A stretch of 64,000 bases of DNA from Paragordius varius (lineage: Eukaryota > Animalia > Nematomorpha). Each line of letters begins with the position of its first letter. Within the stretch, counting starts at the first letter, position 1. Location: contig OZ176054.1 in assembly GCA_964247055.1 (NCBI GenBank), positions 6,014,001-6,078,000 of the forward strand. The letters run 5' to 3'. The notes under the pieces are model-generated. The model worked only from the letters and a program-made list of their open reading frames with translations. It did no database searches and was not told where the DNA came from. The translations under genes were made by a program, and so were the position numbers. Below are positions 1-64,000 of this stretch, one piece after another.

Positions 1-3000
1 ATAAGTGCAATACAACGAAAAGCAATAGGAAACAAAAAGAAACGCTTGTTTAAATTAATATGTAGAAATTTAGACAATTAATATTTATGAAAATTTTATG
101 TTGTATACTTGATTTACAAATTAGTAAATGCAATAAATTTTATTTTTATAACTTAATTAACTAAATTCTCTAAAAGAATTAACCTTAGCTATTCATTTGA
201 TCAAAATTTTTAATAAAACAATATTAAGAGCGAAATATAATATTTTCATTTACAAAGGTGCGCCAGCGTAACAAAGGAATTATTAGCATAGTTTATACTA
301 TATAATAACACCGACAACGATATGATGGTTAAACAAAAAATTATACTTCAAGCCCAAGAATAGTACTTTGATGTTTCTTTGATATTTTTGGTTTTGAAAA
401 AGTTTTTGAATATATTAGGGGGAATGTGCAACCGTTTTTGTTTCTTCCGGTTTTACATTGCCAAAAAACCGTTTTTGACCAAATGATTCCGATTTTAAAT
501 TTGTGAATAAGGATTTGCTCTCGATTCTAGTTTTTTGCAAACATAATTGGTTCCGAATCCGCCATTCCTTTTCAAATTGTTTTTACATCGTCCCTATTTT
601 TTTTAATCAATATCTGATTTTTGATTGAATAGCTACAATCCTAAATACAAAACTATAAAATATGGTATCCAACGATAATTTTTGATGGCATTAAATCACT
701 AGACATAAAAATATATTTTATTGTGCATATAAAAAATGAATAGATATTATTGTGTTTTTAGTTTAGCAGTCTTAAAATTTAGGCTGGTTTTGTCAATGGC
801 TTTATTTTTACACTAGATTAAAAGGCTTTAAAGTTTTTTAAAAAAAATTTTTAACTGATATCGTATCAGGGAGAGACCCTGTCAAGCTTATCCTTGACAG
901 ATTTAATGATGAATGAATATTTTGTTTATAGTAATGGAGAACATTTAAATTATTAAATTATAGTATGGGATCGCGAAATTACCAAATGTTTTTTGCCTTC
1001 CTGCATAAATCGTAAAAATCGACACCTTCGCCATGGTAAGGTTGGTATCTCAAAAAAATAACAAAGGCGTGTACCTTTTCAAGTGAACCTTAGAATATCG
1101 CTTTTAAGCTCTCTTTAAACGTATATGATCATTGTTTTTTGAATCTACTCGTTTTTCGTATAATTTTACCGCATTCTCATACTCGCCAACGTTAGCTTGC
1201 AAATCAATTATAAGTACGCCCATAATTTAATTTCGATATCCCACCGATTAATTGCGTAACACTTACAAATTTTCTTCACATGTCCTTCGATTCAAATAGG
1301 GTAGGTGGTAACACCAGTGTTAAAATTAAATACTTTATGAAAGGAAAATATAAAATTTCAAAAGTTTGCACTTACATAACGTTGTTGAAGCAAATTATAT
1401 ATAATCAAAATAATTTGTTAATTTTATTTATACATTCTCCTAAAGGCTTAGAATGATAAATATAGATTATTTTGTTGAGTATAGACCCAATTATTTGTTA
1501 ATTATATTTATTCAAAGGTTACTCAAGTTTTAGCTATATTATCAAAAAAGCACTATATTTTTTCATATTTTACTAGCGTATATCTTCGGACTTCTGGGGG
1601 GATAAGTTTTTAGCTGGTAGCTCCTTACCCAGCAGCTATCAAAGAAACGCTTGACTAAAATTTTTGCCTTTTAACAGAGAATACGTGGAATCCTATTGAA
1701 TGTTTACGGTCTCATACCTTGGGCGATAAATAGATTTAAAAAATTATTTTTGTGGACTTTGTTTTTTGAAAAAAATGGCATTTTACGGGGAGAGCGGGTA
1801 AAAAGATGGCCTAAATTAAAAAAGCGAGACGACTATGTTCTGCGCAATCGAAAATAACTAAGCAAAAATCATATTTTAAATTAAATGGTCCAACACGTTC
1901 TCCGGAAAATTGTCTCAAAGACATGATTTTTGTGGACTTCTGTTTTCAAAAAAACCGTTTTTTATGTCGGGGCATTCATTAATGATTATATTTTTTATTC
2001 GGATTTGAATGGGTTTACCGGTTTTCCGGAAACAGATGACAAAGCCAGCATTTTCCATTTTTATAAATATATAGATTATAAAACTGCCTAAATAGTCTAA
2101 TATGTTTGTTCTCATAACAAAATTCATTAAAATATATGGCTTATTTAAATTATTTTTATTATAATTTCGATTAAGATTGCTTTCTTTGGTTTAAATAATA
2201 TTAATTATTATGCATGGGGTAGTTAACAACACCAAACCGAGTGTTAAAACAAAGTTGTTATTGTTATATTAATTCAAATATCGATTTTTTTTGTCAGGAT
2301 TAGTTATTCAATGGAACTGGAGCTTTTGATTAAATTTTTTTTTAAATTTTTCAATTGCCATTATACAGAGGGTCGATACCCTAAGAGCAATTTTAGAAAA
2401 AAATCGCCATCATTAACTGTGTCAACATATTTGATATAATATATATATATATATTTGGACCATTTAAGTGCTCCATATAAAAATAGCAATATTGCTCACA
2501 TTCTTTTAAATAAATTTTATGGCGAAATTCTTAAAATAAACGGAATTGCATTTTTAAAAAAATATTTTTAGTTGATTTCAAAATTTCGCGCAAGCCTGGT
2601 ATTTTTGTGTTTATTTTAAGAGGACAAGCTCATTTTAGAAGAGCAAAAATATTGGGGACTTTGGAGCCCACATCCAAAAATTAAAATTTTTGGAAAATAT
2701 TGTTTTGCTTTTTTTAGTATATGATATATTTTAGTAATATTTTTTATGAAACTTCTAGCTTTCACCCAAAAAATATTTAAATGTGCTCAAATCGCATTTT
2801 CTGGTTTGGAGCATTTACCACAAATGGTAAATAACTCTCAAATCATTCGTAGGGCCAAGACCAAAAGTACCATGATAATACAGATACATTTTTCTATTAG
2901 AATATAGATATTTCATCAGTGTATTTTTTTGTTGACACTGTGTAATTAGCCAATTATATAGATATGTATTATTACAAATTCTTGGAAATGTTGATTATAC

Positions 3001-3957
3001 ATTTTTGAAACATTTTGAGGTTAAAAGTAAATAAATAACTATATTTTTGAATACCAGAAAAACAAATTTGACTTTTAGCACTTTCTTACCTTTTTGTTTT
3101 TTGTTGACATACTCGGGGTAGTTTTACTTAGAGACTGAATAACACATTATGACTTTCATGGTGGTTATATACCACAGAACCATTTAAAATTTTATACTTC
3201 GATTTAAATTGGGATATCTAAATACCCAGACAATATCTAAGTCATATTTTTAAAAAACTACTGAAAGGTTTCAATTTAAATTTATGCTTCTATCCTAATA
3301 AAAATTATATAAATAAGCCAAAATATCTAAATAAAATTTAGTTTTGGAAAAAAGTTCCATATCAAAGGACTTTAACGACATTTTTAATTTAGAAAAATTA
3401 TGCAAAATATCGTGTTTATAATACCAAACTTAAGTAAACTTTTTTATTAAAACTTTAACATTGATACAAACAGAAAAAATGGTATATTTTGAATTATTTC
3501 TACTTATCCTATGTACACATGTTATGTAGGCTATACCTGTGGGTTTTATTTCTTAGTGTTTTGGATAAATATTTTTTCATATTTCGGGTTTATGTTACAG
3601 TCATGTAGACTTTATTTTGTTAAAGATTTACTTTTTTTCGTTAAATGGGTATTAATATTTGGTAAAGAATATAAAAACAAGAGCAATATGGTATAACCAT
3701 ATCATGTTCTTTAAAAAAGTAAAAAATGAAGGGGAAGGGCGTCGGAAATCTTTGGTAAAAAATGAAAAAACACTAACTACTAACCCCTCACTTAAAATTA
3801 TTGTATAAAAGGGTTAGGAAAATCGTAATTTTTATCTCAATTATAATTTTTTTTGTTTTGATATGGGAACGATAAAAAGGATTTTTACGATAGATGCTAT
3901 ATTAAATAATCAATTTGATACAATTTCGTTAGGATGTAACCCTGGTATTGCGGGTAT

Positions 3958-4408
3958 TTTTTTCCTTTATAATGTTAGATTCATGTTATGTTGACGAAAA
4001 TATAAGACCCACACAAAATATTGTTCCTGGCAACGATGGTTTTTTTTTTCACTTAGAATTTAGGTGTTAATGAGATCGGCGGGAATGAATTGAGTAGACA
4101 CTTGTCCTGGTGTCCTTGATGGTTTTTTTTCCTTTATAATATTCAGATTATGTTGACGAAAATCTAAGACCCACACAAAATTTTGTCCCTGGCAACGATG
4201 GTTTTTTTTTTCATTTAGAATTTAGGTGTTAATGAGATCGTCGGGAATGAATTGAGTAGACACTTGTCCTGGTGTCCTTGATGGTTTTTTTTCCTTTATA
4301 ATGTTAGATTCAGATTATGTTGACGAAAATATAAGACCCACACAAAATTTTGTCCCTGGCAACGTTTTTTTTCATTTAGAATAAGGTGTTAATGAGATCG
4401 GGAATGAA
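3958..4408 (+). repeat. Tandem array of ~160-165-bp units (~2.7 copies) inside the Tc1 element, directly upstream of the transposase ATG
   Basis: Unit TTCCTTTATAAT...GTTGACGAAAATATAAGACCCACACAAAA...GTCCTTGATGG recurs at ~3958, ~4124 and ~4285 (third copy truncated). Confidence 0.9.
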
Positions 4409-4411
4409 AAT

Positions 4412-5418
4412 ATGACAACTTCATTAAAGGGTAGAGGAAAAAGGAAAAGTACCGTTTTTGTTGATATTAAAATATCATTTTTGGTCAGATGAAAAAAAGT
4501 CTAAGGCCTATAAAATTTTCGGGAATCCCAGGAATCACGAATTATCGTCTCGTCATTTTGTAGATGATTTAGACATGTCTATAAGTTTCATAAATGCTAT
4601 GAGACGAAGCATGACTCTAGGAATAGAGAAAGAGCCATTGAAAAAGGGTAGGAAAACGAAATGCAATGAAGATCTAGACGGGCAGGTTAAAACAATCCTC
4701 GATAGTGATTGTGAATTGACTGTCGATGAGATTCTCAATAAATTACCCACAGAATCCAAAATATCCAAAAAAACCTTATATAAAATATTTAAAATATTAA
4801 ACTATACGCGCAAAAGGTGTATTATGGAACCTCAACAGCGCAATTCCTCGTTGGTAATTCAAAAACGATTTGAGTATGTCTGTCTTGTGAACGGTATACC
4901 CTTGGACAAAATCTATTATTTAGATGAGTCGGGGTTTTCCTTGATAGCAAAAAATATATTCGGCCGGGCACCGTCAGGACAGGCACCTATCATAAAGGGC
5001 TTCAATAAAGGTATATTTTTATTTTATTTTAGGTAAAAACGCCTCTTTGTTGTCTATGATTGGAATATAGGGTGTTGTTAATTACAGCATCAAAAGGGGA
5101 CCGTTCAATGGCGAGACTTTTAAGCCATTTTTGGAGGAGTCTTTGGCCATGTTACCACAAGATGCGCTTGTCATTTGCGACAACGCACCCATACATAAAT
5201 GTTCTATTTTGGGTAATTTGAACAAGCTTATATATTTACCACCTTATTCGCCCCAACTCAATTATCCTATTGAATGTTTTTTTCACGAATTAAAATTTTA
5301 TTATGAAAAAAAACCGAGTTGCACTACATTCTGGGAACAATATTGCAGAATCAAAAAATGTGCGACGAAAGAAAAACAAAATCTCTTCAAAATTATTATG
5401 ATTTTTCAAAAAGATTAA
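4412..5418 (+). pseudogene. IS630/Tc1-like transposase (~314 codons), intron-containing, with one in-frame TAG
   Basis: Motifs YYLDESGF, GRAPSG, VICDNAPIH and LPPYSPQLNYPIE. The ORFs are joined in frame by removing GT-AG segments 4449-4488 (40 nt) and 5011-5032 (22 nt). TAG at 5068-5070. Confidence 0.85.
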
Positions 5419-6062
5419 TTGATGTTGCTTTAAAAAAACTAAGGTTGGAAAATGAAAATAATTTTAAACATCATTTATTGTTATCGGAGACGATTTAGTT
5501 TTTCTTTGATCGCACAGTACGATATAAAAATAATATCCAGATATATCTTGCTTTTTTTATAATAATTATTATAGAAAAAAACAATAGTGGGAAACTGGTA
5601 TATATATATATGATTGATTTTTAAATTTCCCAAAATAGAGCATTTTAGGATGAAACGCATTCAGTTCGATAATATTTTTTTATAAACGCTATATAATTCA
5701 TATTCATTTCCTATGTTTTGCCTTATATATACACACAATTCATTATTTGTCCGTTATATGTTTGTTTTATTTATTGTGATATCCTATTAAAAATTATAAT
5801 AAATATTTTTTTTACCTATACAAAAATCTATATTTAAGTGGTTAATTTGTTTTGTTTAACACTTGGATACAACACATTCATTTTTAAGCTAAAACCAAAA
5901 GGTAAAAATTTAGTGAATGTGACATGTGTGCAATGGTAAAATTGAAAAAGAATACAAAATAAATCGCTTTTTCTATTTCTATCAAGGTTAGATGTGATTT
6001 AAATAAAAAATTATCTTTAATTTTACCCTTAACACTAAATGAAGACGACATTTGGCAAATAT

Positions 6063-6895
6063 TTTGTAAAATAAAAATGGCGTCGAAGTTGTTTGACATG
6101 TAACTTTTTTTTCAAAACAAAATTTTATTTAGATATTTTGGCATATTTATATAATTTTTATTAGGAAAGAAGCATAAATTTAAATTGGGACCGTTTCTTT
6201 CACAATTTTTTTAAAAATCCTAACTCAAATTTAGTTTAAGGTATATTTAGATACCCCAATTCGAATCTAGGTGTTAAATAAAAATTTTATCAAAAAAATT
6301 AATATATAAAATTTTGCAAAAAATTAACAAAAATATTACCATTCCCCTTTAAACAATATTTAAGATTTTCATTTTTTACCAAAGATTTCTTACGCCCTTC
6401 CCCCACACTTCTTTTAATTTTTTAAAGAATATGATATGGTAATACCATATTGCTCTTGTTTTTATATTCTTTACCAAATATTAATACCCAATTAACGAAA
6501 AAAAGTAAATCTTTAACAATATAAAGTCTACATGACTGTATATCAAACTTTGGCCATGATTTTAATTTATTGCATAATTTTTAAAATATTTTATTTTAAA
6601 CAAGCCTGGGGTATCCAACTTCAATTAGAATCGAAGGTCTAAAATGAATGTGTTGTATTCAAGTGTTAAAAGTAAATGAAAACGATATTTGAAAAAAATT
6701 TGTAAAATAAAAATGGCGTCGAAGTAGTTTGTCATGGAACTTTTTTTTCAAAACAAAATTTTATTCAGATATTTTGTCATATTTCTATAATTTTATAGGA
6801 TAGAAGCATAGATTTAAATTGGGACCGTTTCCCTTAGAAGTTTTTTAAAATATTAACTTAAATTTGGTCTCGGGTATTTAGATACCTTAATTTGA
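6063..6895. repeat. ~200-bp dispersed repeat: direct copies at 6063-6265 (inside the Tc1) and 6699-6895 (outside), inverted copy at ~3195-3390
   Basis: Shared TTTGTAAAATAAAAATGGCGTCGAAGT...TTTAAATTGGGACCGTTTC...GTATTTAGATACC. The reverse complement is recognisable at ~3195-3390. Confidence 0.75.
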
Positions 6896-7616
6896 ACTGT
6901 TTACTGTAAAAAAATCCTTAAAACTTTTTCGGGGTTATTTATTTCTCATTTTTTATCGATGATAAATCATATAAATGTATAGTTTTTATGGTTATAAAGT
7001 ATAAATAATTAAAAGTAAAAAGTTTTCTAAATTAATATTAACTAGCAATTTTTTGGAAATTGATTTTAATATCAGCTGTTCCAAATTCAGAATTGTAAAA
7101 ATTATAAATTTATTTATCTAATATAGAAAAGGAGGGTTAATTAAATTTTATTTCAAAACAACTTTCATAGAAGTATTTTTTACGACTTTAGATTCTGGGT
7201 AGAAACATACCCCGAAATGTCATCGTTATAAAACAAAATGTAATGAAGTGTTAAATTTGGCTCAATTCAAAAATATAATTTAAGTTATAATTTCAGCCCT
7301 CGTTATAAAATTCCAAAGATTATGAATTGTTAAAATAAAAAAAGAGATAAGAAATTTTATCAATTATTTTATAAAAAATAATTTTGAAGCCTATACTTGC
7401 GCTTAAAGGTGCTAAAGAAAGCATATTTTTAAATTTAGCTCATAATTATCATATTTTAGGATATAATAAATTGTGTAAGGTGTATAATATGATATATCCA
7501 AAAAGTATTAATGTATAAAAAAGAAATTTTAGGATATTTAGGTCGTCTCTGTAGATCATGTGTATAAGATAAAGTCATAAAATCATTTTGGGGGTGTGTT
7601 TTAAATTGTCAAAATT

Positions 7617-10430
7617 ATGTGCTCCACTTCACCCCGACGTTTATCCTACTGTGAAGATTCCAAAATATTAATTTTATATGTTGGAGGTACGATTGGTATG
7701 GATTCTAGAAACGGAGGTAACAAAGATTTTAATTGTAGTTTATGAACCTGTCCCAAATATATTGCATGAAAAATTAAAATTCTCAACCTCCTTAAATGAT
7801 TCAGTTTTTATAGATAGCCATCCATTTGTGATAGAATCAAATTTTTTAGCACTACCGTATGTATTTTAATATATAATTGTTAGTAAGCTACCCAATGGGA
7901 AGCGTATTATATACAAAATTATAGAATATTGTCCGCTATTAGATTCATCCAATATGTCTATGAAAGATTGGGTCATTATATCTGAAGATATATATGTTAG
8001 ATTATATTTAAAAAAATGTAGGCTAATTATCGAAATTATGATGGGTTTGTCATACTTCACGGGACTGATACCATGTCCTACACTGCATCAGCTCTTTCAT
8101 TTATTTTAGAGAATTTGGGCAAGCCTGTTATACTAACCGGCTCACAGGTACATTTTTAATTATTATTCTATTGTATTGTCATAAATATAATTAAAAAATC
8201 AATTATTTTTTTGTGCCAAAATAAACACACCTTTGTTATTTCATATACATTTTATTAATTAATTTTGATAATTAGATTCCTTTAGTAGAAATCCGTAGTG
8301 ATGGTAGAGACAATTTTCTCGGGGCGTTAATATTTGCCACTTATCAAATACCAGAAGTTAGTCTTGCTTATTTAAATTTTTTTTAACATACATAATTTCT
8401 ATTAAATTGCATTTGAATAAATGTGAATTGCATTTTTTTGAAAAACGCATTGCAAAAATTGTTTCGTTTTCAAGGTTTGTGTATATTTCAATCATCAATT
8501 GTATCGCGGTAATCGTTCTCGCAAAATAGATAATAGTTCATTTAGTGCATTCAATTCTCCCAATATGCCTCCCTTAGCTAATATGGGTGTAGAAATTACA
8601 GGTAAAAAATTTAAATACCTAAAAAAATAATTGTATAGCAATCTAATTTATTAAAATTTTAATTATCTTATGTTTTTTAAAGTTGATTGGGACAGTGTAT
8701 TTCCTTGCTCAATAACCGAACCAGTCAGGGTACATACACAGTTGTGTCCAGATGTCGCACTTTTGCAATTGTTTCCTGGAATATCTTCTGAAACAGTATA
8801 TGCATTTTTGATATAATTTAATTCTTTTTTCAAATTCTAAAGTAGCTTAGTTACGATGGATATTTATATTTTATCATCATTTTTATTGATTTACACGGTA
8901 AGATCTTAATTCTGTTAAAATATTTTGGAGCATTAAGTTTGTAGCCTGTTTTATTAATTAAACAGGTATTTATTAAGTTATTATGACATTATTATGCCTC
9001 AACTACATTTAATTAGATTAATTGAAAATTTTTATATAAACTATTTGTAAAAATTCTGGTTTAAATTATGGTGAAATTTCTTATATTGACTGGTCCCATA
9101 ATTGTTAAGTGTATTAAAATATTATCTATTAGCATAAATTTAAAACACATCACAACTTAAAAGAAAAAAATATCATATAATACACTTATTATTTTTTGCG
9201 TTTAGGTTAAATCTTTCCTGCATACACCATTGAAAGGACTCGTGTTAGAAAGTTATGGGGCAGGAAATGCCCCCTCTAATCGCCCAGACCTCATTGAACT
9301 GCTTAAGGAAGCCACTACGTTTCGACAAATGATTATCGTTAATTGTACACAATGTCCTGTCGGTTCCGTATCATGTTCATATGCGACTGGCAAAGTAAAA
9401 TCTATTGTAGTTTTAGAGTAAAATATTTTAATCCTATGTTTTATTTTCTTTTAATTAAAAAAAATAATTATAATTAATTTGCTGGCGCGTTGGCATGTAA
9501 TTAAATAGTAAAATTTTTTAGATTTCTTTGTAGCTTTTAACTATAATTCATTATTAATATATATTATTGAATTACTAATGTTTGAATCAAATTTTTCTAA
9601 AAAATAAGATTCTATTGTATTGCATAATCAAGAAAAAAAATATACATTTAAATGATGAATAGGGTTTTATACTTTTTTTGCCTTTATAATTGAAAATGTG
9701 TATTGAGTATATTATCCCAATTATGTCAATAATTTTTTATTTTGCACCCAAAAAGTTTGGCCAAAAAAATTAATATGAATTAAGAAACATTGGCTATCTA
9801 AATTAGTTTTTTATGTTTCGCATTTACATTTTAATTAATAACCCCAAAATATATAAAATCCTTGTAGGGACTTGACGTAAATATATAAAGACAAAATTTT
9901 TCTAAACGATAATCATATTTTTTTAAATCTAAATTTTTCCCATATAAATTATTTATTTACAATTATATATTTATAATTATAATATATATATATATATATA
10001 ATGATTTTGTTAGCAGTGTAGACATATCAATTTGATATTTTCCAATTTGCAAGAATAAATAAAATAAGATTATCTTTTGAAAAAAAATATATCTTTATAT
10101 TTACGTTTTGTCCTTTACCAACACTGTAATACGGAAGGAAATGTTTTTGAATAAGACGTCACAGGTTTTAAAATTATTAAACAAATGCGGAAAAATTAAA
10201 TTATTTATATAAACGATATTGTAAAATGAACTTTATTGAAACATATTATCTGCGAAAAGAATTACAATTTTTGCTGACTTTATATTATAATTTAATCAGA
10301 AAGTTTTCTATGCTGTGGTAATGGAATTCGAAAAACTGATTATCATTCATAAATTTTTCATTAAATAAATGTATTTAGTTAATTTACTAAATACCCCATT
10401 AGCTAATTGTTAAAATCTATTATTATTAAT

Positions 10431-10463
<33 letters not shown>

Positions 10464-13400
10464 CTATATACATATATACATATAGAATAGTTTATTAATT
10501 AATAAATTATTTATGTGTTAATTGTATTAATTTTGTTTACATTACATCATATCACCATATAAATACACAGTCAATACAGAGTAAAAATCAATATTTTGGC
10601 CTTCAAACCCATGGATGATGTTTATAAAATTTTTTTGGCCATTATATTCATTGTTGGTTATTTTTTTAATAATATATAGATCCAATATTTTTGGTATCTA
10701 AAATATCGTATCTTGTTATTTTTTATTTTCACAGTTTTTTAAGGGAGTGACAGCAAAATATATACATTTGTGCTCTAAAATACAAAATATATATCGGTGT
10801 AAAAGTTGAATTTTTTGTGATTTAAATATTTTATTTTCTTAAAAAACAACAGGTGCTACTGGTATGTAAATAATCAGCCACATAGTTTTAATTAAAGTTG
10901 ATTTGATAAAAGATGACTTAAACTAATTTAGTTTATTAGGGTTTGTTTTATATTTAACCTTATTCCCTAGTTATATTTTTTAAATTATATTTATTTTTGC
11001 TGATATAAAGTTTGAATTCTTATAAAGGACGAATTTTATTTGAAATGGAATATAAATTGATAAATGATAAGTGCATTTGAATTCATTTTTACCATGATAT
11101 TAGATTTTAATGGAAGCTGGAGTTATCCCTGGGTTTGATATGACGCCTGAAGCCGCTTTAACCAAACTCTGTTATGTGCTGGGGAAAACGGAATGGGATC
11201 TTGATCAGAAAAAGAAGGTAGTTTTATATTGACATTGACAACAGTTTTCATGTTTTAAACACATAAAAAATTAAATTATTTAACAACCCATTTTTTCTCC
11301 ATTTAAATTAATCTCATATGATGAATGTATTAGTGAAAACATTATATAAATTTTTTTGTTCTTATATTTTTCGCTTTTGATTTAATTATATCATTATTAT
11401 TATTATCGCATTATAGATGATGTCAACCAATTTGCGAGGAGAATTGACTATCAAAGCACCTAAATCAGTGCTACTTCGTGATTATGATTTGTTAAACACC
11501 ATAGCAAATTCATTAAATCTTTCATCATCGCCTGTATGTTAAATTTAAGTTAAAATATAATAACATGGATAGTATCAAATTTAATTTTTAGATTTTTTAC
11601 GCAGTTGTTAACCTTTAAAGTAATTATTGGCGATAGACAATAATTATGAATAATTGACTTGATCTCAGAATTATTTTCTTTAAATTATATTTCATTTATA
11701 TTAAGGTTTATTGTATTAGTAATATAACTTTATTAAATGGTTAGGAAATAAAGGAGTTACATGCATCCTTGTTTCCATTACTTCTCTGTTTAGCGGCTCT
11801 TTCCAATGATATTAAGACGATGGAAATGTTACTTGAAAAGGTTATTATTGTCATATGTCATAGTATAATTTTTATATTGTGAAATTTCAAATTTTTTGAA
11901 TTTTTTGACATAACTGTTTTAGGGTGGTAATGTAAATATGACTGATTACGATAATCGCACACCATTACATATAGCAGCTAGTCATGGTAACCTGGAAATA
12001 CTCAATTTTTTGTTGCGGAGAGGAGCTTCTGTATTCGTTAAAGATCGGTAAATTTATATTCTGTATTATATAATTAATATAATATTATTCTCGGAAAGTT
12101 TCAATCAGAATCGAAAACATTGGTTTAAACACATTGTGTATTTTCCAGATGGATAGAAAGAATTTTATTTATTCAATATTGTTTTAGAAATCATTTACTT
12201 TATTATTAAAATTATATTCAATCACATATACGTTATTAAGCGGTAAAAATCGGTACATAAATGATGCGACAATATAATTTTTCACAGTAGGACTTAGGAA
12301 TTGAAAGTAGTTGGAATAAGATTCTATTTTATCATCTATATCAATATAATATTTATAAAACCATCATTTATTGTTAAATCAGCTTTTGAAGGGCCTGCAG
12401 GATTTTTAGCTATTGGACTTTATTTTTTAATATAGTTATTAGGTGGTTTACGATGCCATTGGATGTGTTTTGCATATCTCAATCTTCGAGTTTTTGGCAA
12501 AAGGATCAGGAGCTGGAATTGGGGAGTTTTGTTTAAATAGAATCGATATCTAATATAATAGAATTTGGAAATGGAAAATTGTATTTTTGAATGGGTGTTT
12601 TAGCCATTGGCCAGTGTTGTGTAGTATGGGTTAGCGCGCCGATTTGAAAAATTAAATGTACTTTAAATGATTTGGTTAATTTTCTAGGCCTATGATAATC
12701 TGTTTTCAAGGTTAACTTAATATTATCTTTGGCCGATATAGCCTCAAGCCCTGGATATTGAAAATTAATAGCGGTCTAATTTGAGATTTTTCCCGTAAAG
12801 ATTACTTTTACTAAATGTTTTTTTGCATGCAGTTATGTAAAAATGGTACACTACTTTCAATCTAAGGTTGACGATTATCGGATGATTGCAATTAAATATC
12901 TCTCAAAAAAATGAATTTTCAATCCTTCTATCATATAACACTTTAATTATAAAAGTTTATTTTTTCCTTATAGATTCAATGCTACACCATTATTTAATGC
13001 AATTACATTCAAACAATTTGACATTATAAAAGCGTTGACAAATGTTGGTGCCCATCTTGTTGTACCGCCTTTGGAGATTGGGGAACAACTTTGCCAGTAT
13101 ATTTTTAAATAAATTGGGAAATCCTATGATTATGAAAATGTAATTTTTCAAATTCTTATTTTTATTAGAGCTGCTTTAAGAGATGATGTTGATTCAATCA
13201 AAGCTTGGGAAATGGCTGGAGCCGATCTAAAGTTGGCTAATTATAACAATGATACAGCATACACTTTGGTATGTAATTTATTAAATTTAATTTTTCTTTG
13301 ATTTGATAGAGTTATTATTATTGTTAAATTAGTTTGTTATTTTGATACTTTTTCTAGCCAAAATACAAATGTTAAACTTAAATCATTATATACGTTAGGC

Positions 13401-13671
13401 ATAAAATAGCTAATTATTATATTAATTTATCTTAAAGGCAAAAAAATATGGATGTCATCAAGTTTTAGGTTATTTACAAAGCCGCGATACATCCCTTGTT
13501 ACACCTGATTCGCCAAATTCTGCAAACAATATTAATCTTATAACTAATAACAAATTTAATTATGTATTCATGAACGGTTTCTCAAATAAGGACGAAATTA
13601 ATACTACAAGTCAGCACACAGAATTAAATGGCCAACCTACAAATAATAAAGAAATTAATGCAGCCAAATAA
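7617..13671 (+). CDS. ASPG: L-asparaginase / 60-kDa lysophospholipase with C-terminal ankyrin repeats (624 aa, 15 exons)
   Basis: Exons 7617-7716, 7739-7856, 7884-7995, 8022-8147, 8276-8356, 8475-8601, 8683-8795, 9206-9394, 11104-11217, 11417-11533, 11745-11840, 11923-12047, 12974-13096, 13169-13268, 13438-13671; phases consistent, 1875 nt. Motifs [47 protein letters not shown] and ankyrin [12 protein letters not shown]. Start ATG inferred. Confidence 0.93.
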
Positions 13672-15879
13672 AATGATAATACGCAATTGCATGGGAATGA
13701 ATAATCAAAAATTATTAATCTTTTACCTTTGCTTATCATTCAAAAAAATTTATTTTTAACATTATGATATTTTAACATGAGAAATTATGGAAGGTATATT
13801 AGCATAATAGCATAACATTACTCATGTAAAACCGACCACATATTTTTATAGTTATTTATTTATAAACCGGTATTTAATCATCCATAATTTTTAAAATGCC
13901 TATGTAATTTTTATATGGTTTAACCATGATTTTTAAATTGATTTATATAAACCGAAATAAATTCTTTTTTACATATTTTTTGGAATTATTTGAAAATCAT
14001 GTGTAAAAAATATGAGAAAGATTTGCATGTTGTTTTTTAAAATGAGCATATGCTTTGGTTGCGGGATATTCAAGTAATACCACACCCAAAAAAGCAAAAG
14101 CTTCTACACAATTTAAAATTAAAAAAAGCCTATCTTGCATTGCAAACTTTCCCCAATGCTTTCTGCATATGTGAGGAAAAAACAAATCTTTTCAATTTTG
14201 AAAAAATCAAAATTTATTCCTACTGCTACATTTACATGGTTTTGACTGGATCCCCTTGAGACCAGTTTTATATCTTCGTACAGACTTTAACAACTGCATG
14301 ACGAAAGTTAAAATACACCCGGGATTCAAGTATTAGGAATTATATATGAACATATAGTATAAAGGACGTTTTTGGATAAAATTATTTGTTTTTTTTTTCA
14401 TATTTGGTCAAAAACGAATTGGTGAGATAATTAATGAATTAAATGCTTACACCTTGTATGTCAAATTAACCATCTAAAAATATAGGGCAATATGGTAGTT
14501 AATAAAAATATTTTCATGATGATAACATTAACTGTCAGAATAATTTTATAAAGCACTTTTTTGCACTTTTAAAAAATTATATATTAAAAGAAAAACATAT
14601 ATTAAAAGTTTATTGCAATAAAAATGTGCGTAAAATCGGGTGTGTAAAAAATTTATGTTAAAATATATATTGATGCATCAAATTATCATGGAGTTTTTGG
14701 TTTTGGGTCTTATGGATGATTTCAGGTTGTAATTGTTTGATATAAAAAATCGCAAACTCGCCAACTAGTATTAAATTTTTTTTATGAAAGCCAAATGCCT
14801 TATTTTCAAAATATATTTAGGAAGTAAATAAACTATATTTCAAGAGCCACGATAATTGATATATCGCTGGTTCAAATGTTTTGGCTCTCTATAAATTTGA
14901 TATACATACTCTGATAACTGTATATCCTCATGGTCTTTGTTAAGACTTAGAATAATATAATAAAGATTACCACTTTTGCGGTAACTGAACCATATAAGAA
15001 AATGGCAAAGTTGCATACATTTTGCTTAATAAATTTTTGTAATGAAAGATGCTTCCTTCCAAAAAATACTACATATATCATAAATCTATACAAAAAAAGA
15101 ACAAGATTTTTATCATAATATTTTAGATGTGGGTTCCCGAAGTCTCAAGTTTGCAGCCCTCTCTAAAATGGGTTAAGTTTTTCCAATAAACGCGAAAATG
15201 CCGAGATGTGCGATAATGATTAAAACCAGTTTTACTCACCAGAAAATTTTAAAGGGCCAAAAAAATATTATGATAAAATATGACATCAAAGTTTATAAAA
15301 AAAATAATATTTTGTTAAATTATATTTATAGCATTATTTTAGGGAGGGGAGTTTTATGGTATTTTTAAGCGCGGCGGACGTTAAAAAACAATTTAAAATT
15401 TTATATAATTCCAAGAAACAAAACAATATCCTCAGATTTTTATTAAAATATTAAATTGTCTACAAAATTAAATTATATAAAAGTTGTGTTTTTAACTTAA
15501 CATTAATAATACATGAATTTCTCATACATAAATAAAATAATTACGGTAATAGGAAGGCTCTGCATCTTCTAACTGTATAAAAAACGTGTTTTCATTATAT
15601 TTAAATTATTTTATACCATTTAACCATGCTCAAAATATATTAAAACTTGCACCAAAATTTTGCTATAACTATCATATTTACCTTGGATACCACACATTTA
15701 TTAGTCCTTCGATTCAAATTAAGGTTTTTGTTGAATCCAGGCATGTTAATCAAATATTTAATAAAATATGGAAAAAATAAAACTATCTTAATTTGCAGTT
15801 ATATAACATTAAAACACCAAAATAAAAAGATTTATTCAAAAAAGCTTGTTGCAAAGTGTCCATAAAAAAATAACCTGAT

Positions 15880-15910
<31 letters not shown>

Positions 15911-16387
15911 TCTGATAGGAAAATGCATCAGGATTATCATGGTCCTTTTGGTTTTGGTCCTTTTACATAATATGACAGGCTGTTTTTCGTAGTACAGTAC
16001 TGGATTTTCAGAAAAAACTGCGACTGTACTGCGCCCACTTTTGTACTGCTTTTTAAAATTAAAAAAATTTTTTATAAATATATATTAATTACCTTTTATT
16101 TATTCAAAAAAATTATTTAAGAATTTGATATAGTATCTACTGTAAAAATAACCCTATAATTTAAGAAATGGTTCTTTTGGTAAAAACTAACATTGGCGTA
16201 TTATCGGTTAGTATTTTATTTTCTGCTCGAATTATACATAAAATTGGATTTTGGATAGGTCAAACTGCTTATGATTCAGCCGTTCGCGCAGTGACATAAA
16301 TATCGGGCTCCACCGTAAAATTCAGACTAATGGCTCTTTCACTCAGGGCTTCCGCAAAAAGAGGTGCCTCAACATTAAAATTAATAA

Positions 16388-17050
16388 ATTATGATATTTT
16401 ATAATGGTAATGAACGGATTGGTTATGTTTTGTAATAACAGTTTTTAAAATCCGTAATATAACGATAAAGGATATTTAAATAGAATTAAATGAAATTATA
16501 AATAGAAATTATAAACGATATGTGAAACCCTTCGTCAATAGTAATCGCAGACTAGTTTCGTGCTTGTTAGCACTCATTAGTACGACACAACTATTTGACT
16601 TGGGGTTTTCACATATCGATTTCGTATATATATATCCAACTTTGCAATTTTGGTATAAATGCAGTTGGTTATACGAATTTAATTAAATTTTAATGTAATT
16701 TATGAAAATTAAACTGAAAATTTGAAAATAAACTAAAAATTAACTCTAGGGTGAGCCTAGATTTAGAGTATAGCTACTTAGGGATTTCATAGAAATCAAT
16801 TTAATAACTAAGAAGCACTCTATTATGATAAGAAACATAAGATAATGATATTGTAAAATTTCATTTAATTCTATTTATAATTATCCTTTATGATATTTTA
16901 TGTTTCAGGAAAGGGTTTCACATATCGTTTATAGTTTCTGTTAATAATTATCTTCAATTAATTTTCTATTTAATTTTCGATTATCATTATATTACGGATT
17001 TTACAACTGTTAATACAAAACATAATCAATCCGTCATTTACCATTAAAAT
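16388..17050. repeat. ~145-bp inverted repeat (16388-16532 vs 16911-17050) flanking a hammerhead motif; probable Penelope-like element pseudo-LTR relic
   Basis: AAGGGTTTCACATATCGTTTATA...TTACGGATTTT...ACAAAACATAA..AATCCGT occurs on opposite strands. An inner short inverted repeat GATATGTGAAACCC / GGGGTTTTCACATATC brackets the ribozyme-like core. Confidence 0.65.
16544..16586 (-). ncRNA. Minimal type I hammerhead ribozyme fold with variant core CUAAUGA (G5A)
   Basis: Minus strand GTCGTA CTAATGA GTGC TAACAA GCAC GAAAC TA GTC TGCGAT: stem I 6 bp (two G-U pairs), stem II 4 bp, palindromic ACTAGT stem III, GUC cleavage triplet. Confidence 0.75.
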
Positions 17051-17299
17051 ACAATTTTTATTTAACATAAATTTAAAAATAAACGAATATTTAATCAAAA
17101 TTCTGATTGAGAAATTAGCCTTAACGAATTATATATATATAATGTTACACCTCAACTTTATATTGTTTACATCATTCAATTAGTATGAAGTATGATTCAA
17201 CAAAATTTTGCTAAAAATTAAATTTTGAAAGTTTGCATTTTTTAAAAAAAATATATAGTTGATATCAAAGCATATATTTAAAATTATTGCACAACAGAA

Positions 17300-17960
17300 T
17301 TTTTGCTTTTATTTCAAGAGAACAGCCCATTTTAAAAATGCCAAAAATTTTGGGACTTTCAGAGCTTACATTTAAAATTCAAATTTTATAAAAATATTGT
17401 TTTGCTTTTTATCTGTAGTTTATGTTATATTTTAGTGATATTTTTTTAAATAAAGCATTTAGCTTTCATCAACAAATATGTTTCAAAAAATTGCGCACCT
17501 TTTTCAATTAAATACCACAAAATGGTAAATAACTTTCTTTAAAAAAAGCACCATTATAATCCTAATATTTTTCTATCGAAATATATATATATATATATAT
17601 TTCATTAGAATATTTTTTGTGGAAACTGTGTAATATACCACACCGATGGTGTAAAAACAGGCAAAGTAAGTTTTAATTTTGTACTGCGTCAAAGTTCAAA
17701 ATATCTGGTCACATTAAAATTTACACTTTTTTGGGTCCATATAAGAAAATGGCAAAATTTTCGTTAATTTTTTTAAATATTATTTATAAGTGAGAGCTGC
17801 TCTATTCCAAAAATATTATTAAATATCATAAACTATGTGTATAAAGCCAAATAATATTTTTAAAAATTTAATATATTAATGTGGGCTCTGAAAGTCCCAA
17901 TTTTTTTGCTCTTTTAAAATAGGCTAGTCTCTTAAAATAAACGCTAAAATGCAGATTTCG
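17300..17960. mobile_element. Dispersed MITE-like repeat family; related pieces at ~2600-2960, ~15120-15180, ~20100-20230, ~38430-38520 and ~43000-43100
   Basis: Recurrent motifs GGGACTTT(C/G)AGAGC...AAATATTGTTTTGCTTT and CCATATAAGAAAATGGCAAA. 17310-17370 is inverted at 17880-17950. Boundaries approximate. Confidence 0.55.
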
Positions 17961-18514
17961 CGTTAAAAATTTAAATATACACCAAATTTTGATATAAACT
18001 AAAAGTATTTTTTTAAAAAATTATACATTTTTTAAAATACTTATTTTTTACAAAATTTTGTTGAAGTGTACTTCATACTATTTTAACTCATGTTAGAAAT
18101 GTTTTAAAAACACTTAATACATATAAAAAAAACTTTCTCTACATAATTCCAGGATGTTGAACATTTCTCTCACCTCAGAATTTATTAAAGGACTTTCTAA
18201 TTTTGGTAAATTTTTGTGAAACAATATTGATTTAACTTTAAGACAAGAGAACCTTTAATTCAAACTAAGGTGATATAAATGTAAATCATTAAATTATATG
18301 AAAAAAGTGTTTTTATTACGTCTTAAAGCGTTTTTAACCCTTTCCATTATGACTCAAAATAGTATAAGGTCAAAATATTGTAAAACTTAAAATTTTTGAA
18401 AAATATATGTTTTTATAAATATATTTAGTTAATATCATATATTTTAAACTTTTATGGTGTAATCTTAGCATTTTGCGATTGTAAAAGGAGTAGCTCATTT
18501 AAGAGATCAATATA

Positions 18515-19958
18515 CCATTTCCCAGTCTAAATAAACGTTTTCCCAGTCAATCGAAACATTTTCCCAATCAATCGAAACGTTTTCCCAGTCAATCGAAACG
18601 TTTTCCCAGTCAATCGAAACGTTTTCCCAGTCAATCGAAACGTTTTTCCAGTCAATCGAAACGTTTTTCCAGTCAATCGAAACATTTTCCCAGTCAATAA
18701 AAATATTTTCCCAATTAATAAAAACGTTTTCCCAGTCAATGAAAACGGTTTTATTTTTGATGATAAATATCAAAACAAGAATATAAAAACAACTTTTAAC
18801 CATTATTAGCGTAATATATGGAGATAATTTTTAATTAAAAACACAATTATTGAACGACAATTTTTCCAAGTGTATTCCAGTGCACAATCATTAATGAAAT
18901 GTTATATTTTTGGAATTTGAGTTAAGATAATATTTTTTATTTTATCGATGGTTCGCATTAATATTTGCGGAACGCTTCACAACAGTTTTTAAATATGTCA
19001 GGTTTGTCGATAAAAATACTGGCGGAAAAAATATCTTAACGAAAATTTTTTTTGATAAAAATGTTTTGGATTTAAAAATATTTAATAAAAAGGATATTTG
19101 ACTAAAACAAGGGTGTCCAACTAAATGCCTTCGCGGGCCGCATTTTTAACTCAAAAAGCACACGGTTACCCATTCGAAATATATACGGGCATTCACATAA
19201 TTTTTCGATCAATAATGTAAAATACAAACACCATGTAACAATTTTTTTTAATTCGTCACCAATTTAATAGACTCATTCATAATAATTACGTAAGAAATAT
19301 GAGTATTACTAAGATTTTGTGGGCATATTTTTGCCCATGGATTTCCAATTTTTTTGCTGGCAGCACAAAGTTACTCGGAAGGCCGCCTTAGGCCCCAACC
19401 TGTTAAATATTATAAAAGGGTAAAATTTATGTTTAAGATCCAATATAAAGTGTTAAATGACCTTTGTGATAAAAATGGTATATTTCATTCCTCCGTAACT
19501 ATAGATTTCTTAGGTTAGCCACAAATATTAATGCGAACCATCGATAAAATAAAAAATATTATCTTAACTCAAATTCCAAAAATATAACATTTCATTAATG
19601 ATTGTGCACTGGAATACACTTGGAAAAATTGTCGTTCAATAATTGTGTTTTTAATTAAAAATTATCTCCATATATTACGCTAATAATGGTTTAAAGTTGT
19701 TTTTATATTCTTGTTTTGATATTTATCATCAAAAATAAAACCGTTTTTATTGACTGGGAAAACGTTTTTATTGATTGGGAAAATGTTTTTATTGACTGGG
19801 AAAATGTTTCGATTGACTGGGAAAACGTTTCGATTGATTGGGAAAATGTTTCGCTTGACTGGGAAAACGTTTCGATTGACTGGGATTGGGAAAATGTTTC
19901 GATTGATTGGAAAATGTTTCGATTGACTGGGAAAACGTTTATTTAGACTGGGAAATGG
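18515..19958. mobile_element. Foldback-type non-autonomous TIR element, copy 1: ~455-bp arms whose outer ends are 21-bp tandem arrays; TA-flanked
   Basis: TA|CCATTTCCCAGTCTAAATAAACG...CGTTTATTTAGACTGGGAAATGG|TA. Arms 18515-18970 and 19519-19958. Unit TCAATCGAAACGTTTTCCCAG. Confidence 0.9.
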
Positions 19959-21092
19959 TATATTTGGAACTTAGCCCACATCTAAAAATTATTTTTTTTT
20001 GTAAATATTGTTTTGCTATTAATATATAGTTTATGATATTATTTAGTGATATTTTTTTGGAATAAAGGCTCTAACCAAAGTAAGTTTTTTAAACACAAAA
20101 GTTTTGCCATTTTATGATATGGAATACCTCAAAATGTAAAAACCTTTCTTTATAATGGCCAAAACGAACGCCCCTTGATAATCTTGATATATTTTTCTAT
20201 CAGAATAAAAAAATTTGTATAAAACTGTGAGAAAAAATATTTTAACTAAATAATTTTTTTATGACATAGCTTATGACCAGCGAATTCATTTGCCGTAAAA
20301 AATTTTATTTGTTCAAGACCTAGTTTTCGAAATATTAAAATTGAAATCGGGCAAAAGAAAATTTAGGATAATATAAAAAATAATGTTGATATATTAAGAT
20401 TATTATCATTATAGGAGGTGTTATAATTAGGGTTGTGCTGACCAGGTCAGTGACTATTTATTTTTTGACCATGGTCATTTCAGATGATTTTTGAAAAATT
20501 GCTGGTAATTTTTTTGGAAGAAAAATAGTAAGTTATTTTTTAATATATTTTAAAAAAAATATATAAATATTTAAATTTGCTTATTTAAAATGTTAAACAT
20601 GCATTCTTAAAACATTAGCATTTAAGCGTATCCAGTTATTTAGAAAAAGAAAACAATCCAACTTCTTATAAAATATTCAATTATTCCATATATGTGAACT
20701 AATAAAATGAAAAAACATTTTATAATTGGATATTTCAATGATCAAAGAAAGTGTAAAAGAAATAGGAAAAATTTTATTTGAAATATCCAGTATTAAAAGC
20801 CAGGTATTTAAAAATTCAGAAGTAATTTCATAATCCAATATGGCATGGAGGTCTGACCGGGTCTGACCGGACTTTTTTGAAAAAGCAGTCAAATGCACAA
20901 CCCCAGTTATAATATATAAACAGCCTAAAATCAATAGTTAGGGTTAGTATAAATCAGTTCAAAAGATGGCGTTTTTCTTTTAACATACTTAAGAGACAGA
21001 TATTTTTTTAGAAACTATCTGAAAAATTTTTTAATTATAGCTAACACTATTAAAATCTTAACATTCATAGTTTCGGTAAAAAAAATTATATA

Positions 21093-22277
21093 TCATTTCC
21101 CAGTCTAAATAAACGTTTTCCCAGTCAATCGAAACATTTTCCCAGTCAATCGAAACGTTTTCCCAGTCAATCGAAACATTTTCCTAGTCAATCAAACGTT
21201 TTCCCAGTCAATAAAAACATTTTCCCAGTCAATAAAAACATTTTCCCAGTCAATAAAAACATTTCAATCAATAAAAACGGTTTTATTTTTGCTGATAAAT
21301 ATCAAAACAAGAATATAAAAACAACTTTTAACCATTATTAGCGTAATGTTAGGATATTATTTTTTATAAAACACAATTATTGAATGACGATTTTTCCAAG
21401 ATTATAATCAATCATTAGTGACTTATTCTTTATATGTTATATTTTTGGAATTAAGGTTTTATTTTTTATTTTATCGATAATTCATATTAATATTTGCGGA
21501 ACGCTACACAATAGTTTTTAACTATGTCAGGTTTGTCGATAAAAATACTGTCGGAAAAAATATCTACATGAAATTTTTTTTTGATAAAAATGTTTTTGAT
21601 TTAAAAATATTTAATAAAAAGGATATTTGACTACAAGGGTGTCCAACCTTCGCGGGCCGCATTTTTAACTTAAAAAGCACAGATTTGTTGGCATATATTT
21701 GCATATGGTTTTCCAAATTTTTGGGGCCCGCACAATAATACTCGGAAGGCCGCCTTAGGCCCCCAACCAAAGGTTAAATATTATATAAAATTTAAGTTTA
21801 AGATCCAATATAAAGTGTTAAATGATCTTTGTGATTAAAATGGTATATTTTTATAAATTGTATTACTTCCTCCGTAACTATAGATTTTTTAAGTTAGCCG
21901 CATATATTAATGCGAACCATCACAACAATATTATCTTAACTCAAATTCCAATATAACATTTAAAGAATAAGTCATTAATGATTATGCACTGGAATACACT
22001 TGGAAAAATCGTCATTCAATAATTGTGTTTTTATAAAAAATAATATCCTAATATTAGGCTAATAATGGTTAAAAGTTGTTTTTATATTCTTGTTTTGATA
22101 TTTATCATCAAAAATTAAACCGTTTTTATTGACTGGGTTGATTGGGAAAATGTTTTATTGACAGGGAAAATGTTTCGATTGACTGGGAAAACGTTTCGAT
22201 TGACTGGGAATATGTTTCGATTGACTGGGAAAACGTTTCGATTGACTGTGAAAACGTTTATTTAGACTGGGAAATGG
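21093..22277. mobile_element. Foldback-type TIR element, copy 2, same orientation and spacer family as copy 1
   Basis: Same termini (ending ...CTGGGAAATGG|TA at 22277), same 21-bp arrays and homologous spacer. Confidence 0.9.
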
Positions 22278-24962
22278 TATACATCAAAATAGAATTAAGA
22301 AATAATGTTTATCATTTTTCCATTTTTTTGTGATTTGGTTTAGGAGTCTATAAAATATTTACTGTTTTATTTTTAAATTTTACATGAGCGGGAATTAGTT
22401 AGTTTATAAATTAAAACAAAATTGGATTTATAATTAGTAGTAAATCAATTAAAAATCCGTACATATTCAATTAATAATATTAATTTGTGTTAAAACAAAT
22501 TTGTTACAGGGATTTGTAAGGATTGTTTGATATTTAACCAATTTTAAATCCTATTTTGCACAGATTAAATACTTTATAATTCCCACACATGTTGGATTCC
22601 AAAAGAGTATAAATTTTTTATACACTCATAAACCAGATGACGAAAAAATGAAAAAATAATAATATTTAATTTTATCCAGGTATCCAGAAAAGGGTGTGAC
22701 AGGCTTGCTCCCTACCGTCACTGTCCGCACAGGACGACCCTTACTGCCTTCCTACGCTTTTACACGCCTCAGGGCAGTGGGACGTCTTCATTCTTCAGGG
22801 CTTCTAACAAACATATTCAATGGAACGTATAATACTAAACATATATATGATAAGCTAAATGTGTATATAATCGATATAAATAAGGCGCCCAAATTAATTA
22901 ATGATTTATGATAAGTTAAAATCTACAAGCGAGATACCGATTTATAAAATTAGTCATCAAAATAAGATTACGATATGTTTTACTAGCAACGAAAACGAAT
23001 TAAATAGTGAGAACAAGCATAAAATCGATTTTTAAAAACGAAAGTCATACAAAAGTGATAAATTAATTGATGCAAGAGTAAATTCGTCATAAACTAAATT
23101 TTTTTACCAAAAATAGAATAAATTATAAATGCAAAACCTATCATAGAAAGCGCCCCTCTCATAAATTAATGGTAACACGTTATTATGATTATGGCTGACC
23201 CAATGGGTTATTGTCACTTAAACCGTCTGGCAAAGCCAAAACGAGATCAACATTAAATTAGAGTTTAAGGCCCAAATTAGTAAATGTCAATTATGGATAA
23301 ATGTTCATAAAGCAAAATAAATTAATATTAATAAGTTAATAAAGGTAATCAAATAATAAGTCTTATCTGTTAAGGCTACATCCAAACTGCTACATCTAAA
23401 CAATCTCTGCGAAGACAATTCTGCCTACCTGACGCGATATCCCCAAGCGCTCCTATAATTATGCCGGGAATGGCAAAGGCATACAGTGAGGTTGTCGTAG
23501 AGCCCGGTAGGAGACCCTTGCAGAAGATTGTATAGTGTAGTTAGTGCCATCACTCTACGGAAGACTATCCAAGATCAGACAGCCATGCCCTATTGATTGC
23601 CAGCTATTGGTTCTGCGCAGTCTTCAGAGTAGTGTATCAATCTTCCTAATCCGCCCCATTAGCTTCAGCCAGCGCAAAGCCACTATCCAACATTGTCAAT
23701 GGCCCATGTGAAGGTGTCTCTACCTTCACCGAAATGGGCTCGTTTTAAATCATATGTTTATTTTCATTTAATTTTATTTTGATGTATATTACTGAAAAAT
23801 ATGAATGTTAAAAAATAATGAGTTTAACTATTAGATTAAAAAAATATTTTAATACAGTTCGATAAAAAACTTTTAAGTATGTTGAGAGACAAACGCCATC
23901 TTATGAACTGAGATTTTATACAAACCATAACTATATAATTTTAGGCTATTTATATATATAAAATATATCCATAAAATAAATAATAAACCATATTATCTCA
24001 AGTTTATTATTATTTTTTGAAATATCCTTAATTTTTACTTTATGTCGAATTTTGCTCAATATTTCAAAAACTAGGTCATCAACAAATTTTGCGGCAAATT
24101 AGTTCGCTAATCATAGGCTAGCTCAGGAAAATTTTTTTTTAAAAAAAAAATAAGCCCTCTTTTTGCGCGCCTCACAGACAAAAGAAAGCATATTTTAAAA
24201 TACGGCCTGATAGCTTATTTACTTTTTAAAATATTCAAATTTTAACTCGCTCAAGATATAAAACCCCAAAATGTAATATTGAAAAACTTCTAAAAACGAT
24301 TTCCCACTTCCATCCTAAGAAATCATTTAAATACAATTTAAATTTAAAAAATCGCTCCATAAATAACTACTTTGACCAATTTTACTTTACGACATTTTGC
24401 AAAATATCATGTTTTTTATTTAAAAATAAGTTGAATTTTTTTAATAAACTAACACCTATATTAACAAAAATTTCGTTTATTTTGCATTTAATTTATTAAA
24501 AGCATTAGTGTTAAGTTTTCTAACTTTTTACCTTTAGGTTTATCCATTAAATAAGAATTATCAAATTTTTAATACAAAATATTTTTTATTTCGATTTATC
24601 AATGTAGTATAAAAGTACATTTTACAATAGTTTCAATATTTTTTGATATATTTGATATTACACACCCGGAGTCACAATAAGTTGAATTGAACTACACAAA
24701 TGAATCTTTGCATCCTGGTGATAATTTTAAGTTGTTTACACCTCAATATATTTTCATTAACCCGATTTTATTGACATTTATCATTTAACAGTAAAATAGG
24801 AAATGCGAAATTTCTATTTTTTATAATTATATAATTTCGATTTGATAATTATTTGAGATAAATAAATTATAAAAATAACACCCACAATTAAAAAGTTTTA
24901 AGGCCCCTATGAAAGAATACACTGACTATTTTAACAACAGCAAACATTTTTGTGATTGTTCC

Positions 24963-25530
24963 ATGCCACAAAAAAAGATACGGAAAAATTTAAACTTCAG
25001 TCCTGAAGATCGTAAGGAATTTTTGCTTGGCTTTCATAAACGAAAAACATTGCGGAAAGCTGAAGCTATTGAAAAATGCGTTAATCAAATTAAATCAGAG
25101 AGGAATAAAATTAAAATATTAGTATAAATATTAATAATATATAGAAAAAACAAAATTTATTGAAATATATAGACGATTCAACTAATTCAGCAATAAAAAG
25201 TTAATTGTGTTTTTATTTTTAAGAACTGGATGATGTATATCAGCAAGACCTATCCACATCCACGATTACCGTCACAACATTTAATGAAATGGATATGTCT
25301 AATAATGACACATATTTGGGAATCAATGTAATTTTTTTTTCTATCATAGACATCAGTTGTAAAATCCAAACCAACCGAACAAAATAATACAGAAAAGTTA
25401 TTAAAAATTAATTTTTAGGGATGAAACCAATTTAGTTAGAAAAAATATTGAAATGCTATCAATGAAGCTGCAAAAATTGAAAACCAAACGGCGAAAAAAG
25501 AAGCATAAGTCTAAACGTTTCAATAAATAA
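24963..25530 (+). CDS. NOL12: Nucleolar protein 12 (Nop25/Rrp17 family), 158 aa, 5 exons
   Basis: Family motif FSPEDRKEFLLGFHKRK and a basic C-terminus. Exons 24963-25121, 25145-25199, 25224-25327, 25350-25396, 25419-25530; introns 23, 24, 22, 22 nt; 477 nt in frame ending in TAA. Confidence 0.88.
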
Positions 25531-28372
25531 TGTATTTTTTAAAAAAGATATATTTGTTTGTTTAACACGGTTTAGCTTGAGATTATATTTCTAATGGTAA
25601 AAATATTTTAACTCTTTATAAATCTTTTCAATTTTTTATCCCCGATGACATATTAAGGTAGTTTTATCCAAGCTCAATCTTGTAAATAAAGTACCGTTTG
25701 AAAGTAATTTTAGGTTTTTATTAAACATTATTTTCCTGTATTAGAGAAAAATATATTTTTACAGTTTTGTAATTTTTAGAGTCTAAAATTAGGACAGCTC
25801 CAAAAGACGATTGAAATAAACAGCTGATTTAAAAATCTATATATATATATATCAAGTTTTTTGGAAAACAGCATGCACCTTAAAACTTTACGAAAGTTAA
25901 TTATTTATATAACCATAATATACATTAATTTGCCTAAAGAAATAAACGATAAAATGGCGGTTAAGTTTGATATTAGGATTTTTTCTACAATTTACATTAT
26001 TTTAAACCTTTTTTGCATTATGCGCCTTAATGACTATAGAAAGATATTTGCAACGGCCTAATTACCTTGATTACTTTTTAAAACTTTGAAATTTCGATTT
26101 GCTTTGGAATATAAAACTACCTCAAAGGTCAAGAAGTGTTAATAAGAATACAAAATCATTCATATACTTTTACTTAAAATTCTATCAATTTTTTCAACTA
26201 GGTTTTTGGGAAATACCCGGTATTTAAAAAGCAAATGCCTAAATTTCTAACTTTTATTATTTAATTAATTTTGAAGTGAGTCACCGTGAATATTTTAAAA
26301 CAAAGTGAAATTAAAAATTACGAGATTTATTGGGTAGTCGTCATTTCAAATGCTTTCATCCTTTTGTTATTATTATTTTCTCCGGTTTTGTCACCACATA
26401 ATATTAAAAAAGCGCGGATGAAATGGTTTCTGTTTCCAGGTTTTTTTGCGAAATTTTTTTATTTTGATTCCATTGCATGTTATGGATCAAACGGTTTCAT
26501 TTAACAGTTATCTTAGGCTTTTATAGAATGAGAATAGATAGCCGAAATATATTTAAGTTTCGAATGATTGTATAGTAATTTTTTCTGGAAAATGGAAAAA
26601 ATCATATTTTATAATTCAGATCAATATGAATAAAAGAATAATCATTATATATAAATATAACGATTTATTCTATTAACTGCGGGGTACCCTATAACCAATC
26701 ACCTCTCTCTAGGACATCAGTCATATTCATCGCTATTACAAAATATGAACCGTTTTTGATTTGTGGTTCCAAAAAAGGTTTTAAAACAGCTTATGGCACG
26801 GTTCCGATTCCAAAAACGATTCCACGAAGCCGGAAGAAAAACATTATTTATGATTTGGGAAGACGAAAATTAGATAAATGATGCCTACGATTGCATTGAA
26901 TTTGATCAAGTATGATGAGATGTTCGCTTCCCAAACGGTTCTAAAATTGGCTTATAGGAAGATGGATCTATCAAGCAATTAATTAAAAATATATAATTAC
27001 TAGTATATTTTTTTATAACGACTTTTCAAATTTGTAATTCCTATGAATATCTCTTGGACGGAAACGAAAAATATTGTAGGTGAGATAACTTGGAAATCTA
27101 CAAAAAATGGCGGAAATATTTAATTATTTTTAAAGTAATTAAATCATAAAAACGTAAATTGTTTAACTTGAAATAAAAGAAACTGATCATGGAAACTAAT
27201 TTAATTGGTTAGACATGGATAAAATATTAAATTTTCATGTATTATAGTATTTTCATCAAAACTGTTAATCTTAATTGAAGGCAGCTAAATTAAAATAGGT
27301 TTATTTTCCATTTTCTATTTTAAGTTTAGCCTCAGTAAGGTCGTCATATATAGTTTTGAGCCAACTTTTAAAGGGCCTCAGATTAGAGTTCATTGTGGTA
27401 AAAGCCATAATTAAGGTCCACGATGGGTGTGGCCAGCAGCCTATCTTAGTCTTTTGGCTCTTAGAAAGAGGTCAATAGCACTGATTTTGTTTTGTAGGGA
27501 TCAAACTGATCATATATAGAGTTTGGGATTACCACCAAAAAGCATTGTTTTAAAGCGCAAACACTGAACACTGTAAAAAACGCTTATAGAATTACAAAAC
27601 TATTTTAATCGACGAAAGGCTTATATAAATTCTTGTGGACAAGTTGGACACATGACATAATCTAAAACGATATATATAACGATAATAATTCATTTATTCG
27701 TAATTTAATCATCCATACTTATACATAAGATTATACATATATGTATTCAAGTATAAATATAATTTCATATATGCAACAAGAAAATGGCGATGCGATAAAA
27801 TATTTATATATGGAAGGAAATCAAAATATCATTCATTGTAATGAAAAAAAATAAAGAAAATAAAATCTTCCCACAATAAGGATTTTTTGTTATGCTTTAT
27901 GCACTGTAATAATAATTATTTTGTTGAATGTAATCATATTCTATTCTAAGGACAATTATGTGGGCACCGTCTGAAAAGTTATATTTATATATAAGGTATT
28001 TCACTGAAACTTGATATTTTATATAAAAACACAACGACATTGTGTTATATAATTAATTTATATTGGACCCTTGGTCAGAGTAATACGCGTTAAATTCATA
28101 AGATGTTTTAAAGAGGAAAAGAGGGGACATATATGGGGAAGGTAAAATGCGTCACATAATATTTTTAATATATTTTTTAAAACAAAATGATGTGAAATGC
28201 CATCATTTATTATTATTTTTCAGAGATATAATTTCAAAATATATTAAGGCGGCTATTTGCTATACATCTTTAATTTTTATCAGTTACACATGATGGTTTG
28301 CCATTCAAAAAATATGGCTCTCTTTAAACAATATATATATCACATGTTATTTTCCCAAAGAATCAAAATTTT

Positions 28373-31300
28373 TTATTGAGAACTATTGTTTGCCATATTA
28401 TTATTATTGTTGTTGTTATTTGTATTTGAATTATTATTGTTGGGCAGGTTTGCTGTAACACCGGTATTAATTGTAGTACTGCTAGCCCCTTTCCTCTCCT
28501 TAGGTTTGAGGTAATCATCATTGGCTAAATCAAAAATATTTGCTCTATCCTCTTTACGATATTGCAAACATTTTCGGATAAAAGCCTATCAATCAATTAA
28601 AATTAAATATATATAGATATATATTTTTAAAACTTAAAATTATATTAGACGGGGGAGTCCAACATAAATAGCTCTGTGGGCCGAGATTTAATCAGATAAT
28701 TTGTTTAAAAGATATCAATTTTAGTAGAATTTTGTAAGAATATTATGTAAATTATGGAACAAATTTTTCGCAGACCTAACATAATGTCTCAGAAGGCCGC
28801 GTGTGGACATAGAACAGATCCTAATATATGCACATTGTAGAAGTAAAAATGTCGATCAATGGTAAACGTAAAAATTAACATAAATGATATGCATTTAATT
28901 TTGTTGATGCAGAGTTAACCGAAATTTTTAATGTGTAAATACTAATTTTTTTATTATATTTGTTAAATGATTTGTTATTCAAGGAATATATAAGGCAAAT
29001 AAAAACTAACCTTAGCTTCAGCACTGACTAATGGTTTATTTGGAAATTCGACCTCTTTGGCTTTGAGTATAGTTTTTTCTTGTAAAATTGTCGCTTGACT
29101 TTGATTGTGACCAAATGGCTATCATATAAATACAAGTTTAATTTTTAGAAAAAAAATCAAATTGTGTTTGTGTACCTTTTTGCCATATAAACATTGATAA
29201 AAGATGACACCCACACTCCATACATCTACTTTGGAGGAAATTTTTGGCGGTATTTTACCAATTTCAAAACATTCGGGTGGTAGATACCTATAAAATTAAA
29301 AATGCAATATTAAACCTCCAAAATATAATTTTGAACAAAGTAAAATGTTAAAAAAGTACCACAATTTGGTACAAATGAAATAAAGAAATATTATTCTTAC
29401 CAATAAGTCCCAGCACCCTGAGAGGTTAAATCCATCTCGAGCGAAGTGTCAGGACCTTCGTTTGTCATAATTTTGCTTAACCCAAAATCGGTGATCTTTA
29501 TTTCACCACTAACGCTCCCACTTTGTAGCAATATGTTACCTACGATCACGATAAATGCATGAAACAATTCAATATATATAATCAACAAACAAAAGATATG
29601 AATCTCGCAATGTAAAAACTTTCAAGGAGGTATATACACGGATGATTTTACAGCCAATCAAATTTTTTTTGTGGTACAACCTCACCAAAAAAAATATAAT
29701 TTTAAATTCAAAATTTTTGTTAGCTATTATTAGGCATAAAAATGAAAAAAAACCGCACAAAAATGTTTTACCCCTCTAGGGGAAAATCAGCAAACACGCA
29801 TTTTATACGCTAAACACTGTTTTTACAGAATTTTTTTCTTTTTCTTCATTGTATTTTTAAGTCAGAATAAAATATACCTTTATAAAATATTAAAGTCTTC
29901 AATAAGGGATAATAAAAATTTCATCATATATTTATATAAAACGTTCATTAACCAATTTCAGCGGTTATACTTTTTTAATAAATATTTGCATATAAAAATC
30001 ATATCAAATTTAGTTTAAATTTTTATTTTATAGTAATAAGATATAGCACAAAAAAATCAAAAAAGTTCATTTGGCACAAAAAAGAGTAAGTTCACAAAAA
30101 AATCCGTAAGAAAAAGGTTTGATATAAAAAAATCAAATAAAGTAAAATAATACCGGGTTTTAAATCATAATGGATAATGGGTGGGCGTATATCATTGAGG
30201 TATTTGATAGCGCTTACGGCTTGTAAAACAACGTTCCTGGCCTCTCGTTCAGATATGGATTTATGTTGTTTCAAGTAAAAATCCAAATCATTTCCATCAC
30301 AGTATTCAAGAACGGTACAAAAACTATAAGAATTTTTTTATTAAATACGTTAATCTTTATGTAAATTATGATATAGTAAAATTTAAAAATAAATATTTCC
30401 GTCTGTTAATAAAATCGCGTTAGTAAATTTTAGGGAGACTAAATCGTTAATGAATGAAAGTGAAAAGGTATAATTAAATAGACATGATATAACATTAAAT
30501 CAAAAGTCATTAAATGGGAGGATTTAAGGCTTTAATCAAAATAATTCATGATTTTTAGGGACAAAATCAAAATTGTTAAAAATCTGAAGTTTAAATTTAA
30601 TGGCTATTGCTATGAAACAAGGTGTATATTTTGGACTTACATTATATGGGTTAAATAAATATATATAACCTTAAAGGAAGAAATCAAAAGCTAACTACAA
30701 AGATACACCAAAAACTACAAACAAAAAAGAAATTTTTGAAATTACAAATTCAAAAACTGTAATAAATTAGACACAGAAAAAAATAAAAACTTTAGGGCCA
30801 ATAAATATCATTTCGCTTCTGTTTTTCAAGAATAAAAACGCCTTATTCATCCAAAAAATCAAAATACGTTCAAAATTTGACGGTATGCAAAAATAAAGAG
30901 AGTTTGATATAACAATTAAAATACAAAAACATGCATGCATATAAAAATGGGTATATACGAATTATTGTCAATTTCGAAGACATCAAAGAGCTTAATAATT
31001 TTATCATGGTTTAAGCCCTTATGTATGTTGTATTCACGAACGGCATGTTTAATATAATTGGCTTTCTTATCATCCTTCCAATCCTTGTTGAGTTGATGGA
31101 TTTTACAGGCCACGTAACGTTGTTCAACCAAATCGTAGCCCTGAATTGGGAAACATACATAAAAAATAAGAGATTCTTTCAATACAAAAAATATGTTGCT
31201 AGTTGTTCATTCAATATTTATTGCCAGATATCATCTAGAGTTAAGAAAATTATTGGTTAAAAAGCAAAAAAGGGATAAAAATACATTATTTTTCACAAAT

Positions 31301-34300
31301 TTGCCAATATTATTTTTTAGTGTCAATGCTATCTGGCAACATTTAATAAAAAACGTATAATATTTTAGTTACATGGTGTATATATATAATAGAATTAAAA
31401 CCATACTATATAGATATTATAAAATACCTTATGAACTTCACTAAATCCACCCTTACCCAATAAATTGAGCAGTAAGTATCTTTCATTAAGTATCACATTG
31501 TCTTTAAATCTGTAGTAAATGATTTTATAGAATAATTAGTATAATAATAATTATTAACTTATATCATCAATAAAATTAAGCAATAAATAATTTTCTCAAA
31601 TAATATATTATTATTTTTATGTTAAAAAACATACCGGCTTTGATCCTCGTGATCAATGCGTTTAAGTTCCCGAACGTGGAGATTGCGTTCTCTTTCCAGT
31701 TTTTCGTAATCAAGCAACAAATCATTTTCCTCTTTTTTGAGTTGGAGTTGCCGAAGTTTTAGGATTTCTTCTTGGATATGGTAATCCATGGCTGTTAAAC
31801 TATTATATATTTAATAAAAATAATAATGAGAAAGTAAATAATAATTTAATAAGGGTATCATCTACTAATATAACTGAAAATAAGTTTTTTGAAATTTGTG
31901 CGCGGTTTAAAAAAAAATTTTTGTAAAGAAAAGGGTAAAAAAATTAAGTTTTGTAACTAGTAACCATAAAAACTTAAATAGTAGTCGGTCCAAAACTTAC
32001 AAGGATGATAAATAATTGTGTTTTCATATTGAAAAAATAATCAAGACTTAATATTAAATTTATATTTTAATTAGGGAGAAGATGAAGGATAAAAAGATAA
32101 ACTTTTATTAAAAAAACGTAGTTTTTTCTTTATTTAATCACTATCGGATTATAGAAGCATCAGATATAAACCATAGTTTCAAAGATATATATAACACGGC
32201 AAACTTTACAAACCGCTAAAATTAATACAAACAGTTTTACATGACAAAAAACTAGGATTTTATTTAAAAATGCGGTTAAAAAAATCCTTATGAGGGGAAG
32301 AGAAAAGAGTTTCACTGTAAATTACTATTAAGTAAGTGTGTTTATTTAATTTTTCATATAAAAGCATTATCATTGTTTTCTGAAACATTGATACAACACG
32401 CCAAACATTACACATCGGGTTTAATCTTAATTCAACATGACTAGTTATATATAAAAATAGCAAAATATAATCAATCAATTTGAATCGATATTATACTGTT
32501 TATGGTTTGCGTTAATGTTAGGAGGTGGTATAGGGGGAACAGAATTAGACTCAGGTTGGCCATACGGTGAGCTATTCATCATGTAATAATCTGGCATAAT
32601 ACCACTCGAATCAGTGGCAACGCTGCCCATAAGTGGGGAAACATTGTTTGCAGATGCGCCGGATAAATTTATCGAATAATTATTTACATTTGCATTTTCG
32701 TCCATTAATAAATGAGACGTGGGTTGATTCGAAGGTGACATTTGAGCTAAAATTTTAGGTTGTGAATAAAAAGTATAGATACAACGAATTTCACCCAAAT
32801 TTACAATATTAAAGCAGAATAGTTTTACAAAAGTAACTGTTTTGGATATTTTAACATATATCAAAAAAATGTTATCGGTTTATTTAATCTTAGGAAAATA
32901 GCCCATTTAAGAGGGGTCAATTTTCGGATAATATCACACCCAAACTATGATAGTTAACTAAAACTAATTTTCAATATAAATGGGTTTAATTTTCGTAAAC
33001 ATTATGTTTCATTATAGAAGATGGCTTTAGACACATTTTCCAAAAGTATTTTTTCAATTTTGCTCTTCCTTTCAAACCTTATATCACATTGATGTTAATA
33101 CGCAAATAATTTCAAAAAAATCAGAGTAATCACTGTTACTACTTAATATTAAAATATATCGTACAAATTCGAATAAAACTTACCCAAATTTTGCGAGCTT
33201 TTGCTTTGGTTTAACGAGTTTTGGGCAGAATAAGATGCATTCCTGGAGTGATGATGACTAGTATGTCCGCCCTCAATTAATGCCTTCTTTTTAGTCAGCG
33301 CTTTTTTCTGTCGCTCTAAATCCTCTTTTTCCACTGCAATTTCATTTGTGCGCCTACAATTGTAAAAAAAAATAATTTATATATATTCACAAAAATCTTT
33401 TGGCAAAACTTATTTTCGAACAAAAGTTTAATTAAGCAAAACTTTTTTGAGCAATTTTTTTGCACAAAAAACATTTTTGCATTTATTCGCTAAGTAATAA
33501 TGGACAAAATAATTGAATATTTTTTGTAAAACTATTTTGTAACCGTGCAAAAACTGTAACCATTGCCTATTGTTAAGTAAATATCATATATATTTTCAAT
33601 TTTTTAAGTATATATGTATTTTAAAACTTTATAAAATTTTGATGAGTTTTCAGATAAAAAGGGTTTATACCCAAAACAGAGTAAAAATCTTAGGTGAAAA
33701 CTAAAATACAAATATTATTATGATAACTATAACCTAATTTTGGGGTAGTAAAATAAGGAATAGAGATAATATTTACAAGTCTTAATTATATAGTTTATGT
33801 AAACCACGAGTTTAGGAAAAGATGGCTGTCCTTCTAAAAATTATTGGTTTTTTAGACTTTACGATTTTTCTTAAAATTTTTAATGTATATGCAAATATAT
33901 ACCTCATAAGATCGGTAAAAGCGTATCCTTCAGCCCAATTTTCAACGAAATTAACGCCCTGTCTTTGTGTAACAAATTGTCCCAATCTAAATCTATTTTG
34001 CATGCATCTTTGTCTAGATTCTTTTTTCTCAAGCGTAGACTATGATATATAATAAATAAAAGTAGTACTTATATATAGTTTAGTTTGAGGTAAAAACATA
34101 TAGGGTGTAGTTTCATATTTTATATTTCCAGATAACAACTAAAGTAAAGACAGCTTTATTATTGGCTAATAACAAGAAAAAGAAAAAAATAACTTAGGCC
34201 CGACAATTTTTTAAAGTACTAGCAATGCATTTTTTGTTTCAAAAATCAAATAGAATAAAGTAAACTGCACTTAAGTATGTAAATATTACCTTTTCAATCA

Positions 34301-37300
34301 ATAGTTTCTTTTTCATCATTGTACATTTGTTGAGAATGTCTTTTTGTCGTTCTATTTGTTCTTTAAGTGTTTGATTTGTCTTAGCCAATTCCGTATTATA
34401 TTGTGCGAGTTCATTATTAGTCTATTAATATTAAAACATTGTTAATTATTCTGGCAATTATTGTTTTTATGATTATACTGTAAAAAGATAAAATTACAAT
34501 TACCTACCTTTTTTAATTCTTCAATGATTGAATTTTTTTGTAACATTTCTGTTGTCCGATGTGTTTCGATTTGCCGCAATGATTCAATCGTTAAATCAGT
34601 CTAATCATTCAACAAATATAGTCACACCAATAATTAACTCTTAAATAAAACTCAACGTAAAACAAATCAAATTAACCCTAAAAATGAATTGTTTTAGGAC
34701 AAAATTAAAATTGAGATTACATATTTTTTTTACATTATCTGTTTTTCCAATCGAGTTTTACATTTAATTAAAAAATTTAGATTTTTGGTGTCAATGTGAA
34801 TATTAATTTAAATAGGTTTTTTTCATAAAAAAACCTTAATATAGTATAAAAACAAAAGAAAAATGATAACTTATGATAAAAACAAATGGAAATTGCTTGC
34901 TCCAAAACACATAATTCTCTTACAGTAAAAACAAAAATTAGAAAGTTAAACGTTAAAATCAAATAAATCTCTTTTTAATAATGTTTTGCCAATTTACATC
35001 CATATTCTCTATTCAACCCAAAACGGTAGTAATATATATATTTAAATTATTGGTCGTTTATTTGGGTTTTGTTTTTACGTATTTTCAATTTTAATGTAAT
35101 TTTCTGTGCAAGATAGTTCAATTAGAGTATAAAAACAAAATATCTACCTGAACTGTTTTCATCACTAAATTTATGGGTGAAGTTTGTAGAGTGGTAGGTA
35201 AAATTGTTGAAATACTATTAGGAGAGATTAATGCAATATTATTATCCAATTGGGTATTATTATTATTATTATTATTGATATTGTGGCTTATGTTTTTATT
35301 ATTGCATGGTGTCAATGTATGAATACTAGTAGCTAATTTACTGCCATTTGAATTATTATTTTTTGAGCTTGTTGATTTAGAAGAAACTGGTTGTTGTATT
35401 TTAGAATCAACCACCATATTTTGTAGATTAAAATTAGCCATTGCTTTCGTTACAACAGTAGTATGGGATAAATTGGTGAGATTTAGGGGTCCATTCTGAT
35501 TATTAATGTTATTGACCGAATAATTATTGTTTAAATTGCTGTTGGCGTTAGTGATTGATGAAAGTGAACTGCTAGAATTGGAATCTAAGGCAAAGATAGC
35601 GAAAAATATTTTTATAGATATATAAAACATATTAGAAATGTAAATCATTAACACAATCAATTATACATTTACTATTGTAATCATTTGAATTATATGGAAA
35701 CATAGCTAAATTTTTAAAAAATTGTCTTTTGGTTAAGGTGTAAAGTCAAAAAAATAAAATTACTTTTGGGTGTTTGTGAGGATCCACTATTAGAACTAAT
35801 CACTGGAGGCAACGTCATGTTTCCTCCTTTATTTAGAGCAGCATTGGATTTTTGATTCAAAGAGGCAGTTTCTAAATTAAATTTAAAATATATCAAATTA
35901 TTTAATATTAACAATTGACTAATATCACTTTTAAAACAAAAAATATAAGAATATACAAGAGCCATATTTGTAAATACCAAATCGTTAATGTTTTGTATAA
36001 ACTTTAAAAAATTCCATGTAAAGGTAAAGTTAACAAAAATATCCAAAAAATAGAAAATTGTAATGAAAATACAAAGGATATGTGAAACCCTTGGTCCAGG
36101 ATAATCGCAGACTAGTTTGCGCTCATTAGTAACGTGATACTATGTGAAAACTCCAAGTCAAATACTTTAATGGAAATTAACAAGCATGAAGTCTACGATT
36201 CCTACCAAATTTTAGAATAATTCTTAATTTTTGTGCATTTATCCAGAGGTGAGGAACCAAAACAATGGAACCGGAACATAAAATCGTGAAAAAAGTTTAG
36301 TGCAAAATCATTTGATTCGAAACAGTGTTTTCAAATTGAGTCGGAAACTAACCGTTTTCATTTCTAATTTCAATCCTTAAAACTCATTACATTCAAGCGT
36401 ATTTTTTCTTAACCGCTCCCTCTGAAAAAGTGAGTTTTAACTTAAACATATTTCAGCATCTGACAACAAAATAAGGTTAAAATTAAAATGGTAAAAACAA
36501 AATGAAAAAACTAAAAAAACTTTTATATAAAAAAAACATAATTTTTGATCCTTGATTTTATAAATACTAATTATATAATAGCAATGTAAATATAATTAAA
36601 TGCCCGTTCTTTATTTTGCAACCGAAAAAAAGTAATATTAAATCAGATTCAAAATATTTGGTTGTCCAAAAAATAACAGTCTTTTGGTTAAGTTTGAATA
36701 GTAAATATATATAATATTATAAAACCTTTTCGATTATGATGATAATGGTTTCTAACTGTACTAACAACACCATCTGCGCTATTGGGGATATTTAAGGCCG
36801 TTACGGATGACTTATAATTTTGATTTATCTGTCCAGTGGTTGTGGAACTCGACATATTGATATTATTGGCAGAAGTTCTATTGTTGGTGATATGATCTGA
36901 TTGTTCATCATTAAGTTGATGATTGAAATTGTTTAAAGGGGCGGTGAGTGGAGAATCTTGATGAACCGCTTGGAAAAGGTAACCCGAATTTGGAACGGGG
37001 TATAAGGGTTGTGGAGAAACAATATTTTGCTGTAAAAGATATAGAGTAAAGATAAAGTATTAAATTAATCGAATGTATATATTTTATCAAATATTTAAAA
37101 ATAAACCGTGTTTGATTTGTTAATGTGCTGTTTTGGACTATTCTGATGCTAAATATTAAATTCAAAAAGAATACCTTAAAATAATCATTGATTTTTCTAG
37201 CATTTATTTCAACTTGTTGAACGGAAATATTTTTATCTACAGCATAAAAATAATTAAAAAACTTTCTTCATGTGATTTATCCACCCGCCGTTTTCTTTTT

Positions 37301-37644
37301 CTTTCTGTCAAAAATTGTTTATCCTTATCCTATTATAAATAAAAAGTTATACATTATCTGAAACTAAGGTAGAATTAAGATCCTTTCCTATGCTAGATTC
37401 GGTACTGGCAGCACTTTGGTTGGAATCTGTGGTAACAGTATTATTGGAATAAGGTTGAGAATAGCTTGAAGCAGGTAATATAATAGAATTTGGCGATGTT
37501 GATAACTCGGATGTAGGATTAATCATACTGGATGAATTATGACTTAAATTCTATAAAACAATAAAATAAAAATACTTTTGTGCCTAAGAATCTAGCTTCT
37601 AACAATTCTTGCTTTCTAGGATCTATACTTTGAAAATCATTCAT
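28373..37644 (-). CDS. TLK: Tousled-like serine/threonine kinase (1065 aa, 20 exons)
   Basis: Exons 37644-37576, 37550-37353, 37329-37263, 37236-37175, 37029-36726, 35871-35764, 35584-35148, 34600-34508, 34421-34290, 34039-33903, 33353-33184, 32746-32497, 31799-31635, 31509-31428, 31140-30959, 30323-30154, 29539-29401, 29287-29176, 29118-29011, 28585-28373; 3198 nt. Motifs [67 protein letters not shown]. Confidence 0.96.
36077..36164 (-). repeat. Second, degenerate copy of the hammerhead-bearing repeat, inside TLK intron 5
   Basis: GATATGTGAAACCCTT...TAATCGCAGACTAGTTT..CTCATTAGTA matches 16517-16582; stem II is deleted. Confidence 0.7.
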
Positions 37645-38800
37645 AATTTTATTTTTGATAAAAAAAATCAGGCATTGGCTATTTATGTATATTTTTAACA
37701 GCTGAAAACAAATGCAACAATATGTAAATTTTATTTCTGATGAGAATTTATCAAATATATTTATAATATATTTGTATATATCTAAAATAATTATAAATAT
37801 TAAATTATATATGATAACAAAAATATTAATATATAATTTTTTTTATTGAGTATGGCAATATTTAACCCAGCAGTATGTCAGATTTTATAAGATTGTTTTA
37901 CAATAAGCAATGAGTTTTTTTATGCGGCTATTGCTAAACAAAATACCTATATATATAAATCTCAAATAGCATTTATAATTAAAAATGAGTGAATAACTTA
38001 AAATTTATTACGTGAAATTTAAATGTAACTATAATTATATTTTGTGTCATACAAATCATGAAAAAATTACGTGCATCAAATCGGAAGATTTAAAAATATC
38101 ATGAGGAGTTAAAATTTCTATGACAATATAACAGGATTATTATGTGATTTTGATTTTCAAACTTACGAGTGATATGTCCATAATAGCAAAATTTGCGCAC
38201 ATATTGCTAAATATATTATTTTCATAAAAGCTAAATTCTTTTTTCCAAAATATATCTTAATGTATCGTAAACTTTTAATATAAATCTTTAAATCCGAAAG
38301 TTTCAAATTTTCGAAACCCGTCCAAAACGAGCAGTTTCTACTCAAAATTGTGAAATAAATTTTACCATAAGGACTCGAAAATATATTAAATTTTAAATAA
38401 TAAAAAAGATATAGAAAAAATTTAAAAATTTATAAAAATTGTTTTGCTTTTATGTAGTTTATAATATATTTTTAGGTGAGATTTTTGGGAATGAAGCATT
38501 TGACTTCCACCAAAAAATTATGTTTAGCACTTCACCACTTATTGGGATAGCTTTATAATTAGGAACAATTTAAAATTTGATTAAATTAATAAGTAATTAA
38601 GGTATCAGCCCAAATTTAAAAATATGGTTTCACCTTTTAGGCGTATTCAAATAAAATCTTAAAAATAAAGTGTAAAAAATCATCAAACTTTTTTGGGGCC
38701 ATTTCTCTATTTTCAGAGCTAATTCAAAGTCAAATGAATCCATATGGTAGAAAATGTAAAAGAATAAATAAGCTTTCAGGCTATATTTTTCGCAAAAACT

Positions 38801-38802
<2 letters not shown>

Positions 38803-38856
<54 letters not shown>
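38803..38856. repeat. (AT)27 microsatellite; shorter AT tracts at ~9982, ~10435, ~15886, ~17581 and ~43141
   Basis: Read directly from the sequence. Confidence 0.95.
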
Positions 38857-38858
<2 letters not shown>

Positions 38859-39479
38859 ATAAATATTAGCTCTTTGTTTCAATCGTGTTATCATGTTGAA
38901 AGACTCTAGAAGGTATAAAATTTTAAAAATATATATATTTTATCTTATACACATAGAGGAGAAAAATGTTTGATAATCTAAATTTAACTAAAGGAATTTT
39001 CGAAACAGTAGTATTTATTTGAAAATTAAGCTGTGGAATATAACAATGTCATCGCGGGAAAAAAATGAAAATGTAATGAATTGTCTCCTCTAATCAAAAT
39101 AATGTTTAGAATCAAATATAACTCCGGCTAACAAATTATCTAACGGTTAAGGTATATTTTGAAACGATGGCAAATACACTTTACCCCAAACATAACACAA
39201 TTCTTGACATTCATTTTTAAATCTCAAAGCAATACAATAAGAAGTAACTACACTCATTGTATCAATATTAACAGTTAGGTCAAACTATCCAGAAAACTAT
39301 GATGTGTTAAATGACAATAGTTAAAAAATTGATTCTGGTCCAATCAAAAATATTTCTATGTAGTTTTTAGCGGTTCCAAATGTAAATTAATTTTAAGGAG
39401 ATATGATATCGAGTTTGCACATAACCATCTATTGTCAAAAAGCTTTGCATATTTACATCGAGTGGATCTTAACCTACAA

Positions 39480-41990
39480 GCCGAGACAAAAATTGCGCTG
39501 GGCTAAATTTTACTGAAAAACATTTATTAATTTAATATTGGCCTAGGTTGCGGCCATTTGTCGTTATATCCGTATTGGTATTAGATTATCTCTTCGCTTT
39601 TATATTGGTGGATTGATTTTAGAATGTTGTATTATTAAGTGTAGGTTATCTAAATGGAAAAAATGGTACCAAGCGACAACACAAGCACTTTCAATAATTG
39701 CAATTCTGTGGAATTTTTCTAGTAATTTTTGACAATCAGTTTTATGGGATTGGTAGTTAATTATATCAATCAATGAATAAGGTCATAAGGGTTATTATAC
39801 CAACATTTGGTGAATATTGACCAATTTGAGTGTCAAATTATTAGTAAGAACTTTCAAATTCAAAATGAGTGAGGCATTATAATTTATTTATTGTTTTAAA
39901 AGAAATGAGTCAGTTAGAGCAGTGGTTACCAAATGGTAGGCAATTCTAGGAATAATCTAGGGAGAAGGCGCGTGATATTTGGAGATGCATCGTTAAATCT
40001 ATGTTTTAAATGGACATTTAACTTACCAATAAGTATATTTACAGTTCATATAAGCAGTTCCCTTCAGGAAGGGACATTAGAGTCAAAAATTCAACTATTA
40101 AAAATCACTTTGCTTATATATATGAAACTTAATTTTTTCATATTCAAATACATACATTTAAATATTCTAAAATTGTATAATATGAAAATTATATATATAT
40201 ATAAATACACTTTGATTATCGTATATATTGGATTGATCTTATGATAATGGCGAACAAGGTTTTGCTACGTGATTCCTACTAAATTCAAAGAATGTATCAC
40301 AGTTGACAAATATTTCTCTTTTAATTTTTTTCCAAAATTCTTTGTTGAATGCATAAAATGGGACCCGACATCACAGCTGCATTATCATAACTTGACATCT
40401 ACAATTCGATAACTGAATATTATCCATAATTAGATTTTCTAAAACTCCCTTTTCAATCGACATTGCATTTTTGTTATACAACTGAAAAAAACCCAAAAGG
40501 GGATTCTTTTATCAACAACTTTCTCTTTCTCATAATCAATAAACACATACCTGACACTTAAAAATTTGTTCTCGGTGGGCTATATCTGGCGTTGAATCAA
40601 ATATAATATAATATTGATTAACTCTTGAAGCGAAAAGATTTATAAATTCGTTTTGGATTTGAGTGAACATAGGATAAAGTGCAAGGAGATTTAATGTTTC
40701 TCATGTGTTCTCCAATTATTGGGTCAAACTGAGCTGAGAGTTTTATAAAGATAAGATTTAGTGCTGAGTCATATAGATACATTTAACTTTCAACATGTCC
40801 TCGAAAAGGGAGATTTTGGGTAATTATAAATTTTTTGTAGGCCAATATTCGATGTAAAATATTTCGCCATCGATTCTTTACCGATTGTATATGAGCTTCT
40901 AGAGCAGAATCAATTCATGTTTTATTTATTAATCTTTCTGACTCTTTCCAAGTAGTAAATGCTCTCCTATGATTGAGGCTATTTTCATGATGGATTAATT
41001 TATCTTTTTCTCGATTGAGAATGTGGTAAAAAATTAGATTTATCAAAAAGTAGGCAATAAAAAACAATACGCAGATCTGTTCTTTGATGAATAAAAAAGC
41101 CAAAACCTCTCATCAAATCCTTTTTTTACCGACACATCGAAAAAACTAAGATTGGGGCATTGAATGATACTTTTTTGTTTTAAAGATATTGCATTTATTT
41201 TGAAATCTTTGAGATCTACGAATAATCATTTCTGTGCGAAGTTAATTAGATATTACGGGAACATTATTATTAAAAACATTATTATATAGTGCTTGGAATT
41301 ACAAATGGTACATTTGTAGTTTTCCTATTTCTATTTATTGGATCATTAACTAGGGTTTCAGGTGCATTTAAGTTAATATTAAGGGGTACCGTTATGATTG
41401 TGTCGCATATTTTCAGTGTTATGGTCAAATATTTTCGTTTAAGTTCATACTCATTCGCATTTTATTTGTTTTATTCGCTTCCTGGTTTCGTTTCCTATTT
41501 GTGTAACCGCTGAGTTTAGGCATTGATATCTGATGAAAGTGAAAATAATAAAAAATACAGGGCTATATAAATAATAAAAACCTACCTTGTTAGAGATGAA
41601 ATGATATTGGGTTTTAAATAAATAAAATTGGGTTTTGGAATAGAATATGAGTAAAATAAAATTGCAATTAATTATATGAATAATTTTTAAACAGATAGAG
41701 AAGATAATTAAAATGTATGCAATAAAAGGATTAAGAAACGTTTTTTAAGCGAAATAAGTTTGCACGTGTTGAAGGGAATACTACATGGAAGTTGTTTTTC
41801 GCATAATTTTGCTCTTCTCATTTATATAATTTTTATATTATTTTAAGGATTATCACGTGAATTGATGAAAAATTCTACTTAAAAGTTGTTATTATTTTTG
41901 CATAATTTATTTAAATAAAATTTATTTAGGCGCCGCTAAATAACAGCGCCCGGGGCATGATGCATCCCTTCCCCCTTCGTGGAGGGTAAA
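39480..41990 (-). mobile_element. Decayed hAT DNA transposon (ZMYM1/DUF4371-type transposase)
   Basis: Minus-strand fragments HENSLNHRRAFTTW, RWRNILHRI, QNLPFRGH, AQFDPI, IQNEFINL and IFDSTPDIAHREQ with stops and frameshifts. GC-rich subterminal motifs near 41930-41990 and 39480-39555. Ends approximate. Confidence 0.75.
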
Positions 41991-43135
41991 TATAAAAATG
42001 CGCTCTGCCTGAATTCGATACAGAAAAATCATTAATGAAATATTGATTCATGTAAACCACTAATTTGTATAGGGGGTATTTTAGGAGGGGGATGCCCTAT
42101 CAACCAAATTCCAAGGCCATTTGTTTTAATTATTTTTTGAGAAAACGCCATCTTTATAATAGATAACAATTTTAATCAAAGTTCTGAGATTCAGTACAAA
42201 TGAATTTAATAGAAAAAGCGTTACAATATCGTATATGTATAGAGTCTAATCATGCCTCAAAACAGAATGAGTGCGCTTTAACAAAACTTAAAATTAAATT
42301 TTTAAGCAAAACAATTTAGTCGGAAAAAACTTATTTTGCGATGTTAAAATTTTTATTGAACAATCTCGGTATTTTAAAATTTGTTTTAAGAGAACTATAC
42401 CATTATTATAATAAAGCGCATTTGATTTTTAAATAAATTTAGGTTTATCTTTCCATATTCATTTTTTTCCCAATGCCACTAGGGTGACTGCATAAAAAGT
42501 TCAACCTATCCTGTGTGAAAATCAGGTGTTTTATAATAAATTTTTTAATTTTTCAATTGCTAAGTCAAACATATGTGCCGAAAATGACTAAACCATGTTT
42601 AATAAGCTGATTACTGCCTTCCCTAACAACTGAACATTGATTTTAAATGTGATTTTTAACAAACCTGGGGTTACTAGTCTCTCCAATTCGAGGTGTAGGA
42701 CTGTAATAAATGTGTTGTATCTAGGTGTTATAAGTAATACTTTTTTACCAAAACCCAAATTTTAAAAATAAAATTTTTAAATTGATATTCTGAGGTGCGA
42801 GCAGTGTTAAGCATCATCAAATGATATAGAAAAGTGCTTTTATAATATCTGAAAACGTTCTTATACCGTTTCTATCATGGCAAATCAACATTTCTTAGAA
42901 AAATATTTATAGATATTTGGCATATTTTCGATTTTTTGGGCGCAATCTCCTATTTTTTGCGCTTATTTAAAGTCTAGTCCATTTGGGTTAAAGCCCAACT
43001 TTAGAAATCATTTTTTTTTGAAAATATTGTTTTGCTTTAATTTTTATATGGAGTTTATCATGTGTTTTAGTGCTATATTTTGAATTAAAGCATTTAGTTT
43101 TTACTAACGTATGATTAAAAACTTAGAGATTTTGC

Positions 43136-43175
<40 letters not shown>

Positions 43176-43557
43176 ATTTTATATGCAAATGGAATTTTTG
43201 ATAATATTATAAACTTTTTATTTGATGATATTTTACTTATTAACTTTTTCAAATTGGGTAGATACAAAAGAGAATTTTTTTGTAAAAACTCTGCTAAATG
43301 TACAGTAAAAATTGAAATTATACGGACAGGTAAAAATATGAAGAAATATTTTCAAAAGGCATCCATAATTTTTTAAATCTATATTTATAATACAAAAATC
43401 AATCAATTACAATCGTAAAATACATAATTTGTTACCAAATATCTCTATTTTATATTTTGCAGTTTAAAACCGACACTTAAAAATAAGATTCAAAAAGTAT
43501 TTATTTTTATAAATTTTGTCGGTATAATTTCAATTTTTACTTATATTAAATGCATAA

Positions 43558-43809
43558 AATACATCAAGTTAGTTAACCTTAGACGAGACCAATTTATATA
43601 TTAGATTTGAATACGTTTTGATGACCTTTTATATATGAGTTAAACTATTGTATCAATTTTGTATTGAACCTGCACACGTTATTTTACCTTGGTTTAACAT
43701 GCATATATTATATCCACAAAAGTATATAAACATTGCAAACTGTATATTTTAGTTTTTTGCATTTTATCTCAATAAATCTTATTGTTTTACGGTTTCTCGA
43801 TTTACTACA
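43558..43809 (+). repeat. 5' LTR (first ~11 bp missing relative to the 3' LTR)
   Basis: Matches 47581-47834 except for 3 substitutions and one 2-bp indel; ends ...TTACTACA. Confidence 0.93.
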
Positions 43810-43849
43810 TTTGGCGCGGTCGATTTTTTTTTCCTCATTACATTCGCGC

Positions 43850-46800
43850 ATGGAGAAATTAAGTCTGGAAGCCTATGATCCCGCAACTAGCTTTGATGAT
43901 TATATCGATTATATAAAGAGAATGTTAAAAGTGAAATTAATTCCAGAAGATGACGAAACAAAAAAAACTTATTATTGGCCTACATTGGTCTATCGCATAT
44001 TCCAAAGTTGAGGAAATTCTTTTATCCCGTACTGTTAGAGGAAGTGGGCTGGGATGCTTTGGTAGCAGCTGAGAAAAAATATTTGCTCCGACATACAATG
44101 TGTTTGCCGCCAGGTTCCAGTTTACGCAACTCCGAAGGGAAGCCACGGAATCAGTGATGGATTTTTTGATTCGAGTAAAGGAATGTGCTGCCCGGTGCAA
44201 CTTTGGGCAAGATGCAATGCTAAGAATCAGAGATGGGTTTGCGGGAGGGTTACAACTCAAAAGATTGGTGTTCACAAAATTTCCAGATGCAATGGTTGAT
44301 GGGAAACCGGTTACGTTGGAGATGGTGGTAGAAATGGCAATGGCGTACGAAAAGGCGGACAGTTGTTTGGTTGATCAGGGTCCCGACAATAAGCAGGTTA
44401 TGATGATAAGAAAAAAATGTGGAAAATGTGGATACGTGTATGCGATCAACTGGTGTCCCGCTTCAAACAAGGAGTGTTACCGATGCAAAGGACGTGGTCA
44501 TTTTGGCAGGTGTTGCCGGCGCGTTAATATACTGAATGGTAACAATAATAATAATGAAGCCCGAACGCAAGCAAGTCTGAATGGCCATTGGGTGAGGATG
44601 TTGCACGATACCGGAGCTCAAATATCATTGATTGGGAAGAGCACGTGGATGGAGATTGGAAGGCCGACTTTAGCACCCGCGGGTCCAATAGTTGGGTTCA
44701 ACCATCAAGGTACAGCGGTGATGGGACAATGTGTGGTAGATGTGAAATGGAATGGTATGGTCAAACAGTTGGAATGTATGGTTACTAGGAATGATTGGGG
44801 TAACATTTTTGGGTTACCATGGATGAAAAGCTTTGAATGCAGATTTCCAGAGGCTGTATGTGTAAAAAATGTTAATTACGTGGATTTGAATAAATTTAAG
44901 GATTTGTTTTGTGAGGGTATGGGGTGGTACACGGACTAACCATCAAGTTGTTTCTCAAAAAGGGAGTATCCCCAAAAGATTTGCAGCCAGGAGGGTACCT
45001 ATTCCGCTTCAGTCTAAGGTGGAGAGTGAATTAAAGAGGCTTGAAAGTCTGGGTATTATAGAGTCGATAAACCCCTCGCAAACACGAATTGACTGGGTAA
45101 CTCCGTTGGTGATAGTTAAAAAGAATGATAATGATATTCGCATATGTGGTGATTTTAGACTTACTTTAAACCCAAGTCTGGTTCCTGTACATCATCTGAT
45201 TCCTGATCAGTTAGTGTTTAAAATCGGGCAAGGAAAAGTTTTTACGACTTTAGATCTAAAAGAAGCTTACTGGCAAATGCCGATACACCAAGATTATCAA
45301 CATTTACTCACGTTTTGTTCACATATAGGCCTTTTTCGATTTAAGAGACTGCCATTTGGAATATCTAGTGCACCCACGATATTTCAACAAATTATGGATG
45401 AGTTATTAAAGGATTGTCCAGGTTCAGCGGTTTACTTAGGTGATGTAATTGTTAGTGGAACAACGGTAATGGAGCATAAGGATAATTTAGAAAAAGTGTT
45501 GAACAAATTAGCTGCTGTGGGTTTGAAATTAAAAAAGGATAAAATCCAATTAGCTCGTTCCTCAGTGTCATATTTAGGATTTATAATTTCAGACAAAGGT
45601 ATTAAACCTGACAACGAAAAAGTAAAAGCAATTTTGAATTGTCCTACACCTACCAATAAAACATCACTTCGGTCTTTTTTGGGAATGTTAAATTTTCACG
45701 CTCGTTTTATTCCATCTTTGCATGCTACAATTGTGGACTTACATGCGCTTACAGGTTCTAAGAAATGGTGTTGGTCGACAAAAGAAGAGAGGGTTTTTGA
45801 TAATGCTAAACTGTTGGTGAGTAATGCATTATGTCTAATACCGTTTAACCCGAACCTTCCGTTAGTGTTGGAAACAGATGCATCGAATGACGGATTCGTA
45901 GCAGTCTTATCACATATGACAAGTGAGGGAAAACGGCCGATAGCTTTTGCGTCTTGAAAATGTGCGAAGGCAGAACAACATTTCTCGGTAATTGAAAAAG
46001 AAGCAAGGGCAATTTTATATGCGCTAGAAAAATTTAAAATGTTTGTGTATGGCAGAAAGTTCGTATTATTAACCGATCATAAACCCCTGATCAAGTTGTT
46101 TGGCTTTAAGAGAGATCTAAGTAATATTAACAATAGTAGATTAGTAAGATGGATACTCAGAACAGCCGATTATAATTTTACTATACAATATATTAATGGT
46201 TCGGAAAATTTAGTGTATTGGTTATCTCGTCTACCGTATGAAGAACCGACTGAGGAAGTTGAGGAGCAACCCAGGCAAATCAACTTTCTAACAACTGACA
46301 ACTTAAGCGTACAGCGAATGAAAGAAAATACTTTACGGGATGAGTTTTTGATGGTAAAATCGGCTCTACATCATAATGATTGGTCAGCTCCAATTTTAAA
46401 TTCGATATTGAGTATAAGAAACGAAATACAAGAATCATATGGGTTGTTGTATTGGGGTGATCGTCTGTTTATTCCCAGGGCGTTGCGAAATGAAACGTTA
46501 AAATTTTTGCATGTTGGACATTCGGGGGCTAATATAATGAAAGAGTCTGCCAAGGCTAGGGTTTATTGGCCAGGTAAAACCAAGATATTGAAAGTTATGT
46601 GAGATCTTGTATGGGGTGTCAGTTAAACAGGAGTAACATAAAAAGTAATCCAACGTACAAATGGAATTTTAATACGAGTATCTGGGAAAGAATACATCTT
46701 GATATTGCCGGTCCTATAGATGGGTTGTATTGGTTAGTAGCTATCGATAGTAACTCCAGATGGGTTTAAGTCGAATTGCTAAGAACTGTTAATTCTGCAA

Positions 46801-47562
46801 ACATACTACATTGGTTGGAAATATGGTGTGTAAGGTACGGGTTTCCCCGAATGATAGTTACCGATAATGCATCATATTTTGCATCGAAAGATTTTAAAGA
46901 TACCTTGCAACGAGCAAACATCAAACATGTCACTAGTGCCCCCTATCATCCACAAACAAATGGGCTGGTGGAACGGGTCATTTACACCTTAAAAGCACAG
47001 TACAAATCGTTAACGGATTCTAAGCTGACTCCTGACAAAAAAATAAACCAAGTGTTATGGGGTTATCGCTCCGCCGTACATAGCGCCACAAAAGAGTGCC
47101 CGTATAATTTATTTCTGAAAAGACATCAATACCCCCTTCTCTTGGGTTAGGGAAACACCCGCACAACAATTAGAGGACGACATAATTCCCAACAAAGTTT
47201 TTAGACCGGACGAAGAAGTGTACATAAAGAATGAAATCAATTCAGGGTGGAGAAAAGGTTGAACAGGGGTACTTTCGTACACGTTTAAAGATGGAAATCT
47301 AACACTTCGCAAGCATGCGGATCAATTACGGCCGACCGGAGTCGAGAACGGCGTTGAGGAGGATGATAATTTAACGATAAACCAAACAGATGAAGAGATG
47401 ACAACCGATAATCGGCAGGTGGGGGAGGAACCAATCAAAGAAAAAGAAAACGAGAAAGACATCCAGGTTGAAATAAGAACGGAAAAGACAGCTGAGAAAG
47501 AACCTGAAAGGAGATATCCTCTTAGGGAAAAAAAAGCACCAGATCGGCTCGGATTTGGATAA
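43850..47562 (+). pseudogene. gag-pol of the Gypsy element, with frameshifts and stop codons
   Basis: Double zinc knuckle CGKCG..CPA..CYRC..GHF, protease LHDTGA, RT LDLKEAY / RLPFG / YLGD, RNase H ETDAS / LLTDHKPL, integrase VTDNA / HPQTNGLVER. Confidence 0.9.
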
Positions 47563-47569
47563 GGAGATA

Positions 47570-47834
47570 TGATAGATTAGAATACATCAAGTTAGTTAAC
47601 CTTAGACGAGACCAATTTATATATTAGATTTGAATGCATTTTGATGACCTTTTATATATGAGTTAAACTATTGTATCAATTTTGTATTTAACCTGCACAC
47701 GTTATTTTACCTTGGTTTAACATGCATATATTATATCCACAAAAGTATATAAACATTGCAAACTGTATATAGTTTAGTTTTTTGCATTTTATCTCAATAA
47801 ATCTTATTGTTTTACGGTTTCTCGATTTACTACA
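47570..47834 (+). repeat. 3' LTR (TG...CA, 265 bp)
   Basis: Begins TGATAG after AAGGAGATA and ends TACA. Confidence 0.93.
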
Positions 47835-49086
47835 AAACGCTAATTCTTACCATTAAAACATGTTAATTAAATTTTTTCAAATATAATGTTAGTTATAAAT
47901 TAATAACAATAATTTATTGTTATATTTTAACATCCATAAAAAATGACTAGCAAAACATGAAGCAGTTGGGAGATATATTCACCGGAAATTCGTGGTAGAC
48001 ACTGGGGTAGATAATTTTTCGATCGAAAAAAGTAGTGCAAAATATAAAAACAACTATTGCGTGATAATTCTGGTGCAGCTTAAAATAATAGGTAGAAAAT
48101 ACTCTTTATGTATTATACCTCAAAACATTATGCTAATGGGATAAAATAATTGGTCCTTAAAGGGCAAATAATTTCATCAACTTAGAGATAGGTACCTGAC
48201 TTTAAAAAAATCTATAATATTTTAATTTTAACATACGTGCCAATGAATTAATAATAAGAAATACATGTTGTTGGTTGTTTATCTTTTTGGTGACTAATTT
48301 CATAAATTTTTGAAAACGATCAAAGCAATTTTCGTAATATTTGGGCTGGCAAAAAATATTACATTTATAAGCGAAAGACTTGACTTAAGTGTTTTGATTA
48401 TAGACCTAGTGTACACATGCTGGCTTAAGTAAACTTGCTCAACTTGCCTCGCTTGATTTGCAAGCCAAATGCGACTTTTATATTAACCCAATCACGGTCT
48501 GGAGTCCCTAATGCTCTGAATCTAATTCTTAAAGTTTATAGGTTAGAGTTTGTAACCATGATATAAATTTGTTTGCCTCTTCTATTAGCAAAAAGGGGAT
48601 TAAAAAGTTTGAGATTAGGATTTTAATTTTACACTTGTTATTTTTTTAGAATGCGCCTAAAATGCTAATAAATATTATTAATATGGTCTATCTTATATAC
48701 TTATAAGATATTTAAATAGCAAGGCGTAAAACTACCCCAAAAGGTAATGGTTAAGTGGAAGCGACGGACAATTCATAACGAATGTGTATATAAAATACTG
48801 TTTGATATTAATTGTCCAGTAAAACATCATATTTACTAATTAACTCAATAATCGACAAATTTGATAATCTAACTAAGCTTTAATCATTGTTGCCACTTTA
48901 AAAATTATAAATCTCATTTTAGAGTGACGGTAGGCAAGCTTGTTTCACCCTTTTTCTGGGTACCTGAGTACCATATATAATTTTTCAACTAAAAGAAATT
49001 TCAAATAATGAAGCTATACCTATCAATACCTTAATAGTAATTTATTTTAATTTAAAGTAAAAAGTATTTTACCAAACAATGGGTTT

Positions 49087-49906
49087 ATGAACGCATTAAA
49101 TTTTACATGCTTATTTATGGAGCACGTTTTAAGAATCTTGTCCTTGTTAGTGGTTATAATATCAGTAGTTCCCGGGTCAAGTAATTTTTTTATTATACTC
49201 AGATTTGTTTTCATGGCATCCCACATTAATGGCATTATCAGTATTTTAAATTTAAATTTTAGTTCCTGATTTTAATGCCAGAAGCCATATCTATTTTGCA
49301 AAATAAAAAACTAAGGTTTCTAAATGTAAATACATTAGATATGAATCATGTGTATCCTATGTTTTGAAAAGCCGAAATATATTTATGCATGGTTTTATAC
49401 AAGGTCTAGCATTATTTTTGAGTTTATTGGGATTTATTGCGATTTATGTCAATAAAAATCTTAACAATAAAAATCATTTTACAACTTGGCACGGAAAAAT
49501 TGGATTGACTTTAATAATATTCACAATTTTGAATTTTGTTTGCGGAATTACATTACGATATATAAAAGATATTGTGGGATTTGCTAACAAGATATGGAAG
49601 CGAAATTTTGATGTCAAATTCATTCGTAAATTTTTGAAGAAACAACATATTTATGTATTTACAATTATAATGAATCTTGCTGGTATTTGTTTGTTTTTGA
49701 TTGGGTTCTCAAATTGGATACAGCAATTCTCCACACAGAATCTGAATAATAATATATTGCAAAATATATTATGGTATTTAATTCAATGCAATTTTTATAT
49801 TTATCCTTTTTACTTAATTTATTATGCTACCAGTTTGTATGCAAATAGTATATTTATGGCGATACTCAATCCTCAATTTTTTAGCATAGGCAAAAACATT
49901 CAATAA
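49087..49906 (+). CDS. CYB561D2: Cytochrome b561 domain-containing protein (CYB561D type), 250 aa, 4 exons
   Basis: Exons 49087-49180, 49203-49240, 49263-49315, 49339-49906; introns 22, 22, 23 nt. Motifs FSWHPTLM, MPEAI, MHGFIQ, HFTTWHGKIG, KKQH, with hydrophobic helices. The D1 versus D2 assignment is not resolved. Confidence 0.82.
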
Positions 49907-52402
49907 ATATTGATGATATTTCTTGGCGTTCTTACATTTAATAACACTGCTCAACAAGGTTTTGTATCACCCATTTTTTGCAATTTCTGTTTCCTAATGG
50001 CATGGAAAGGCCAAACAAAAAAAATGAGGCGGCCAATAGGGTTTTTTTAAAATTTAATTTTAAATTTTGTATTTAATTTTAAAAAACAATTATTCCTCGT
50101 GTACATTTATTTATATATTTCAAGTAAATACAAGTATTTCAAAACCAGGTTTTTCATTATAATTTTAGAACGAAAATGTAATGATCCAAATATACCAGCC
50201 CCAGTATACGATACGACAGAAGATTTTTATTAACGAAGATTCTACAGAAAATGTTATTGGAGATCCATATAATAGAATTTTATAAAAATGTCGTCGATCT
50301 TTATATTTAAATATAAACTGCTCGTTGCTTGTTATTTACGAGAAATACATCTTATCGAGCGGGCTTGTTATTCGACAAAGAAATAGACAATATACAATAA
50401 ATAAATATCAATTTATTGAATAAGGTAATTAAAAATTTTATGTATTAAATAAATGATACAAAATTAATATAGAATTAAATTATATTGCTTAGAGCCAAAG
50501 AGTATTAAAAATCTAAAATATCAAAAATCGAAAAGAGCTAATATATGGTGTGTGGTATGATATCGCGGCGGCTTGCACAAGCTCTGCAAAAATGCCCTAT
50601 GCAATCCTATAATCATGCCATATATGGCAAAAGTATACAATGATGAGGCGATTAAAGCCCGGTAGCAGAGACCTCCAATATAACGTAGTTAACTTCGGCA
50701 AAATCTAAAATTGACATGTCAAATAAACCAGTTCACAGAATAGAGTTAGAAAGATTAGATAAGTTTAATTCATATTATTGCGTTCATAAAATTATAATAG
50801 GATCCAGATAATAAAAGTGGCTGCCGAACATCCATCTGTTCAAATTATAACGCAGCTAATTTAAAAATAATAATATCCACCAGATATAATTAACATGATT
50901 TTTTGTAAGAATCAACCGAAGAGAACCCTAATAAGTACTAAAAATAACCAATACTAACAAAACGAATATAGCCTATCTAAAAGCAGAAGGTTTAAACTAC
51001 AACTCTATTTTTGTATTTTTTAAAATAAATTTATACGTGTTTAAAATTACCTTAAGAAAAAGGACTAATTTGATGTTTATATCCGTACTATTTTTTTCTC
51101 CCTAATATTTAAATTACATATTTATATTCAAAAGATAGAGTTAAAACGCTTTATTAGATGATATTAATTATATAATATAATAACTTTTTATTATAACGTT
51201 ATATTCAATTTTCTCTCGATTTTCTTTTGTTTTTGAAAAATTGAAAAACTCATAATATCTCAAAATTCTGATTGGGGGGATCAAAATTTTTTTCAGATTC
51301 GGTTTTAGAACACCGAAATTAGTCATTAAAATTTTGAGTTGTGGTGCTCAAAAATGTCCAAATTTGTGGACTAGTGTACTATTTTTATATTTTTTATTTG
51401 ACTAAAATTATTTTTAAAAACGTAACATTTTAATATAAAATATATTTTAATAAAACAGATAAATATATTGTTATTCAGTTTATATTATTATACACAAAAT
51501 TAATTATCACATATTTAACCTGCTTCTAATAACCTATATTTATGTAAAATAAACTTTAAATAAATGTGCGGACAAGGATTTCATGCTTATGTTCCATTAA
51601 TTTATGTATTTTGCCATACGGAAATTTTTTGAGAATTACACAACGTGTTAGATTTATTTTTTTATGTTGATTACTATGGCAGTATTAATGAGTTTGATTT
51701 AGTTAATGACAGCGACCATGCTTACGTATGTCTGCCTACTTATAATTTCGATTTTTTAGTTATATCTTGGATAAATGATTTAAAATTTTATAGCTTAATG
51801 GACGCTAATTTTGTGATACTAAAAATCGCCGTTATATTTATTACTTTCTGCCTAAGAGTGTGCCCCTTATGATCTCATATCATAATATTTGTCCAGGTTA
51901 AAAATAATTTGACAAGCATAAAATCACTTTTCTGTCATATCGAAAAAGTGCAAACTTCGGTATTTAAGTCTTGTTTCTTTGATAGGATATAAAAATAAGT
52001 ATGAAAAATAAATCGATTAATCCACCTTTCATTAACACGAGCTAATGCTTAATATTGGCTATTTTCGCAAAAACTAGACAGAGACAGACTTAACAGACTG
52101 AACCATAACCGAATGCCTCATTGTTCTTGTCAGAACATAGGCATGTTATTGGTAATATCACAAGATTATCAAAAAAACTCCTGCAATTTTACAAATTGCA
52201 AACAACAATTATATGATTTTATGCAACTAATTGGTTTTTGGTGAAATCTATACTCCTAGTCAACATTGATTTACTCAACCATAAAAGAGAATCATTTATT
52301 AAAACTTCATGACCTTTTCACTTTTTTGTCCGCGATAAAATATTGGGTAGTTTCATATCCCGGAAATTAATCGTGTAAATAACTGTTTTGACTTTAAATA
52401 CC

Positions 52403-52655
52403 ATTCACCTTGAACAATTTAAATCACCCTCGAACAATTTGAATTCACCCTAAAATAAATTATATTTTTTTAGGATGAAAAAATAACTATGTCGTAAACA
52501 GATAGTTCATATTAATGAGGAGTTATATTGGTCCGAAAACACATAATTTATTTTTAGAGTGAATTTGAATTGTTCAGAGGGGAATTCGAATTGTTCGAGG
52601 GTGAATATGAATTGTTCAAGGGAGAATTTGATTTGTTCATGGTTGAAATTGGAAG
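52403..52655. repeat. Inverted pair of 21-bp tandem arrays (unit ~GAATTGTTCGAGGGTGAATTT); probable relic of a second foldback family
   Basis: 52403-52464 is the reverse complement of units at 52544-52655. Confidence 0.65.
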
Positions 52656-55600
52656 TAAATGAATGTCTAACACTGTATTTAGATAAGCTCATTCTTTTAC
52701 AGTATTGTAATTTTAAGAGCCTAAAATTGGGACAGCTCCAAAACACGAACTAAACAACTGATTTTGAATAAATATCAATTTGCTAGTAAAATGCAACCTA
52801 AGAGCTTAAGTTAATAATTTGTATTTTAAAATCTTAATATACATACATTTGCCTATTGTATTAGCGATTTAAAAAAAAATTAAAAATTGTAATATGCGCC
52901 TAAAAGGCTAAAGATATTTTGATAATTCGGCCTAATACCTCAAATACTTTTAAAGATATTCAAATTTTAAATCGCTCATATAAAAGTACCCCAAAAGGTG
53001 GTCATAATGATAATGTAGAATAATGGTATAAAAAAATTTTTGGAATACGTGTGGACTCAAAAAAATTTTTTAGATTATTTTTCATAAAAATGAGGCAAGC
53101 GGGTTTTAGCCATATTCCCACTGTTTATTGCATCTCCTCGTTTAAGGGGGTACGAAAAAATTCCCCAAAAATAGTATCCTTCAAATAATAATTCGGAAAA
53201 TAATGGCATTTATGAATAATTTTACTCATTTTCTAAATTGTCAAACAGTAGTTTCGTTTTTTAATAAACATCATCAGTTCAGCTCCACCTTTTGTAATAT
53301 CGCTTTAATAAATAAAAAATTTTAACCAATTTTTTGAAAAGATGTTCCATTAATGGTCCTAGGTATAGTTATTTTAAAGGTAACATTACTTTTTGCGTTT
53401 TTTGATGCCATTAAATAGAAGCCCCTACGATATAAAATATGTCTATAAGCAAGTTTTGGGAGATCGCCTTATTGCAATCTAAAGGCCTTAATTCATTTTT
53501 CCAATTCGGTAAACTTTTTGAATCATTCCAATGTTGAGCTTAAATAACAATTGTCAAAAATTAAAACAGATTATTGTCAAACAAGACAATTTATTTGATA
53601 TGCCCTATTTCGTTACTAAGCTCAGCTCTATATTTATATTAGCTTGCAGCAGTTTCCTGGAAAACGTGAAATACAAATACTATTATTAAAATTATTTATT
53701 TATCAATTCGTCGAGTGTAGTTAGGATATTTAAAATTAACGGGTTGTACACTACCTCATGTAAAACCAAATACCTTTACATTGCATTTTTTAAAAACGTA
53801 AAAGAACACGTATATCATATGCATATAATGATAATTGAGCTCACTAGTGCTCAAGCAGATCCTCACCCATGTAACGCTTCTGCATAATTAATATGTGTTT
53901 CAAAAAACGTGCCGACTTTCAACTCAATTATTATCTCATGCTTTTCTTCATTATTTAGCCGGATATCATATAGCAACTTAATTAATCCGTTTGGTTGCAT
54001 CAACTGTATGACGTTTTTTCCAAATAATTGGTCGCAAAAAACGTTTCCCACAAGCCTTACAAATATCTTAATACGACATTTCTAAAAAAATATATGTTTA
54101 TAAAATAAAAAAGGTTAGATCGCACAGGCGCTTTAATATTTATCATTAAAGGCTAATGTCGCATTTTTTTGAACATCATTTTACATCAAATTGCGACAAT
54201 ATTAATTTATCATAAATCTGTGTCCAAGTGCTTTGATATGGCGTAAATTAAATTTAATTATTAACATTTTTGAAATGCAAATAGACCAGTAAAAATTACA
54301 CATTTTGAATTTTAATTTTGGACTGGTAATCTTTTTCCAATTTTTTTTTGAATTATTGCTAAATTTTTTATTTATACTAAGTCACAGAGAGGCAGTAGTT
54401 ATTATTTTTTATAATAGCAATAACTTAAAACTATTGTAATTCTATACATCCGATTTATGTTTCCATATCATGCCTTAATACCAGTTCTATACCAGAATGA
54501 AACCGGAATCATTGAACTACTTAAAGCAAAAAACATTATAAATACGTCTCTGTAATCGCTGAAAACATGATCACGTTGCAAATGGTTCGAAAAATATGTT
54601 AATTTTTTAATTTTAAATAAAATAATACCCAATTGTTTTTAATGTCGATGAAACTGAAATCAGCCAATAGGCAACTCGGAATTCGCAAAATACAACAATG
54701 AAATCAAAATTAAAATCAATTTTTTCGCAAAAATATTTGTGAAACCGCTATTTGGCCGGGTACTCTTTAATATGTGGAACAAAAACCTTGGTTACGCTAA
54801 CGATTCTGATAAATGTGGTATGACTCAAGTTTACCGATTTGATATATAGAATAACGATTAATTTAATAATATTTAACTCATCCAGTCAGCATTATTTGAT
54901 TAAGCGTTTAAGCTATAATCTATGAATTTAATATTCACATCTTAATAATGTTAGCATACAATCTGCATCTGTGTGTTATTTGTGTGAATCATACATATTC
55001 TCTAAAATAAGGGCCGCATCACCCACTAAACTCAATATATTTTAACTTACCTTATCCATGTATTAACACCCTAAAGCAGTGGTACTTTAACCGCGTTAGG
55101 GTCCTAGATTATTAATTTAATTTGTTATTAGCTCTTTGAGAGCATAAATATCATCAAATAGTTATGCAATGTTTGTCGGTAAATATTGAATGGCCTTGAA
55201 ACAATAAAAATATTTTATTCGAACCTTCATGATTTTGTGGTGAATACCACCGTAGTATGAGTTGAGATGGCTTGGTTCGCGGTAAACAAAAATTTTATCA
55301 TGATAAAACGAAAATTTTAAAACAATCACATGTTCATAAATTAATTTGATTAAAGATAAAGTTAGTAAAAACTAGTAAAGCTTACAATAGTTTACTGATA
55401 AAACTAGTATATATAGATAAAGTTAATGTGAAAATCGCTGTAAGACAAATGTTGGACGCAATTATGAAAACTTTGCATAAGATTTTGCCAGGCACCCTAA
55501 TCTAACTGTAGGACAGGTACTGCGCGCTTAATATATACCCCCGAATGTGCACCGTGAGTTGTTGCTGGGAAAAAAATGTATTAACAAAAAAAGCCATTAA

Positions 55601-56018
55601 GCCTATGATCAAGTATAGATTTTTGGCCTGCTTTGTTTGTGATTTAAAATGTTTTGGCTTGCGGAGATTAAATTGTGATACATTATTTTTAATAAGCACG
55701 AATGTTAAAACTAGATTGCATTTTAATGACGCTATTATTTCATTCATGATTATGCACTGTATATACAAAATATGAACCCTCCCCCCCTCAAATTCTCTTA
55801 TTCAAAACCCTTTTTACAATACCATTATTTTAAACAAAATAGAGACCATAATTTAATACAAGTTATAAAATTAAACAATTACTAAAATTTATTATTGCAA
55901 GTTTTAGGCAAAATATAACTACTAACTATACAATCTACACAAGTGCGTCTGTTACAATGAGATTTCGAATTATATGCTAAGTTTAATTATTAAAGCTAAT
56001 TATAATAAGTTTAAAAAT

Positions 56019-59000
56019 CTAATAATTTTTCTGAGGGCGCCCACGATTGTCTTGTCCTTTTTTGGGACCTCTTCTGTGATCGATATTGTCCTTATATTTT
56101 TTATTACGGCTTATGGCTAGTCCTGAGGCACGTTTGCTAGAGTAATTGGTTGAGGTTCTTGACTTCATACTTTTACCGGATGAGCCTCTCCCGTATCCGG
56201 ATTTTTCAGTTTGATATTGACTTCTTTTTCCGGAACGCGGGCGTCCCATTTTATTGCTTACTTTTCTGCCATCCACATTTTCACCCTGAGTCTAAAAATG
56301 TTGAAAATAAATTTTTAGGTATTTTATATTCTGATTTTATAAATATAAATAAATTAGGAATACAGAATACTTTTACACTAAAGGAAAACATTAAACTTAC
56401 CTTATAACGTTTTAACCCATATCGTCCGCTCTTAGTACTCTTCTTTTGCTTTGAAGGATTCTGATATTGATAGTTCCCGTCATTTCCCAAATCTTCCATC
56501 AATTCTTCGTATTCACTTGAGCTAACTTCAGTGCTACTGCTGGACATGGCTTCACTGGAAGAGCTTGCGCTTGACGATGAAGGGCTCGTTGTTGAAGGAG
56601 GAGTGTAATCATTGTCGCTTGCACTGGTGCTGCTGTAATTAGTTTCCATCAATGAGGTTATGCTTTCGGAATCGGATTCTGATTGGTTATTTTGGCTTTG
56701 GTTCTGATTGTACTTGTTACTTCGACCACCAACTTTTCTTCCCGAACGACCGTTGTACGATTTATCTTGGCCACTTGCCAATTTATAACGACGACGACGG
56801 CGCATGTTGGATTGCTGTCCCTTCTTTTTAGATGACATCATATTACCACCACGCATTTGACTTAAACTATAATTACCACTATCAGATGCATTATAGTTAT
56901 TGTTTTGGGATCGTTTAGACGAGGAAGTGGTTCTCATACGTTTTCGTTTGTTTCCAGATTGATAATTTGGAGGCAGTTTACCTTCACGCTCCGCCTCGCT
57001 ATCACTAATAAATTGACCAGTCTCATCATCACGTTCAGGCATACGCTTGTATTTGCGCCCATCCATATCCGTGCCCGCTACGTATCGTTTGTTAGAACTG
57101 GAATTTTTTTTCTTTGAATATTGACTACTATTATTATAATTATTATCATCATAATTCTGCCTTTGCATATTCATACCAGAGCTATCATTATTATTGCTCC
57201 TGTAGCGTTTATATTTTTTGGGATGGCTTTGGGTGTAGCCTTGTGGCAATTTTCCTTCTCGTTCGGCTTCGCTATCACTGATAAATTGGCCGGTTTCATT
57301 ACGTTCTGGCATTCGCCTGGGATGTTTACGCCCATCCATTTCAGTACCTTCAACAGTACCTACCTTGAACCCGTATTTGGTTCTGTGGCTGGAGCCCGTT
57401 TGATAAGATCCTTGATTGTCATATTCTTGTTCACTTTCACTGCTGCTGTACTGATTTTCTTGTTGACCCATTCTTTTTGGATGTTTGCGTCCGTCCATTT
57501 CAGTTCCTTCAACTGTACCCTTTTTGTAACCATATTTGGTTCTGTTACTACTAGTGCCACTATTGTAACTTTGATTTTGATAATTATTACTGTTATCATG
57601 TTGTTGGGACATTTGTTTATTCGGATGCTTACGGCCATCCATTTCGGTTCCTTCAACTGTACCTTTTTTGAATCCATATTTGGTTCTGTTGCTGGAGCCA
57701 GTTTGATAGGAACCTTGGTTGTTGGAGTCTTGTTCGGCTTCGCTGCTTTCATATTGATCATCTTGTTGTTGAGACATTCTTTTAGATGGATGTTTGCGAC
57801 CATACATTTCAGTTCCTTCTACCGTGCCCTTTTTGTATCCATACTTGGTCCTGTTGCTACTACTAGTATAATTGCTACTTTGATTTTGCGAATTCGACGA
57901 TAATTTTCTTTCGCGTTCAGCCTCACTATCACTAATGAATTGACCAGTTTCGTTTCTTTCTGGCATTCTTCTAGGATGCTTGCGGCCATCCATTTCAGTT
58001 CCCTCAACAGTACCCTTTTTATAGCCATACTTTGTCCTGTTGCTACTTTTATAGTTTTCGTTAGAGTCATTTTCATGCTCAACATCATGTTGTTGAGACA
58101 TTTGTTTATTCGGATGCTTGCGCCCATCCATTTCGGTTCCTTCTACTGTTCCTTTTTTATATCCATATTTTGTTGTATTACTACTGCCACCATAATTATT
58201 ATGGCTATTTTGTTGATTCCCGGATGATAATTTTCCTTCGCGTTCGGCTTCACTATCACTAATAAATTGACCAGTTTCGTTTCTTTCTGGCATTCTTCGA
58301 GGATGTTTGCGGCCATCCATTTCAGTTCCCTCAACTGTTCCCTTTTGATAACCATACTTAGTCCTATTGCTACTTGAATAATTGTGGGCTTCGTTGGATT
58401 CATCTCCCTCGTCGTTCTCATGTTGAGACACTTGTCTGTTCGGATGCTTGCGTCCATCCATTTCTGTTCCTTCGACGGTACCTTTCTTATATCCATATTT
58501 CGTTGTATTGCTACTCTTTTGACTACCTCCATATTGGTTGTTATAATTTGATTTTGAATTCCTGTCAGGATGTTTGCGTCCATCCATTTCAGTACCCTCC
58601 ACAGTGCCTTTTTTGAAACCATATTTGGTCCGATTGCTGTTAGAACCTTGGGTTTGATCCATGCGTTCTTCATCTGAATCACTCTCATCATAGTAATGCT
58701 TATTGAGTGGTCCTCCCATGTTACCCTTCATGCCGCCGTTTAAACGATAATTGTACCCATACATCTTGGTTAATTTATGAGAGGAATCATCGTTATAATT
58801 TTCATTCATTTGATCGTTATTACTGACACCATCACTATAATTATAATTTCCTTTTTCAGAATATTTATTGACCTTATGTTGGGTAAAACCTTGAGGCAAC
58901 TTTCCCTCCCGTTCAGCCTCGCTGTCACTTATAAATTGTCCCGTTTCATTACGTTCAGGCATTCGTTTGTGTTTACGACCATCCATTTCAGTTCCTTCTA

Positions 59001-61324
59001 CCAATCCATTTGTTCCATTTTTCTGATGAGTGGCAGAATATTGGTCATTTTCATTGTTGTCCATTTCTTTGTTGTTACGTTTTGAGTTGCTTTTATTATA
59101 AGAACCGTAATTATAGTTACCAGATTGTTGAGAGTGGCTGTTGCTCTTCTGTTGGTTTTTTTGCAAACCATGAGAAGGGAGTTTACCTTCACGCTCTGCC
59201 TCACTGTCACTAATGAATTGGCCGGTTTCATCATCGCGTTCAGGCATGCGTTTATTTTTTCTACCATCCATTGCTGTCCCAGCAACACCTCCTTTATTGG
59301 AAGAATATTGTTGATTTTGGGAATAGTTGTTAGATCTATTGCGACTTTGCTGTTGATTAGTGTTGTTGTTGGATGATTGTGATGAATTCGATGATTTCGA
59401 ACCAGTCATTTTGTTGTAATTGTCTTCACTTGAATCCGAAGTTTTTCGCACAAACTGCCCCAAACTATTTCTTTCCGGCATTTTTTTATTGTTCTTAGAT
59501 TGGGATTTTTGTGTTTCGCCTTCCCCACCATAACTATTAGATGACATGCGTCTATCGTGATCTTCAAAACCCTCTACAATAATAATTGTAATAAAATAAG
59601 TCATAAAAACTTAAAACAAAAACTTTTAATGGCTAATTTCAGCATGCAAAGCGAAGAAAGGAATTCTATTTTTTTCCCATATAGTATAAAATAAAAAAAA
59701 CCCGATAATTAATGAAACACATTCCACAATTCACTTTATTATACAAAATAATAGATCCAATTCTCATGAAATATGTTATTTAATCACCCAAAATAGATAT
59801 TTTTTAATCGTATTAAATCAATTGTACAATAACCGATAGAGGTGAACATATTAATTAAAGCGCCCCATAGCTGAAAAAATGAATATCCCCGTTATATTAA
59901 GTATTGAGAATTTTGTACCGAAAATTGGGGAATAAATATTTTAAATAGTTGGATAATTGCCATTAATTACTGAGAGCTAAAGGTAATATACCATATTTAA
60001 CTATGAAAAAAATTAGGGCATAATATATCATTGGATAAACTTTGGATGGTGATACATTCAAATGTATTTTAAACTTCCTCCTTTGTGTAAGTGCCTTAAA
60101 TATTTAAAATATTAAAATTTGGCAGCAACAAAACATAGATTTAATTATTTACACTATATATATAATTAACCCTTTTAATTCGCCATCTAATAGACGCGAA
60201 TGAAATATTTTCAAATTTGCCTTTATACATGTCGTCACATAATTAAGATTCTAATAATTTAAAATCGACCGATTTTTTATAGAGGGTATACTGCGATGTG
60301 GCACCCTGATTTTGACTTCTATGACCAGCTAACTATTTAATGGTACTACCAACTTGGAGAATAAAAAATCTCTCAAATATAATAAATAGAATAAACCATC
60401 CTTATCGTTGGTATCATTCGACATTTTATTCCCAGACTTATTCCCATTTAACTGATAGCGTGAGCTTGTCTCCGTTGCTGGCATTTCGTTTGATGGGTTC
60501 GCCACTTGAATTTTAATGTTTATCGATTTCGATGCAACTGACTCGCTTACAATAGTTTTTAGTTCAGAGCTGTAAAACGCCAAATATATATAGTAAAAAT
60601 TAAAATTAAACGAACAAATTGTAAAAATATTAACACAAATAGTTTGTACAATCATAGTTTTTATAAAATTGCAAAATATGAAATTTAGATTATATTAATA
60701 AAATAATCAATTATAATACGTTATTTATAATCGTAAATATATAATTAATCAAGCAATAATTTAGACAAAAAAATATTTGGAAAGATTACGTTTGGTCCGT
60801 AAAATTTCCAGTAAATTATAATGAAATTAAGTACACTGCTTGTATTGACGAATTTATTAACAAAACAAAAAATTTAAAAAGTACTGTGCCGTAACAAAAT
60901 AATTATGTTAACGTGTTTAAATTAATTAATAAAGTTTAATAAATGAGCCCAATATCAAAAATTATTATATCACGCACCTAACATTATAACAAAAAAATTA
61001 ATTATATATTTAGAATTAATAAATGGACGGTTATAAAATCCACTTCCTAAAAATATAATGTTATAAACGCATTAAAATTGATATTTACGGATTAACTATA
61101 TGCTGTTCAATGTTTGTTGGTATTGAATAATCTGAGCTATTGAAAAGAGGATCAAAATTAAATGGCTAATCAATTAATGATATATCAACCTTTTCAGCAA
61201 TTGGGGTTGTATCGTTATTATCAGAATTATTTACAATCAAATCAAGTTCTTCAAATATCTATGGTAAATTTACTATGAGGTAATGCAATTTTTTTACAAT
61301 ATAAGAATAATGGTATACCGGCAT
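56019..61324 (-). CDS. Uncharacterised ~1,260-aa hydrophilic repeat protein (12 GTxMDGRK motifs, 6 MPER..ETGQFISDSEAERExKL motifs, basic GRP-containing tail)
   Basis: Phase-consistent exons 61258-61190, 61165-61089, 60569-60397, 59573-56401 (3173 nt open) and 56291-56019 (TAG). The first exon from ATG 61324 is provisional. Confidence 0.8.
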
Positions 61325-61800
61325 ACACCCGTTCCAAAAATTACGGGATATAGGTTTTTGGTAAGTTGTGGTAAATTTTAATCTAAGTGCTATAGAGTTG
61401 GGGAAAGATCCAATATGATTAGTAATGTATTGGCCAAATTTTGCTTTGAGGTGAAAAGATTTGCGGATAATGGTGAAGCAAAAAAATAATTTTATGGTAA
61501 AATTTTTAATAATAAATTTATTGAGCGCTGAAATTTTATAGCTTAAATGACTTTGTAAAAATTGTTATATATTACAAAACCGATTAACGACATTAAATCA
61601 TGAATCGGCAAATAAGAAACAAATAAGTTACTAATTATATCATAAACACCAAAGGGGGCCATAAATCACTCCTAATTTTTCATCTATTATTCGCGGGTTA
61701 TGTCTGGTAATAAAATATTGTGTTTGAATTAAATATCAATTATTTATTAATAGATTATAATCAAATAGAGTATGATGAAATTATATATTAAATATATTAA

Positions 61801-61957
61801 TTAATCAAAAAAATCTTCAATATCAATGTTGGGGTTTAACAAATCTTCACCAAACGGTTTAACGTTAATTTGATTTAGAATCAGGTTTTCTATTGTTTCC
61901 TCCATCCCAGTGTCACCTATTAATGTAGCTCCGCGGACATATAAGGCATCTTTGGTC
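61801..61957 (-). CDS. Probable terminal exon of an unidentified upstream gene ([51 protein letters not shown])
   Basis: TTTACAG acceptor, 52 open codons with protein-like composition, TAA stop. No family recognised. Confidence 0.4.
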
Positions 61958-63040
61958 CTGTAAATGAATATTAAAATTTAATCAATTAAGGGTAGGTTAT
62001 AAATAGAATTTGAACATGACCCAAATTACTAAGCCTAACTTAGTTACCAACAGATATATTTGGGTGAACAAATATTTATTTTTAATAAAATATTAAAAAA
62101 AGCTGGTTAACGTCCCCTGGTTAAAGTAATGGACAATAAAAAATATTATACAAGTTATATGCCTTGAGCAAAAACTCGTAATCGTCTGTATGCTTGATAC
62201 CATTGGAATATATTTAATATGAGGGCATTTTTTAGTTTTTACATTGGTGATTAAATCTTTTCGAAATCAAATATTATTATGCCATATGTCTCAAATTACC
62301 ATAAATTATTTTTAAAATTTATTAATGGCGACTGTTAATTTTTTGGATGTTATTAGCAAGCCTAAAAAGGTAAAAAAATTTTATACATAATGCATGAACG
62401 TTAGCAGCGCAATTTAATTAAATTATATAACAAATTTTACGTATAAAATTATGAAATCATCTTAAGCGCTTTCAAAGTGAGCTGAATATATTTTATTGAA
62501 TACACAAAACTATTGTTTGGTAAAACATTAATTAAAACACAAATATAAAATAAAATTGGAATTAGTATTCAATTATATGGGTGTAAGTTGCCAAAATTTT
62601 GGCTTGGACTTAAACTCTGTTGATCAAAAATTAGAGCCAAATTACTCACCAATTTATGTTTGAAAACGTGAAATATCACTTTGGATATGAATTTAAGTTT
62701 AGAGACTCATTTATTCTTTTTAGGGGTAAGGACATAAATTATATCAGGATTTGTGCAAGCTTTAACCCTCCAGGGATGACCTTCCATATAGTGTGGGAAA
62801 GCGCCCTACCTAGCAAACAATACCGCCTTTAATAATCTCTCTGGATAAAGTATCAATTTGGAGCATAAATCAAATTAAGTCTTTTCAACATTTGCGCTTC
62901 AAATCCGTCATGGCCAAAGCAGAATTCAAATCATGAAATATAAACAAACCATGACTTGTCATATAAAAGTGAGACCTTAAAGTGCCGTATAATGAGTCCA
63001 AGACTCTTTTGCGAAAAATAAAATGTCAATGGCTTTACAT

Positions 63041-63907
63041 CAGGGCTTCGAATTCGGCCGAAAAAAGTGAAACCGGAAACAATAATGGTCGGTTCTAAAA
63101 TATAAACCGGTTGACCCGGAACCGGATTAGTTAAATTAGTGGTTCGGGAATCGTTTTTGACATATAAAACCGGTTCCTAAGCTGGCTGACATTTGATATA
63201 GCAAAATAAATTTTACATTTAAAAATCTAGCACAAAGGTAATGGAGTATATACTCTATTATTATTATTATTATCACATTTTTAGAAAAATTTCTATGGTT
63301 TAAAAAATTTAACCTTAGCGATTCCGATGTTGTCAAATACTCGAAATTAAAACAAGGGGATAGCTTCGTTCCGATAGTCATCTATTTAAAATCGGGATAG
63401 GTTATCTCCTAATTTTACTCGTTTCCAATACACTATCATACGGTTATTTTTCAGATATGATGCCCTGTAACATACTCATTTGCAACAGTTTTGTATTACA
63501 ATATGATCGTATGAATGTTGTATTGGGTAATAATATTTATAATTTATTAGCTGTCCAATAATTAAGCTATCTCCATATTAATACGTTTATAGACTCTATA
63601 TATATAAATAGGGAGCCAACTGTCATAATTAGCTCATTTTTGATCACAGGTCTATGGTTTAAAATATGATTTTGAACGGGGCTTTAAAATCAAAAATCCA
63701 TCGTAACATAGGAGTGATTTCAGATGAATCAGAAATTTATCACACGATATATTATTTTAATAAAGTATTTTAAACAATTTTAAAATTTCTTTTTTACAAA
63801 AGAAAAACTTATTTGGCCTTTGTAGCCGAAACCAAGTTAATTCCATCCCAACAGAACCGGTTTCTGCTAAAATCAAAACTGACAGTTCTGCGGGTTTCGA
63901 AGCCGTG
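63041..63907. mobile_element. hAT-type MITE
   Basis: Termini CAGGGCTTCGAA / TTCGAAGCCGTG and AACCGG-rich subterminal repeats. The 8-bp flanks match poorly. Confidence 0.55.
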
Positions 63908-64000
63908 TTTGAAATTAAATTTAAGATAAAATTCATATGCTAAAAATATAAAATATTAAAAACTAAAAAAGTTTAAACTTTAAACTAAATTATCAAAAAA

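Follow-up and report, generated by a model that had tools for sequence, protein, structure and literature searches.

Nopp140 and treacle are long, disordered proteins of ~ten or more units in which basic blocks alternate with acidic Ser-rich blocks, accompanied by casein-kinase-2-type sites and basic NLS-like clusters. The group 1 LEA and KGG proteins, such as plant Em, Bacillus GsiB, E. coli YciG, and Neurospora Con-10, are hydrophilic, Gly-rich, disordered, and built from repeats of a ~20-residue motif. Neuropeptide precursors (FMRFamide-like and others) hold many copies of one short conserved sequence, each closed by Gly and basic residues and set apart by acidic spacers that vary, with a motif private to one gene and conserved at the amino-acid level only. 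Conserved short motifs in disordered proteins are usually hard to separate from recent repeat expansion. We analyzed a window of 64,000 nucleotides of DNA from Paragordius varius, a parasite known for altering host behavior and a member of a barely studied phylum, and found one gene whose product shares these features, including S-D-S-E as the casein-kinase-2-type site. With tardigrade Dsup and the HMGA-type AT-hook proteins it has in common disorder, lineage restriction, and a short basic C-terminal element that may bind chromatin or the minor groove. Unlike in Nopp140 and treacle, the repeat here consists of two near-invariant long motifs, A and B, instead of a composition, and neither LisH nor SRP40, nor any other Pfam family, was matched by the main or the last exon. 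Compared with Dsup and HMGA, there are two minimal GRP cores only, with no profile support; an HMGN-like motif is lacking, and the sequence is not similar to any other.

The minus-strand ORF at 56281..59604 encodes 1107 amino acids, and no other ORF in the window comes near it in length; the next-longest stop-free frame on the same strand has 194 amino acids, and 1107 stop-free codons are expected by chance at ~1e-35 at the local base composition. All features given below lie on the minus strand. The main coding exon (56401..59547), counted from the first ATG (59547-59545), has 1049 codons and ends at the donor AAG/GTAAGT at 56401/56400; it is followed by a canonical 109-nt GT-AG intron (56292..56400; GTAAGT...TTTTAG), predicted from the sequence, whose TTTTAG acceptor ends at 56292, which keeps the frame, and across which the DNA contigs are continuous. 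The last exon (56019..56291) adds 90 codons and a TAG stop (56021-56019) and encodes a strongly basic tail with a pI of 11.1; among its listed SNPs, five are synonymous and two are nonsynonymous. The two recognized coding exons give a predicted product of ~1,139 residues, and a possible poly(A) signal (AATAAA, 55888..55893), weak in such AT-rich DNA, lies ~125 nt past the stop. The original prediction had placed the exon at 56401-59573; the long exon and its donor at 56401 are borne out, but at the 5' limit of 59573 there is no more than a plausible acceptor, an acceptor-like TTGTAG ending at 59574 with the first in-frame ATG downstream at 59547. A speculative upstream coding exon (60397..60484; ATG at 60484, weak donor G/GTTTAT) sits in a GC-richer patch, and its phase 1 would be compatible with the acceptor at 59574. 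Of the candidate N-termini, MSSNSYGG... (ATG 59547) and MPATETSS... (60484) are hydrophilic. Short-read contigs from several independent DNA runs are colinear with the locus, with even depth and no joints; hence, misassembly does not account for the repeat region. The runs containing the locus are all DNA; the presumed RNA runs filed under that species name share almost no sequence words with it. The gene is real, single-copy, lineage-restricted, and protein-coding.

Regex analysis of the translated ORF gave 12 cores of motif A (G-T-x-M-[D/Y]-G-R-K), and nine copies of the 21-mer TKYG[YF]xxGTVEGTEM[D/Y]GRKHP. These are the numbers first reported for the locus, but one core reads GTEMYGRK in the reference. 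Variant units hold core 1 (GTAMDGRK, 59257..59280), core 2 (GTEMDGRK, 58972..58995), and core 12 (GTDMDGRK, 57052..57075), followed by B1, B2, and B6, respectively. The 21-mers are units 3 (58567..58629), 4 (58441..58503), 5 (58300..58362, then B3), 6 (58111..58173), 7 (57973..58035, then B4), 8 (57787..57849), 9 (57622..57684), 10 (57478..57540), and 11 (57319..57381, then B5). Unit 8 is the one with Y-G-R-K, reading MYGRK in the reference and MDGRK in four other DNA runs (SNP 57804). A degenerate A motif had been said to span the last splice junction, and it does: this decayed 13th unit (56262..56427) is interrupted by the intron, and the predicted junction peptide is ...GRYGLKRYK/TQGENVDGRK. 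With it included, D-G-R-K is present in 12 of the 13 A copies, and the element conserved best across the 13 is G-R-K. The count of DGRK was 11 versus at most two in 2000 residue shuffles. Its Gly is encoded by GGT, GGA, GGC, and GGG three times each, matching the claim that all four GGN codons are used in different copies.

Six full copies of motif B, MPER(x1-2)ETGQFISDSEAERExKL, were found by regex on the translation, each 22-23 residues long; the six copies counted previously are thus all present, with a seventh, decayed B in addition. B1 (59179..59247) and B6 (56974..57042) are 23-aa DD variants, and B2 (58897..58962), B3 (58228..58293), B4 (57901..57966), and B5 (57247..57312) have 22 aa. 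B4 contains ERERKL in the reference and EREGKL in three other runs (SNP 57909); at both reference deviations from the motif consensus (57804 and 57909), the consensus residue occurs in other individuals. Each full B begins 3-4 residues past an A. The rule that every B directly follows an A therefore holds for six of the six full copies, but fails for the decayed N-terminal B (MPERNSLGQFV, 59449..59481), which has no A upstream. The linkers following the A-only units resemble decayed B motifs. The units are set apart by N/Q/S/Y/G-rich spacers, and the charge blocks alternate, with basic A and acidic B. At least 13 units make up the protein, an old tandem array in which A is followed by an acidic B or by an acidic Q/S/E-rich B remnant.

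TRF found no tandem repeat at the DNA level. The copies agree at 97% of first and second codon positions and at 52% of third positions, and the Nei-Gojobori comparison gave a pS of 0.74 and a pN of 0.028 for motif A, and 0.85 and 0.024 for motif B. Identical synonymous codons make up 0.49-0.50 between copies, versus 0.46 expected for a random draw from the gene's own usage. The listed coding indels are 3 nt long in three of three cases; of the nine listed for the intron and flanks (2, 3, 15, 4, 2, 2, 1, 3, and 2 nt), only three are multiples of 3. Among the listed polymorphisms, pN/pS is ~0.17 in the motifs and ~0.52 in the spacers, with small numbers in both. The randomized synonymous sites, the near-fixed residues, and the 3-nt-only coding indels thus indicate a real gene with long-term protein-level selection and no satellite. 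The original prediction had preferred such selection to satellite expansion and had named a dN/dS-type comparison between repeats as a check; the empty TRF result, the divergent third positions, and a pS far above pN in both motifs uphold it. The motifs are under strong purifying selection and the spacers are drifting, from which we infer that the motifs are the working parts. Since 13 A and 7 B copies retain near-invariant residues on randomized silent sites, this one gene provides an internal replicated measure of the important residues, with no other species needed.

Degenerate DNA patterns matched the 110.6-Mb genome, which is very AT-rich, at 11 places for A and six for B, all within this gene, with no hits for the controls, and a protein search of the genome matched this gene alone. 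Pfam hmmscan returned no family for the exon at E ≤ 1 or for a single unit at E ≤ 10. The PDB sequences and a word-indexed protein search gave no match, and neither the ESM Atlas nor three DNA collections (metagenomes, prokaryotic genomes, and viral contigs) contained a relative. An exhaustive phmmer search of 1.84 billion protein representatives produced a single match, a dubious bacterial repeat protein (P0001). The early impression that no known family is involved therefore stands across all of these collections, bar P0001. Confined to one gene and unmatched among ~1.8 billion protein clusters, the motifs would define a new protein family; the gene remains a well-documented orphan and not the discovery of a mechanism.

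The main exon (56401-59547) encodes no Cys and no Trp, as had been noticed, and 9.8% Gly, and a GRAVY of -1.85 makes the product extremely hydrophilic. AF2 modeling of the whole exon yielded a mean pLDDT of 31.9 and no secondary structure, and the protein is predicted to be disordered along its whole length; with 13 A and 7 B motifs in addition, it has the build of a disordered tandem-motif protein. In a 175-aa fragment with a mean pLDDT of 54.8, block means of 70-77 were reached only over the RKHPRR-B stretch, where a beta bridge and a helix are modeled; B3 appears there as a small hairpin plus helix at a block-mean pLDDT of ~70. Motif B may accordingly form a weak hairpin and helix, and AF2 gave no confident structure for motif A, nor for motif B in the full-length context. 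Toward the C-terminus lie a KRKR cluster (56938..56949), which by regex resembles a classical nuclear localization signal, an RRRRR cluster (56788..56802) with a 3-nt deletion polymorphism at 56798, and a Ser/Thr/Pro-rich acidic tail segment (56458..56667). The last exon carries a GRP core in KMGRPRSGKR (56238..56246) and an RGRP core in NRGRPQK (56034..56045), both AT-hook-like by regex; Pfam at E ≤ 10 gave no family over these cores, very short models being easily filtered out.

We tentatively favor, at somewhat less than an even chance, a multivalent disordered scaffold of the "stickers and spacers" kind, preferably at a nuclear or nucleic-acid-associated site, and the term "multivalent motif system" appears to suit the anatomy. 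A and B would be short binding modules that fold upon contact, B perhaps into its small hairpin and helix. The many copies would confer high valency for one partner, or for mutual contacts between basic A and acidic B, and this valency could form or organize an assembly or condensate. The preference for a nuclear or nucleic-acid-associated site comes from the KRKR and RRRRR clusters, the two GRP cores, and the pI-11 tail, read from the sequence. If the motifs are binding modules, the gene would offer a clean natural "stickers and spacers" model with two sticker types of opposite charge. Several observations count against a scaffold. The presumed RNA runs nearly lack the locus, and the true N-terminus might carry a signal peptide; general docking motifs would be expected in other proteins too, and these occur in one gene only; the AT-hook and NLS readings are short regex matches, with Pfam empty at E ≤ 10; and the AF2 result leaves A, and B in its full-length context, without confident structure.

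A stress-protecting hydrophilin, shielding macromolecules or membranes in an LEA-like manner while a resistant life stage is frozen, dried, or osmotically stressed, is a possible but rather unlikely alternative. Hydrophilins are recognized operationally by more than 6% Gly together with a high hydrophilicity index, and the Gly content and GRAVY given above place the product in this class, which is compositional and not a homology family. The disorder predicted throughout is as expected for it, the conserved 21-mer recalls the repeated 20-mer of the group 1 LEA and KGG proteins, and TGQFISD... in B looks by eye like the start of the KGG repeat in YciG (SGNFAED...), G-Q-F-x-x-D being locally like G-N-F-x-x-D. 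However, the six-frame genome search for the KGG repeat (PF10685; 22-position profile, membership at ≥ 20.4 bits) was empty at E ≤ 10, with matches in four control genomes; hhalign of the A+B profile with YciG gave a probability of 0.3% over 7 aligned columns; and LEA_5 (PF00477) was not matched in Pfam by the exon (E ≤ 1) or a unit (E ≤ 10). Moreover, the present protein, which shows no statistical similarity to the LEA and KGG proteins, has two motifs in fixed order, long N/Q/S/Y spacers, and a ~10-20 times greater length, its gene is single-copy where LEA-type families are usually multigene, and near-invariance across 21-23 residues exceeds the apparent need of bulk shielding. A secreted polyprotein or multi-peptide precursor, which we consider improbable, would instead read Asp-Gly-Arg-Lys as an amidation Gly plus dibasic cleavage site, B as starting after RR or KR, the variable acidic stretches as spacer peptides, and the products as at least twelve small, amidated peptides of acidic character. 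The Gly plus dibasic site of D-G-R-K in nearly all A copies and G-R-K as the best-conserved element throughout fit this, as do the six B-less central units with polar spacers between conserved blocks (five of the six acidic), the lack of Cys, and the confinement of the motifs to a single gene, a common situation for such precursors. Were the 59574 acceptor not used, translation from the in-frame ATG at 59604 would even begin with a short hydrophobic stretch, MTYFITIIIVEG. Yet, unlike in neuropeptide precursors, conservation passes the putative cleavage sites (TKYG[YF] upstream and HP downstream), none of the candidate N-termini shows a convincing signal peptide, and B lacks a C-terminal dibasic site. 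The N-terminal basic sites also vary among units (KK, QK, and KV), and a non-repeat portion of atypical size, with ~300 residues that are N/Q/S-rich, basic, or Ser-rich plus the GRP tail, would have no role in a protein far larger than typical precursors. That such a polyprotein is secreted by the host-manipulating parasite and cut at G-R-K into at least a dozen amidated acidic peptides (...V-E-G-T-E-M-D-amide) plus a B-derived series is quite improbable; if true, these cleavage products would be a new bioactive peptide family in a behavior-altering parasite, with no relative in the databases searched.

Distant kinship with P0001, a bacterial protein of 59-residue beta-rich repeats with a WXG100-type C-terminus, possibly through horizontal transfer, would imply a shared unit Y-x-x-G-T-V-x-G-x-x-x-D-G ... 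R-x-P-[DE]-R ... F, but is very improbable. Nothing but P0001 came up in the exhaustive search, at E 4.4e-6 and 42.3 bits over 7 stretches; BLASTP gave 50.8 bits with the repeats in register, and the real array, at 44.4 bits, scored above 400 of 400 unit-shuffled controls. Against this, the alignment is gap-rich at 21-27% identity, its score accumulates across the repeats, and one of the 400 shuffled arrays reached 36 bits; hence, repeat-versus-repeat scores are very heavy-tailed compared with nominal E-values in a 1.84-billion library. In Pfam, P0001 itself draws meaningless E-values, such as 1e-35 for a herpesvirus repeat, with no single stretch reaching significance. Motif A's invariant R-K has no counterpart in it, no intermediate sequences were found, and the gene carries a spliceosomal intron and uses AT-rich codons as the host does. 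The match shows the behavior of an artefact that arises when one repeat array is compared with another. An open frame that is untranscribed or decaying and serves no function today would agree with the near absence of the locus from the presumed RNA runs and with the lack of a homologue in the searched databases, and is likewise scarcely credible: 1107 codons stay free of stops in DNA of 26-39% GC, synonymous divergence between copies is saturated at a pN of ~0.03, coding indels are in-frame only, and synonymous polymorphism is in excess within the motifs. Together, the long frame, the saturated silent sites, the in-frame indels, and the synonymous excess in the motifs require continuing selection on the protein.

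The minus strand of the window contains a stop-free frame of 1107 codons (56281–59604), compared with 194 codons for the second-longest stop-free frame on the same strand, and such a length has a probability of ~1e-35 at the local base composition. The main exon of this two-exon orphan gene ends at 56401 with the donor AAG/GTAAGT, the predicted 109-nt intron ends at 56292 with the acceptor TTTTAG, and the very basic last exon of 90 codons runs up to the TAG at 56021–56019, with an AATAAA located ~125 nt 3' of the stop (all on the minus strand). We found twelve copies of the GTxMDGRK core of motif A, nine of which belong to the 21-mer TKYG[YF]xxGTVEGTEMDGRKHP, and six copies of motif B (22–23 residues), all of which begin 3–4 residues past an A; these counts agree with those of the original prediction. 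As it had also stated, the exon contains neither Cys nor Trp, the Gly of DGRK uses varied codons (all four, three times each), and a degenerate A motif lies over the last splice junction; the intron interrupts this decayed copy. A decayed B near the N-terminus (59449–59481, minus strand) adds to the copies counted previously. The spacers behind the A-only units resemble decayed B motifs (e.g., ...KRMSQQQDDQYESSEAEQD...), which suggests that the ancestral unit was probably A+B. At least 13 units are arrayed in the gene.

Comparison of the copies indicates that the residues are nearly fixed and the silent sites approximately random, which bears out the earlier claim of protein-level selection instead of satellite expansion. 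The nine A 21-mers are 97% identical at codon positions 1 and 2 and 52% identical at position 3. The substitution-rate comparison between repeats proposed at that stage, performed with the Nei–Gojobori method, gave a pS of 0.74 and a pN of 0.028 for A, and a pS of 0.85 and a pN of 0.024 for B. Identical residues share identical codons at frequencies of 0.50 in A and 0.49 in B, with 0.46 expected from random draws of the gene's own codon usage. Such near-random synonymous divergence, accompanied by a pN of ~0.03, argues that the motif copies are old and that each is maintained by selection on the protein. A DNA satellite or a recent expansion was rejected, as TRF detected no tandem repeat and the silent sites have reached the level expected by chance. 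Residual relatedness is visible in a few unit pairs (residues 396/505, 459/622, and 567/670).

Contigs from four other sequencing runs, evidently of DNA by their coverage, span the exon colinearly, at even depth and without joints, and the assembly of the repeat region is thus validated. The contigs of the locus-containing runs continue through both the intron and the intergenic sequence, which identifies these runs as DNA; one shows GATC junctions, as in a Hi-C library. In runs guessed as RNA under the same species label, the locus words were nearly absent, which does not imply silence. All three coding indels listed are 3 nt in length and lie at or beside spacers. Of the nine recorded for the flanks and intron (2, 3, 15, 4, 2, 2, 1, 3, and 2 nt), only three are multiples of three. 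The coding SNPs listed comprise 14 synonymous and 13 nonsynonymous changes, with a rough pN/pS, based on small numbers, of 0.17 in the motifs versus 0.52 in the spacers. The reference departs twice from the motif consensus, with Tyr in MYGRK (57804) and Arg in ERERKL (57909), and the other individuals carry the consensus Asp and Gly at these positions. Separately, the upstream noncoding stretch 59733–60165 is highly polymorphic among individuals: 33 nt are replaced at 59733, 15 nt are deleted at 59791, and there are several indels of 1–4 nt. Indels in the coding part are all of 3 nt. In the last exon, seven SNPs, five of them synonymous, lie within less than 90 nt (56103–56190) and are common to three runs, which points to a divergent haplotype.

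The family had not been recognised in the original prediction, and Pfam, the PDB sequences, and large protein and contig collections likewise provide no accepted relative. Pfam queries with the main exon, one unit, and the C-terminal part were negative, as was that with the last exon (90 residues; compared with Pfam only), and the other searches used the main exon or its parts. No match was found among the PDB sequences, and no usable match in the ESM Atlas with the whole exon or residues 393–552 as queries. In a word-indexed search of 5.8 billion proteins, which was probably dominated by low-complexity words, none of the 8000 scored candidates passed. A profile search with the A+B alignment gave 157 pattern matches in metagenome contigs, 60 in prokaryotic genome contigs, and 57 in viral contigs, none of which was confirmed. 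Within the animal's own 110.6-Mb assembly, degenerate DNA patterns place A at 11 sites and B at six, all within the gene and with no control matches, and a protein search for paralogues returned nothing besides the gene. The libraries do not contain the window's own protein, and orphan genes of related worms are perhaps uncalled there; these negatives therefore do not extend to relatives within Nematomorpha. Full-text literature searches on Nematomorpha genomes and on disordered or LEA proteins returned no description of such a protein. The gene represents a new family within a familiar general class, the tandem-motif disordered proteins; the original observation is confirmed, and the testable parts of its interpretation are supported.

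With phmmer, an exhaustive comparison with 1.84 billion representatives yielded a sole match, P0001, a bacterial protein of 1822 residues with ~22 near-identical 59-residue units and a WXG100-like C-terminus. Its identity is 21–27% with a score summed over the repeats, and its own Pfam E-values are absurd, reaching 1e-35 against unrelated families although no stretch of these matches is significant individually. Among 400 arrays in which the P0001 unit was shuffled identically throughout, one nevertheless reached 36 bits, compared with 44 bits for the real array; comparison of repeat with repeat therefore inflates the nominal E-values by orders of magnitude. We treat the match as a repeat-against-repeat artefact and consider true kinship with P0001 highly improbable. 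The case cautions against reliance on scores summed over repeats.

The predicted product is rich in Ser (15%), Asn (11%), Gly (10%), Lys (9%), Glu (8%), Gln (7%), Arg (7%), and Tyr (6%), with a GRAVY of −1.85 and a pI of 9.3. Charge alternates along the array, with the A blocks basic and the B blocks or their remnants acidic; an acidic Ser/Thr/Pro-rich stretch comes after KRKR and RRRRR clusters, and the last exon (pI 11.1) contains two GRP cores flanked by Lys/Arg. The AlphaFold2 models of the whole exon and of a 175-residue fragment are both low-confidence: the exon, modelled without an alignment, has a mean pLDDT of 31.9 and no secondary structure. Modelling of an A+B unit had been proposed with the original prediction, and in the fragment the block-mean pLDDT rises to 70–77 over the RKHPRR-B stretch only, which is modelled as a small β bridge and then a helix at SDSEAEREGKL. 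By eye, B resembles the initial part of the KGG stress repeat, and A is faintly similar to the 20-mer of LEA group 1. A genome-wide search with the KGG profile returned no match even at E ≤ 10, and alignment of the unit profile with E. coli YciG by hhalign has a probability of 0.3%; the LEA_5 model does not match, and Nopp140-type domains are absent.

The old tandem array sits in a very hydrophilic, predicted disordered protein, with selection concentrated on two oppositely charged motifs private to the gene. Motifs A and B may be functional elements, the copy number providing the valency and the spacers the reach of a multivalent scaffold. We tentatively favour such a scaffold at a nuclear or nucleic-acid-associated site, a location suggested by the basic clusters and the GRP cores. 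A hydrophilin-type protectant is less likely. The product is a hydrophilin in the compositional sense only. A secreted precursor of multiple peptides would fit the invariant Gly-Arg-Lys at each A copy, the RR or KR ahead of each B, the acidity of the spacers, and the privacy of the motifs, but none of the candidate starts has a convincing signal peptide and the conservation extends across the supposed cleavage sites, so we regard a precursor as quite improbable. A non-functional open frame is hardly credible. As an orphan, the gene provides an unusually clean example of selection at the motif level.

At the 5' end, an acceptor-like TTGTAG ends at 59574 on the minus strand, and the first ATG after it is at 59547, from which 1049 + 90 residues are predicted (the two exons summed, each analysed separately). 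The gene possibly starts at this ATG behind a spliced leader exon, or at ATG 59604 read straight through, with a short and hydrophobic start, or with an 88-nt exon at 60397–60484, the phase of which fits the 59574 acceptor and the donor of which is weak. This speculative exon was all that a search of 59.6–64 kb for an upstream exon or signal peptide returned, nothing in the region being convincing. The surrounding GC-richer patch (0.41; 60397–60566, minus strand) has an open frame with an S/N/K-rich sequence, an acceptor-like TTTTACAG before it, and a weak donor after it, and is possibly an upstream exon of the gene or of another gene. CAGCTG is absent from the 3.4 kb coding sequence of the gene and occurs six times in the whole window. 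The GC content of the window is 24–31%, except in the gene (35–39%) and in an island at 44–48 kb, which is GC-rich because of a retroelement: a pol remnant of an LTR retroelement with a broken frame occupies 44100–45957 (plus strand), its two overlapping ORFs coding for aspartyl protease, reverse transcriptase, and RNase H sequences (Pfam E-values as low as 4e-22).
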